A stretch of 63,944 bases of DNA, filler included, from Craspedostauros australis (Eukaryota): the NCBI GenBank assembly GCA_030167865.1. It is 8 parts of 8 records of this genome, joined end to end, with 100 filler letters (N's around TTAATTAATTAA, not from the genome) between each part and the next. Parts side by side here need not be neighbours in the genome. Positions count along the whole stretch, not along the records: positions 60,913 to 62,409 come from JALAGF010004306.1; 7 more parts are not named here. One strand, 5' to 3'. The notes below the pieces were generated by a model that did not search any database, was not told the DNA's origin, and saw only the letters and a list, made by a program, of their open reading frames with translations. A program made the position numbers and the translations under genes. Positions within the stretch are counted from its first letter, which is position 1. Every line of letters begins with the position of its first letter. Of this stretch, positions 1 through 63,944 are shown piece by piece.

Positions 1-257
1 GGGCGGCGCAACAGACGATGTTCTTTGGGGATCTATCCAACAGTACGAGCTAGTCTGGAGGAATGACAGGACGGACCTCCTGGATCTGGATCGCGCTTTG
101 ACCTTGTACTTGCTGGACTGCATGGCTTTGGGCACGTGGTTGACGGCAGGCGGCAATGATGGAAAACAACTAATCGAAGGATGCTCTCGGACGATACTCA
201 TCTCATGCAAAAGTATTCTACGAACTAGAATGCCTTTCTCCTTGGTGCAGCCGATGA

Positions 258-2833
258 TCATTCAAAGTCCGTCCTTGGTCCGCACGTCTCCATCTCCGCG
301 TCCCACGCGCAGGATGCCCCACACAGCTCCGCGCCCATCGTTGCATTTGCCACCTCGCCAGGGCTGCCCGTCTCCAGACACTTGTCGCACGATGATGCAA
401 ATCTCGAATCGCCACACCAAACGCATTCTCCATAGTGACATGGATCAGGCCTGGACTCCCAAGATGAGATGCAATCCCCTCCTCCTTGAAAGCAGCAGTT
501 GGTGCAGCAGGAACATGCCACTCGTGCGGCATCTTCTCCATCATCTCTGCAATCAGCGTCAAGCTCGTCTATCAGAGGTTGGTCGCTTCGGCAGAAGATG
601 GGATCCAGGTTTCCAATCAAGTCGGAACCCTCGAGCCACACCTCTTCAAGTTTCTTCATGTTGGCAAACTGCGTCGGCACCGCACCCTGCAGCAACGACT
701 CGCTAAGATGCAGATACCGCATGTTCAGCAGTTGGGCCATCTCCACGGGCAGTGTTCCACCCACCTGGGAATCAATCAGCGATATACGTCCCAACGTCGA
801 CACTTGCCCAATTTCCGTCGGTATGGAACCGCCGATGTCCGTGCCATACACATAGAGGAGTTCAAGCTTCGGAGCGTAGCCGATTTCGGAGGGGATAGTT
901 CCGGAGAACTTGGTATCTCCGACATCAAACTCGAGCAATTCTGGCAGGCTCCCGATAAAGGTGGAGATGGTGCCCTCCAAGAACGGATTGACTTCGACCC
1001 AGATAATTTGCATGTTGTAGAAACAATACGTTTCCATCGGGTACGTCCCAACGAGGGCAAAATGGTTCAACAAGAGCCTCTGAACGGTCCCATCTGTCTC
1101 GTTGCAGAAGATTCCTGCCTCGTCTGCGTCATTCCAGTCACAAATGGATGTGTTTTGTGTCAAGAAATTGAGCTGAGTCGATGGCCAGTTTGGGCCCTCG
1201 GTGGCAAAGTAGAACACCACTGCCGCATACCGTTCGATCAAGTGTCGGAGACTGACGTCGTTCGCGTTTAGTATATCACCAACGCTCAGCTCTGTCGAGT
1301 TGTCACCAGCAACCAATCCGGTGGGAATGTTGTACTGCACCTCATCGATATCGTAGGAAGTGGAGAGCCACTCCATGGCCTTGTACTGTGGAGTGTCAGT
1401 ATCCTCGAATGCTTCACGCTTTGTGAAAGTCGGTGTGTGGCCCAAGATGGGGAGGAGTCTGTCCACATACAGATCCATATTTGGCGCTGTTGGGGAGCCA
1501 GTCGTCGGACTTGCATTGGACGAGTCATCCTGTGAACGGACCAACACGGTGGCCACGAGGCATACTGCGCCAAGTCCGCTGTACAGCATCCGCTTGGATT
1601 GTTGTGCCGATGGTCCTCCTTCAGCCCCTTTCGCCGTTAGCGATGATGCTGTTTTCATCGTCGCGTCAAACATGTCCGCAGAAGAATCAGTCGGTACTTC
1701 CGCGACGGCGACGGCTGACACAGCACCGGAGACCCGTTCCTGCGCCCGTTCCTGGATTTCCAGTTCCATACGCTCATCGAACTGTTGTTGCATCTCCTCT
1801 CTGACGCGGTCGGCGATTTCATCATCGGTTGCCGCCAACGTCGCCGCGATTGGGACCGTCGGCACGCTGGCAAGGTTGTCAGGATTGTCGACTGCCGCTA
1901 CGTCATCACGCATGATGTCTCCAGCTCCGCCGTCACCTCCGTGCAGTCCACTGCCGCTCTCAAAGGCACCTGGAAGGGTGACCCGTTGGCTATGGCGGTT
2001 CAACGGTGGAGGTGCTGGCATGACGGACCCATCAATCGTTGACCCGCTGCTCGTCCTCTGGAGAGTGCCACCCTCGGCATAAAGTCGAGGTAGGCGTGTT
2101 GGAGACGCTTTTGATTGATGTGCTTTCTGGGAGGGACTCGTTTCGGTAGGGATGGTGCGATCCACACTGCACAACTTGGATTGTTGGGAGGTGACGTTCG
2201 ATCGGAGCTGCGGCTGCTTCTTCGGATGATCCTTCGGAAGCTCGCCAGGAATACCCGTAGCTTTGTCTGCATGAGTAGGTTGGCGAGGAAGGGGTTCTGT
2301 GCGATTTGAGAGAAGCAGGCAGCTCTCCGTTCATCAATCTGGCCGTGAGCAGGCTGCGAAGATTCATCTGCTTGGATGATTCTAAGCACCACTTCCATCT
2401 GGGTCGCTCTTTCCACAGAATGGTGCGCATCTCTTCGTGCCACTTCATTGCTCATGGCTGGGTGATCGGTCAATTCTGCGGGCCTGTTGCACAAGGGATG
2501 CGGTACATGAAACTTGTGGGTACCCATATTTGTCGTTGTCGAGAAACCATACACAAGAAACGGGCATGCCATCAAATAGAACCTTCACGAATGAGACGCA
2601 ACGAATGACGCCGCGGGGCGCAACTCACCTGCTGTATCGCTCGCAGATGAATCATTGGCTTTATCCATCTCGACGCCTGTCCCGATCGGAGTTCCCACTG
2701 TCACTCTCACCGGCGCTTGCAATGGCGTCGTCGTGTCGGTAGGACGAGTACCCTGGCGGTCATCATCATGGTTCGGCTCTTGTGCTGGCTCGGAAGGCGA
2801 TGGTGCTGGTGCTGGTGGCTGCTCGTCGTCCAT
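258..2833 (-). CDS. Diatom-type single-pass membrane LRR protein (~747 aa); proposed exons 2833-2629 and 2296-258
   Basis: Low-complexity N-terminus with PGAF, TM segment LYSGLGAVCLVATVLV, cap motifs PQYKAMEWL / ERYAAVVFYFATEGPNW / SICDW, plant-type LRRs (SGTIPSEIG, GGSIPTEIG, GGTLPVEM) and a C-terminal ADC...VACSCCTNCC. The GTGAG donor at 2628 (phase 1) joins in frame to a CAG acceptor ending at 2297. The 5' exon model is inferred. Confidence 0.85.
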
Positions 2834-3536
2834 GATGCGCGTGGTTGCAATGGCAGAGACAGGAAGATGTGTGTCCACCTGGCTGGAGCTTGGGGAAAAA
2901 GAGGCGGGGTGATCCTTGTCTGGCTCTTCCTTCGTCTCTTTTGTGGCTCGTGTGTGGTCGCTTTGTCGTCTTCGTTGCTTCTGCGTGATCCCCTCGCTCC
3001 GTTCTCTCCACAAAGCCGCTGGCTGATGGCGACGAGGGTGCTCGTGCGTCCCAGCGCAGGTTTGCGGGAGGGATGTGGCGGACGTGGCTGATGATTACGA
3101 GCAAGGGCGGTTTGGACCTATTTTGTTGGCGCGCCGGTGTCTTTTGTGACTGAAAGAGGCTAAAAACTCTGCCAAGGAACTCCAAAACCACCGCGCTGGC
3201 ATAGCCGCTTTCGTTGACGAATCATAGTCTTCCGCGTGGCATTCGGAGCGGAGGCGAGCACAAAGAACAAGCAAGACATCGAAAGAACGCGAACATCTCT
3301 CCAGTCAACGAAGAGGAAATGTCAATGGATGACGTTGTTCGTCACGAAAAATGATATCTGGCCATGACTGGCGCGTGCGTCTTTTTGTCAACATCTTCCG
3401 CGGACTGCGCGTAGTGCGTGTGGAGTCAATCAGTCAGGCATCCATGGAGTGTCACGATGCTTCCTAGCAATGTGTTCCACTCATGGATTATCTACCTCCA
3501 CATGTTCCGGACTACTCTAAGAGGACTGCACATGAA

Positions 3537-4253
3537 TCATCCCATCCCACTGCATTGGCTCCCGTACGTCAGCGCATCCATCAGTACTATGGTGTGTTTG
3601 GCGTCATGAAATGCATCCTCGGGCCAAGAAGATTCGAGGGCTGGAAGTTGGAGATGACCCCGTTTGGTGTCTGTCGTGGGATGGACTGGTCTCGGCAGTC
3701 GGTGCGTATTAATACTCCGCGCACGGCAACCTGGATTTCTGGGAGGCACGATGGACCTCATCCTCGGGTGGTGCGTGGGAGGCTTGTCCGGAGTGGGTCT
3801 ATCCACCGACCTGAGCGAAGACTCTGCCCTTTGGTCTGCAAGAGGAATCTCGCCATCTCCATCTTCCAGTTCGTGGGTGGCCTGCGAAGAGTCTTCCGGA
3901 GCCATGGTCCAGAGAATGTCTTCATCCAGCATTGCTCTTTCCTTGGGCTGATGGGTTTCGATGGATTCATGATACACCAACTTTGCTGGCGGTTCACATC
4001 AGAAGCATCTGGTTGATGGTCGGTGGAGTGATGCGGTGGCAGCAAATGACGCGACGATGGATGGCCCAGCACCATCGCCGTCGCCGCCAGGCACCGGGGA
4101 CTGCGAGACTGTGTCCGCAGCAACTCCGATTCCGATCAGAGTCGCCACTGGCACCGTCATCAGTCTCGTAGTACTGGTGGCATCTTGGCGCTCATCGCCT
4201 GTGCCGATCCTGGAAGGCGACTCCGGTGACTCCGGTGGCTGTTGTTCGATCGT
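3537..4253 (-). pseudogene. Degenerate 5' fragment paralogous to the N-terminus of the LRR gene
   Basis: EQQPPE..DERQDATSTT..VPVATLIGIGV aligns with DEQPPA..DDRQGTRPT..VTVGTPIGTGV. The start ATG is replaced by ACG (4253-4251), there is an in-frame TGA near 4000, and no TM/LRR part follows. Confidence 0.6.
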
Positions 4254-4802
4254 GATTCGTACTGCGGGTAGCTTGCATTGTGGTATGGTAATTGTACGTA
4301 TGCTTCAGACGGTGGAGAGTCCAAGTAATGGCAGAGCGTCGCAATGAAGAGCTGTGGATTTCTCCATACGCAAGACTGTGCGTATGACACGAGCACAAGT
4401 ACGAGATGCTTGTGAGTTCTCTCCTTCGCTCATCCTCGTGTGTTGTCTTCTGTTGGCCGACAACAACAACGACAACAAATGGATTGATCTGAAGTGAATG
4501 CTCTGCGAAAAGATGAGTCTCGTGGAGTCGAGGAGATCGGCAATGACCAGAAAAGGTTGTCCACCATCCAATGCCAATCACCATGTTCAAGATGACGTCA
4601 TTCTGTACAACGCGAACGCCGACAAGGCGATCAGCCACTTTGGGGCCATCACTGGTACCATCACTGGGTATCATCCATCCAACAGCACCATGCAACCTCG
4701 CTCTTGTGTGGATCACCTCTGGTTCATCAACTGTATCACGCAGATTCATCTCGATTTATCCTGATTCCTCTCTCTCTCTCTCTCTTGTCATCGACCAACA
4801 AC

Positions 4803-5582
4803 ATGATGCGCATCGCACCAGTGTTTGCCACTCTGGCTCCATTCACTGTCGTGTCCGCGACGGTTGGATCCACTGCCGGTTCGATTCCTGGGCTTGCTGC
4901 TGCCATCAATGACTCAACGCAGTCATCATCATTGGCATCCTCAGCAGCGGCCGCATCCTTCACACGCGGTCTTTTCACGCACGCCCAACTTCTGCTAGCG
5001 AAACAAACAGCGACAGCTAGCAGGTCGACGTCGTCTTCCTCAGCGTGGTCGCTTCAGAAGGCCCTCCTTTCCACACGAGGTGGAGGCGATGAACCCGCAA
5101 CGGCAGAAGGACAGCAGCAGTACGAAACCTTGGCATCGCCTGCCCCCGGATCGCCATTCCACTACGCATTTCCCGTCCACGATCTGGACCTCGCCAAGGA
5201 CTTCTACGGCAACGTTCTGGGATGCGTCGAGGGCCGCAGCTCGGAGAAGTGGCAGGATTACAGCCTGCACGGGCATCAGATTGTGGCGCACTGGGTCGGC
5301 AGCGACTACAGGTGCAAGGACTACTACAACCCGGTCGATGGTGACGAGGTCCCCGTGCCTCATACCGGATTGGCGCTGACCGTGGAACAGTTCCACGATC
5401 TGGCGGATCGACTGAAGCAGGCCGGCATCGAATTCATCATCGAGCCGCACCTGCGCTTCCAAGGGATGCCGGGTGAGCAGTGGACGATGTTCTTCAAGGA
5501 TCCATCGGGAAACAACCTGGAGTTCAAGGCCATGACGAAGCTCGAGAACCTCTTCGCGAAGTACAACGTTGTTGACAAGTGA
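4803..5582 (+). CDS. VOC/glyoxalase-family protein (COG3565-like predicted extradiol dioxygenase) with an N-terminal targeting extension
   Basis: PFHYAFPVHDLDLAKDFYGNVLGCVEGRS, GHQIVAH, VDGDEVPVPH, EPHLRFQGMPGEQWTMFFKDPSGNNLEFK; hydrophobic N-terminus and an RGG motif before the domain; intronless. Confidence 0.9.
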   Translation: MMRIAPVFATLAPFTVVSATVGSTAGSIPGLAAAINDSTQSSSLASSAAAASFTRGLFTHAQLLLAKQTATASRSTSSSSAWSLQKALLSTRGGGDEPATAEGQQQYETLASPAPGSPFHYAFPVHDLDLAKDFYGNVLGCVEGRSSEKWQDYSLHGHQIVAHWVGSDYRCKDYYNPVDGDEVPVPHTGLALTVEQFHDLADRLKQAGIEFIIEPHLRFQGMPGEQWTMFFKDPSGNNLEFKAMTKLENLFAKYNVVDK

Positions 5583-6099
5583 TTTTGATGTCCGATGATT
5601 GATGGCCGCTCTGCTATTATACTGGGGCAGACAGATATGGACATCTCTCTCTCTCTCTCTCCTTCTCTCCATCCGTTTGATTTGAGAACGCAATTGGTTG
5701 TCATTGCGCTGCGTTGTGCTGCACTCGGGTGCGTCGTGAGCATCGTGGTCCTGGTAGAAAGGGCAGAGCTGCCGACCAACACACTGAACATCAGAGCGAA
5801 AGAATGAGCATGAGCGTGGTCGTCGAAGCGAGACGTCTGCTGTGAGAGATTGTGAGATACCTTGCACATGCATACTCATAGATCTGCCGCGCCGTCTCAA
5901 ATACAGAAACTGCTTGCACTAACCATCCCCAAAGAAAGCAATCCATTCGTAGAGCATCATGCCACACCATGCTATTTGATTCTCATAGCTCGTTGGAGCA
6001 TTATGTCGTTTGCCCGCTCTTCTCGTGCTGTCATCGCGCAAGCATAGATACACCTATATATCCACGCATGCATGCACACGCATGTGGCCGCTGATGAGT

Positions 6100-7037
6100 T
6101 TAGAAACCACGCGGGATTCGCACATCTGCAATACGTCTCGCCATCCAATGCGCAAGCTGTCCGGAAGAGCTTCGGGTCAGAGTCACATCTACGAGACCAT
6201 CCCAATCAACCGTCTCCTGGCACTTGTCGCACGAAGGTGCGTATCTCAAGTCGGCGCGCCAGACGCATTCTCCGAAATCGCACGGATCGTATCTGAAGAA
6301 AAAGCAGACGCCGTGCGATCCTCTGCAATGGTGCAGCAACTGAAGCAACAGGAGCGCGCTACTGGTGATGCAACTTCTTCGTTGTCACCACCGTCAGCCG
6401 CAAAGCACGGGACCCGACCCAGACTTCAAGAAATCGGCACACGAGGGGATCCTTGGATGCAGCTGGGATTGTGAGCACAGGTGCCGGATTGGTCGCAGCG
6501 GTGGCAATCACGATGCTGTCATGCACGATGGTGTCACTTTCGCTATCACTGCTGCAAATGTGCATGCCTTCCTAAATGGCACATGGACGAGCTGCGCGGT
6601 GATTGCCGCAGCTTATGGATTAATGGCCTGGCATGCGGGGTTGGTCTGCCGTGGAATCATTTGCAATCGTTTCGAGTGCGTCGGTTGTCGCCGAAGATCC
6701 GCCACGAGATGCCGTGGTTGATTGAATTGGACATAATTCCTGCAAAACATCTCTCTGCGCTTGAGCCTTGTGGTCCATTTCTGTAAGCGTGTATGGTTCG
6801 AAGGGCGGCAGTGGTTGCCGTCGGGCCTGCGCCAAATGGTCTTTGTGAGGCTCCAGCATAGCAGGCGCGAAGGGATGTGGCGCCGCGACGGTCCATGGAC
6901 CTGCTTCTCCAAGAGGTCCGGGTGTTCCAATCACTGCCCCCCTGTTGATGGAGTGTAGCGCTCGTCATCGGCATCTGGTTGCTTTGCTGGCTCCAAAGAT
7001 GCTGATGACGATGAGTTCGGTGCCGCTTCTCGGCCAT
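6100..7037 (-). pseudogene. Internally deleted, frameshifted paralog of the LRR gene
   Basis: Keeps the N-terminal piece SASLEPAKQPDADDER (cf. SPSEPAQEPNHDDDR) and the C-terminal pieces AADGGDNEEVASPVARSCCFSCC and DPCDFGECVWRADLRYAPSCDKCQE (cf. DPCHYGECVWCGDSRFASSCDKCLE), in different frames. No LRRs. Confidence 0.7.
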
Positions 7038-7816
7038 GGCGAGAGCAGATCGGTTGATACAGGGAGACATATGGTACGCAGAAGGAGGGGAGCACTTCAA
7101 AGTGAGGAAAGGGTGAGGAAAGGGTGAGGAGTTCATGTGTGCCAACGTCGACTTCTCTCCCTCCTTGCAACGCTGTGTTGGCGCTGGCTTGACCCATGCC
7201 AGCAACCCTCGTTTCTCCCTCGCATTGGTGCGCGTGCTCTACGACTATGAATCGCACCCGTATCCGAAAAAGATCATTCGGCGAGAAAGCATCGATGAGG
7301 CGTGTGTCGGCGTTGGGAAACACTTTCGAGGATACGATGAGAATACAATCGCAACGCTCCAGGTTGTTCATCCTTACTGGCGCGAGTTGCGTCAAACGTT
7401 ACTGATACGAGTAAGCCACGACAGGACACCACACAGCTAACCAACCCCCATTGCTTCGTTGCGGATTCTCCGTGACCTTTGCAGTGGTACTGGTACGGTG
7501 CTGCGCATCGTTCCAGCGTTTCCAGCTGCTCTTTCAGCCATGACGATTTCACAACAACGATACAGACAGCCAGTCGCGTAGCTTGTGAGTCTCAAGAGCA
7601 TGATGGACTATTCCCTCTCTCTCTCTCTCTTTCCGGAGAGAGGGAGGACTCGAACGAAGACGGAACTCATGGGACTATCACAATTTCGTCAATTTATTTC
7701 ATGTTATCTGTCGAGTGGAAGTATTATATAATAGAAGGTTTCATGGTTCCCAGAGTGCTGCGCACCATCGTTGCTACTCATTTATCTGCGGCTGAATGTT
7801 GAAGTGATTGCTGTGA

Positions 7817-8347
7817 TTACGCCAGCAGAATGGATTGCAATCGCTTGGATCGGATCATGCGTCGCCACTTCTTGGGAGGCGATGATGAGTGTCTGCGCTT
7901 GGAGAAGGATTGTTTTCCTGACTTCTTCTCCTTCTTCTGTTTGCGTGGCGTTCCTTTTGCAGCACGGGGAAGTTGATTTGAGTGAGATGAAGCGGTACTT
8001 GAATGTGTGATGATGGATTCATCATCGCTGATTGGCTGCGCACAATCGTCAACGCAGAACGTTTGAAGTCTGCTGTTGATGTCCGCGACAGCAATTGGCA
8101 CTGCGATTTGTTGATGGTGCTTGCGTTGCAGCTGCTGAGTCATCGTCTTCGCTTTCTTCTCGATCTCCAGCGCCTCGATTTCAGCGTTGAGGCTGTTGTA
8201 TTGGCTCTTCAATGACAGAATCTTGTTACGAAGATCGTCGTTCGTCGTGTTCATGGAATGGGCGTGCGCTTGGATGGCGTTGGCGGCGAGCTTGGCGTTT
8301 TGGATGTCAGCAAAAAGACTGTTGAAGTGATGGTTGGTGGATGTCAT
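7817..8347 (-). CDS. Hypothetical protein with a coiled-coil and a basic C-terminus (176 aa)
   Basis: ATG after an A/C-rich leader; heptad-like NDDLRNKILSLKSQYNSLNAEIEALEIEKK; K/R-rich tail. No family recognised. Confidence 0.5.
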   Translation of the reverse strand: MTSTNHHFNSLFADIQNAKLAANAIQAHAHSMNTTNDDLRNKILSLKSQYNSLNAEIEALEIEKKAKTMTQQLQRKHHQQIAVPIAVADINSRLQTFCVDDCAQPISDDESIITHSSTASSHSNQLPRAAKGTPRKQKKEKKSGKQSFSKRRHSSSPPKKWRRMIRSKRLQSILLA

Positions 8348-9169
8348 GGTTGCTTGGATAACTGCAGAGGAGATTTCACGCGGAGTAGTGTGGTGTGGGT
8401 GTGTTGGTTCCTGTTGCTTTTGCTTTTGCTGTAGTTGGATTCGTGTTTTGGTTGATCTTGTTGTGATTTTGTGAGGAAGAAGAGGAGGGGAGGGTGTGTG
8501 TTGTTTGTGTGGATTCTTGTTTTGCGACACAATCCAAAAATTGATGCCGACAAAACTGATGCCAACCACGCATGGCTATGACATCGAGTGTAGATAATTG
8601 ATAGAGTGAGGGCAGGTGGAGTTGGCTCATCGACTCGATACGACCTATTGTATGATCCACATGACCAACGTACGTATAAGAGCAATCGCAAGCACAATCG
8701 TTTCCAATGGACACGCTTGATGGTCACATCGTGGAAACACGATGGACACAGCACTTGCGTGGAAGAGCGAATGAGACTTTGATGTTGTCGCAGTGTGATT
8801 TCCCACGGCGCAACATCTCCAAAGACGGAGTCGTTCGCTTGTTCGCGGAGAGTCCACTGTTGCGCGCAACGTGGTGGAAGCAACGTGACACGATCCGCCC
8901 GTCTGCGCAACGAGTGGGAAAGCATCGTGTGGCCTGCAACCATGTACGATTGCACACGATGCACTTTTGCGTTTACCTCCTCCTCGTATTGCAGTCTGCA
9001 GTGCCCCAAGTATCTTGGACAGCACAATGGGAGTTGTGATGTGGCTATCCACGATATCTCATCTTGGCCGTGAGCGCAATTGGCGGAGATCCCACAGGGT
9101 GCGCAAACGATCAAGGCTGTGAGTGTGCTCATCAACACAATACGGCTCCATGATCGACACACAGGATGG

Positions 9170-9269
9170 NNNNNNNNNNNNNNNNNNNNNNNNNNNNNNN
9201 NNNNNNNNNNNNNTTAATTAATTAANNNNNNNNNNNNNNNNNNNNNNNNNNNNNNNNNNNNNNNNNNNN
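9170..9269. other. Artificial contig linker
   Basis: N44-TTAATTAATTAA-N44, which gives stops in all six frames. Confidence 0.98.
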
Positions 9270-9371
9270 TAGCTCTTCCTCACAAAAAATCACTGATCCT
9301 CCCGGGGAGCTAGTCAACACTAAGGTCGTATTCGTACCCACACCCACACCCACACGCACGGACTACTGACC

Positions 9372-12300
9372 ATGTCTCCAGCTCCAAGCAACAACGCCGG
9401 GTTGCCCCGCGATGGGCAGCTGGACAAATCGCTCAAGACCGTGTCACGCAGCGACGCCATCGACTACTCGGGTGATGATGGCAGCAACAGCAGCAGCAGC
9501 AGCAGCAGTGCCAGGGGTTTCCCAGCCACCTCGAGCACTGGTAACGGAACCACCATGTTCGGTGATCACGAAAGTCATCCTGAATTCAGCACCACCGCCG
9601 ACAGCAACGACGATGAAATGCAGGCCGTTCGCAATGTTGCACGAAAGGATACGTTCCAGGTCCGCTTGTGGCGTCTCGTGACAACAGCAGCATTGCTCGC
9701 AACTGGAGTCACTGTCACTTGGGCGACATACCACGTGAGTGCAGTTCCGATCTGATGCAGTGAAGGGATGAGCAACAAGGCAAGGGAGGAGATGGCAGTG
9801 GGTCTGTCTCTACCAGCGAAGCATCCTTCACACATCCAATATTGGTTTGACGGCGAGTGTGCGACTATGGTGCTCACATATCAGCGTTGCCCATCCGAAC
9901 ACCCTCCATATCTCTACCGCTCTGCTCATATCATCTGCACGGTACGATTTCATCTCACGTCTTGCCTCTCCCTTCTCGAACCATACCACTCGTACGAGCC
10001 TGTTGCGATTGCGATTTTCTTGCCCTGATCTTCCTTGCCTTCGTCCTTCTGCACATTTGGTTGCCTTTCTTGCTTCCGTCACCTCTCAATCAGTTCCTCG
10101 ATCAACAACAAACAGACACCTTCGAGACAGCGGTAAGTGTGTCGTATCTGGCGGCAGCAAAAGAGGCCAACACTTGTATCGCAGAATACCTAGCGCACAG
10201 CACTGCATCATCATAATGATACCGCTCCGTTCAATTGTCCTTCCCACTCGGCTCGGATGGTACTCAGTAGGGCTCTACGATACTCTATTGTGTACGGACA
10301 CTTGCTCTTAGCACCCACGAGCTCATGGATCTCCTCCAACCTCTGCCTGGATAGCGCATCTCCTTCGCGTTCTAACACTCGTTCACTCTCCGTCTCTCAC
10401 TACTCGGCCAAACACAATCTCCAATGCCCCATACAATTCACACCTCCATACGGCCACGTATCGATACATTCCATACATTCCATACAATCCATACACCAGT
10501 TTGAGCAATTCGCTAGAACTGTTGGAGATGCCGCTGTTGACCAACAGCTCAACCTCCGGCATGCCTACATTGGTCTTGCTAACCACGTGTCGAACTACGT
10601 CGTGAGCACAAACGCAAGTTGGCCGGACGTCACCATCCCGTTCTTCCGAACAACCGCAGAAACGGTCCTGGAGTACTCCGGCACAGAGATTGTGACTCTG
10701 CTTCACATGGTAAAAAACGAAACATACGATGCCTGGGTGGAGCATAGCATCAAGGACCATGGTGCCGTCGTGATGAATGCCAACCTCGAAGAGAATGGCA
10801 ACCTCGACGACTTCACCCCGGCAAACTTTCATCCCTACGTGGCCAAGGTCGACCGCTCTGCGGGCGGTTTCGTGCCGGATTACCCTGGACGAGAACGTAA
10901 GTACGTGCTCTGGGAGTATGCGCCGGCACCATTCGATTTCAGCTTCCTCAACTGGAATGTGATGTCCGCAGAATACCTCGGGACTCCCCTGGTGGGGCGC
11001 AGTCTGGTTGAGCTGAGAACTGAAACTCTGTTCCATTTTGCGGGCACATTCAACAGCTTCGCATTTAAGAAGGAAGAGCATGAAGCGATGCACGCCAGAT
11101 TGCCCGGTTCCAAGGTCAGCCACCCGCACACCTTCGCCTATCACCCAGTGCACGAGGTCGCTTCGGATCCAGACTCCGAAATCGTCGGTATTTTGATTGG
11201 TGTAACAGCATGGGACACTGCCTTGAACCAGCTGCTGCCCAATAACGTGCAGGGAATCACAGCCGTGATTTCCAACACCTGCAACCAAACGTTCACATAC
11301 GAGATTCATGGAGAGTATGCCTACTTCCAGGGATACGGTAAGTGCGAACATCAAATCGCTGGTGTTTCAGCTGGTGTCTTTACACGTTGAAATCAATCTC
11401 TTCGGCCGGCTTCATTTGCGTATGCTTGATTCGCGTACCTGGTAGCCTGCTTTGCTCACCTCAATGTACTATCTACTTGCATCATGTGCTTGTGCGTACT
11501 ATATCTGCTCAACTCCATCCATCCGTCCATTCGAAATGTAATCTCTCCCCATGCATTCATGCCGGTATCTACTCTCTGCTGACGACCTCACTAAATCGAC
11601 CAAATCGAACAAACTACTATTGTACCAGTCGACACACATGATACGAAGTACGACAAATACGAGAAGGTGCGCCTGCTCACAACGTCCGATCATCCGGACT
11701 TCGCCAAGACGCCCGGGCATTGCATCTACACGATGCATATCTACCCATCCAGGCAATTCGAGGAGGCGTACGACACCTTCCTCCCCGAAATATTCGCGAT
11801 CGTCATCTTCTGCGCATTCGTCGCGGTGATTGCGATCTTCTTCGTCTACGACATGTTTGTCAACCACCGCAACGAGAAGCTCATCGAGAATGCCGCGCGC
11901 TCCAATGTCATCGTGTCAACGCTCTTCCCCAGTGCTATTCGAGACCGGCTCATTTCCGACAAGAATACGCACGGCGACACAGCGAACATACGCATCTCCA
12001 ACCTCAAGAGCTTCTTGCATGGAGAGGCGGATGCAAACGCAGGAGCGGGGCAGCCGTTGGCCGACCTGTTCCTCGAGACGACGGTCCTATTTGCTGATAT
12101 TTCCGGCTTTACTGCGTGGAGTTCAGTTCGAGGTGAGTGTGGCAGCACATGGGAACAACAACCGTGACGAAGGGATTGTGGTCATTTTGTATGCAACACT
12201 TCAACTGAGGCGATCTATCCTTTCACTAACCTTCGCATTCATTCCATCATCATCATCACCACCATCGTCATCACCACCATCGTCATCATCATCATGCCCG

Positions 12301-14567
12301 TACACACAAAATCAACATCAAACTTCAACTACAAAAGAGCCGACGCAAGTCTTCTCATTGCTCGAAACCGTTTTCTCTCAGTTTGATCAAATCGCCAAAG
12401 CCAGGCGAGTGTTCAAGGTTGAGACTGTTGGGGACTGTTACGTGGCCGCCACCGGTATTCCGGAACCAAAGAAGGATCACGCCACCATCATGGTCCGTTT
12501 CGCACATGATATCCTCAAGCGGATGGATGTCCTTGTGAAGGGGTTGGAAATCACGCACGGTCCGGACACAGCCGATCTCTCCCTGCGCATCGGCATGCAC
12601 TCAGGACCGGTCACGGCCGGAGTGCTGCGCGGGGAACGTGCACGATTTCAGCTGTTTGGCGACACCATGAACACCGCATCTCGCATCGAAAACACCGGCG
12701 AGATTGGCCGCATCCATGTATCGAGAGAAACGGCGGAATGCGTGCGTCGGTGCGGCAAAGGATACTGGCTGGTGAAACGAGAGGAGAAGGTATACGCCAA
12801 AGGCAAGGGCGATATGCAAACGTGAGTTCGTGCGCTACTACTGTGACTGCCTTGAGTTCGCTCGAGAACTTTGAGGGTGCAGCAGATTACCAGCAACGCA
12901 CTGTCATATTCTATCGCACATCGTATATGCTTCTGATACTGATCCTGATACTGAAATTCGCACGTTCATTTCGCCTCCCCATCGCGGGAGACTCTCGCAC
13001 CCCTTTCCAATCTCACCCATTCATCTATCTATCCATCAATCCATCCATCCATCGACACATGCTAAAATTTCACACTGTGCATCGGGATCATCTCTTCTCT
13101 CAATCACACTCTCGCTACATACGTATATCTCTCAGATACTGGATTGCTCGCTCCCTTTCGCGTCCCAAAAACGGTTCCGTGACTGGTAGCTGCAGCAGTG
13201 ACATGGATGATGCCCACGATTCATTGGACAATGCAGAAGACCTTTCCTTGCTCGGCATCCAGCAACGAGTTAAATCCAGCGGCCTGGATGAAAAACAGCT
13301 GCGGCTGGTGGATTGGAATGTGGTGATGCTCACCCAGATCCTGCAACAAGTCGTCGCTCACAGACAAGCAGTCGGCCCCCAAGCACCTGCCATTTCAAGA
13401 AAGAAGGCGGACGAAGGCTCGCAGATTCAGCCGGCTATATTCATTCCGCTGGATGAAGTCTGCGAGATCGTCCATCTTCCAGAATTCAATCAGAAGGCCG
13501 CCCACGGCTCGGCATCGGCCAAGGGTGCCGCTCCAGCCATCGACCAGAGAGTTGTCGACCAGCTGCGATCCTTCGTGGAGGCCATTGCGGCCATGTACCA
13601 GGACAATCCCTTTCACAACTTCGAGCACGCATCGCACGTGACCATGTCCGTCATCAAGCTGCTTGCCCGCATCGTCGCCCCGTCCGATCTCGACTTCGCC
13701 GACAAAGGCAACGCAGCAGTCCCTGTTAGCAGCGGCAACAGCATCGCCAGTGGTAAAAGCAGCGCCATCAGCGGCAACATGAGCGCAAAGCACGTGGCTG
13801 CATCGCTGCACGACCACACCTACGGCATCACGTCGGATCCGCTGACGCAGTTCGCATGCGCATTCTCCGCCATGATTCATGACGTCGATCATCCAGGCGT
13901 CCCGAATGCCCAACTGATCAAGGAAAAGACGCGCGTTGCGGCCATCTACGACAACCGATCCGTTGCCGAACAGAACTCTTTGGTCCTGGCTTGGGATTTG
14001 TTCACATCCGACCAGTACGCCGACTTCCGCAACTGCCTTTGCGGCAACGAACAAGATCTGCAGCGCTTCCGACAGCTCGTTGTCAACGGAGTCATGGCGA
14101 CAGACATCGTGGACAAGGATCTGAAGCAGCTGAGGAACGGCCGCTGGGACAAGGCCTTCTCGGACAACACTTTCGACGAATCCACCAAGGACGCCACCGA
14201 CCGCAAGGCGACCATCGTCATCGAGCACTTGATTCAAGCCTCGGACGTTGCTCACACAATGCAGCACTGGCACGTGTACCGCAAGTGGAACGAGCGCTTC
14301 TTCAAGGAATGCTACGCGGCCTACCGCAGCGGCAGATCTGAAACGAACCCGGCCGACGGCTGGTACAAAGGAGAGATGGGCTTCTTCGACTTCTACATCA
14401 TCCCGTTGGCGAAGAAGCTGAAGGAATGCGGCGTGTTCGGCAAGTCCAGCGATGAATACTTGAACTACGCCATCGCCAACCGCGAGGAATGGGAACGCAG
14501 GGGGGAAGAGCTGGTGGCGACGATGACCGATGCGATGGATCAAAGCATTCGCAGCAACGAAGCATGA
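9372..14567 (+). CDS. Receptor-type guanylate cyclase-phosphodiesterase fusion (1219 aa); exons 9372-9734, 10094-10132, 10500-11337, 11629-12132, 12338-12821, 13136-14567
   Basis: All five introns are GT-AG and phase-consistent (3660 nt). Two TM segments flank a sensor region. Class III cyclase motifs LFADISGFT, KVETVGDCY, RIGMHSGPVTAGV, FQLFGDTMNTASR; class I PDE motifs PFHNFEH, IHDVDHPG, MATDI, QASDVAH. Confidence 0.95.
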
Positions 14568-15620
14568 GGAACACCTCGCTTCAGAGTAGGCCAGCCGTGC
14601 CGCGGAAGAAGAACTCGTAGCATGTGGCATGGTGCATGCTCTCATCGGATTCAAGTGCTTTAATATTTGGCAACTATTATATTACATTAGATTGCGTGCG
14701 AGTAGTTCGTCGGGAGCCATCTCCGCTCAGGAAGGAGAGTACTCTATCTCGTTTGGTGTTGGTATCATTGCCGATGATGTATTTATTATATGAAAGCCAA
14801 TCACGAAGCTCAGTGATCGAGGATCACGAATCAATCCAAATGGCGACACGTGATCAACAATCACGCCATCGAGTCTGCACTCAATCGTACTCTCGAGCTC
14901 GTGGAGCGCAGGAGTGAGCCAGCCCTTCCTCCGTTGCCCAAATCTAACACTCTGCTGGTGGAGCACGAAAGCTTCGAGGATACTCGTAAGTACCCGATCA
15001 AGACCCACGCGATCTGTACTAGTAGCCTCACATTTTACTATTGCACATGAGGAAGACAAAGAATTGCAATCTTCAATCATATTCTATATATAATAATATT
15101 CTACAATAGTTTGGATCATTGGTTACTTGTGAGAAGGTGTTCATTCGATTCGCTCAGAGGGAGGAACCGAGGCGGGGCCAGCGTTGCCAGGAACTTCGAC
15201 TGCCCGCCATCTATTGGTCTGATACATCAGTCAACACCGACACATCCTCGTCGTCGTCATCGCCACCGCCATTGTTACTGCCACTGCCTTCTCCACTTGT
15301 AGCCTTGCTCCGATCACTTGACATAAACGACGCAGCACCAGTACCTCCCTTGGATCTGTTGGGCCTACTGTGGGTATGCGAGTGTCAGGAATCGGGTGTT
15401 CTGAAACACGGAATTGACGCACCTCCCAAGAGTCAGGAGTTGAATATTATGATATTATACATTACCGCAACCCTACGTTTGATCTTTGTGACAGAAAACA
15501 ATGTGAGCTGCGCGTGTCTTGCGGTGGAGAACACCATGTGCCGAATGCAAACCGGACTGTAATGTTTGTGACCTCAATGCAGGAATGTGAATCACATATG
15601 TATGTTGCAGGGGGCAGGGA

Positions 15621-16173
15621 TGTTGGAATCATGACCAACATCATGATACACGCGACTACGGCTCCCATGTCGCATCCAATGAAAAAAGTACTGGAGGAAG
15701 GCCAATGTCACAAAGAGTGAGATGGCCTGTGAACGGATCAGTGATGATGAACCTGCAAAGAACCGGTGAAGTGATTGGTGAAGTGATCAGAGAAGCATCT
15801 GGGATGATCAGAGAGGCATCGGAGATGATTGGAGATGATCGGAGATGTGTGACGACAAGGAGCTGAATGAGCCCTCATCCAAGGCATTCCTGTGACGAAT
15901 GGGAGACCGCAATTCGATCGAATGAAACGAGCCATGTGATGCCTGCAACTCAGTGATGTCTAAGTCAACAAGACTATCAGTGGAGGACAACGTGTTTGTG
16001 TGCACGGACATGGGGCACTTGGTGGTGCATGCATGTCCATGATGAATTTGTAATGAACGCAAGATGAATGCATGCGAGACCAACTGATGGACCCATGGAG
16101 ATCTCAGGAGGAGATCGAACTTGGAAGTTGAGAGCAATGAAGAGCTCACAGTTCAGAGAAGTAGATTCTAACA
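15621..16173 (+). mobile_element. Putative LTR relic of an LTR retrotransposon (553 bp)
   Basis: Starts TGTTGGAATC and ends GATTCTAACA (9/10 inverted match, TG...CA). Immediately preceded by the purine tract GGGGGCAGGGA (PPT-like). TG/CA-rich, with internal GGAGATGAT repeats. No TSD. Confidence 0.55.
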
Positions 16174-16793
16174 AACGATTAGCTTTCTACTATCACACCA
16201 CCCCAGATTTCCAACAGGTACATGTCCCCATGCATACCATACACGCCTTTCTGCTCTTGGCACCTCTGAACCTGAGAGTATGTACCAGTGCGATGGTCGG
16301 ACTACGATCGCAGGCGCGCGACGTGATACGGTTTGTCTATTGTCTGTTTGTGACAACAACTGAGATAGCAGCTGTCAGTTGCAGTTTGCATTTCTTGTTG
16401 TTTGTGGACGTGTCTGTCTGTTTGTGCAAGAAGCAGTTTGCGTATTCTCGGTTTCTGCAAACGGCTGCCAAATGACAAGCGCGGCGAAGTCCTGTTTGAA
16501 GTCGTTCGTGATTGGCCGAATCCAACGTGAACGTTCTTGACCACATCAACAAGCGAAAGTACATGGGAGAACTCGTGCGCCGCAGGAACCCCAAGATCCA
16601 AAGATCTCTGGCTTGCGTCGATGATCACACAGCAACAACCACACACACATCCACAATCGTAAATCAATAATCCCCACAATCTCGGCAAGAGCCACAAGAA
16701 TCACAATCACGCCAAGCAACAACACAAGACAAAGACCAATAGATCAAGCCGAAGCAGGCCCGATTGCACCGGATTGACCGTCTGGGATCAACC

Positions 16794-17258
16794 ATGACGA
16801 CATTGCGGATCGAGACAGAGCTGGGGATCATCGGTCTCAGACTACGCCCCGACGCGGCGCCTACCACGGTGCGGCACATCGCAGAGGCCGTCCGACTGGG
16901 ATTGTACGATGGCAATGCCTGCTGCTTCTACCGCTCCGACTTTGTCATTCAATGCGGGTTGCACGGCACCAACCGCAGGCATCCGAACGGAGATCTGCCG
17001 GTCAATGAGACCAACCACGGCGCGGTCTTGACAAACGCACGTGGCACCGTCGCGGTGGCGCACTTTGATGTTCCCGACAATGGCAGCACGGAATTCTTCA
17101 TCAATCTGCAGCACAATGCCCATCTGGACACTGCGTACGGTGGATACTGCGTGTTCGCGCAGGTGGATGGCGCAGCCTCGTTCGGCGTCGTCGATGCGAT
17201 CGCGGCGAGCATCAAGCAAGGAAGGAAGGTGAAGATCTCTGCAATGGCGCTTGTATGA
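16794..17258 (+). CDS. Cyclophilin-type peptidyl-prolyl cis-trans isomerase (154 aa)
   Basis: IETELGII, APTTV, GLYDG, FYRSDFVIQCG, NARGTVAVA, STEFFINL, HLD..YCVFAQV. Confidence 0.9.
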   Translation: MTTLRIETELGIIGLRLRPDAAPTTVRHIAEAVRLGLYDGNACCFYRSDFVIQCGLHGTNRRHPNGDLPVNETNHGAVLTNARGTVAVAHFDVPDNGSTEFFINLQHNAHLDTAYGGYCVFAQVDGAASFGVVDAIAASIKQGRKVKISAMALV

Positions 17259-17832
17259 CGCTTGTATGACGCTTGCATGAAGAACATTGATGAGGACTCT
17301 CTCCATGGTGGAGTACAATGTGCACATTGGTCATCGAGTGGATTGAGAGCAACGAAGGCGAGAAAGACTGTTCTCGATACAGACAGGCCAGAGAGAATGA
17401 GAGGCAAGTGACGATTTACATTGCCATGTCGAAAGACGAACGCATTCCAGTGCACATAACAGTCGAATGCGACAATCTGCCATGAATGTATGCGTGCTAT
17501 CATCTATCGTGAAGGTTGCTATTTTACTTCGTCGCGACTATTGTCTCTGCGTTTGCTTCGCTATGGTACTTGTTCTGTTGCGTGCTTTGTGTGAGAGTCT
17601 GTGTGTGGCATGGTGGTATCTGTGCGCCCGTGCATGCGGTGGTATGGCAATCAACCACAGTTGTTGTGGTTTCGCTGTTGATCTTTTGTATGTATTTGGT
17701 ACATGGATGTGGTGTGTTGGTACGGATATGCTATGGTACGGTTGCTTCCTTTCGTGCTGCCTTGAGTGTGTCTGCGCTGATTCATTGGCGACGTGTCAAG
17801 GGAACAGTCGATGTTGATGCCTCATTCTTATC

Positions 17833-18621
17833 TTAGTCAGCGTACGATTCTGAATGAGCGGTGGAATGGATAGAGAAGGAGAACTGCGGTGCGCCGTCGA
17901 GGTAGCACGAACTGTCATCGAAGAGGTCGCTTCTGGAATCCATGGTGATCTCAAAGGCAGGATTGAACTCCATCGTCCCCGTCTCGATGGACCCGCAGCC
18001 GTCGATGCGTGAGTCGTCTTCGTCGTCGTAGGATATTGAGTATTCTGTTTCATGGTAGACCGTGCCCAGCAGCGCCAATGAGTCGAGGTCGTTGTCGGAG
18101 GACGTCGTGGAGTTCTCGTAGGCTTCCAGATTCAGCGGCAGGGGGCTTCGTGGCTGTTGCTGCAGTTTCATCTGTCGCATTCGTTCGATTTCTCGCTGTT
18201 GCTCAATGTATGTATTCTCCTGCATGTTCTCCGCCATACTCGATTCCGCCGTTCCGCCATCGATGCTGGTGGTCGCCATGCCGAGGATCTGATCGTCCGT
18301 GGGCGAGTCCATCATCTGATGCAGCGGTTTCTTCGCGGTTTGCGAATTCTTCTTCGAGAAGCAATTGAGACGCTGCAGGATGGATCGTTTCTTGGTGTCG
18401 TCGTGGTCGTTGAAGATATGCTTGTTCTTGTTGCTGTTGTTCTTGCCGTTGTGACGGTGAAACACCTCATCTTCCGCAGATGGATTGGGTGACATCGTGC
18501 CACCGGAATTGTCCAACGATGTATCATCGCCCGACGCCGCCGACAGCTCCAAGTGGCCCGTCTTGGTGCGCCGCTGCTTCTTGCGTGAGAGCCGTTGGCG
18601 GAGTGCGCGGAACATCTTCAT
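17833..18621 (-). CDS. Hypothetical protein (262 aa), basic N-terminus and acidic C-terminus
   Basis: Open frame from MKMFRALRQRLSRKK with coding-like composition; divergently oriented to RPS10. No family recognised. Confidence 0.6.
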   Translation of the reverse strand: MKMFRALRQRLSRKKQRRTKTGHLELSAASGDDTSLDNSGGTMSPNPSAEDEVFHRHNGKNNSNKNKHIFNDHDDTKKRSILQRLNCFSKKNSQTAKKPLHQMMDSPTDDQILGMATTSIDGGTAESSMAENMQENTYIEQQREIERMRQMKLQQQPRSPLPLNLEAYENSTTSSDNDLDSLALLGTVYHETEYSISYDDEDDSRIDGCGSIETGTMEFNPAFEITMDSRSDLFDDSSCYLDGAPQFSFSIHSTAHSESYAD

Positions 18622-19376
18622 CTCTGCTGCTGCTGCTGCTGCTGCCGAAGTGTATTGTTGGTTGATCGGTGCGATGGAAAGGAATGCAACGGTGCGTCGT
18701 GTTTCTGTTGGTTGTGTGTCGCCACTGATTGTGTCTCCAGCGCGTTTTCGTTGGCGGCGATGCAAAATTTTGTGGCGCTGCCGAGTCGCGGCGATGGGTG
18801 CATTTGAGACGAGCAGAGATTGGAGAAGAGGAGATGTCCATCTGGCGATGACTTGTGAAAAGTGGGGCGTAACACACTGGGACAGAGAACGGAGGCATGG
18901 AGGAGCGCGATTTGTTTTTTTGGCGCCTTTTGTGACCAAGTTGGACTGTCTCCGGAAAGGACATGTCCGTCACACGCACACCCCACCTCGCCAACAAAGA
19001 TTGATTGCATATGTATTGGCGTACAAGTATTGTCTTATGCGACATTAACACGAACACTATCGATGGCGATGAATCGCCGACCAATCCCGGTATCTTCCAT
19101 TCGACTGACTCATTGGATTGCATCGTCTGAGCCTACCGATTACTATTCCATCGAAACGTCGGACAGACGGCGAATGAAAACAATCGCAACGTTGAGGCGT
19201 TGCCTCCAACGAAGGCGAAGAGACAAGGTCGCGATCAACCTCCGTGGACAGCCGCAACAACAGACCCACCCGTTGGCGACCTCCGTCAACTTCGATGCAC
19301 ACACACAACCAACAATCCTTTTTCGTGTTTTGCAAAATACGACGAGCATCCCAAACGCCACCGACAACCGTCCACC

Positions 19377-19784
19377 ATGTTCATTCCCAAGGAAAACCGC
19401 ATCGCTGTCTTCTCGTACCTCTTCCAGGAGGGCGTCTGCGTCGTGAAGAAGGACCCAAAGCCTGCCACGCACCCGCACATCGAGGGACCCACCAACCTCG
19501 AGGTGCTCATGCTCATGAAGTCCCTGCAATCCAAGGGGTTCATCCGCATCACCTTCTCCTGGCAGTACAACTACTGCTACCTGACCGACGAAGGTATTGA
19601 ATACCTCCGCTCGTACTTGGCCCTACCGGCCGAGATCGTCCCAGCCACCCACAAGAAGACCAACGCCCGTCCAGAGGGCCGCGATCGTGAGGAGGAGCGT
19701 CCGGCCTTCAACCGCGGAGGCGGCGGCGGAGGATTCGGACGCGGCGGCGGTGGCGGAGGATTCGGACGCGGAGGCGGAATCTAA
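19377..19784 (+). CDS. RPS10: 40S ribosomal protein S10 (eS10)
   Basis: MFIPKENRIAVFSYLFQEGVCVVKKD...NLEVLMLMKSLQSKG...FSWQ..YCYLTDEGIEYLRSYLALPAEIVPAT, followed by an RGG tail. Confidence 0.97.
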   Translation: MFIPKENRIAVFSYLFQEGVCVVKKDPKPATHPHIEGPTNLEVLMLMKSLQSKGFIRITFSWQYNYCYLTDEGIEYLRSYLALPAEIVPATHKKTNARPEGRDREEERPAFNRGGGGGGFGRGGGGGGFGRGGGI

Positions 19785-20276
19785 GTCTCCCTCCGGATCT
19801 GAGCAAAGCCAATGGATGAAGCGGTGCCTCTTGTCGGCGACATCGGGAACAGAGATTGCCACCGACCACGCGTAGCTCTAGCATGCATAGGGGATATGCA
19901 TGTAGCACTGAGTTGCAACAGGCGGCGGTCACTAAATCGATAGCTAAACAGGGGTTACTTCATTTCTATTTTATGTACAATACGTTACATGGCGCTTCCA
20001 CCTCATCGATTATACGTACTCGTGCGCTGGAAAAGTGCTGTATGTCATGTGGACGTCGTGAAGGAAGCGAGCACACCATACCACCAGCATGGGGTTGGCG
20101 GCTGATGCTTTCGCAACCACCCATTCGTGCGATGATCCCAAACATGCTCACAATTCATCCACCATTTGAATTCTTTGGAATTTGTGCGGATCACTCATGA
20201 CACAAAACCAAACAAGCACCAGCACCAGCACCAGCATCCACTCTACCAATACTCTAGTGCACTTCCTCACTCAACC

Positions 20277-22130
20277 ATGCCATCCATACAGGTGCCTTTG
20301 GCGGCTACTCTTCCGAAGCCAAGCATCATGCCAACATACCCTGTCGGCACATCGTTGCCGACGATGGTCAAGCCATCAACAACAGGCATCGCTCCCGCCA
20401 CAAGTACTGTAAACAGTGACACTGCCAGCGCGACAGCGTCGTCAACGACGACAGCGACAAGTACACATGATCCCATCCACATCTCCATCATGAGCATGAA
20501 CCTCCTCGCACCAGCCTACGTGCGTCCCATAGACAAGCGCACAGGTCAGATCCAGCCATTTGCCGCATTCGAATGGATCCAAGACAGCAGCTTCCTGGAT
20601 TGGGATCACCGACAATCCAAGATCGTCGACATCCTCTCCCATTCGCAGGCCAGCGTCATTTGCTTGCAGGAACTGCAGGTCGAACGCGATGTCACGTCAT
20701 CGCATCTCGGCCTGCCGCAATGGTTGACGGATTTCGTCGCGCACCATGGATACGATGCCTTCCTGCCACCGCAGGCGGAGCTGGAATCCTTGGCGCAACG
20801 CAATGTGCGCGTGCTGGATGCCGATGTGGCCGTCACGTGCGCCGTGCTCGTGCAGCAACTGGCTTGCGGATGGAAACCCGTGCGCGGATTGCCGGGCGAT
20901 ACGACGACGGCGGTGTCGGTGTGTTTGGAGTATTGCGCGTCGCGCGGTGAGGATGCGAACGATGGTGACGCAGCAGCGGTCACTGTGGATCCCATCATCG
21001 TGTCCTCGGTTCATTTGGATGCCACCAACGAGAAGAAGCGCGTATCGCAGCTCATGAAGTGCTTGGGACGATCCAGAATACTGTTGGATGCAGCGAGTGC
21101 GACAGATGCGACAAGTACAGCAAATGGAGCAAATACAGCGAATGTGACGACAAACGGCACTGCCGCCCATCCGCCGCACGCGAAGAAATCGTTGACATGC
21201 ATCATGGCAGGCGATATGAATGCCGAATTCATGCCCGGTTCTTGCATCGAAGCCGTCTTGGTTGACCGGCAATTCCAGCATCGCACGGACGAGCAGCTGC
21301 ACGAACAGTGCGCCGCAGCGTTGCGATTGAAATCCAAAGCTCCGCCAACGCCGGGGCAGCTCAAGGATTGGAAGAAGGTGCGCAATGAAGCCATCACGTC
21401 GACGCGGGATCTATGCGTCTCCATGCAGCGTGTGCCGACGCAAGGCACGCGGTCGGGGCATGAACATTTTGATGAAGACTGCGACGATGAACAGAGCAAG
21501 CCCGATGCCAATGGCAATGACAATGGCGGAACCATGGAGCAGATGGATACGGATTCTGCCAAGCCGCCAACGAAGAAGACGCCCAGCATGATGCAATGGA
21601 AGCTTGATCATATGCTGTACACGCAAGATCGCTTGAAACCGCTGGGGCGTTGGTCGACATTGGAGGAGGAGGACGTGGCCCGCAGATTTGGTCTGCCAAC
21701 CGCGACGATACCATCCGATCACATGCCGATCGCATCCGTCTTTGAGGTTGTGCCCAGCGTGCAGTTGGACCCGGACAAACGAGAACGATTGATCGCAACC
21801 ATGGAACAGCTCGCGCAACAGCACAAAGGTGAGAATAAGGCCATGGAGGATGCCATCGACAAACAGATCGATGTAATCGAAGCAGCGTTGGGTGGCGAAC
21901 TTGCTGAGGCAACGCAACCCAACCAACGCAAACGCAAGAAGCGCAACTCGAAGCCGCCGGAGGAGGTCATGGAATTGATGCGACAGAAACGCACGCGCAA
22001 ACGTGAGCTCAAAGCTCAGCATAAGGAAGCCAGGGCGGCGTTCGTTGCGGAACTCAGCAACCAAGAACGATTGGTGGTGCAAGAGACCTTCAACATCTCA
22101 GCAAGCACTTGGGCGGGTCGAGGGGCTTGA
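20277..22130 (+). CDS. EEP-superfamily hydrolase (CCR4/nocturnin/Angel/PDE12-like)
   Basis: SMNLLA, ICLQELQ, SVHL, AGDMNA, LDHMLY, PSDHMPI motifs; C-terminal basic coiled-coil. Confidence 0.9.
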   Translation: MPSIQVPLAATLPKPSIMPTYPVGTSLPTMVKPSTTGIAPATSTVNSDTASATASSTTTATSTHDPIHISIMSMNLLAPAYVRPIDKRTGQIQPFAAFEWIQDSSFLDWDHRQSKIVDILSHSQASVICLQELQVERDVTSSHLGLPQWLTDFVAHHGYDAFLPPQAELESLAQRNVRVLDADVAVTCAVLVQQLACGWKPVRGLPGDTTTAVSVCLEYCASRGEDANDGDAAAVTVDPIIVSSVHLDATNEKKRVSQLMKCLGRSRILLDAASATDATSTANGANTANVTTNGTAAHPPHAKKSLTCIMAGDMNAEFMPGSCIEAVLVDRQFQHRTDEQLHEQCAAALRLKSKAPPTPGQLKDWKKVRNEAITSTRDLCVSMQRVPTQGTRSGHEHFDEDCDDEQSKPDANGNDNGGTMEQMDTDSAKPPTKKTPSMMQWKLDHMLYTQDRLKPLGRWSTLEEEDVARRFGLPTATIPSDHMPIASVFEVVPSVQLDPDKRERLIATMEQLAQQHKGENKAMEDAIDKQIDVIEAALGGELAEATQPNQRKRKKRNSKPPEEVMELMRQKRTRKRELKAQHKEARAAFVAELSNQERLVVQETFNISASTWAGRGA

Positions 22131-22480
22131 CGTGAGCGTAGTTGTGACATGCAACAGGAAAAGAGCGCCGCGTTGCACTGCGCGTCAGGGCATCAAGAAT
22201 AGTATCGCCATGGTTTCGGTCCAAATAAATCAAGCCGTTGTTTTGGAAGCAGTATGAAGTTGTGGTTACAGTAAAACTCACTGTGCCATGTTCGAAGACG
22301 CTGCTCGCTGCAGCCCGACCAGCATGGTTGTAGATGCCGAGAGACGGCAAAGGTAGTTACTCTACTCTATGGGTGTTTTACATGCATTTTGTATTTAAAA
22401 ACAAGCTCATTGGGCACAAACCCACGACAGACTTAGACCAGGTCCACAAGCTCAACGAGCGGGCAACTTTACACATTCAT

Positions 22481-23476
22481 TCATTCATTTCCATCAGCTT
22501 CGCATGTATCACCCAGCACCTTGTACACGTTCAGGTAGTATGCTGGATAGACCATGCGCATCAGGAAAGGAAACCAGGTCAGCAGGAAGCCGAAAGGAAA
22601 GTCGATCTTTGCTGCGATTTCCTTTGGTGGGTTGAAGAAGTTCTTTGATTCCATCAACTTGAGCTTGCCGTTCGTCCACTGCTCAACCTCTGCAGGATCA
22701 TCACACTTCCAACGAAACCAGGATTCCTGGGACAGGTGCTTCATCAGGTCGCTCTTTGCTTGCCCGTCAACCATCTTGGTGCCTGTCGTGTCCATGATGA
22801 TCGTGGTTGTGGGATCAGGGAAGTTTTCGATGATCTGAAGAATGGTCTTCTGAACCAGCTCCTTCTCCAGGTAGATAATGACAGCCTCTGACACGAAACA
22901 GTACGGACCACCGGTCTGCTGCACCGTCTCGATCCAGTCCGTGTCCACGATGCTGGCTGCGATGGTCGTGCGACGTGGTTCATCGTCAAAGAAGTTGCGA
23001 CGCAGTGCCATGGTATCCGGCAGATCCAGATCGAACCATTGCACCTGTCCGTTATCCAGACGTTCGAAGCGGGTGTTGAGGCCACTCCCGATCTCGATGA
23101 CGGTACCGGTGGGATGGTCATCCAGAAAGGATTGGACGAATTCATCCATCATGAGAGTTCGCATGGCACAGTAGCTCGCGCTCGGAGCAGACTCCCACTT
23201 TGTGAAATCGTAGTTGAGCTGTTCGATGATCTCGACCGACTTGGGATCGTAGATGATGCCTTTGTCCTTGCCCTTGCGCGTTTCCATGGCCCGGCTTGTC
23301 AGCGGAATGAGCAAGGTCTCCTGCACTGCTCCCAATTCTGGCGTGATGTCTTTGTGTGGAGTTTGATTGCCCTGTGAGCTGGCTTTCGGGTCCGTTGTTC
23401 TGTCCGTGCCTGATGTCTTGGTTGAGGTGGGCACCACGGTCGGGTCGACGACTTCTGCTGCTACGTTGGATACCAT
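22481..23476 (-). CDS. Class I SAM-dependent O-methyltransferase, LCM/TcmP-like
   Basis: VQETLLIPL, RTLMMD, VIEIGSGLNTRFERLDNG, WFDLDLPD..LRRNFF, FVSEAVIIYL; intronless. Confidence 0.9.
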   Translation of the reverse strand: MVSNVAAEVVDPTVVPTSTKTSGTDRTTDPKASSQGNQTPHKDITPELGAVQETLLIPLTSRAMETRKGKDKGIIYDPKSVEIIEQLNYDFTKWESAPSASYCAMRTLMMDEFVQSFLDDHPTGTVIEIGSGLNTRFERLDNGQVQWFDLDLPDTMALRRNFFDDEPRRTTIAASIVDTDWIETVQQTGGPYCFVSEAVIIYLEKELVQKTILQIIENFPDPTTTIIMDTTGTKMVDGQAKSDLMKHLSQESWFRWKCDDPAEVEQWTNGKLKLMESKNFFNPPKEIAAKIDFPFGFLLTWFPFLMRMVYPAYYLNVYKVLGDTCEADGNE

Positions 23477-24601
23477 GGTTGATCGCTCAGATGTGGCACG
23501 GCACGTGTTGCTACTGCGTTGATGTTGGTGATGGTGATCTCTCGCAGGCGCAATCAAGATGGCTGCGTTCCGATTTATGAGCTGATGTCCGGATGTCACG
23601 TTCCGCCTGCGCTCCATCGTCGTGAACGCAGATCACCCCCAACACCAACTTCGCACATTCTTACTTCAGACTCGCAGCGTCCTTCATCGTTTCGGTCGTG
23701 TGCTGGTGGGCCATACCCACCCTTCGGACGCATTCCATTACAAGTTCCCATGTTTCTCTTTTCCATTCTTCGATCTGTTCGCTTTCAGGTTCTTGTCTCA
23801 TTGCGGTGCTTGACACATGTCTGTTCCGTTTGCCAGCAAGAGATGCCAAGGAGCATGAAGGGGGCTGTTGCACCCATCACCATCGACACCCATGACTCGT
23901 GCCACGCGACGCCCTGCCCCAACTTGCGGACACCCAAAGATTCAATCAGCAGAATCGCCGACCGCAACAGTGGGACGAATCAATGCGTTGGGATCAACAA
24001 GGTGCGATGCGATGAATGGCCAAGGAAGGCTGTGGCTGATCGTCGTCTGCCTGTTCATGGCACGGTTGCTTGCCTGCTCTGACTTGCGCAAACCGTGTGC
24101 CTCGCATGTGTCGTCAGAAACTTGTGTGATGATCGGGACAGATCGCAGTTCTCGTTTCGCTTCTCATTTCTCTTGTTTTGTGATGTGTTTGATGTCAATA
24201 ACAAGACTCCAATTCGTGACTGAATATTTCTAATCGAGCGGATCGAAGATTCTGTTGAATTCTGTTCGTTCGAGTTGTGAAGATCCGCGACAACACAACG
24301 CACTGCTCCAAACGGAACAAGGGTGTCAACATGCCAACGATGACAGCAAACGCCGATGGAATCACAATGGTGGCAAGAGCGCGAGAGTACGACCTACCCA
24401 TTGTGAACGACACAGAAGAAGACGGTGCTTGGCAGACAGCATCGGCATCATCCATCAAGGAAAACAAGCGAGAGACAGTCGTCCTTGGCTGATATAATAG
24501 CATTCTCCGATCCTCGACATCAGCAAGCATCGCCATCGCAGAAGACCGATCGAAATCCAGCAAAAATGAATCATTTGAATTCGCAAAGTCGGTGGATGCC
24601 G

Positions 24602-25490
24602 ATGCAGCTTTCATTCATCGTTGGTGCAATCCTTTTAAGTTGCGCATCGGGTTTCCATGTCCCATCGCAGTACAAGCACAGTCAGTGCCGACAAGTCCGA
24701 GGTTTCCGTGCCGCAACAGTCAAGCCATTCGCCGTCATCGCAGCGGTACGTTCTCATGCGTGGCATCGATCAGGTCTCGGCCATGCGATCACGTGGCGAT
24801 CATTCATGCATCCCTGCTGTCAAGCTACTATGCTTCGGTGGGCATGCGCGTTGCGTCGAATAACGTTCTGCTTTTGTCTATGCACCGTGCGCCGATCTGG
24901 ATGTTGCATTTGCTATTGCTGCAGATGCTGTTGATCATCTTTCTTTTGACTCATCGTTCAACCGTTTATTTGTGTACGTGCATCAACTTCGTGCGCACAA
25001 CAATGCAAAAAAACAAAACCACACAACCACGCCATTATCGTTGCTATGACAGGATACCCGACTCTTTGGACAGAAGATGAACCCGGCCGAGAAGTATTTC
25101 CAACTGGAGGAGCTGGAGGATGCAGAAACGGCGACGACCGAAGTGTTCTTGCATACGGATCAGACAGTGTCCGTGGGTGAGACGGATGGTCCGTTGCACA
25201 TCCAAGCATCGGGAACATGGTCGCGATTGGACAATGGCGGACTGTCCATGACGCTCAGCAGGACGTTCCGGGCTGGAACCGAAAAGGAGGATTTCACCGC
25301 CATCGGCGAGTTCGAGTTCACCGTGGAACGCCAGTTTACCGGCGAAATGACGATGGTGGGTGGCAAGGTTGCCGTGTCGGGAGCTGTGGTGGCCATCGAT
25401 GAGGTGCTGGGAGACAAGGAGGTTGGATTCTTCAACATGATCGACACCACGGATGAACGTGGCGATGCTGCTGCAGCCCCGCCTCTGTGA
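24602..25490 (+). CDS. Plastid-targeted hypothetical protein (193 aa); exons 24602-24745 and 25053-25490
   Basis: Signal peptide ending ASG-F (ASAFAP-like) followed by a transit-like peptide. The GTACG...CAG phase-0 intron joins in frame to the acidic, beta-strand-like YFQLEELED... domain. Confidence 0.75.
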
Positions 25491-27093
25491 TCGGCGCAGA
25501 TAATTGGCGGATGAATGTTTGGAACGCTGTTGCTCTGTTCAGAATCAGTCATTGGACGGAATCTCTGACGACGGAGCATGTCGCGACCGCATTCTCTACT
25601 CTGGAGAATAGATGGAGAGAACGCCAGAGAGGGAGTTGGATCGATGGATCCATCGCAGGCTTTGCTCACTCTGCGAAACTCCACACTCGCAATTTATGGC
25701 CACAATCTCTGGTAAAGCATGCGGAGAGTGCTGCTCATAGCTCGTACTCGTGCAAGCACTCAAGTAAGTACCAATAACATCATTGCTGCTACCGCAAAAG
25801 GAAAGACGTAGCAGATCGCATACGAGCGGTTTCATCTTTTACTCATGCTTCGTGAGAGTGGAACGAGTATGCATAATTGCGCATGCTGTACAGGCTTGCA
25901 TAATCTAACAGAGGAGAACACTTGGGGCTCCAACCATCTTGTCGTTGCTCTAAGGAACAACACCATCGAACACGCCATTGGGCCTCCCCCGCAGGTACTA
26001 TGACAATGGCCTTCTCGCGGCACCCCTGTTGCGGCGTGTCGTTTATTCGTTCTGCCCGTCGGAGTCGTTGATCCCGTCGGGCATGCTCGTCGCTCCTTGT
26101 GGCGCATCATGGATACAGGTGAGGTCGACCCAGGAAGAATCAATACCGATTCCAGGTCAAGAAGGAGCACGACATGTTCATCTCCGCGCTTTGCCCGAAA
26201 TAGATGGTTGGACTTCCCTTTTCTCTCTTTCTGGCCATCTGCAGCTGTGGACACAGGCTTAGCTCGTGCTGGTTCCGCTTCAGCGGCATCTAAGTACCCG
26301 TGCAGTCACCCCTTGATCACCAAGAGTGGAGCCGCTATTCCGCACTCCGTTCATGACCGTAGTGGTTCCATTTCATCCTTTCTCTTGGTGGCATAGTGGC
26401 TTCGTCTCTGCTGTCCGAGATGTGACCACCTGCTTCACACCACGTGGCATAGATGTTGGGATAGCGTCAAGACAGCATCCAATGTTGGTGAGCCCCAAGA
26501 TCGCTGCCCGCAAGGAGGATCTGTACTCTCACTCTCTCTCTCTCTCTCTTTCCCCAGAGATCCGTTGCTCTCCCACACCAATTGCCTGTCTGGTTGATGC
26601 GTCACTCCAGAGAGCAGATAGATCGTACGTTGTTGATGTTGATGCAGATACCACGCGCGTGCTGGATGCAAACGTCGAACTCGTATCGCATGCGCGTTCA
26701 ACAGGTCCAATTCACATTCTGCCTCCGATAGGTGCAGATACCACGGATACCATTGGTGGGGGGTTGCGTGTGGGTGCTGGAGTGCGTAGGTACGTCCTCG
26801 TACCATTCATGGCTCACACTCCAGTGGCGGAGCATGGCAGAGTGGTCAACATGCCTCCGTGGATGTCTCACTGGATCTCGACATCACTGTTTGTTCTGAA
26901 GAAAGGAGCTTATTTGTCGTGTCCGGTGACCAATGAGCCCACACGAATAGCTGTGATACCGACACAACTGCGCGCAGGTAGGTAGGGCCACCTCTCGTCA
27001 CTAATCTCAAAAGTATCGACGCGATGAGTTGAAGTTCATCTAAAGAACGGACTACTTTTCACTCAGTGTGTTCCTTGTCGCACCTTGAAATTA

Positions 27094-27119
27094 TTTTGGC
27101 GCGAAATTTTGGCGCGAAA
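27094..27119 (+). promoter_or_regulatory. Tandem E2F-like motifs (TTTTGGCGCGAAA x2)
   Basis: Exact 13-bp direct repeat matching the TTTSSCGC consensus, about 130 nt before the contig end. Confidence 0.45.
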
Positions 27120-27249
27120 CCTCCCACCAACAAATACGGAACAATCGCTCTTTTCCCTCCTTCTTCCACACTCATTCATGAATCACCACTGACTCAAACA
27201 CTATCCGAAGTCAATGGGATCAAGATACCCTGGGAACTATGTGCTCTCC

Positions 27250-27349
27250 NNNNNNNNNNNNNNNNNNNNNNNNNNNNNNNNNNNNNNNNNNNNTTAATTA
27301 ATTAANNNNNNNNNNNNNNNNNNNNNNNNNNNNNNNNNNNNNNNNNNNN
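27250..27349. other. Artificial contig linker
   Basis: N44-TTAATTAATTAA-N44. Confidence 0.98.
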
Positions 27350-30300
27350 CCCCTGCGTTCCCATTCCTCGCGGTTGGCGATGGCGTAGTTCAAGTATTCA
27401 TCGCTGGACTTGCCGAACACGCCGCATTCCTTCAGCTTCTTCGCCAACGGGATGATGTAGAAGTCGAAGAAGCCCATCTCTCCTTTGTACCAGCCGTCGG
27501 CCGGGTTCGTTTCAGATCTGCCGCTGCGGTAGGCCGCGTAGCATTCCTTGAAGAAGCGCTCGTTCCACTTGCGGTACACGTGCCAGTGCTGCATTGTGTG
27601 AGCAACGTCCGAGGCTTGAATCAAGTGCTCGATGACGATGGTCGCCTTGCGGTCGGTGGCGTCCTTGGTGGATTCGTCGAAAGTGTTGTCCGAGAAGGCC
27701 TTGTCCCAGCGGCCGTTCCTCAGCTGCTTCAGATCCTTGTCCACGATGTCTGTCGCCATGACTCCGTTGACAACGAGCTGTCGGAAGCGCTGCAGATCTT
27801 GTTCGTTGCCGCAAAGGCAGTTGCGGAAGTCGGCGTACTGGTCGGATGTGAACAAATCCCAAGCCAGGACCAAAGAGTTCTGTTCGGCAACGGATCGGTT
27901 GTCGTAGATGGCCGCAACGCGCGTCTTTTCCTTGATCAGTTGGGCATTCGGGACGCCTGGATGATCGACGTCATGAATCATGGCGGAGAATGCGCATGCG
28001 AACTGCGTCAGCGGATCCGACGTGATGCCGTAGGTGTGGTCGTGCAGCGATGCAGCCACGTGCTTTGCGCTCATGTTGCCGCTGATGGCGCTGCTTTTAC
28101 CACTGGCGATGCTGTTGCCGCTGCTAACAGGGACTGCTGCGTTGCCTTTGTCGGCGAAGTCGAGATCGGACGGGGCGACGATGCGGGCAAGCAGCTTGAT
28201 GACGGACATGGTCACGTGCGATGCGTGCTCGAAGTTGTGAAAGGGATTGTCCTGGTACATGGCCGCAATGGCCTCCACGAAGGATCGCAGCTGGTCGACA
28301 ACTCTCTGGTCGATGGCTGGAGCGGCACCCTTGGCCGATGCCGAGCCGTGGGCGGCCTTCTGATTGAATTCTGGAAGATGGACGATCTCGCAGACTTCAT
28401 CCAGCGGAATGAATATAGCCGGCTGAATCTGCGAGCCTTCGTCCGCCTTCTTTCTTGAAATGGCAGGTGCTTGGGGGCCGACTGCTTGTCTGTGAGCGAC
28501 GACTTGTTGCAGGATCTGGGTGAGCATCACCACATTCCAATCCACCAGCCGCAGCTGTTTTTCATCCAGGCCGCTGGATTTAACTCGTTGCTGGATGCCG
28601 AGCAAGGAAAGGTCTTCTGCATTGTCCAATGAATCGTGGGCATCATCCATGTCACTGCTGCAGCTACCAGTCACGGAACCGTTTTTGGGACGCGAAAGGG
28701 AGCGAGCAATCCAGTATCTGAGAGATATACGTATGTAGCGAGAGTGTGATTGAGAGAAGAGATGATCCCGATGCACAGTGTGAAATTTTAGCATGTGTCG
28801 ATGGATGGATGGATTGATGGATAGATAGATGAATGGGTGAGATTGGAAAGGGGTGCGAGAGTCTCCCGCGATGGGGAGGCGAAATGAACGTGCGAATTTC
28901 AGTATCAGGATCAGTATCAGAAGCATATACGATGTGCGATAGAATATGACAGTGCGTTGCTGGTAATCTGCTGCACCCTCAAAGTTCTCGAGCGAACTCA
29001 AGGCAGTCACAGTAGTAGCGCACGAACTCACGTTTGCATATCGCCCTTGCCTTTGGCGTATACCTTCTCCTCTCGTTTCACCAGCCAGTATCCTTTGCCG
29101 CACCGACGCACGCATTCCGCCGTTTCTCTCGATACATGGATGCGGCCAATCTCGCCGGTGTTTTCGATGCGAGATGCGGTGTTCATGGTGTCGCCAAACA
29201 GCTGAAATCGTGCACGTTCCCCGCGCAGCACTCCGGCCGTGACCGGTCCTGAGTGCATGCCGATGCGCAGGGAGAGATCGGCTGTGTCCGGACCGTGCGT
29301 GATTTCCAACCCCTTCACAAGGACATCCATCCGCTTGAGGATATCATGTGCGAAACGGACCATGATGGTGGCGTGATCCTTCTTTGGTTCCGGAATACCG
29401 GTGGCGGCCACGTAACAGTCCCCAACAGTCTCAACCTTGAACACTCGCCTGGCTTTGGCGATTTGATCAAACTGAGAGAAAACGGTTTCGAGCAATGAGA
29501 AGACTTGCGTCGGCTCTTTTGTAGTTGAAGTTTGATGTTGATTTTGTGTGTACGGGCATGATGATGATGACGATGGTGGTGATGACGATGGTGGTGATGA
29601 TGATGATGGAATGAATGCGAAGGTTAGTGAAAGGATAGATCGCCTCAGTTGAAGTGTTGCATACAAAATGACCACAATCCCTTCGTCACGGTTGTTGTTC
29701 CCATGTGCTGCCACACTCACCTCGAACTGAACTCCACGCAGTAAAGCCGGAAATATCAGCAAATAGGACCGTCGTCTCGAGGAACAGGTCGGCCAACGGC
29801 TGCCCCGCTCCTGCGTTTGCATCCGCCTCTCCATGCAAGAAGCTCTTGAGGTTGGAGATGCGTATGTTCGCTGTGTCGCCGTGCGTATTCTTGTCGGAAA
29901 TGAGCCGGTCTCGAATAGCACTGGGGAAGAGCGTTGACACGATGACATTGGAGCGCGCGGCATTCTCGATGAGCTTCTCGTTGCGGTGGTTGACAAACAT
30001 GTCGTAGACGAAGAAGATCGCAATCACCGCGACGAATGCGCAGAAGATGACGATCGCGAATATTTCGGGGAGGAAGGTGTCGTACGCCTCCTCGAATTGC
30101 CTGGATGGGTAGATATGCATCGTGTAGATGCAATGCCCGGGCGTCTTGGCGAAGTCCGGATGATCGGACGTTGTGAGCAGGCGCACCTTCTCGTATTTGT
30201 CGTACTTCGTATCATGTGTGTCGACTGGTACAATAGTAGTTTGTTCGATTTGGTCGATTTAGTGAGGTCGTCAGCAGAGAGTAGATACCGGCATGAATGC

Positions 30301-32481
30301 ATGGGGAGAGATTACATTTCGAATGGACGGATGGATGGAGTTGAGCAGATATAGTACGCACAAGCACATGATGCAAGTAGATAGTACATTGAGGTGAGCA
30401 AAGCAGGCTACCAGGTACGCGAATCAAGCATACGCAAATGAAGCCGGCCGAAGAGATTGATTTCAACGTGTAAAGACACCAGCTGAAACACCAGCGATTT
30501 GATGTTCGCACTTACCGTATCCCTGGAAGTAGGCATACTCTCCATGAATCTCGTATGTGAACGTTTGGTTGCAGGTGTTGGAAATCACGGCTGTGATTCC
30601 CTGCACGTTATTGGGCAGCAGCTGGTTCAAGGCAGTGTCCCATGCTGTTACACCAATCAAAATACCGACGATTTCGGAGTCTGGATCCGAAGCGACCTCG
30701 TGCACTGGGTGATAGGCGAAGGTGTGCGGGTGGCTGACCTTGGAACCGGGCAATCTGGCGTGCATCGCTTCATGCTCTTCCTTCTTAAATGCGAAGCTGT
30801 TGAATGTGCCCGCAAAATGGAACAGAGTTTCAGTTCTCAGCTCAACCAGACTGCGCCCCACCAGGGGAGTCCCGAGGTATTCTGCGGACATCACATTCCA
30901 GTTGAGGAAGCTGAAATCGAATGGTGCCGGCGCATACTCCCAGAGCACGTACTTACGTTCTCGTCCAGGGTAATCCGGCACGAAACCGCCCGCAGAGCGG
31001 TCGACCTTGGCCACGTAGGGATGAAAGTTTGCCGGGGTGAAGTCGTCGAGGTTGCCATTCTCTTCGAGGTTGGCATTCATCACGACGGCACCATGGTCCT
31101 TGATGCTATGCTCCACCCAGGCATCGTATGTTTCGTTTTTTACCATGTGAAGCAGAGTCACAATCTCTGTGCCGGAGTACTCCAGGACCGTTTCTGCGGT
31201 TGTTCGGAAGAACGGGATGGTGACGTCCGGCCAACTTGCGTTTGTGCTCACGACGTAGTTCGACACGTGGTTAGCAAGACCAATGTAGGCATGCCGGAGG
31301 TTGAGCTGTTGGTCAACAGCGGCATCTCCAACAGTTCTAGCGAATTGCTCAAACTGGTGTATGGATTGTATGGAATGTATGGAATGTATCGATACGTGGC
31401 CGTATGGAGGTGTGAATTGTATGGGGCATTGGAGATTGTGTTTGGCCGAGTAGTGAGAGACGGAGAGTGAACGAGTGTTAGAACGCGAAGGAGATGCGCT
31501 ATCCAGGCAGAGGTTGGAGGAGATCCATGAGCTCGTGGGTGCTAAGAGCAAGTGTCCGTACACAATAGAGTATCGTAGAGCCCTACTGAGTACCATCCGA
31601 GCCGAGTGGGAAGGACAATTGAACGGAGCGGTATCATTATGATGATGCAGTGCTGTGCGCTAGGTATTCTGCGATACAAGTGTTGGCCTCTTTTGCTGCC
31701 GCCAGATACGACACACTTACCGCTGTCTCGAAGGTGTCTGTTTGTTGTTGATCGAGGAACTGATTGAGAGGTGACGGAAGCAAGAAAGGCAACCAAATGT
31801 GCAGAAGGACGAAGGCAAGGAAGATCAGGGCAAGAAAATCGCAATCGCAACAGGCTCGTACGAGTGGTATGGTTCGAGAAGGGAGAGGCAAGACGTGAGA
31901 TGAAATCGTACCGTGCAGATGATATGAGCAGAGCGGTAGAGATATGGAGGGTGTTCGGATGGGCAACGCTGATATGTGAGCACCATAGTCGCACACTCGC
32001 CGTCAAACCAATATTGGATGTGTGAAGGATGCTTCGCTGGTAGAGACAGACCCACTGCCATCTCCTCCCTTGCCTTGTTGCTCATCCCTTCACTGCATCA
32101 GATCGGAACTGCACTCACGTGGTATGTCGCCCAAGTGACAGTGACTCCAGTTGCGAGCAATGCTGCTGTTGTCACGAGACGCCACAAGCGGACCTGGAAC
32201 GTATCCTTTCGTGCAACATTGCGAACGGCCTGCATTTCATCGTCGTTGCTGTCGGCGGTGGTGCTGAATTCAGGATGACTTTCGTGATCACCGAACATGG
32301 TGGTTCCGTTACCAGTGCTCGAGGTGGCTGGGAAACCCCTGGCACTGCTGCTGCTGCTGCTGCTGTTGCTGCCATCATCACCCGAGTAGTCGATGGCGTC
32401 GCTGCGTGACACGGTCTTGAGCGATTTGTCCAGCTGCCCATCGCGGGGCAACCCGGCGTTGTTGCTTGGAGCTGGAGACAT
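27350..32481 (-). CDS. Second (redundant) copy of the GC-PDE gene, 3'-truncated by the contig end
   Basis: Same exons mirrored; the last ~20 codons are cut off by the linker. Confidence 0.9.
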
Positions 32482-32583
32482 GGTCAGTAGTCCGTGCGTG
32501 TGGGTGTGGGTGTGGGTACGAATACGACCTTAGTGTTGACTAGCTCCCCGGGAGGATCAGTGATTTTTTGTGAGGAAGAGCTA
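27350..32583 (-). repeat. Reverse-complement copy of 9270-14503
   Basis: Every ORF in the track is mirrored with an identical translation (coordinate sum 41853), including intronic ORFs. Confidence 0.95.
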
Positions 32584-34551
32584 TTTGGCGGATCATGATG
32601 CTTCGACTTGCGCAGTTGGAACGCTCGCGTTTCGGTACAGGATTGGTGATGTCCAACGCCTGTTTCTCGTTTGCGCTCTGGTGCCTGATGACATCATTGT
32701 TCGTATGTACGAGCTATGCAGCTCGTGCTCGTTCCTTGCATGGCTATGTTGCATTGTTGCACCTTGCACCTTGCACCGCAAGGATCGGGCCGCGCAGATC
32801 CCAGACAGCTTCCTCCTATCGTTCATCCGCTTTCGCAAATGATGCGACGCATGACGTGGCGATATCGTTTGGGTGACCTTGTGTCCATGTTCCCCAGTGG
32901 GCGGGCCAAAACACCCGAATCAATCGCTTGTCCGGCTACAGAATTTGTGAAGTGTGAATTGGCATCAACCGCCGCTCCAACATGGGTACAGTCATTGTTT
33001 GATGGACTGGAGTCATCCAAACAACGAAAATGGGTCACGATCAGCGCTTAACAAGGGCGTCGACATTGCAGTCGCCACGCGTCGTCGTGCATCCTCACTT
33101 TGGAATTATCCTCACCAACACGCGAGCGTGTGTGGCTTCCGTACCCCACACACAAGAAGGTCCATCACCACGGTCCAGCAAACTCATCCGTGTCAAATCA
33201 TCCACGCAAGGGGCTTCCGGTGAGGCGTTTGCGGAGACCGGCACAAAACGGAGGACTCAAAGCTACTCCCCTATACTCCACTCAGCTCCACGATCTGTTC
33301 GAAATCGCGTTGCTCCTCGCACAGAGGCGAGGCGGCGCAGATCGAATTTCCCAATCCCGGATTTTCCACAACAACAATTCGGAGCCACCACACAGCCTGT
33401 ATCCATCCTCTCAAATGCGCACGCCCGTTCTCGCACCCACGCCAGCGCCCGTGGCAATTTCTCTTTTGCGATGTCAGCAGCAGTTCACTACGACTACGTG
33501 TATGGTATGTACAGCAACGGTGATGTGCGACGCAAGCCACCAGTACCGCTGCCACCGTGAACAACGACGCCACTGTTCTGTTACGTGTGCTACAACGAAT
33601 ACAAAGAGTTGCTCCAACATGAAAAGTATTATACTTTTTCAACAGATCCAGTGAGAAAACAAGATGCAACACCAAAGCCGACTTGTTTCTGATCCGCCAG
33701 CAAAAGGTTTTTTGGACATGTTTGCCACAAGTGTGATGATAAAATCATGAACAGATAAGCCTCAACATCGAGATTGGAGAACGTTGGAAGTTGAACAAGA
33801 CCGCCTTCACGCTTCGTCGTGCGCAGTCAAACCCTCCTAGTGGCACGAGCCAATTACGCCTATGGTGGTGTCGACGCTGCTGCATAGTCCGATTCAGCTC
33901 CTCGCGCTCAATTTAACGCCATATTAACCATCAATAACGTCTTCTTCTCTGCGCAGTGAACGCGGCAAAATAGAATATATTCTATCTTAAATGATGATCT
34001 CAGTTAGGATTCGGGCGTTGACGTCGCGAATCGGTGGAGAATGCCTCGTGAATCTGCTGGCTTCGGGATAGCTGTGTGATGCAGTTCAAGAGAGGTGTAC
34101 TGGTAGAAGAGTTATAACTGTAACGATGAGTAGTAGAGTGCTTTGTAGCTAATCCTTGTCTGTTATTATGAGTTAGCTTGTTGGTGTTAGTAGGGTGAAG
34201 AAACGATGCCACACAACTTGGCGAGACCCTGCACTGATGCACTTGATTCAGTGCAACAGAATATACAATCAATACAGTATCTTGCTCTCCGCACATGTAG
34301 TTACACTGCAGTGTAGGTCATGGCAATCAGTGGTGACGGTCATGAAGCAGTGGCTGTGGCTGAAGCTGACCCTCGGATTCCATTGCTTGAGTTGAAGCAA
34401 GTTGGATACGCATGTTGAGACCACGGTGGTAGTGTGGTAGTCATCAGCATGAAGGAATCAAGGTATATTGTAGTAAGGAGGATCTGAAGAGCATATAGTT
34501 CCCAAGTGGGTGTGAGTCAGGTCGGTCAGGTTTGAGTCATGATGGATTCGT

Positions 34552-34651
34552 NNNNNNNNNNNNNNNNNNNNNNNNNNNNNNNNNNNNNNNNNNNNTTAAT
34601 TAATTAANNNNNNNNNNNNNNNNNNNNNNNNNNNNNNNNNNNNNNNNNNNN
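34552..34651. other. Artificial contig linker
   Basis: N44-TTAATTAATTAA-N44. Confidence 0.98.
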
Positions 34652-34736
34652 GAGTGACCATGAAAGGAGTCACTTTTTGTGTGATGTTCCAAGGAGGATG
34701 ACAACAGGCTTTGACGCAATCCCCTCCTTCATCATT

Positions 34737-34778
34737 CATCCATCCATCCATCCATCCATCCATCCATCCATCCATCCA
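34737..34778 (+). repeat. (CATC)n microsatellite; mirrored at ~57122-57163
   Basis: About 10 CATC units upstream of the 1709-aa ORF. Confidence 0.9.
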
Positions 34779-34953
34779 TTTGTCATTGAGAGCATCAATT
34801 GCATTCCCATAATCATCAAGCACAGACTTTAACAACACTCATCTGCAGGCAACGCTCCTTCATTGTGAACACAAGCACTATAACAGCAAATAGAGATACT
34901 CACACAAGTACCGATAGAGAGCCCCCATCCTATCACTTTTCCACAGCATCACC

Positions 34954-37900
34954 ATGTCACGAAGCAGCCGAAAGACCGACAGCAGGCACCGCTCTTCCAG
35001 CACCAGCATCCGCAAGGACTCTGCTCAGCATCGTGCAAGTCGAAGTGACGACATCGAAGTCAAAACTAGAAGCAAGGCAATGAGTAAGACGAGCAGCAGG
35101 AGCCGCAGCCGCAGCAACAACAAGCTGAAGAGGCTTCTGTCCTCACCATCGGAGAAGAAGAAGGCGCCGCGTTCGGCCCGCAAGTCCGTGAAGCAAACAT
35201 TTCTGTTCAATTCACGCAGCCCTGCTGGTGGAAAGCGACGGAGCAAATCAAGAAGTGGAATGAGAGATTCTTCTTCTCGCAGCAAGTTGTGCTCTCGTCC
35301 ATCCATTTTGGCAAACGCAAGTGGAGGTGATGGCAAGCGCACTCACCACGCTGCTGATGTGGCAAGGATCAGCGGCCGTCACAAGCGGGATGATGACATG
35401 AAGAACGTCTCGCACAAGATTGATCACGGAAAACGAAAGAGCGAAAAGAGGAGGAAGCTGGACCGGATCATCAACATCAGCATCAACAGCGACGGCGATA
35501 GCAACAGTGATGGCGATGGCGATAGCGACACCAGTGTGAGCTGCGCGGAGGGAGAGACACGCCAGACCGTACGAAGATACCGCCAATCCAAAGTGACACT
35601 GAAGAAATCTCCAATCCGCACGAGCATCCGCACCAGCAAAAAGAGTGCTAACGCAGACGAAAGGAACAAGATGAAGCAGATCCAGAGAAGCTCATACGCA
35701 TCAAACAAACAGCACCAGAAGCAACAACAGCACCCGCAGCCGAAGAAGAAGAAGAAGACTAAGCAGAAGACGATTGTGCTAAGAGTTTCGCTATGCTCCA
35801 GCAGCGACGAATCCAGTGCAGAATCATCTGCCGACGTGTGCGTCCCACCATCTTCGCCTTCGTCAGATTCTTCTGCGCAGCTATCAGAGCAGTTATCAGC
35901 ACGAAATCCGGAGCGCTCTGATTCAGAATCGAAGACTGGAATGCCAAGTGATCATGGCAGTTCATCGTCAGACTCTGAGGACTATCCCTTCTCCTTGTCC
36001 CAACTTCACAGCAATTCATTCGATGGATCAGACAACGATAATGAAGAAGAAGAATCGCCAGCACCATCCCCAACCTCAACGAAGTTGCACACCCACTGTT
36101 CGGAGAAGAAGAAGAAGAAGAAGAAGAAGAAGAAGAAGAGATTCTCACTGTCGAGGAGGCATGGGCATGATCACGGCAAGTTCGCCAAGTCCTCTTCTCT
36201 TTCGTCATCGGAAAGTGAGGATACTGTGATGGAACGGAGACTTGCAAGGCAGCAGAGACGCCAACTACAAGCCCAAGTGCAACAGCAACAACAGCGAAAG
36301 GAACACAAGGCGGATACCAAAGAGCATGCCCATGGATGCGACATTGCCGATGAAGACTTGGAGATTCCATACCGCATGAAATGGTCAGACATGGATGACG
36401 ATGAAGGTGAAGATGAAGATGATATTGATGGTGGTCGTGACCGTGGTCATGGCCATCGCCGAGGCAAGAAGTATGCCAGACACAAGCGCAAAGGCGCGCA
36501 CACAAGTAAACACCAACACAAGCGAAAGAGCGAGCACAACGACGGCGAAACGAAGCAGAAGAAGACACAAAGCATCAAGAAGGCAGCCAGCACCGCCAGC
36601 ACCACCAGCAACTTGTCGACTCCAAATAATCGCCACAGCAAACACAGCAACCGCGAGAAGGAAGACAGACAAGCGCCAACAACCCGCAACCGCAGCACCA
36701 ACCGCAGTCACAACCGCAGTCACAACGACAATCGCTGTCCAAACGAAAGCGACAGCCAAGCCAGCAGCGCCAACAACGCCAGCAACACGACCAGCAGCAG
36801 CACGGATACCAGCAGCGAAGATGAAACTGGCTGGTCACCATCCCAGATTGTGCAAGTGGGTCCAACCGGATCCAACCGACTCAGACACAAACAGTATGGC
36901 AGGGAACCGTTGCGACCAGGAGACATCGTCGAGTACACGCATCCACTGTTCGTCCTTGGCAGTGCACAAGGCCATCGCATCGCCATGGTAATGAGCGTGA
37001 AGGATCATGACGACAGCAAACCCACTGGTACTCGCAAATCGAATGTGGGGAGACGGCAGAATGATGTGCCACGATCACCAAGTCAGCTTCCACCCAAGAA
37101 GCAGATCCTGAACGATCAGAGGAGCTCAGCTGGTGCGCCTTCGGGCACGGACACTGACAGCATGCAGGAAAGTCCATCGTTGTGCCGATATCCCTTGGCT
37201 CTCAACAACGGCGATACAATCCCACGAGATACATCCATCCGACGCATCTACGAGTACGATGCCAAACTACGCGACTGGCTGCATCATTTGGGCGGCATGT
37301 ACAAACCGCTGGGATGGTACTCGCTGAGATCGGGAAGTCTGCTGTTGGATAGCACGGCCCACACTTCCGCTGGCATCGACCAAAAGGTGAAGCAGTTGCG
37401 GGCCATCAAAGACAAGGTGATGGGGGAAGCGTGGAGCAAATTGAACGCCGGTGAATTCGATCATCCTTGCGGCCATGAGAATGTGGCGGTGACAGCAGGA
37501 GGAGATGGTGGTGTGAATGAAAAGAAGTGTGATCATGGTGTTGATGGCGACGCTGGTCGTGCACCAAAGAGCGATGTTGCTGACGCCAACAAGGCGGCGG
37601 TACGTGACACAATCGAACAGAGAGATGAAACCACGAATGAACACGAAAACCCAAACGGAAAAGGAAAAGGAAAAGAAGCCAACGATGACGGTGGTGATGA
37701 TGGTGACGATGGTGATGTGATAATGATCGATGGCGATGATGGTAGTGATGGTAGTGATGATGGTAGTGATGGCGACCAACGAAGCATTCTGCAGGCTGCA
37801 GAAGCAACCACGACAACAAAGACCGATGCACACTCCGAACATTCGCACCCATTGGATGACAGCAGCAGCAGCAGCAGCAGCAGTGAGGACGAGTCGCTTC

Positions 37901-40083
37901 CATTGCCAATGTCGCCAAATCGAAAGAAGGAGAAGCAGGCGAGCGCCTTTGGTGCCAACACCAGCAGCGCATTACCACAAACTGCGAAGAGCACGAAGAC
38001 CCGCAAAGAGAAGTACCATGAATCGCTCTTGCTGGACTTGGACAGTGATACCGATGCTGATGCTGAAGACATGAAGAATCGCAGAGTCACCCACAAGCAA
38101 AAGGCGCGGTCGCGAGACGAAGGGAAGCCACAGAAGTCCGGCGTGCCATCGATTCCATTGCCAGAATTACCATCCACCATCAATGCAACTGCATCTGCAA
38201 CCGCATCTGCAACCACATCTGCACCCGCACCAACAAGCAAACCAGAACCTCCCTTCGTCCCTCGCCAAGTGTTTCCACGAAACACCATCCAAGAAATGCG
38301 CCCGTTGTTCCCATCAGGACCCGCGGATACTGAAACTGCCCAGCGCTTGTTGGCGATGGCAGAAGGCAGAGACTATGACGCAGAGCAACAAGCAAAGCAA
38401 CTGACAGAAGTGAAAGGAGCAGCAGCAGCATCCGCCGCTGAAGACAAGGGCACGACCGACAGCATCGAGGACAGTGCAGATTCTCTCGTTCCCGGCGTCG
38501 GTGGAATTCACAACACGGTAGCTGCAGCTGCGGCTGCCGCCACATCAAGCAAGGTGCGTTCTGTCTCCACTCCACCAACCAACACCAAACCGCACAAGAT
38601 TCCGCAAACCCCAAGATCCACATCACCACGCAGCGGCAGGCGCAAGGCAAGACGCTTGAGTTACACCCCGCTGCAATTCGTCCCCGTTTCACGCAAGCGA
38701 AGTCCAACATCCAGCCCCATCACACCAAAGAGCAGGAATCCGAGATCGCCATCAACCAGCAGGCGCAGCCATCAATCGCCATTGTCTCTGTCTCCAGGAC
38801 AAGCCGCACATGCACATGACGGACTGCTAACTTGCAAGCAGCGTCTCTTCCCACCTTCCAGACCCGCCGTATCCAAACAAATCAAAGCAGCCTCGCTCAA
38901 ACCGAAGACGACGGTGGGCAGACGGCTCGATGAAGACTTGATGGCTTCGTGTATGGGCGAAGAGGAGGTGCAACAGGCAGCGAAGGGCGAGAAGGTTGTC
39001 GGTGTCAACAACAGCAGTACTAGCAACACGAAGATCACAGACAAGCACAAGGACACCAAGGGAGCTGATGCAACTGGTATTGAGGATCCGTCACGATTGC
39101 AAATGACCAACAGAGGAACCAATTCGCGTATCAACACGGACATGCCCAGTTCCGATGAAGAAGATGAAGACGACTTGCTTGACACGAAGGGATTGGCAAC
39201 ATCAGCATCCTACCGTCGCAAGACGGATGAAGGTCCAAGCATAGCCACTGGCAACAAGAGCAACGATGGCAGCAAAGTCAACCCTGAACAGTCGCAGAAG
39301 AATCGGGTTGCATCGGTTACTTGTGCGTCCAAAACGACAGCGTCGACCAAACCAACGCCCGTCACAAGCCAAGACACGATATCCGTCAGCAGCGATTCAT
39401 CTGACAGTGATGACAGTGGCGCTGATGACGACTCCGATGATTCTGCGAAAGAGAGAGGCGCTGAAGCAGCTGAGATTGAAGTGATCGAGATTCAGGATTC
39501 GCCGGACAAGTTGCCGCACACTGCCATCGAGTCTCAAGAGATGCAGAAGGATCTGAATCAATCAGCAACCGCTGCAGCAGCAACGACAGCAGCAACGACG
39601 GCAAGCGTACAGTCTCCCACGACATCCAAGATGTTCCAGCGCACGAGAAGCACAAAGAGAAGGAGGACCAAACGAAAGGTCCACGGGAGTGACTGGCTCG
39701 CCACCAACATCCCAACCTCTGGTCATGAATCTCGCCTGAACACCAATGCCAAGAGCAGCAGCAGCAGCAACAACAACAACAACAGTGGAACACCCAGTCA
39801 ATCCAGCATCTTCCCCCGCTTCCAGGTCCGCAAACGGCCGCTTGCAAGCATCACGAAGCGCTCACGCTCCAAGCGCCATGGTGACGGTGAGGCTGGTGAT
39901 GGCGATGATGGGAAGATGGCTGCCGAACAAGAGAATCGCGATGGCAACATCATGCACGGCATGTCGAAGACGGCACATCCCTCCAAACGTCAGAGGACTG
40001 CAAGAGGCAAGCCAATCCGACCCGTCATGCTTCCTGATGAACAAACGAACAAACAACCAAACGGCCAGACGACGCAGGCATGA
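34954..40083 (+). CDS. 1709-aa low-complexity Ser/Lys/Arg/Asp-rich, probably nuclear protein with one small globular island
   Basis: 5.1 kb uninterrupted ORF with poly-K (AAG)n and many NLS-like clusters. The ordered island is REPLRPGDIVEYTHPLFVLG...GHRIAMV...YPLALNNGDTIP...YKPLGWYSL. Confidence 0.85.
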   Translation: MSRSSRKTDSRHRSSSTSIRKDSAQHRASRSDDIEVKTRSKAMSKTSSRSRSRSNNKLKRLLSSPSEKKKAPRSARKSVKQTFLFNSRSPAGGKRRSKSRSGMRDSSSRSKLCSRPSILANASGGDGKRTHHAADVARISGRHKRDDDMKNVSHKIDHGKRKSEKRRKLDRIINISINSDGDSNSDGDGDSDTSVSCAEGETRQTVRRYRQSKVTLKKSPIRTSIRTSKKSANADERNKMKQIQRSSYASNKQHQKQQQHPQPKKKKKTKQKTIVLRVSLCSSSDESSAESSADVCVPPSSPSSDSSAQLSEQLSARNPERSDSESKTGMPSDHGSSSSDSEDYPFSLSQLHSNSFDGSDNDNEEEESPAPSPTSTKLHTHCSEKKKKKKKKKKKRFSLSRRHGHDHGKFAKSSSLSSSESEDTVMERRLARQQRRQLQAQVQQQQQRKEHKADTKEHAHGCDIADEDLEIPYRMKWSDMDDDEGEDEDDIDGGRDRGHGHRRGKKYARHKRKGAHTSKHQHKRKSEHNDGETKQKKTQSIKKAASTASTTSNLSTPNNRHSKHSNREKEDRQAPTTRNRSTNRSHNRSHNDNRCPNESDSQASSANNASNTTSSSTDTSSEDETGWSPSQIVQVGPTGSNRLRHKQYGREPLRPGDIVEYTHPLFVLGSAQGHRIAMVMSVKDHDDSKPTGTRKSNVGRRQNDVPRSPSQLPPKKQILNDQRSSAGAPSGTDTDSMQESPSLCRYPLALNNGDTIPRDTSIRRIYEYDAKLRDWLHHLGGMYKPLGWYSLRSGSLLLDSTAHTSAGIDQKVKQLRAIKDKVMGEAWSKLNAGEFDHPCGHENVAVTAGGDGGVNEKKCDHGVDGDAGRAPKSDVADANKAAVRDTIEQRDETTNEHENPNGKGKGKEANDDGGDDGDDGDVIMIDGDDGSDGSDDGSDGDQRSILQAAEATTTTKTDAHSEHSHPLDDSSSSSSSSEDESLPLPMSPNRKKEKQASAFGANTSSALPQTAKSTKTRKEKYHESLLLDLDSDTDADAEDMKNRRVTHKQKARSRDEGKPQKSGVPSIPLPELPSTINATASATASATTSAPAPTSKPEPPFVPRQVFPRNTIQEMRPLFPSGPADTETAQRLLAMAEGRDYDAEQQAKQLTEVKGAAAASAAEDKGTTDSIEDSADSLVPGVGGIHNTVAAAAAAATSSKVRSVSTPPTNTKPHKIPQTPRSTSPRSGRRKARRLSYTPLQFVPVSRKRSPTSSPITPKSRNPRSPSTSRRSHQSPLSLSPGQAAHAHDGLLTCKQRLFPPSRPAVSKQIKAASLKPKTTVGRRLDEDLMASCMGEEEVQQAAKGEKVVGVNNSSTSNTKITDKHKDTKGADATGIEDPSRLQMTNRGTNSRINTDMPSSDEEDEDDLLDTKGLATSASYRRKTDEGPSIATGNKSNDGSKVNPEQSQKNRVASVTCASKTTASTKPTPVTSQDTISVSSDSSDSDDSGADDDSDDSAKERGAEAAEIEVIEIQDSPDKLPHTAIESQEMQKDLNQSATAAAATTAATTASVQSPTTSKMFQRTRSTKRRRTKRKVHGSDWLATNIPTSGHESRLNTNAKSSSSSNNNNNSGTPSQSSIFPRFQVRKRPLASITKRSRSKRHGDGEAGDGDDGKMAAEQENRDGNIMHGMSKTAHPSKRQRTARGKPIRPVMLPDEQTNKQPNGQTTQA

Positions 40084-40755
40084 CATGCGAGGAGGCACAT
40101 GATACATGCATAGCATGATGTGTAATATGATATTATATAATATAATGGAGATACAAGCATTATATAAGAGATGAGTGCAACCTGCAATACGACCGCGAAG
40201 TTTCGTGCAGAACATGAGCAGGAAGAACGAACGATAGTGGCTGTAGTGGACGAGCTTCGAGCATGCCGTGTAGCACTTCGATCTGGATGATTGTCTTGGT
40301 GTCTCAGGCCTGCCACTCGGCGCTCTTGCGTGCTCTCCGATGGGAACTTCTGCACGCGCACATACCCATTTCCTTCGTCTTGCGTCGTCATCCCGCGAGA
40401 TTGTTTATTCCTGTTGTGGTTGCGTTGCTGCTATTCCACGATTCTTCCGAAGCAACGAACAACCGGAGAATCGCCCGCCGCCGTTGTTGGTGGCATCTTT
40501 CGGAACAATCGCCACACAAACCAATTCCGCAAATGGCGAACGGCCATCTTGCGATCGACATCGACCACACTCATCGCAGCCAGTGTCGGACCAACAAAAC
40601 GGCATCGCCGCTTTGGCTCCATCCGCAATCGTGGACAAAAATCCTCAATCCGCACGTTCTTCCACAAACTTGCGCACGCCATTTTATTGTATTGTAATAC
40701 GACTATAATACCAAACAACAACAGCGCCGTCATTGGTACTGTTTCTACACTCACA

Positions 40756-42688
40756 ATGAATGTCAACAATGCATCGGCGGACGGCGGTAATTGCTCCGCC
40801 CATTGCCAACCTTGCCAACCATGCCTCCCATTTCTGAGCACGAACGCAAACACAGCCGCATACTCGCGACATGGCAACCCGGATGCTTTTGGGATGGATG
40901 GTTCAGGATTTGCGTTCCTCCCGCGCAATGGCGGCATGGACAGCCTCGGCGGGAGTTCCACGGCCAGCAGCAGCAACGAGAGCGCCGGCATCGATGGGCA
41001 GCTCCACGGTTCCGCAGGAGGTGATGACAAACTGACACAGGGTGAATTCCTTCTGGCCAAGGATCTTGAGAAGCTGTCTTTGAAAGAACGCGAGAGGGTT
41101 TACGATGACATCCATGGTGTGGCGAAGGAACCGACGATGCCGCACGACCCTGCCTTCGTCGCAACTGCGTTGGAAGAGTTGGAAGACAAGCTGACGAGGA
41201 TACGCGAAAAGAACGCATACAACTTGGCGCTCTTTCTCTACCCGCGGCACGTCAAGGACCCCAACCTACGGTTGATGTACCTGCACGCTTTCGACTTCAA
41301 CATTGACACTTCGGCCAGAAAGCTCGTCAACATGTTTCAAAAGAAGCTGGAGATCTTCGGGCGCACCAAGCTCGGCCAAGTGATCACCCTCGAAGATCTA
41401 TCGCCAGGGGGTCAAGAGTTGTTCAAGTCGGGCACTTTCCAGTTCTATTCCAAGGATGTGCGAGACAGATCAGGACGTCCCATCCTCTTTTTGTGTGGGA
41501 GCGCAATGGATCCGATGTACAGGCTAAAAGACGTGGTGAGTGGTGCAGTGGTGCGATGGTCCGATATCAGATAGCAGGGAAGAGAGGGTGCGGAACTGCC
41601 TTGCATCATGCATACTCGCACAATACCCAGCAACTGCTCCGACACGCTACTCTACGCCAAGCCTGTTGGCCGAATCCGTATCGCATGCATCTCGGCAGTA
41701 CCTACGGATATGGTATTGGCAGGATTGCGTCCGCACAATCAAATGCTCACTCATTCGTCCGGTCCCTCCGATACATCCCCAATGTGCTGTCTGCCATATG
41801 TCTGCCACACCGTATGTACTTGTACGCTCACTCGTATATGGACACACACAAACCAATGATCCATCGCGCTACACCACCAAACAATGACACTGAATGGCCA
41901 CGATCAAATCACATTCGCACTCTCATCGGATGCGCGCAATGGTATGCCACGGGTACGTTGCACAGGAAGAGGTCTTCTTTTATATCCTGATGAAGGGCGC
42001 GCACGAAATGACAATGAAGGAGATTGCTGTTGGGTTCGTTGGCATAACCCATCACGTCGACGTGAAGAAGTCCCCTCGGGACTTAGTGGGAACGCTGACA
42101 AGAACCATCGCCATCGCCAAGACGGTGCCGCTGCGCGTCGCAGCGTGTCACATGTGCAGCGATAATACGGCATTGATCGGCGCCGCGTCCCTATTCCAGG
42201 TGTCCATCAACGCCAGCGCCAGGGTCCGGGTGCGGACGTGCGTCGGATCCTTCACCGAAGTGATGTACTACCTCGCGACATTCGGTATCGACGGGTCCGT
42301 CTTTCCGCTGGATTCCTTGGGAAGGATGCGCAGCGAGCGGTTGGAGGAACTGATGGCGTTGCGGCGCAAACGCGAGCGAGATGCGTCCGCGGCAATCCCT
42401 CACGATCTGATACCGACCGATCTGGATGTGCTGATAGGACGCGGGCGGCCATTCCAGAATCATGCCGGGAATATCCGGTTCTTGCAGCTGATCGATTCGT
42501 TCCGCGAGGAGCATGCTGCGTCCACCAAGGCCATGAAGTCCAAGTTAGCGCAACGGGTGAAGCTGCTGATCTTGGAAAGCGGGGCGCGGTTCCTCAAGCA
42601 AAGCAAGGATGGGTTGGGCTGGGAGGTGGTGAAGGATGAGGAAGCACGACGCAAGGTACGGCATGGATTCCGTGCCAAACATCCATGA
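40756..42688 (+). CDS. CRAL-TRIO-like + DUF6824-type protein, paralog A (500 aa); exons 40756-41535 and 41966-42688
   Basis: LSLKERERVYDDIHGV, KNAYNLA..YP..VKDPNLRLMYL, KKLEIFG..KLGQVITLEDL, RDRSGRP; C-terminal DVLIGRGRPFQNHAGN...GARFLK...WEVV..EEARRKVRHGFR; GT-AG phase-0 intron. Confidence 0.85.
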
Positions 42689-43594
42689 GCATCCATGAGC
42701 ATGCATGGGCGTGCATGGCAATATGTACTAGTGGAGTACACGGAGAGCAGATAGAACAGAGTGCCGAGTAGCTCGTATAATAGAATAGAATTGAGTGTAG
42801 AACAAAGTAGAGTGATGGAAGCGTTTGACTCCGCCGATCAGTGATGTCGTAATCTGTTGATGCGACCCAGGGATGGCCTCATGTGTCGTGACAGCATCAT
42901 CCTTGCGCATGGCAACACCATCGTCGGCAATGGTGGGACATGCACCGCCTCTATCCCCCACGGTTGCGATCCTGTCTGCGTGTTTGACGTGTTGGTCGTG
43001 ATTTGCACTCAACGTCACATCGGCGAAGCGCTCAAATGTGAATGTCACAAGAATGAGGCTTGCTGCAACCTCGCATACGGTACTCAATCACTCATTTTGG
43101 CCATTATGATTGGAGGAGGGAGATTCGTTTTCTGATCGTCGTGTCAATGGTGTCTTTTGATTGGTTGCAGAACGCAGAGAAATGTCCGATGAGTCATCAA
43201 GATGTCGAATCGTGTTGTGGCAACAAGAACTTGCTCTCGACGAAGGAGAACATCACAAGCGGTATCATCGACAACGAGCCACAACATGTTCTTTGCAGAT
43301 ACCGCTTGTGGCCAAACAAGAACAATTCCGAGAACGGATCAGAGGAGTTGAGCGTGCTCTGTGTTCCGCAATCGTTGCACACAACGAAGACCACTGCCCA
43401 TCCAGCAAGGAAGTCGCACGAGCAGTTCATGGAGATGCTGCGGTGATCATAATCCCGAAGCAACGAGGAGCAACGGGAGGCAGTCTAAACGTATTGGTGG
43501 AGAGGCCGAGATCGCCCCTTGCCTTTCAAGGCAGCTCACTCCGAGAGAGCGAAAGCGGAACACAGCACAGCGCCGCATCTGGAAGTGCGCAAGT

Positions 43595-45354
43595 ATGGCA
43601 CCAGCAGCAGCATCATCTGGAGGAGGACAAGATTCGACGAGGGATTCTGTCTTCGGCCCGATGGGAAGCTGTTCAGACCGCGGCTCCGTGCCTCACAATG
43701 GGACCTCGCTGTCAGGCAGAAAGCGTCGGCAGAACCACGACAATAGTGACGATTCGGCCTCATCCATCTCATCCAACATGAGAGAAGAAGCCAGCTGCGT
43801 CCCATGCCTTTCGTTCCTTTCTACAAGACAGCGCAGAACCAACGCGTTGAATCTGGCCACTCCAGATTCCCATGCCGCGGCCACAACATCAAAGGCCCCA
43901 TCCAGGCTCACGGATGGCGATGTGCTGCAGGCAACAGATCTCATCAACCTCTCCCTCGAGGAACGCACGAAAGCCGAGGAGGATGTGCATGGCGTCTCCC
44001 ACCGACCCATCTCCAAGGATCCAAACTTCCACCAGGAGTCCCTGCAGGCCTTGGATACCAAGCTGCGCAAGATACGGGAAAAGAAGGCCTACGACCTCGC
44101 CGCCTTCCTCTATCCATCCTACACCAAGGATCCGGAATTCCGCCTCATCTTTCTGCGCATCGCGGACTTTAATGTGGATCTCGCGGCGCGACGGCTGGTG
44201 CTCTTCTTCAAGAAGAAATTGGAGCTATTTGGCAAGAAGATGCTGGGTCGGCGCGTGTCGTTGCGGGATATGGGCGACGATGTCGTCGAGGCATTCGAGT
44301 TGGGCTGCTTTCAATTATTTCCCCGCAACGTACGCGATCAGTCGGGACGGCCCGTCTACTTTCACATGTCATCGGCGTATGGCCAAACGAACAAGCTCAG
44401 TTTGGTACGTTGGGAGATTGTGATGTTGCGGTTCTGTCGAATGTGTCTTCATTTGATATGTGCTGCTTGTATATGTATTAACAGAGTGTTTGCTACGTGC
44501 CCATATGCAGAGCTGCTTCTTGTCAATACGTAGTTCTGTTATAGTATTGATAACTTGCCCACTGATCACACTCCCCCACCCGTTTGATCGGTCATACCAT
44601 ACCATTCCTTGTACTATACCACGCAATTCGACAGCTGAAGTCATTCTTCTACACCATGCTTGCTGGGATTCAAGAAATGTCTGTGGATGATCACCAGCGC
44701 GGATCCGTGATCGTCATTCACTTTCTCGGCGTCGAGGATACGCCGCAGGAGTTCCTTGACTTCATCATGAGGGGGATGGACGTCGTGCGGTCGCTGCCCC
44801 TCAAGGCTGCCAGCCTTCACATCTGCAGCGACAACCCGGCCTTCCAGAACGCGGTTTCCCTCGTGCAGCTCTCCGTCACGCAAAGGGCGCGCGTGCGACT
44901 GCGCCTTCATTTCGGTTCCTACCTGGAGATCGTGTACGCCCTGCAGAGCTTTGGCATCAGTGCCTCCATCTTTCCGATGGAAATCGAATCGCACGTAGAT
45001 CAAGAGAGGTTCCAGCTCTACTTGCAGCAGCGCAAACAGAGAGAAGAAGCGGAATGGACGAACACCGAGCTGTCGCCACAAGACAATGATGTGCTGCTGG
45101 GACGTGGCAAGCCGTACCAATCGCACAGCGGCAATGTCCAATTCGGAAATCTGATTGATCGGTATCGGCAGGAATACATGGCGACGGTCGACAAAGATGC
45201 GCGGCTTTCCCTCGTGCTCAACATCCTGCGCATTGTGAGGGAAGACATGGGGGGACGATTTTTGAAATTGAATGCGAGCGGGAAGTTTTGGCAAGTCGCA
45301 ACGGAGGAGGAAGCACGCAGGAAAGCGCGTCATGTTCTGCGTCCCAAAGTGTGA
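43595..45354 (+). CDS. CRAL-TRIO-like + DUF6824-type protein, paralog B; exons 43595-44404 and 44635-45354 (start uncertain, alternative ATG 43778)
   Basis: LSLEERTKAEEDVHGV, KDPEFRLIFLR, RDQSGRP, DVLLGRGKPYQSHSGN, GGRFLK, ARRKARHVLR; intron at the same position and phase as in A. Confidence 0.85.
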
Positions 45355-46319
45355 TGGCCGCTCCTCCCTCCCTTCCTCCGTTTGCAATTCTCCGCCTTTC
45401 AATCGGATGCTCCACTTTATCCAGAATGGGATACATGCTTTGTGAGAATCGAGATTCAATGTGGCTGTTGAGCCTTATTTACGTGGAACAGAATGAGACT
45501 GAGATTGTGGCACGATCATCTGACGTAGTTTTTATGAATGCAGACGAGAAGAGATGCAACAATGCGATGGGCCATCGGCGCAGCATCCTACCGGCCATCA
45601 ATAGAATCGATTTCCTGCCCATGGAAGGGCAGCTCACTTTGCAACAAATGTGCGACACTGAGAGCAAGAGGTTCTACATATCCTTAGCATTTTACAAGTA
45701 TGAATATGTGTAAGAGTATAAGTATGAGTAGGGCAATGTTAGAATACCACTAGCTCGTGCAGCATCAGTCCAACCCAAGATCAACAGACATCTCTTCAGC
45801 ACACGCCCCACTTGTTGCTGCTCTATTCTCGCTCGCGTAACCGAATTTGTGACAGGAAGGAACATGCACGTTTGACATTGATTCCAGTCGTGTAATGTGT
45901 AGTCAACGGAGTCCATATCAATGACTTCAAGAACTTCGAAGATCACCAATCAGCATTGATGAGCGATGACATCACCCTAAAAACACGGTTCGCAATCGAT
46001 GGGAAAATGAAAACGGAATCGAAAAGAGACACGATTTTGTTCCACCCATCTGTTCGGAACAGAACAACAAATGGCGGTGCCATCCCAAATGCTGCCAAAA
46101 GAAGAGGAAGAGTGTTCCGTGTCGAGTGCGCCAAACGACGCATCTGAGTTGGTGTCGTCATCTCTCTCTCTCTCTTTCTCGTTCTCGTTCTGTTTGCCTA
46201 TCCCAACTTCGGAGCGAAGGAAGCACCAGTACGATCAACGAGTTGGAGAGAGTCGTGTTTGGTCGCGGTCATCATGGGAATGATTTTCCTCTTCTCATTT
46301 GTTTGAGGATCTGCAAAAC

Positions 46320-48323
46320 ATGACGGCATCGCAATTGATCCCGTGGACCTTGAGCCTGGTGCTCTTCATCTCCCTCCTCTCAGCCCATGGCTTCACTCCT
46401 TCGGCGATCCGGGGTGGGCCGGGACGTGGATTTGGCGACTTGAACGGATCCCAGCGCAGCAGCAGACCGTTCCCCAAGCCCCTCTCCGATGCATCGTCGT
46501 CAGCATCAGCGTGGGCATCAGTGTCAGTATCAGTGTCGTCCACGACAAGTTCCACAAGACTGCGCAGCGGAGGTCCGCCCGAAGACAAGCCGCCGGCCGA
46601 TGAGTGCCCTCTGGACGAGTCGGCCGTCATGGAATGCCTCGTGGATTCCGGATACGAGGAGACCACAAGTCATCAGGAATCGTTTGCTCTCGTCAGCAAG
46701 GTGGTCGTCGCTCGTGTGGAATCCTTGAGGGATCGCTTCCCTTCCTTCGAAGAAACGAACGACCTTGGCTCCAACATGATCAAGTTCAACAAGCGCAACC
46801 GCCACGGATCGGACCTCGTCACGTCGCAGATGATGGCGCAGGCCATGATGACGATGCAGCGTAATGTCAACGGCACTGACGCCTTCAACGGCAGTAGCAA
46901 TGGCATCCCAAATGGGAAGGGGTACACAAACGGCAAGTCCGCAACCAATGGCAATAACGGCAGTGCTGATGATGGGGATGTCACCAACGGCGTCAACTCG
47001 CACGTCGCCAACCTGGAGTACAACGAGCTGGTCGATGATGATGAGATCGTGCTCGTCGACGCCCTGCGCAAGCCCGGCATGGCATCCGTGTCCCGTGCAT
47101 TCTGCGCTGCGGGTCCTCGGAAGTACCTCCACTTTGATCCATCCAAGGTCAATGCGGCGATCGTCACGTGCGGCGGACTGTGCCCTGGTCTCAACAACGT
47201 CATCCGAGAGATCGTCCATTCCCTCTACTACCTCTACGGTGCCGATAAGGTCTGGGGCGTGCAGGGTGGATACAACGGCTTCCACGACTCCAGCTCGTTC
47301 CCGCCCATCCACCTCACCAACGAACTCGTCCAGGACATCCATCGCAAGGGCGGCACCATCCTGCGTTCATCGCGGGGCGGATTCGACATCGACAAGATCC
47401 TCGGATTTTGCAGCAAGTACAACATCTCCCAGCTCTACATCATCGGTGGCGACGGCACGCACCGCGGTGCCTACGCCGTCCACCAGGCCTGCATCGAGCG
47501 CAACCTCAACATCGCCGTCGCCGGCGTCCCCAAGACCATCGATAATGACATCGCCCTCATCGACCGCACGTTCGGATTCCAGAGCGCCGTGGAATCGGCC
47601 TTGGCCAGCATCGAGACGGCGCGAACGGAAGCAACGTGCTTCATCCCCAACGGCGTTGGCATCGTCAAGCTCATGGGACGGTCGGCCGGTTTCCTGGCCG
47701 CGTTTGCAGCGCTGGGATCGGGCGATGTGGATCTCGTGCTCGTGCCTGAGGTTCCGATCGTGCTCGAGGGTCCCGACGGTATCCTGCCCTTCTTGCGACA
47801 GCGATTGAAGGAGCAGGGATACGTCGTGGTGGTCGTCGCGGAAGGCGCCGGAGAAGACCTTGTTGGCGTTTCGGATGAACGTGACAAGGGTGGCAACCGC
47901 AAACTCAGAGACATCGGGCCGGTCATGAAGGAAAAGATCACCGAGTTTTTCGCGAAGCATGATGAAGAAGTATCGCTCAAGTACGTCGACCCATCGTACA
48001 TGGTGCGCTCCGTGCCTGCCAACGGCGCCGATTCCCTATACTGCATGCAGCTGGCCCAGAACGCCGTTCATGGGGCCATGGCAGGCAAGACGGGCTTCTC
48101 CGTCGGTCTTGTCAACAGAAACATGGTCTACGTGCCCATCCCACAGCTCGTTGCCGCGTCGCCAAGGTCTATGGATCCGTACGGCAAGACTTGGGAGCAA
48201 ATCTTGACCATGACAGGCCAGCCAAACACGGCTCCTCCGAAGGAGCACAGCAGCCCCGATTACATGGCCTTTGATGGCGTGGAGGGCGTCCGCAGCGGCC
48301 TGACAGAACCGATCGCTCATTAG
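46320..48323 (+). CDS. PFK: ATP-dependent 6-phosphofructokinase (group X/plant-type), probably plastid-targeted
   Basis: AAIVTCGGLCPGLNNVIR, GGTILRSSRG, IGGDGTHRGA, PKTIDND, KLMGRSAGF, AEGAG, KYVDPSYMVRS; signal peptide ending AHG-F. Confidence 0.95.
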   Translation: MTASQLIPWTLSLVLFISLLSAHGFTPSAIRGGPGRGFGDLNGSQRSSRPFPKPLSDASSSASAWASVSVSVSSTTSSTRLRSGGPPEDKPPADECPLDESAVMECLVDSGYEETTSHQESFALVSKVVVARVESLRDRFPSFEETNDLGSNMIKFNKRNRHGSDLVTSQMMAQAMMTMQRNVNGTDAFNGSSNGIPNGKGYTNGKSATNGNNGSADDGDVTNGVNSHVANLEYNELVDDDEIVLVDALRKPGMASVSRAFCAAGPRKYLHFDPSKVNAAIVTCGGLCPGLNNVIREIVHSLYYLYGADKVWGVQGGYNGFHDSSSFPPIHLTNELVQDIHRKGGTILRSSRGGFDIDKILGFCSKYNISQLYIIGGDGTHRGAYAVHQACIERNLNIAVAGVPKTIDNDIALIDRTFGFQSAVESALASIETARTEATCFIPNGVGIVKLMGRSAGFLAAFAALGSGDVDLVLVPEVPIVLEGPDGILPFLRQRLKEQGYVVVVVAEGAGEDLVGVSDERDKGGNRKLRDIGPVMKEKITEFFAKHDEEVSLKYVDPSYMVRSVPANGADSLYCMQLAQNAVHGAMAGKTGFSVGLVNRNMVYVPIPQLVAASPRSMDPYGKTWEQILTMTGQPNTAPPKEHSSPDYMAFDGVEGVRSGLTEPIAH

Positions 48324-48514
48324 AGAGAGAGACGACGACGACGACACGGGAAAACCGGACATATGGTCTACAATCACACATACGAATGCTCGTAGTAGCG
48401 GACAGTAACCATTGGCATTACGAGTATCACTGCTACCATATTTGTACGGGTTCTACTGACCCACTTCAACTCGAAGTCCGCAGCCTGCGTACTTCTTCAT
48501 TTGCATTGCACAAA

Positions 48515-48941
48515 TCACTTCCTTCGAAACACTTGTCAAACCTTAATAGGCTTCATCGTGCGATGCCAAGATCCATGCCGTGCTATTCGTGCTTTGCTTG
48601 AGGAAACGACCACCCTTGGCGAACGCATCGTCCATGACCTCTTCGCGCAGGATCTTGCGCCGCTCCTTGGTTGTCGCCGCGTCGTATCTGGGTCTCAGAG
48701 CCTGGAGGCGCTTCATCATCTTGACGTTGCCTTGGTGCAACTGAAACGGCTTGCCCTTGCCAACCAGAATGTCGTTGTCAGTGGGGATGATATCATTCAG
48801 GTTCTCGAGCTCCAGGGTGCATTCCATTTCTCTGGCTTGGCGCTTTTGAATCCACATTTGGAACCTCTCTGTGATGGAGTCAGAACGCAAGACGCCTTTA
48901 TTGTCATTGTTGGGATCTTCTTGTTTCTCATGTAATGACAA
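48515..48941 (-). pseudogene. 5'-truncated DUF6824 pseudogene
   Basis: DILVGKGKPFQLHQGN...GGRFLK..WILASHDEAY is followed by a frameshift; the shifted frame reads KV*QVFRRK* (CGA>TGA). It has the same CGAAGGAAGTGA terminus as paralog C. Confidence 0.8.
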
Positions 48942-49082
48942 GATGTACTCGTACGTATAATATTATTTTATTGTGTATGACAACACTCAACTTTGTTCAA
49001 CTTCATCTCGCCCCGCCTGTTGCCGATGACTCATTCATTCACTAGTTCCTGCATCCATGATTGCATCTATTCCCACAATCAC

Positions 49083-50800
49083 TCACTTCCTTCGGAGGGC
49101 CTGCCGTGCCTTCTCAAGCGCTTCGTCTTCAGATGCTAACACCCACGATATCTCGTCATCGCCCCTCTTCAGAAAGCGAGTGCCGGCAAGCGACAGTTCG
49201 TCAATCACTTCCTCCTTTGCGATCCTGGTCTTCTCTTCTTGCGACGATGACGTGTATCTCGACCTCAATATCTTGATGTGTTCCGCCATGCGAATGTTAC
49301 CTTCATGGCATTGAAATGGTTTGCCCCTGCCAAGCAAAACATCATGGCCTGTCGGAACAATCTCGTCTCTGTTGTTGGACAACATGGCCACCTCTCTCTC
49401 CTTGGCCTCTCTGTTTCGGACCAATGCGTCGAACCTTTCTCGGTGTAGTTCTCCATTCTTCTTCAACGGGTGGATATCTGCGCCGATACCGTACGTACCC
49501 AGTGCGTACATGGATTCAAGATCCGACCCAGAGTGATGGCGGAATCGGACGCGAACTGGAGAGCCCATTGTGACTTGAATGGCAGAGACGGCTGACTTCA
49601 AATGCGGAGAGTCACGACATACATGAGATGCTGCGATCTTGATCGGAAGTGCCTTGGCAAGACCCAGTGCTCGGATCAAGAAGTCCCAGAAGACTGAATC
49701 TTTGTCATTGGTTTTATTGAGGTCTCCTATAGTCACAACACCTCGCCGTTGCTCTGCTGGTGTGAGCTCCTGCAAGCCAGACATTGCCGTGTAGAACATG
49801 GTCTTTTCCTGCCGTGGTTATGGAAGCAGTGATTGGCCCGTGGGAATGCATGGCAAGACGCAGCGTGGCACACGAGCCGATCGGAACGAAGGAAACATGA
49901 TGTGAGCTTGCGAAGAGTGGATTCTGCAGTAAGCGCAACAGCCACGCAGGTATTATGTATCAATGTCGCATATTCCTGCATGGCCACCACATCATCTAAG
50001 ATGTATAATATTTGCTCCGACGATTCGCGGAGAGATGGATCACCGTAGATCCTATCGCGATTGTGCGCACTCACCAAGCTCCGAAGGGTGCTGTCGCCAA
50101 GCAGCCGGATGATCTGATAGTACACCGGCCTGCCGGACCTGTCTCGGACATCGCTGGGGAACATCTGGCAGTTGCCTCTGTTGTATGACGCACGATCGGC
50201 TTCGTCCAAGTCGTCCAATGTGATGGATTTGCCCAGCTTGGAGAGTCCGAACAACTCCAGCTTCTTGCTGAAGAATGTGACCAGCTGCCGTGATGTGGCG
50301 CCGGGGTCGAAGCCGTTGGCACGAAGGAAGAGGAGCCGTAGTTCTGGATCCTTCGTGTATTTGGGATAAAAGAAGCAAGCCGTGTTGTATGCCTGCTTTT
50401 TGCGGATGTTGCCGAGCTTGGATTCCAAGGCGGCAAGCTGTTCCTGCAGGAACGCTTCATCTTCTGCTTCCTCTTGTTCCGTTGGTTGAATTATACCATG
50501 GATATCGTGGGACGCCTGTTCCCGTTCCTCCAAACTTAGCTTGGTCATATCCATGGCTTGCAGCACGTCGCCGTCTGATAGTGGCTCTGCAGGTCCCGAC
50601 TCGGATTGGCGCTGCGAAAATGTGTTCGGGGTTGCGACTGACAAAGTCGATGCTTGAGGGTCTCTGCTGGGTCCGGAGTCAACACATGGCACGCAAGGAC
50701 CACAGGCGTCAAGATAGGCGTATGGTGCCAGATCTTGTGTCACCCTTTGCTTGTCATACGCCGGTTCCGGCGGGGGTCGTTTGTTCCGCCCGGCTGGCAT
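49083..50800 (-). CDS. CRAL-TRIO-like + DUF6824-type protein, paralog C (483 aa); exons 50800-50075 and 49808-49083
   Basis: LSLEEREQASHDIHG, KDPELRLLFLR, RDRSGRP, DVLLGRGKPFQCHEGN, EALEKARQALRRK; intron position conserved. Confidence 0.85.
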
Positions 50801-51947
50801 GATTGTGTTGATGATATGCTTTCGCCTTGTATTTTGTGACGTTATCCGACCGTGTGGTTGCGACTGCGACTGCGACTGCGATTGTTGCTGTTGTTCTTGT
50901 TCTTGCTCTTGCTGCACCTATGATATGATTGGACCAACTAAGTACATCGAGTACCCTTGTATACTGCGATCTGTCTTGTTTCGTGATGAATTGATGCTGT
51001 CTCTCTCTCTCTCTCTCGTTAATGGTTAAGAAGCTTTTGCAGCGAGAGTACGCTGCTATTCACTCTGCTCTGTTCGACTCTGGTCTACTCGACGTGGGTT
51101 TCTGGCTGCTTCCTTCGCTGTGAAGGCTTGCGATCAAGGCCTTTCCTCTCGTTGGCGCCTTGCACGTACGAGTATGTGCCATACGGGTATGAGTGCGTAT
51201 CTCTGCTATGTTGAGCACCCTTCCACAACCCATGCACATTCCATCGGAAGATGGAGCATGGAGTCACTTGGAATGGTGTTGGTGGAAGGATATGAGGCGC
51301 GGCACTTCTCTGTACTAGCGCGAGTGCTCTCCGTTCTTGCTTGGCAGGTCCTGTGGTGGAAAGGCAGCAATCCGCCACCCTCTCTTGTCATAGCAGGTGT
51401 GGCTACGATGTCTTCGTCACCTCGGTGGCTGAGTGGGAAGAGACGTTGCAGACACAAGCCAAAGGAGGGAGGAGATTGGGAGCACAACAATGCGGATGAG
51501 CGGCCGTCGGTGATCGTGATCTTGTGTGTCCAGTTCTGTCGTCCTTGGTGTGAGAGATGTTCTGGCTTGTCTCGATCTGCGTCCATGCGTGTTTCGCAGG
51601 TTTCTCCATGATGACCAGCGAGAATAGAGGGCAAAAGAAGTCCGGTTGTGTCCGGCTTTGCCTTCCAGTGTCGGACTTTGGCAGGTCAAAAGGGGAAGTG
51701 AAACTGCCAACGTCAGCGCGGTTAAACGTAGTGTGACCACGAACGTAGATGAGACGATTGAGAATGTGTTTTGAGTTGATTTGGTGGTTGTAAAGCTTAA
51801 GTTTTGTAAGATTGTTGTTTTTATGAGATTGTTTTGGTTGAAGGTTGGAGAGGAAAACGAGATGGGCTGGTCATCACACTGCTCTGCTGTTGGTTGTCGC
51901 TGTTCATGGTCTTGTACATTTGAAAAATTGCTCCACAATCCCCAGGC

Positions 51948-52047
51948 NNNNNNNNNNNNNNNNNNNNNNNNNNNNNNNNNNNNNNNNNNNNTTAATTAAT
52001 TAANNNNNNNNNNNNNNNNNNNNNNNNNNNNNNNNNNNNNNNNNNNN
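51948..52047. other. Artificial contig linker
   Basis: N44-TTAATTAATTAA-N44. Confidence 0.98.
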
Positions 52048-55000
52048 GATGCTTGCAAGCGGCCGTTTGCGGACCTGGAAGCGGGGGAAGATGCTGGATT
52101 GACTGGGTGTTCCACTGTTGTTGTTGTTGTTGCTGCTGCTGCTGCTCTTGGCATTGGTGTTCAGGCGAGATTCATGACCAGAGGTTGGGATGTTGGTGGC
52201 GAGCCAGTCACTCCCGTGGACCTTTCGTTTGGTCCTCCTTCTCTTTGTGCTTCTCGTGCGCTGGAACATCTTGGATGTCGTGGGAGACTGTACGCTTGCC
52301 GTCGTTGCTGCTGTCGTTGCTGCTGCAGCGGTTGCTGATTGATTCAGATCCTTCTGCATCTCTTGAGACTCGATGGCAGTGTGCGGCAACTTGTCCGGCG
52401 AATCCTGAATCTCGATCACTTCAATCTCAGCTGCTTCAGCGCCTCTCTCTTTCGCAGAATCATCGGAGTCGTCATCAGCGCCACTGTCATCACTGTCAGA
52501 TGAATCGCTGCTGACGGATATCGTGTCTTGGCTTGTGACGGGCGTTGGTTTGGTCGACGCTGTCGTTTTGGACGCACAAGTAACCGATGCAACCCGATTC
52601 TTCTGCGACTGTTCAGGGTTGACTTTGCTGCCATCGTTGCTCTTGTTGCCAGTGGCTATGCTTGGACCTTCATCCGTCTTGCGACGGTAGGATGCTGATG
52701 TTGCCAATCCCTTCGTGTCAAGCAAGTCGTCTTCATCTTCTTCATCGGAACTGGGCATGTCCGTGTTGATACGCGAATTGGTTCCTCTGTTGGTCATTTG
52801 CAATCGTGACGGATCCTCAATACCAGTTGCATCAGCTCCCTTGGTGTCCTTGTGCTTGTCTGTGATCTTCGTGTTGCTAGTACTGCTGTTGTTGACACCG
52901 ACAACCTTCTCGCCCTTCGCTGCCTGTTGCACCTCCTCTTCGCCCATACACGAAGCCATCAAGTCTTCATCGAGCCGTCTGCCCACCGTCGTCTTCGGTT
53001 TGAGCGAGGCTGCTTTGATTTGTTTGGATACGGCGGGTCTGGAAGGTGGGAAGAGACGCTGCTTGCAAGTTAGCAGTCCGTCATGTGCATGTGCGGCTTG
53101 TCCTGGAGACAGAGACAATGGCGATTGATGGCTGCGCCTGCTGGTTGATGGCGATCTCGGATTCCTGCTCTTTGGTGTGATGGGGCTGGATGTTGGACTT
53201 CGCTTGCGTGAAACGGGGACGAATTGCAGCGGGGTGTAACTCAAGCGTCTTGCCTTGCGCCTGCCGCTGCGTGGTGATGTGGATCTTGGGGTTTGCGGAA
53301 TCTTGTGCGGTTTGGTGTTGGTTGGTGGAGTGGAGACAGAACGCACCTTGCTTGATGTGGCGGCAGCCGCAGCTGCAGCTACCGTGTTGTGAATTCCACC
53401 GACGCCGGGAACGAGAGAATCTGCACTGTCCTCGATGCTGTCGGTCGTGCCCTTGTCTTCAGCGGCGGATGCTGCTGCTGCTCCTTTCACTTCTGTCAGT
53501 TGCTTTGCTTGTTGCTCTGCGTCATAGTCTCTGCCTTCTGCCATCGCCAACAAGCGCTGGGCAGTTTCAGTATCCGCGGGTCCTGATGGGAACAACGGGC
53601 GCATTTCTTGGATGGTGTTTCGTGGAAACACTTGGCGAGGGACGAAGGGAGGTTCTGGTTTGCTTGTTGGTGCGGGTGCAGATGTGGTTGCAGATGCGGT
53701 TGCAGATGCAGTTGCATTGATGGTGGATGGTAATTCTGGCAATGGAATCGATGGCACGCCGGACTTCTGTGGCTTCCCTTCGTCTCGCGACCGCGCCTTT
53801 TGCTTGTGGGTGACTCTGCGATTCTTCATGTCTTCAGCATCAGCATCGGTATCACTGTCCAAGTCCAGCAAGAGCGATTCATGGTACTTCTCTTTGCGGG
53901 TCTTCGTGCTCTTCGCAGTTTGTGGTAATGCGCTGCTGGTGTTGGCACCAAAGGCGCTCGCCTGCTTCTCCTTCTTTCGATTTGGCGACATTGGCAATGG
54001 AAGCGACTCGTCCTCACTGCTGCTGCTGCTGCTGCTGCTGTCATCCAATGGGTGCGAATGTTCGGAGTGTGCATCGGTCTTTGTTGTCGTGGTTGCTTCT
54101 GCAGCCTGCAGAATGCTTCGTTGGTCGCCATCACTACCATCATCACTACCATCACTACCATCATCGCCATCGATCATTATCACATCACCATCGTCACCAT
54201 CATCACCACCGTCATCGTTGGCTTCTTTTCCTTTTCCTTTTCCGTTTGGGTTTTCGTGTTCATTCGTGGTTTCATCTCTCTGTTCGATTGTGTCACGTAC
54301 CGCCGCCTTGTTGGCGTCAGCAACATCGCTCTTTGGTGCACGACCAGCGTCGCCATCAACACCATGATCACACTTCTTTTCATTCACACCACCATCTCCT
54401 CCTGCTGTCACCGCCACATTCTCATGGCCGCAAGGATGATCGAATTCACCGGCGTTCAATTTGCTCCACGCTTCCCCCATCACCTTGTCTTTGATGGCCC
54501 GCAACTGCTTCACCTTTTGGTCGATGCCAGCGGAAGTGTGGGCCGTGCTATCCAACAGCAGACTTCCCGATCTCAGCGAGTACCATCCCAGCGGTTTGTA
54601 CATGCCGCCCAAATGATGCAGCCAGTCGCGTAGTTTGGCATCGTACTCGTAGATGCGTCGGATGGATGTATCTCGTGGGATTGTATCGCCGTTGTTGAGA
54701 GCCAAGGGATATCGGCACAACGATGGACTTTCCTGCATGCTGTCAGTGTCCGTGCCCGAAGGCGCACCAGCTGAGCTCCTCTGATCGTTCAGGATCTGCT
54801 TCTTGGGTGGAAGCTGACTTGGTGATCGTGGCACATCATTCTGCCGTCTCCCCACATTCGATTTGCGAGTACCAGTGGGTTTGCTGTCGTCATGATCCTT
54901 CACGCTCATTACCATGGCGATGCGATGGCCTTGTGCACTGCCAAGGACGAACAGTGGATGCGTGTACTCGACGATGTCTCCTGGTCGCAACGGTTCCCTG

Positions 55001-56946
55001 CCATACTGTTTGTGTCTGAGTCGGTTGGATCCGGTTGGACCCACTTGCACAATCTGGGATGGTGACCAGCCAGTTTCATCTTCGCTGCTGGTATCCGTGC
55101 TGCTGCTGGTCGTGTTGCTGGCGTTGTTGGCGCTGCTGGCTTGGCTGTCGCTTTCGTTTGGACAGCGATTGTCGTTGTGACTGCGGTTGTGACTGCGGTT
55201 GGTGCTGCGGTTGCGGGTTGTTGGCGCTTGTCTGTCTTCCTTCTCGCGGTTGCTGTGTTTGCTGTGGCGATTATTTGGAGTCGACAAGTTGCTGGTGGTG
55301 CTGGCGGTGCTGGCTGCCTTCTTGATGCTTTGTGTCTTCTTCTGCTTCGTTTCGCCGTCGTTGTGCTCGCTCTTTCGCTTGTGTTGGTGTTTACTTGTGT
55401 GCGCGCCTTTGCGCTTGTGTCTGGCATACTTCTTGCCTCGGCGATGGCCATGACCACGGTCACGACCACCATCAATATCATCTTCATCTTCACCTTCATC
55501 GTCATCCATGTCTGACCATTTCATGCGGTATGGAATCTCCAAGTCTTCATCGGCAATGTCGCATCCATGGGCATGCTCTTTGGTATCCGCCTTGTGTTCC
55601 TTTCGCTGTTGTTGCTGTTGCACTTGGGCTTGTAGTTGGCGTCTCTGCTGCCTTGCAAGTCTCCGTTCCATCACAGTATCCTCACTTTCCGATGACGAAA
55701 GAGAAGAGGACTTGGCGAACTTGCCGTGATCATGCCCATGCCTCCTCGACAGTGAGAATCTCTTCTTCTTCTTCTTCTTCTTCTTCTTCTTCTTCTCCGA
55801 ACAGTGGGTGTGCAACTTCGTTGAGGTTGGGGATGGTGCTGGCGATTCTTCTTCTTCATTATCGTTGTCTGATCCATCGAATGAATTGCTGTGAAGTTGG
55901 GACAAGGAGAAGGGATAGTCCTCAGAGTCTGACGATGAACTGCCATGATCACTTGGCATTCCAGTCTTCGATTCTGAATCAGAGCGCTCCGGATTTCGTG
56001 CTGATAACTGCTCTGATAGCTGCGCAGAAGAATCTGACGAAGGCGAAGATGGTGGGACGCACACGTCGGCAGATGATTCTGCACTGGATTCGTCGCTGCT
56101 GGAGCATAGCGAAACTCTTAGCACAATCGTCTTCTGCTTAGTCTTCTTCTTCTTCTTCGGCTGCGGGTGCTGTTGTTGCTTCTGGTGCTGTTTGTTTGAT
56201 GCGTATGAGCTTCTCTGGATCTGCTTCATCTTGTTCCTTTCGTCTGCGTTAGCACTCTTTTTGCTGGTGCGGATGCTCGTGCGGATTGGAGATTTCTTCA
56301 GTGTCACTTTGGATTGGCGGTATCTTCGTACGGTCTGGCGTGTCTCTCCCTCCGCGCAGCTCACACTGGTGTCGCTATCGCCATCGCCATCACTGTTGCT
56401 ATCGCCGTCGCTGTTGATGCTGATGTTGATGATCCGGTCCAGCTTCCTCCTCTTTTCGCTCTTTCGTTTTCCGTGATCAATCTTGTGCGAGACGTTCTTC
56501 ATGTCATCATCCCGCTTGTGACGGCCGCTGATCCTTGCCACATCAGCAGCGTGGTGAGTGCGCTTGCCATCACCTCCACTTGCGTTTGCCAAAATGGATG
56601 GACGAGAGCACAACTTGCTGCGAGAAGAAGAATCTCTCATTCCACTTCTTGATTTGCTCCGTCGCTTTCCACCAGCAGGGCTGCGTGAATTGAACAGAAA
56701 TGTTTGCTTCACGGACTTGCGGGCCGAACGCGGCGCCTTCTTCTTCTCCGATGGTGAGGACAGAAGCCTCTTCAGCTTGTTGTTGCTGCGGCTGCGGCTC
56801 CTGCTGCTCGTCTTACTCATTGCCTTGCTTCTAGTTTTGACTTCGATGTCGTCACTTCGACTTGCACGATGCTGAGCAGAGTCCTTGCGGATGCTGGTGC
56901 TGGAAGAGCGGTGCCTGCTGTCGGTCTTTCGGCTGCTTCGTGACAT
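52048..56946 (-). CDS. Redundant copy of the 1709-aa protein gene, 3'-truncated
   Basis: Identical translation up to ...KRPLASI, then the linker. Confidence 0.85.
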
Positions 56947-57248
56947 GGTGATGCTGTGGAAAAGTGATAGGATGGGGGCTCTCTATCGGTACTTGTGTGA
57001 GTATCTCTATTTGCTGTTATAGTGCTTGTGTTCACAATGAAGGAGCGTTGCCTGCAGATGAGTGTTGTTAAAGTCTGTGCTTGATGATTATGGGAATGCA
57101 ATTGATGCTCTCAATGACAAATGGATGGATGGATGGATGGATGGATGGATGGATGGATGGATGAATGATGAAGGAGGGGATTGCGTCAAAGCCTGTTGTC
57201 ATCCTCCTTGGAACATCACACAAAAAGTGACTCCTTTCATGGTCACTC
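52048..57248 (-). repeat. Reverse-complement copy of 34652-39852
   Basis: Mirrored identical ORF translations (coordinate sum 91900). Confidence 0.95.
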
Positions 57249-57811
57249 GCATGGGACAATGCCAAGAGTTGATGCCATCTTGATCATCGTCCACAACCGA
57301 AGTCCACCATCTCGTGTTTTGCTTCGAAGCTCTCTTCCTGTCTTTCGTTTGTGGTGTTGTTGTTGGTGGCGAAACTTGCGCCCAATCTTGAACTTGGTTT
57401 TGGTGAAAAGTTCGCGCCAACACGCCACGACTGATACGTGAATGGAGATGCAATTCTGGCCAATCAACGATGAGGAAATGGATCTTGGATGAGTGTTGGA
57501 GATGTGTTTGAGTCACAATAATCGAAAGCACATGGGACTGATACGTTTGGACGTGACTCACTTGGCTTCGAATCGTGTCTATATCGTACTTTCAATCTAG
57601 AGAGAGAGATGGAAACTATGGCGAGCTTGATTCAGCCACGTGGTTCGTCTTGAGTTGTTGAGAAGAGAGAGAGAAGACTAATCTAGAGAGGGTTACTTGT
57701 ACCATATATATATATATTGATACGGTGCTACGCTCGTGTATTCCATCTTGTTGCTCCTTCTCTTTCTCTCTTGTGTGCGTGTGCGATGCTCTGCTGCACG
57801 AGTACCGATGC

Positions 57812-58573
57812 TCAGTTGAATGTGACCTTGCAGTCGCTCACGTTGGCCAAGCGAGGAGATCCGCTGTTCTGCATCATGAGACACCAAGCGTCCTCCAACA
57901 TGGACAACACGTCATCATCCATCGGAGGTGGGCTCTTGTTCAGCAATCCAGACTCGGACTCGGTCTCCTTCTCAGCCTTCTTGTTGATCTTCTTCTTGCC
58001 CTTCTTGCCGTCGGCCTGAGCGGAAGCATCCGCGCCAAGGTACCAATCATCGTCATCGTTGTAGGCACTGAAGCAGTACTCGCACACATAGTCCATGGTG
58101 GCCGTGAGGTAGAGCTCGCGACCGTATGGGAAAGAGAGAGAACCAGAGGCAGACGCTTTGGGAGCGTCAACAGTGAAGCCTGCGCCGTCATCACCATCTT
58201 CGACGGTCTCGGACTGGATGGAGACGCCATCGACGGCCATCTTGTCTCCCAAAGGCTTCACCTGGTTGTAGGTCGACACGAAGGTGGCCTGGATGACGCG
58301 GTTGTCTCTTGGAGTGAGGGTTCCCTCGATGTTGGAGATGGAGGAGGTGATGCTGGACTCGTACATCTTGCCGAAGGTCAGGTCTTCGAGGCTCATCTTC
58401 TTGTCAGCGTGCTTCTTGGTGGCATGCTTCTTGGTGGCGGTGAGCTTGTCAGCGATGACTTGGAGGGTGTTGGTGTCGTCTTGGACGATGCGGAGGCTTG
58501 CGGCACTGGCCATGGTGACATGCTCAGCGGCGGCGAGGAGGGTGATGCTGGTGATGGCGGTGGAGAACTTCAT
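57812..58573 (-). CDS. Secreted protein (253 aa) with Lys clusters and a 4-Cys C-terminal region
   Basis: Signal peptide MKFSTAITSITLLAAA; KKHATKKHADKK and KKGKKKINKK; CEYC..DDDDW and WC...SGSPRLANVSDCKVTF; strongly biased codon usage. Confidence 0.85.
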   Translation of the reverse strand: MKFSTAITSITLLAAAEHVTMASAASLRIVQDDTNTLQVIADKLTATKKHATKKHADKKMSLEDLTFGKMYESSITSSISNIEGTLTPRDNRVIQATFVSTYNQVKPLGDKMAVDGVSIQSETVEDGDDGAGFTVDAPKASASGSLSFPYGRELYLTATMDYVCEYCFSAYNDDDDWYLGADASAQADGKKGKKKINKKAEKETESESGLLNKSPPPMDDDVLSMLEDAWCLMMQNSGSPRLANVSDCKVTFN

Positions 58574-58883
58574 GGTTGATAGAGTGTTGATAGAGTGTTG
58601 ATCGAATGTTGATAGAGTATTGGTTGATTGCGTTTCGTACTTGTGCAAGTTTGGTTTTATGAATGGATGAGCTGATGAATGTCGAAGTTGCTGATCATAC
58701 ACTTCGTTACTGCTTCTTGCTCATTACTCTTTGCTTTCATCGTTACTTTCATCGTTGGAACTGCAGGGCGTTTCTGGTTGATTGCGGCCGAGGCTCAGAT
58801 CATTCTCGCGTGTTCATCGTTGTTTGACCTGCGAGCTACATACTGTGCTGTATTCCTGCGACATCACACTTCGATTGATGGCA

Positions 58884-58983
58884 NNNNNNNNNNNNNNNNN
58901 NNNNNNNNNNNNNNNNNNNNNNNNNNNTTAATTAATTAANNNNNNNNNNNNNNNNNNNNNNNNNNNNNNNNNNNNNNNNNNNN
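58884..58983. other. Artificial contig linker
   Basis: N44-TTAATTAATTAA-N44. Confidence 0.98.
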
Positions 58984-59287
58984 GGGTGACAGGTGTCATC
59001 GAGGGCGATTCGGAACGCAAGTCGGTCGGCGGTCCAGTAGGCAATGCGGTTGGCGCGGTCGTTTCTGCAGCAGCCGGGTTTTCAGTGGGTGGCACTTGTT
59101 TGTTCTTGTTGCCCTTGTTGGTCTTCGTGTCGCCGTCGGCGTCCCTGAGGATGCGGGTCTTCTTCATCGTCGTATGGAGTTGCTCGGTTGGACCCACGGG
59201 AGTCCTGTTGCCGCGGAGCACGGCGTCGACCGTTGCCATGTCGGCGAGAGCGAGAAAGACGACAAAAGATGCCTTGGTGTAGATCAT
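58984..59287 (-). CDS. Secreted Pro/Thr-rich protein, 3'-truncated
   Basis: Signal MIYTKASFVVFLALA, then LRG, an RIL (RXL) site, KTNKGNKNK and PT/PS repeats running into the linker. Confidence 0.8.
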
Positions 59288-59571
59288 GGTTGTTCGGTAC
59301 TTGTTGGTTGGTGATTGATGGTTCAGGGTTGATCGTTGTTTGTTTGGTGTGATTGGTTGACAACTGGGATGGATTTATGAGATGAAGAGTTTGATTTGTT
59401 GGTTGTTCGGACCATTTTGTTTGCGTGTTCGATGTTGTGCATGAGGCAACATGGTACAGGAATGGCATGATGTCTAGGAGGCCATAGCTCCTCTGCAGCT
59501 GGGGCCTTCACAAACTCGAACCTTCACAACTGGCGACATCTGTCAGGAATCACAGGTACGATGAAACCGTG

Positions 59572-59736
59572 TGAAGAACAGCAGCATGCCAGTGGCACGC
59601 CACATGAAGATTGGCAGCATGTCAGTGGCACACCACATGAAGATCAGCATCGTGTCAGTGGCACACCACATGCAGATCAGCAACATATCAGTGGCACACC
59701 AGGTGAAGAACAGCAACATGTCAGTGGCACACCAGG
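59572..59736 (+). repeat. 33-bp minisatellite, 5 units
   Basis: Consensus approximately TGAAGA(A/T)CAGCA(G/A)CATGTCAGTGGCACACCA(CA/GG); units start at 59572, 59605, 59638, 59671 and 59704. Confidence 0.9.
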
Positions 59737-60812
59737 TGAAGAGAATTGTGCGAGTGGGACAATGAATGCAAAGTGTGAATACAAAAATGAAGAAGGGAAT
59801 TTGTGCGACGAGATGGAAATCTCGGTTTGCCATCCAGAACAAAAACTGATAACAACAACAAAACAAAATTAAAGTTGAAGTTCACCTAGTGGCTATTGGC
59901 TAATTTCCGGTTTTTTGGCACTTTTTGGTAATTATTGGTAACCATTGGCATATCACCGACGGCACAAGCTGCCATTCGATGAGTTGATGGCCGTTGCCTG
60001 GCATCTTCACATCATTAGAAAGAGGAGAGTGAGAGCTCTCTATTGATGTGTTCATTGTAGGCAAACGGTCTCCGCTTCCTGTTCATCTCGATGCCTCTTT
60101 TTACCCTTTATCGCCCTTTTTCATACGGACGACGTACGGATGTGATTTCGGAATTTCGTCGTTGGTAACCATTGGTAACCGCGTAGAGTCTACGACGTTC
60201 TGGTACAATAATTTGTTGCTTCTTCGTCCAATCTCGACCAACCGTCTTCCAAAGACCCGCATCCAATTCTGTTTCGTCTATTACTCAAGTGGATGGCATA
60301 GCTGAATCCACAACTTCATTCTGCTTTGGGTGGTGTGTTGGTCAGTGGTCCGGAATGCGTTTGTGTGCTGCTGTGGGTGTATGAAGTCAGTCACTAATGC
60401 TCGTGACAGCCATGATCATCGATCCGTGAACGCACAAAAGCTCGCGCCAAAAATTATCGTGCGTTTTTACGTGTTGTAGATTCGTACTGTGCTGCTCACC
60501 TGAGTCTCTCTACTTGATGCAAGGTTGTGCCTCGCGCTGATGTCGGATCATCGTGCCGTTTCTTTCAATCAACGCAGTAGCCTCTCTTGCACCTCCCCAT
60601 CTCGCCTTGGTCTTCGAATTTCGCTTCCTCCAAAGATACACCAACTTTCCTCCACTTCAGTACTCCTCCAAGTATCACAACCAACTTGCCCACCACCAAC
60701 ATTCCTCTTCGCCATGCCTCTCAAAGTGGGTTCTCACGTCTTCTCCAAGTTCAATCATCCCTCCCATGGATCTCATGGTGAGAAGGTCCCTCTCCGCGGC
60801 GTCGTGCTGAAG

Positions 60813-60912
60813 NNNNNNNNNNNNNNNNNNNNNNNNNNNNNNNNNNNNNNNNNNNNTTAATTAATTAANNNNNNNNNNNNNNNNNNNNNNNNNNNNNNNN
60901 NNNNNNNNNNNN
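60813..60912. other. Artificial contig linker
   Basis: N44-TTAATTAATTAA-N44. Confidence 0.98.
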
Positions 60913-61835
60913 ATGTTCGACGGAGAAGTCGATGGTCGCAGGGAGGAAGTCGGATCGTTGGATGGGGCTGCGGACTCTGTCGGTGCTATCGAAATGGATG
61001 GAGCCAACGTCGTTGGCTGTCCGCTAGGCACGGCACTCTCAAGTACAGACGGCGTTTGAGTGGGAGCCGAAGTTGGCGTTGAAGCTAGCGTTGCGGTAGG
61101 CGTCGAGGTTGGCGCCATGTTCATATCCATGCCCTTGAGGCTCTTTGGAGACTTCGTGCTCTTTAGAGATTTCTCGCTCTTGCTTGATTTGGAAGTCTCA
61201 GGATCCAGGAGTGCCCCGTTCAGGCCCTTTGGCCCCTTCGGCACCTTCGGCGATTTGATACTCTTGCTGGTTTTTACAGAACTTGTTCCCATCCCTTCAG
61301 AGGCCATGGCAACAGAACCGACACCCCCAACGACGATCGCGTTGGATTCTGTTGTCGTCGTGCCAATCGCATTTGAATTGACTCCGCTCGATTTGACGTC
61401 CTTGCTGATCTTGCTCTTCTTGCTGCTCTGAGGCTCATCCTTTCTTTGGATTGGTATGGTGACCGGATCGGGCGAGTCAGCGGAAGCGGGATCTTCCGAC
61501 TTGGATGACTTGGAGCTGTCTGTGTTCGACTTTGAAGCTGTCGACTTGTCATTGCTCTTGCTTTCGTCTGACTTGGCGAATCTTCGCCCACTGTGCCGTG
61601 TCGGTTCGGCAACGTGCAGCTGCCTCTTCTTGCGGTCGCCGGCAGAGAAGAGTTGGCGCATCCTGTTTGATTTTTCATAGTTTTCGATTCTACTGCTTCT
61701 GCTGTTGCTGGTGATGTGCCCGAATGCATCAATGGTGAACTCATCATCGAGAGCCTGGGTCGTCGTGGCGAGGTGAGCCACAAGAACGGCGTTGAGGACC
61801 CTGGCCCCTGTGCGAGAATTGGCGGACGTCTTCAT
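60913..61835 (-). CDS. Silaffin-like secreted KxxK/Ser-rich protein with a PT/PS tail, 3'-truncated
   Basis: N-terminal hydrophobic stretch ending TQA-L; two RQL motifs; runs such as KTSKSIKSPKVPKGPKG and KSSKSEKSLKSTKSPKSLKG; then APTSTPT...APS repeats. Confidence 0.8.
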
Positions 61836-62409
61836 GGCGGGCGATGGTGCAAGCGACAGTGGTTATGATTGTGCTTGTGATTGTGCTTGTGATTGTGATT
61901 ATGAATGTGATTGTGAAAGGCGACGCAAAATATGAAAGTGATGATGCTGTCGGTGGTGATTTACATACGAGTACGAAGATAATCGATGTGACGCTGTGTG
62001 GGGCATCGCGTCTTGCGCTGCGGATGGGCGTGTGACTTTGTGACCTCAGAAAGAGGTGGAGGTGCGCAGTGGAGACAAGAACATGATTTCGATTCAACGG
62101 CCTTGTTTTTGTGTTGTGAAATGCACCTCACAATTTGGTTGGTTCGTGTCGCATGTGACGTCGCATTGGACTGGTTTGCACAAAAATGGTGGTGCCTTCG
62201 TGTTGTTCTCGTGTCCGTCCGGGAACTTGCACGATTGATCGCGAGCTGGCAGAGCACAACCCAACGCACGAACCTCCCACAAAATCTGCGGAGCAACGAC
62301 AACTCCGACCAACACGACAACGAGTTGAACAGCTGCAACCAAACCTCCTCCTCCATCCAGATTCCATTTCTCTTCCGAGAGCTAGAGAGAGAGAAGATGT
62401 GGTCACAAG

Positions 62410-62509
62410 NNNNNNNNNNNNNNNNNNNNNNNNNNNNNNNNNNNNNNNNNNNNTTAATTAATTAANNNNNNNNNNNNNNNNNNNNNNNNNNNNNNNNNNN
62501 NNNNNNNNN
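62410..62509. other. Artificial contig linker
   Basis: N44-TTAATTAATTAA-N44. Confidence 0.98.
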
Positions 62510-62763
62510 TGCATCCATGCCTGCATGCATCAACGCTTCAATCGATCCTTCAATCGACGAACCATTCATTCACACGCTTCAACCGTTGCCCGGTTCCATC
62601 GCTTGATTCCGTCGCCTCTCGCATCGGCGCCCACTATCAATCCCTGTGTCCTCATGATCGACATAATCGACACGATCGACCGGTCCATTGCACGCGGTCT
62701 ACTTCCCAATGCACCATGCGACACTCAATCCTCTATGCTGCTGCTGGTATTGCTGCTGCCGCC

Positions 62764-62811
62764 GCATGGTCTATGACGCATGGTCTATGACGCATGGTCT
62801 ATGACGCATGG
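62764..62811 (+). repeat. 14-bp tandem repeat GCATGGTCTATGAC (~3.5 units), probably intronic
   Basis: Directly visible; lies in ATGC-rich sequence upstream of the 62976 acceptor. Confidence 0.85.
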
Positions 62812-62976
62812 TCGATGATCTATTGTATGATCATCCATTGTCCACTATCAATACTCACCATGAATATATTCTACAATGCACATACATACATCTGTATATG
62901 TAATGCACATGCACATATATACACATCTGCACACGTAATGCAAATACAATGCACACTGCACACTGCACCAACACAG

Positions 62977-63944
62977 TCCGCCGCACGCGAATCCGCAACC
63001 ATGATGATGATGTTGATGACGAAAACTTCGCCTTCCGCCAGCGCATCCTCAAGGCGGAGAAGGCCAACAAGGGCGATAACGTGGATTCGGATGACACTGC
63101 AACGCCGACCGCGATTCCGACATCGATGCCGACATCGATGCCAACATCCGCACCGACGGAGACCATGGTGGACCTGGAGGCTCGTCTCTCACAGCTTCAG
63201 GGCGATCTCACCCAGTGTCTCACGGATCTCGCCGCGCTGCTGAGCCAAGCTGCCGGAAGCGGCACGGCCGTCACGTTGACGCCAACGGTTGACGGTGTCA
63301 CCTTCGCCGACGACATCAACGGACAGATCGCGGAGGTCAGTGTGGAGCTGGAGTACTGCTTGCAGGAGAAGGCGCGCATCATGGCCATCCTCGGACGAAC
63401 CGAGATACCAACATCATCTCCGACATCGGCACCGACCGATATGCCGACATCAGCTCCGACATCGGCGCCTACATCGGCACCGACTGCGCAGCCAAACAGC
63501 AATCCGACATCGGCACCGACTTCCGCACCAACATCAGCACCGACGTCGGCACCGACTGCGCGGCCAAACAGCAATCCGACATCCGCGCCTACAGCGGCTC
63601 CGACTGCGCAACCGACTTCCGCACCCACATCGGCACCGACTTCAGCCCCGACATCAGCCCCGACTTCAGCCCCGACATCGGCACCTACGTCGGCCCCGAC
63701 TGCGCGGCCAAACGGCAATCCGACTTCCGCACCGACATCGGCTCCGACTTCGGCACCGACTTCAGCCCCGACATCCGCACCGACATCGGCTCCGACATCG
63801 GCACCGACATCCGCGCCGACGGAGACCATGGTGGACCTGGAGGCTCGTCTATCACAGCTCCAGGGCGATCTCACCCAGTGTCTCACGGATCTCGCCGTGG
63901 CGCTAAGCCAAGCTGCCCAAAGCGGCACGGCCGTCACGTTGACG
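62977..63944 (+). CDS. Internal exon of a modular mucin-like extracellular protein (PTSA repeats plus a repeated helical Cys domain), partial
   Basis: After the ACACAG acceptor the frame is open to the window end: ...RQRILKAEKANKG...PTSMPTSAPT-ETMVDLEARLSQLQGDLTQCLTDL...ELEYCLQEKARIMAILG-(PTSA)n-ETMVDLEARLSQLQGDLTQCLTDL. The direct repeat offset is 663 nt. Confidence 0.85.

What the first reader, a model, noticed from the sequence alone, without database searches (positions are those of the whole stretch)
60913..61835. Candidate new silaffin-like biosilica protein with RXL sites and period-3 lysines
Seen: a probable signal peptide, two RQL motifs (RMRQL, RKKRQL), about 15 overlapping KxxK units in Ser-rich blocks, then a PT/PS stalk. 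Known: RXL processing sites and KxxK/pentalysine clusters mark diatom silaffins and cingulins and direct them to silica. Inference: this is a frustule-associated precursor; its C-terminal part is lost at the contig break.
Basis: partly seen in the sequence, partly recalled or inferred. Interest (0 to 1): 0.72.

Follow-up and report, generated by a model that had tools for sequence, protein, structure and literature searches.

The report
Silica-tagged stalked beta-helix diatom protein
This is the front half of a long diatom protein that is likely secreted: a lysine tag of the kind known to send proteins to the glass cell wall, a long proline-serine-threonine stalk and a cysteine-rich head predicted to be a beta-helix; it belongs to a large unstudied family in this genome that likely coats the cell wall, and it is not a classic silaffin.

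Summary
In detail: 15 KxxK units (0 of 20,000 shuffles reach 15), two RQL sites, five matches to the published pentalysine pattern, then a PT/PS stalk. The 'lost' C-terminus lies on two other contigs of the same genome. The full reading frame is 783 or 828 aa and ends in a 299-aa, 26-cysteine head. That head is predicted to be a beta-solenoid (pLDDT 89, handedness unresolved) and is related to Pfam DUF7640, though below its cut-off. The genome holds at least 130 matches to this head, plus a second DUF7640 subfamily. In 45 of 68 complete paralogues and 17 of 17 second-subfamily members, paired KxxK units lie in front of the head, mostly just behind an RxL site. So this is not a peptide-releasing silaffin or a cingulin. 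It is the most lysine-rich sampled member of an expanded tag-stalk-head family of a raphid pennate diatom. Best reading: a processed glycoprotein held on the frustule by its lysine tag and displaying the head, like the mucin-like coat protein CaFAP1. A silica-embedded TpSil1-like role stays open. Localisation, expression and modification of this gene are untested.

The parts
60913..61835 (-). 5' part (307 codons) of a single open frame of 783 aa (via G000:C4031) or 828 aa (via G000:C4030); the rest of the stalk and the 299-aa Cys-rich head lie beyond the gap (head = G000:C4031:2933-3829, minus strand)
61752..61835 (-). probable signal peptide, residues 1-28 (predicted from hydropathy and paralogue leaders)
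61650..61664 (-). first RxL site, RMRQL
61617..61634 (-). second RxL site, RKKRQL; it also fits a furin/kexin-type R-x-K-R site (recalled consensus)
61572..61586 (-). RRFAK, resembling the RRAK/RRTK motif that precedes the lysine block in paralogues and in Stauroneis relatives
61392..61511 (-). first KxxK unit (109-112) and first period-3 run (139-148)
61227..61274 (-). six-lysine period-3 run, residues 188-203, two pentalysine-pattern matches
61134..61190 (-). seven-lysine period-3 run, residues 216-234, three pentalysine-pattern matches
60915..61127 (-). start of the Pro/Ser/Thr stalk (whole stalk 248 or 293 aa, 62-65% P+S+T, no lysine; the two forms differ by one 45-aa repeat and a few substitutions)
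60813..60912 (.). assembly linker (N run with a fixed 12-mer) joining separate contigs; not a biological break
58984..59287 (-). 5' part of a second family member on the neighbouring contig (leader, RIL site, short KxxK, PT stalk); contig C6346 carries a closely matching frame on into a DUF7640-like head

Best explanation
The gene encodes a 783/828-residue tag-stalk-head protein that is likely secreted, likely trimmed at its RxL sites, and likely held on the silica cell wall by its lysine block while a likely O-glycosylated stalk holds out a predicted disulfide-knit beta-solenoid head as part of a surface coat. Shown: the order leader, RxL sites, Ser/Lys block (net +12), lysine-free stalk, acidic 26-Cys head (net -24), no transmembrane-like stretch, and a large family with the same order. 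Predicted: the solenoid fold. Inferred steps: (1) ER import; (2) cleavage at RxL, which removes the propeptide and leaves the lysine block at the mature N-terminus; (3) modification of KxxK lysines and serines as in silaffins, and routing to or binding of the frustule; (4) glycosylation of the stalk; (5) the head acts as a non-enzymatic binding or packing module, varied across many paralogues.
For: Full frame recovered from two contigs at 100% identity. Head model pLDDT 88.6, pTM 0.90, with a helical cap and about eight rungs; a second-subfamily model is also a regular solenoid (pLDDT 81.1). Only cysteines are invariant among 50 heads, which argues against an active site. Family: 130 matches to the head (129 of 375 candidates scored) and 173 matches to PF24646 (150 of 369 scored), mostly on other contigs. 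Of 68 distinct complete paralogues, 60 have RxL before the head and 45 have two KxxK within 10 residues (shuffle mean 2.0, maximum 8); mean lysines in 30 residues after the RxL 3.8, before 1.7 (58 members). Second subfamily: 17 of 17 paired KxxK, 13 of 17 pentalysine pattern, 16 of 17 RxL. 19 of 27 genomic RxL-K-S-x-K-S-x-K pattern matches are in solenoid proteins. A Stauroneis relative (P0004) has the same layout with 7 KxxK. 0 of 57 complete paralogues have a C-terminal hydrophobic anchor. Precedent: CaFAP1 is a cell-surface glycoprotein of alternating PTS-rich and Cys-rich domains, 40% PTSG (bioRxiv 10.1101/2023.03.06.531300, passages); 35 two-headed paralogues are 34-44% PTSG.
Against: No localisation, proteomic or expression data for this gene. 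In the query's own subfamily only 4 of 68 paralogues have the full pentalysine pattern and the short single-head clade has 0-1 KxxK, so the tag is not required in all members. The Seminavis relative P0020 has no KxxK before its head. [quoted passage not shown] The targeting data come from centric Thalassiosirales. TpSil1 also combines KxxK-type motifs, PT-type motifs and a folded domain and is silica-embedded, so the layout does not separate surface coat from silica-embedded. Homology to CaFAP1 could not be tested, and that paper calls CaFAP1 exclusive to its species. The query is a long-branch singleton and may differ in role from the expanded clades.
Confidence: 0.5

Rival explanations
1. 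It is a TpSil1-like integral biosilica protein. The pentalysine clusters would send it to the silica deposition vesicle, its modified lysines would take part in silica deposition, and the solenoid head would be part of the organic scaffold buried in the wall.
For: Five pentalysine-pattern matches, 7 KS.KS and 4 SKS.K; these are enriched about 20-fold or more in silica-extracted proteins. TpSil1 has PT-type motifs, KSGK-type motifs and a chitin-binding domain and stays with purified silica. 14 silaffin-like and KXXK proteins of T. pseudonana have PT repeats (PMC5501833, passages). The query has more KxxK (15) than any sampled relative (maximum 11).
Against: No RxL after residue 73, so no silaffin-type peptides. 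A family of many recently multiplied, stalk-length-variable paralogues looks more like a surface family than like a morphogen (inference). One DUF7640 relative looks bacterial and one is fused to C-type lectin domains, so the head is not silica-specific.
Confidence: 0.27
2. It is a mucilage, trail or biofilm protein. The lysine block would bind acidic polysaccharide or foreign surfaces rather than the cell's own silica, and the head would act as an adhesin or lectin.
For: PTS-rich and Cys-rich modules are typical of adhesive-trail proteins of a raphid pennate. The second-subfamily model aligns best with adhesin, tailspike and polysaccharide-binding beta-helices (Z 14-15.5, rmsd 3.2-3.7, about 250-260 residues). 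No membrane anchor.
Against: The eight trail proteins listed in that paper are described with CAA, vWA, DUF4215 and other repeats; none is described with RxL or lysine clusters (0 occurrences of 'RXL' or 'lysine' in its main text; supplements closed). The RxL-then-KxxK order matches silica-protein grammar. A shared fold shows no function.
Confidence: 0.17
3. It is a secreted beta-helix enzyme (polysaccharide lyase or acyltransferase type) on a linker, or an unexpressed gene copy.
For: Fold matches include hexapeptide acyltransferases (Z about 10, rmsd 3.4-3.8) and lyases.
Against: Only Cys is invariant; the only other nearly invariant residues are one Thr and one Ser. No enzyme family in Pfam and no PDB sequence match below E 0.4. 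The frame is intact on both contigs. A paralogue (L112) is 99.5% identical over 405 aa to a transcriptome-derived protein.
Confidence: 0.06

Closest known systems
Silaffin TpSil1 and silaffin-like KXXK/PT proteins of Thalassiosira pseudonana
   Same: Signal peptide, RXL sites, pentalysine clusters, PT-type repeats and, in TpSil1, one folded domain.
   Different: The folded part here is a 299-aa Cys solenoid, not a chitin-binding domain; only 2 of 15 KxxK have S/G-only spacers; the gene belongs to a large homologous family, whereas silaffins show no similarity to each other; the host is a raphid pennate.
Silaffin Sil1p of Cylindrotheca fusiformis
   Same: RXL after the signal sequence; Ser/Lys-rich KXXK units (PMC4557024, passages).
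   Different: Sil1p has RRIL/RRNL after each repeat and yields short peptides; here no RxL follows residue 73.
CaFAP1 of Craspedostauros australis (mucin-like frustule coat glycoprotein)
   Same: Secreted; PTS-rich and Cys-rich modules; similar PTSG content (46% in the query, 34-44% in two-headed paralogues, 40% in CaFAP1).
   Different: The query has one stalk and one head and a strong lysine tag, which the passages I saw do not mention for CaFAP1. Whether CaFAP1's Cys domains are of this family is unknown: its paper was not held.
Pfam DUF7640 (PF24646)
   Same: Same C-x5-C repeat; 41 of 43 relatives hit it at E <= 0.01, 33 above the cut-off; Atlas first hit is a DUF7640 cluster, mostly Bacillariophyta (score 0.90).
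   Different: The query scores 16-20 bits against a cut-off of 28.1; it has longer, irregular rungs and an 86-residue helical cap. No function or paper was found for the family.
Cingulins
   Same: Signal peptide, KXXK clusters, RXL.
   Different: No Trp- or Tyr-rich blocks: 0 W and 1 Y in the first 307 residues.

Membership tests
Silaffins | N-terminal ER signal peptide | tested here: inconclusive
   Hydropathy 2.06 over residues 13-23 and similar leaders in paralogues; no signal-peptide predictor on hand.
Silaffins | KXXK motifs and at least one pentalysine cluster | tested here: met
   15 KxxK; 5 matches to K..K..K.{1,2}K..K (pattern).
Silaffins | Region of 100 aa with at least 18% Ser and 10% Lys (screen threshold recalled from Scheffel 2011, not read here) | tested here: met
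   163 such windows, starting at residues 33 to 197.
Silaffins (Sil1p type) | RXL sites flanking the lysine repeats so that short peptides are released | tested here: not met
   All RxL sites lie at or before residue 73; none between or after the lysine runs.
Silaffins | No significant sequence similarity to other proteins (as stated) | tested here: not met
   The head has 130 genomic matches and 43 database relatives.
Silaffins | Phosphorylation and polyamine or methyl modification of lysines | not testable with these tools
   Needs mass spectrometry.
Silaffins | Tight association with silica, released by NH4F or HF | not testable with these tools
   Needs extraction or GFP tagging.
Cingulins | Trp- or Tyr-rich regions alternating with KXXK regions | tested here: not met
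   0 W, 1 Y in residues 1-307; stalk and head have one lysine in all.
DUF7640 (PF24646) | Score at or above the Pfam cut-off of 28.1 bits | tested here: not met
   16.4 bits for the head, 19.7 for the long frame. Distant kinship is supported by 33 of 43 relatives above the cut-off and a shared cap motif with the second subfamily.
CaFAP1-type mucin-like coat proteins | PTS-rich and Cys-rich modules behind a signal peptide | tested here: met
   One stalk and one head in the query; 37 of 68 paralogues have two or more head matches.
CaFAP1-type mucin-like coat proteins | Sequence homology to CaFAP1 | not testable with these tools
   Source papers not held; bioRxiv supplements closed; no hit named CaFAP1.
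CaFAP1-type mucin-like coat proteins | Glycosylated and located on the cell surface | not testable with these tools
   Needs experiment; the query has no N-glycosylation sequon, so glycosylation would be O-linked.
Solved beta-helix families (hexapeptide acyltransferases, pectate-lyase-like, pertactin-like) | Same fold and handedness | tested here: inconclusive
   The query model fits left-handed helices, the second-subfamily model right-handed ones; no Foldseek match at E <= 0.001.

The most novel reading that the evidence does not exclude
Raphid pennates of this lineage have bolted the silaffin address (RxL followed by a pentalysine cluster) onto a disulfide-knit beta-solenoid and multiplied it into a family of well over 50 genes. 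These are the missing ordered proteins of the pennate frustule: rigid rods of variable rung number and stalk length, anchored in or laid down with the silica, that act as rulers or tiles for wall pattern and as a variable outer display. DUF7640 would then be a frustule protein domain.
Probability: 0.2. Interest if true: 0.8.

Novelty: new variant of a known kind. Interest (0 to 1): 0.52.

Why it matters
Silica-targeting lysine clusters were worked out in a centric diatom and mostly on disordered proteins. Here the same tag sits, family-wide, in front of a folded domain of unknown function in a raphid pennate. If the tag works, it gives DUF7640 a location and a role, shows that the address is used across diatom lineages as a modular anchor, and supplies a natural series (0 to 15 KxxK units, with or without stalk, one or two heads) to test what decides between surface coat and silica-embedded fate. 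If it is only another coat mucin, the family is still an undescribed large expansion relevant to fouling and cell-surface recognition.

Tried and rejected
Literature: 0 papers for 'DUF7640'; 0 for diatom + beta-helix + cysteine + frustule + AlphaFold since 2021; 1 irrelevant paper for Craspedostauros + cysteine-rich + gene family + diatom; 0 for 'MMETSP1442'. The library lacks most subscription journals. The CaFAP1 paper, the journal version of the trail-protein paper and the pentalysine paper were not held; bioRxiv supplements are closed and may hold the CaFAP1 sequence. The Seminavis gene id was not in 3 supplements of PMC7335047. Word-index protein searches were weak: none at 1053-3005 aa, 2 hits at 117-1052 aa, none with the head region; these blanks say little. 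Sequencing runs: no RNA holder listed; one run of guessed type gave one 498-base contig with 15 differences over the end of the head, which is no evidence on expression. Foldseek found no match at E <= 0.001 in PDB or viral models. Left-handedness of the solenoid, suggested, was dropped after the second model came out right-handed. A resemblance to YadA heads and beetle antifreeze repeats is recalled only; neither was in the 50 listed rows of either search. A trimer prediction was not run. The bacterial-looking relative P0023 had no confirmed locus in genome contigs. A search of G000 with the lysine block found only this gene's three contigs. Earlier findings of the scan: none. Rows dropped before counts: 19 of 115 contigs were not refetched (edge-cut, duplicate or already held); 5'-open frames and 17 frames without a signal-like start were left out, and 72 kept frames collapsed to 68, 3 of 20 loci were left out (no Met before the head, or 5'-open; two of them visibly carry the tag). 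The second-subfamily sample was hand-picked from the top-scoring contigs. The background set (37 other frames of 300 aa or more: 0 pentalysine, 6 paired KxxK) includes possible non-coding frames.

Full report
Observation. The window is eight contigs joined by a fixed linker. The finding lies on a 1,497-base contig. A minus-strand frame starts at ATG 61835 and runs 307 codons to the gap without a stop. It holds 15 KxxK units, against shuffle means of 2.6 to 4.5 and 0 of 20,000 shuffles reaching 15 in each of four tests. Both RQL sites are present. Five overlapping stretches match the published pentalysine pattern. The leader is hydrophobic over residues 13-23.

The missing half. A DNA search of G000 found the same sequence at 100% identity on contigs C4031 and C4030, which continue past the gap. 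The single open frame is 783 or 828 aa. The two forms differ by one 45-aa stalk repeat and a few nearby substitutions, and may be alleles or assembly variants; C84 and C6626 repeat the 3' part. Layout: leader 1-28; propeptide 29-73 with both RQL sites; Ser/Lys block 74-236 (23% S, 15% K, net +12); stalk 237-484 (65% P+S+T, no lysine); head 485-783 (26 Cys, net -24). No RxL follows residue 73, and there is no transmembrane-like stretch.

The head. It is built of repeats with a hydrophobic strand followed by C-x5-C. Pfam gives a weak DUF7640 match (16-20 bits, cut-off 28.1). Of 43 database relatives, 41 hit DUF7640 and 33 pass the cut-off; the Atlas points to the same family. Source-named relatives are from Stauroneis constricta, Seminavis robusta and the transcriptome MMETSP1442. 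One G000 paralogue is 99.5% identical to an MMETSP1442 protein. I recall that record as Craspedostauros australis; no call confirmed this. The organism is thus likely a raphid pennate diatom. AlphaFold2 on a 50-sequence alignment gives a confident model (pLDDT 88.6, pTM 0.90): an 86-residue helical cap and about eight solenoid rungs. Its best low-rmsd matches are left-handed beta-helices (Z about 10), but a model from the second subfamily matches right-handed ones (Z 14-15.5). The solenoid is therefore likely, its handedness open. Only cysteines are invariant, so a shared active site is unlikely.

The family. The head finds 130 matches in G000 (a lower bound). PF24646 finds 173 matches, on about 50 listed contigs that are mostly different ones, and none in 14 control genomes. 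The assembly is redundant, so gene numbers are lower: 68 distinct complete frames of the first subfamily form 66 groups at 95% and 51 at 90% head identity. Of these 68, 60 have RxL before the head, 45 have two KxxK within 10 residues (shuffle mean 2.0), and 4 have the full pentalysine pattern. Most have a PT stalk; 37 have two or more head matches. In the second subfamily the tag is stronger and sits directly before a long 17-residue-repeat solenoid, mostly with no stalk: 17 of 17 paired KxxK, 13 of 17 pentalysine, 16 of 17 RxL, usually RQL followed at once by K-S-x-K. A genome-wide pattern for RxL-K-S-x-K-S-x-K gave 27 matches (9 for the reversed control); 19 are in solenoid proteins, 7 in four other genes and 1 is spurious. 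So the tag is a module used mostly, but not only, by this family. The query has the most KxxK units of the sampled members and is a long-branch singleton in a FastTree of 135 heads, with no close paralogue (best 39% identity). The Stauroneis protein P0004 has the same leader-tag-stalk-head order.

Mechanism. From the papers (passages or named sections only): pentalysine clusters direct GFP to the frustule in T. pseudonana (PMC9650480, passages and first part of the introduction); the pattern is in 29% of silica-associated proteins and 1.5% of background, and KS.KS and SKS.K are over 20-fold enriched while plain K..K is only three-fold (bioRxiv 10.1101/2021.09.18.460806, passages and parts 3-4 of the text); RXL is thought to be a general diatom processing site, also in frustulins (PMC4557024, passages); PT repeats occur in many silaffin-like proteins (PMC5501833, passages). 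CaFAP1 is a cell-surface glycoprotein of alternating PTS and Cys modules that is shed into trails (bioRxiv 10.1101/2023.03.06.531300, passages and one section; PMC11420354, passages). PMC4220933 (passages) describes a lysine- and tyrosine-rich wall protein in another pennate. Putting these together, I infer that cleavage at RxL exposes a basic, Ser-rich N-terminus that routes or binds the protein to the negatively charged wall, that the stalk is O-glycosylated and extended, and that the acidic head faces outward. I give this coat reading 0.50, a TpSil1-like silica-embedded role 0.27, a mucilage or adhesin role 0.17, and an enzyme or silent copy 0.06. Every functional step is inferred.

Against my reading. 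The tag is weak or absent in part of the family and in the Seminavis relative. Most proteins with the pentalysine pattern are not known silica proteins (arithmetic). TpSil1 shows that the same layout can be silica-embedded. Expression of this gene was not shown, and homology to CaFAP1 could not be tested.

Comparison and novelty. It works like a silaffin in its address and like a mucin in its body. It fails membership of Sil1p-type silaffins (no flanking RxL, large homologous family) and of cingulins (no W/Y blocks), and it falls below the DUF7640 cut-off while being kin to it. I found no paper on DUF7640 or on a lysine-tagged solenoid family in diatoms, within a library that lacks most subscription journals. 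I rate it a new variant of a known kind. The single gene is a modest find; the family-wide pairing of a silica address with a folded solenoid is the part worth following. Interest 0.52.

Noticed in passing
window 58984-59287 (-): 5' end of a second member of the same family; 40 related 5' regions in G000, many on contigs that carry the head.
   Followed up: yes
L148-L167, e.g. L179:928-2694 (+): Second DUF7640 subfamily: long propeptide, RQL, pentalysine-type run, then 10 to 36 solenoid repeats, mostly without stalk. Repeat number varies widely between copies.
   Followed up: partly
L193:1426-2427 (+), G000:C6034: Signal-like leader, RVL, KxxK run, then low-complexity Lys/Met/Pro/Ser repeats to the end with no folded domain: a better classic silaffin candidate than the finding.
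   Followed up: no
L171:490-1803 (+), G000:C1309: Likely secreted protein with several RxL sites, a duplicated acidic domain and KxxK blocks; no Pfam match.
   Followed up: no
window 62904-63944 (+): PT-repeat frame (PF04886, E 2e-20) with two copies of a helical-looking unit flanking the repeats; open at the window end.
   Followed up: no
window 57815-58573 (-): Frame with a signal-like leader and two lysine patches; no Pfam match above cut-off.
   Followed up: no
window 10257-14645 and 27298-31596: Two contigs carry frames of the same lengths in opposite orientation (377, 322, 311, 609/605 aa), likely allelic contigs; the assembly is redundant.
   Followed up: no
P0023 (database protein): Bacterial-looking DUF7640 protein (109.9 bits) with a C-terminal tail resembling a wall-sorting signal, on a 36-kb metagenome contig; no confirmed match in genome contigs.
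   Followed up: partly
P0009 (database protein): Two C-type lectin domains fused in front of a DUF7640 head.
   Followed up: no
L004:1331-2167 (-): The gene downstream of the finding encodes a PEP mutase/isocitrate lyase family protein (PF13714, E 2e-31); no link apparent.
   Followed up: no
window 59543-59760: Short tandem repeat of about 36 bases upstream of the second family member (seen).
   Followed up: no
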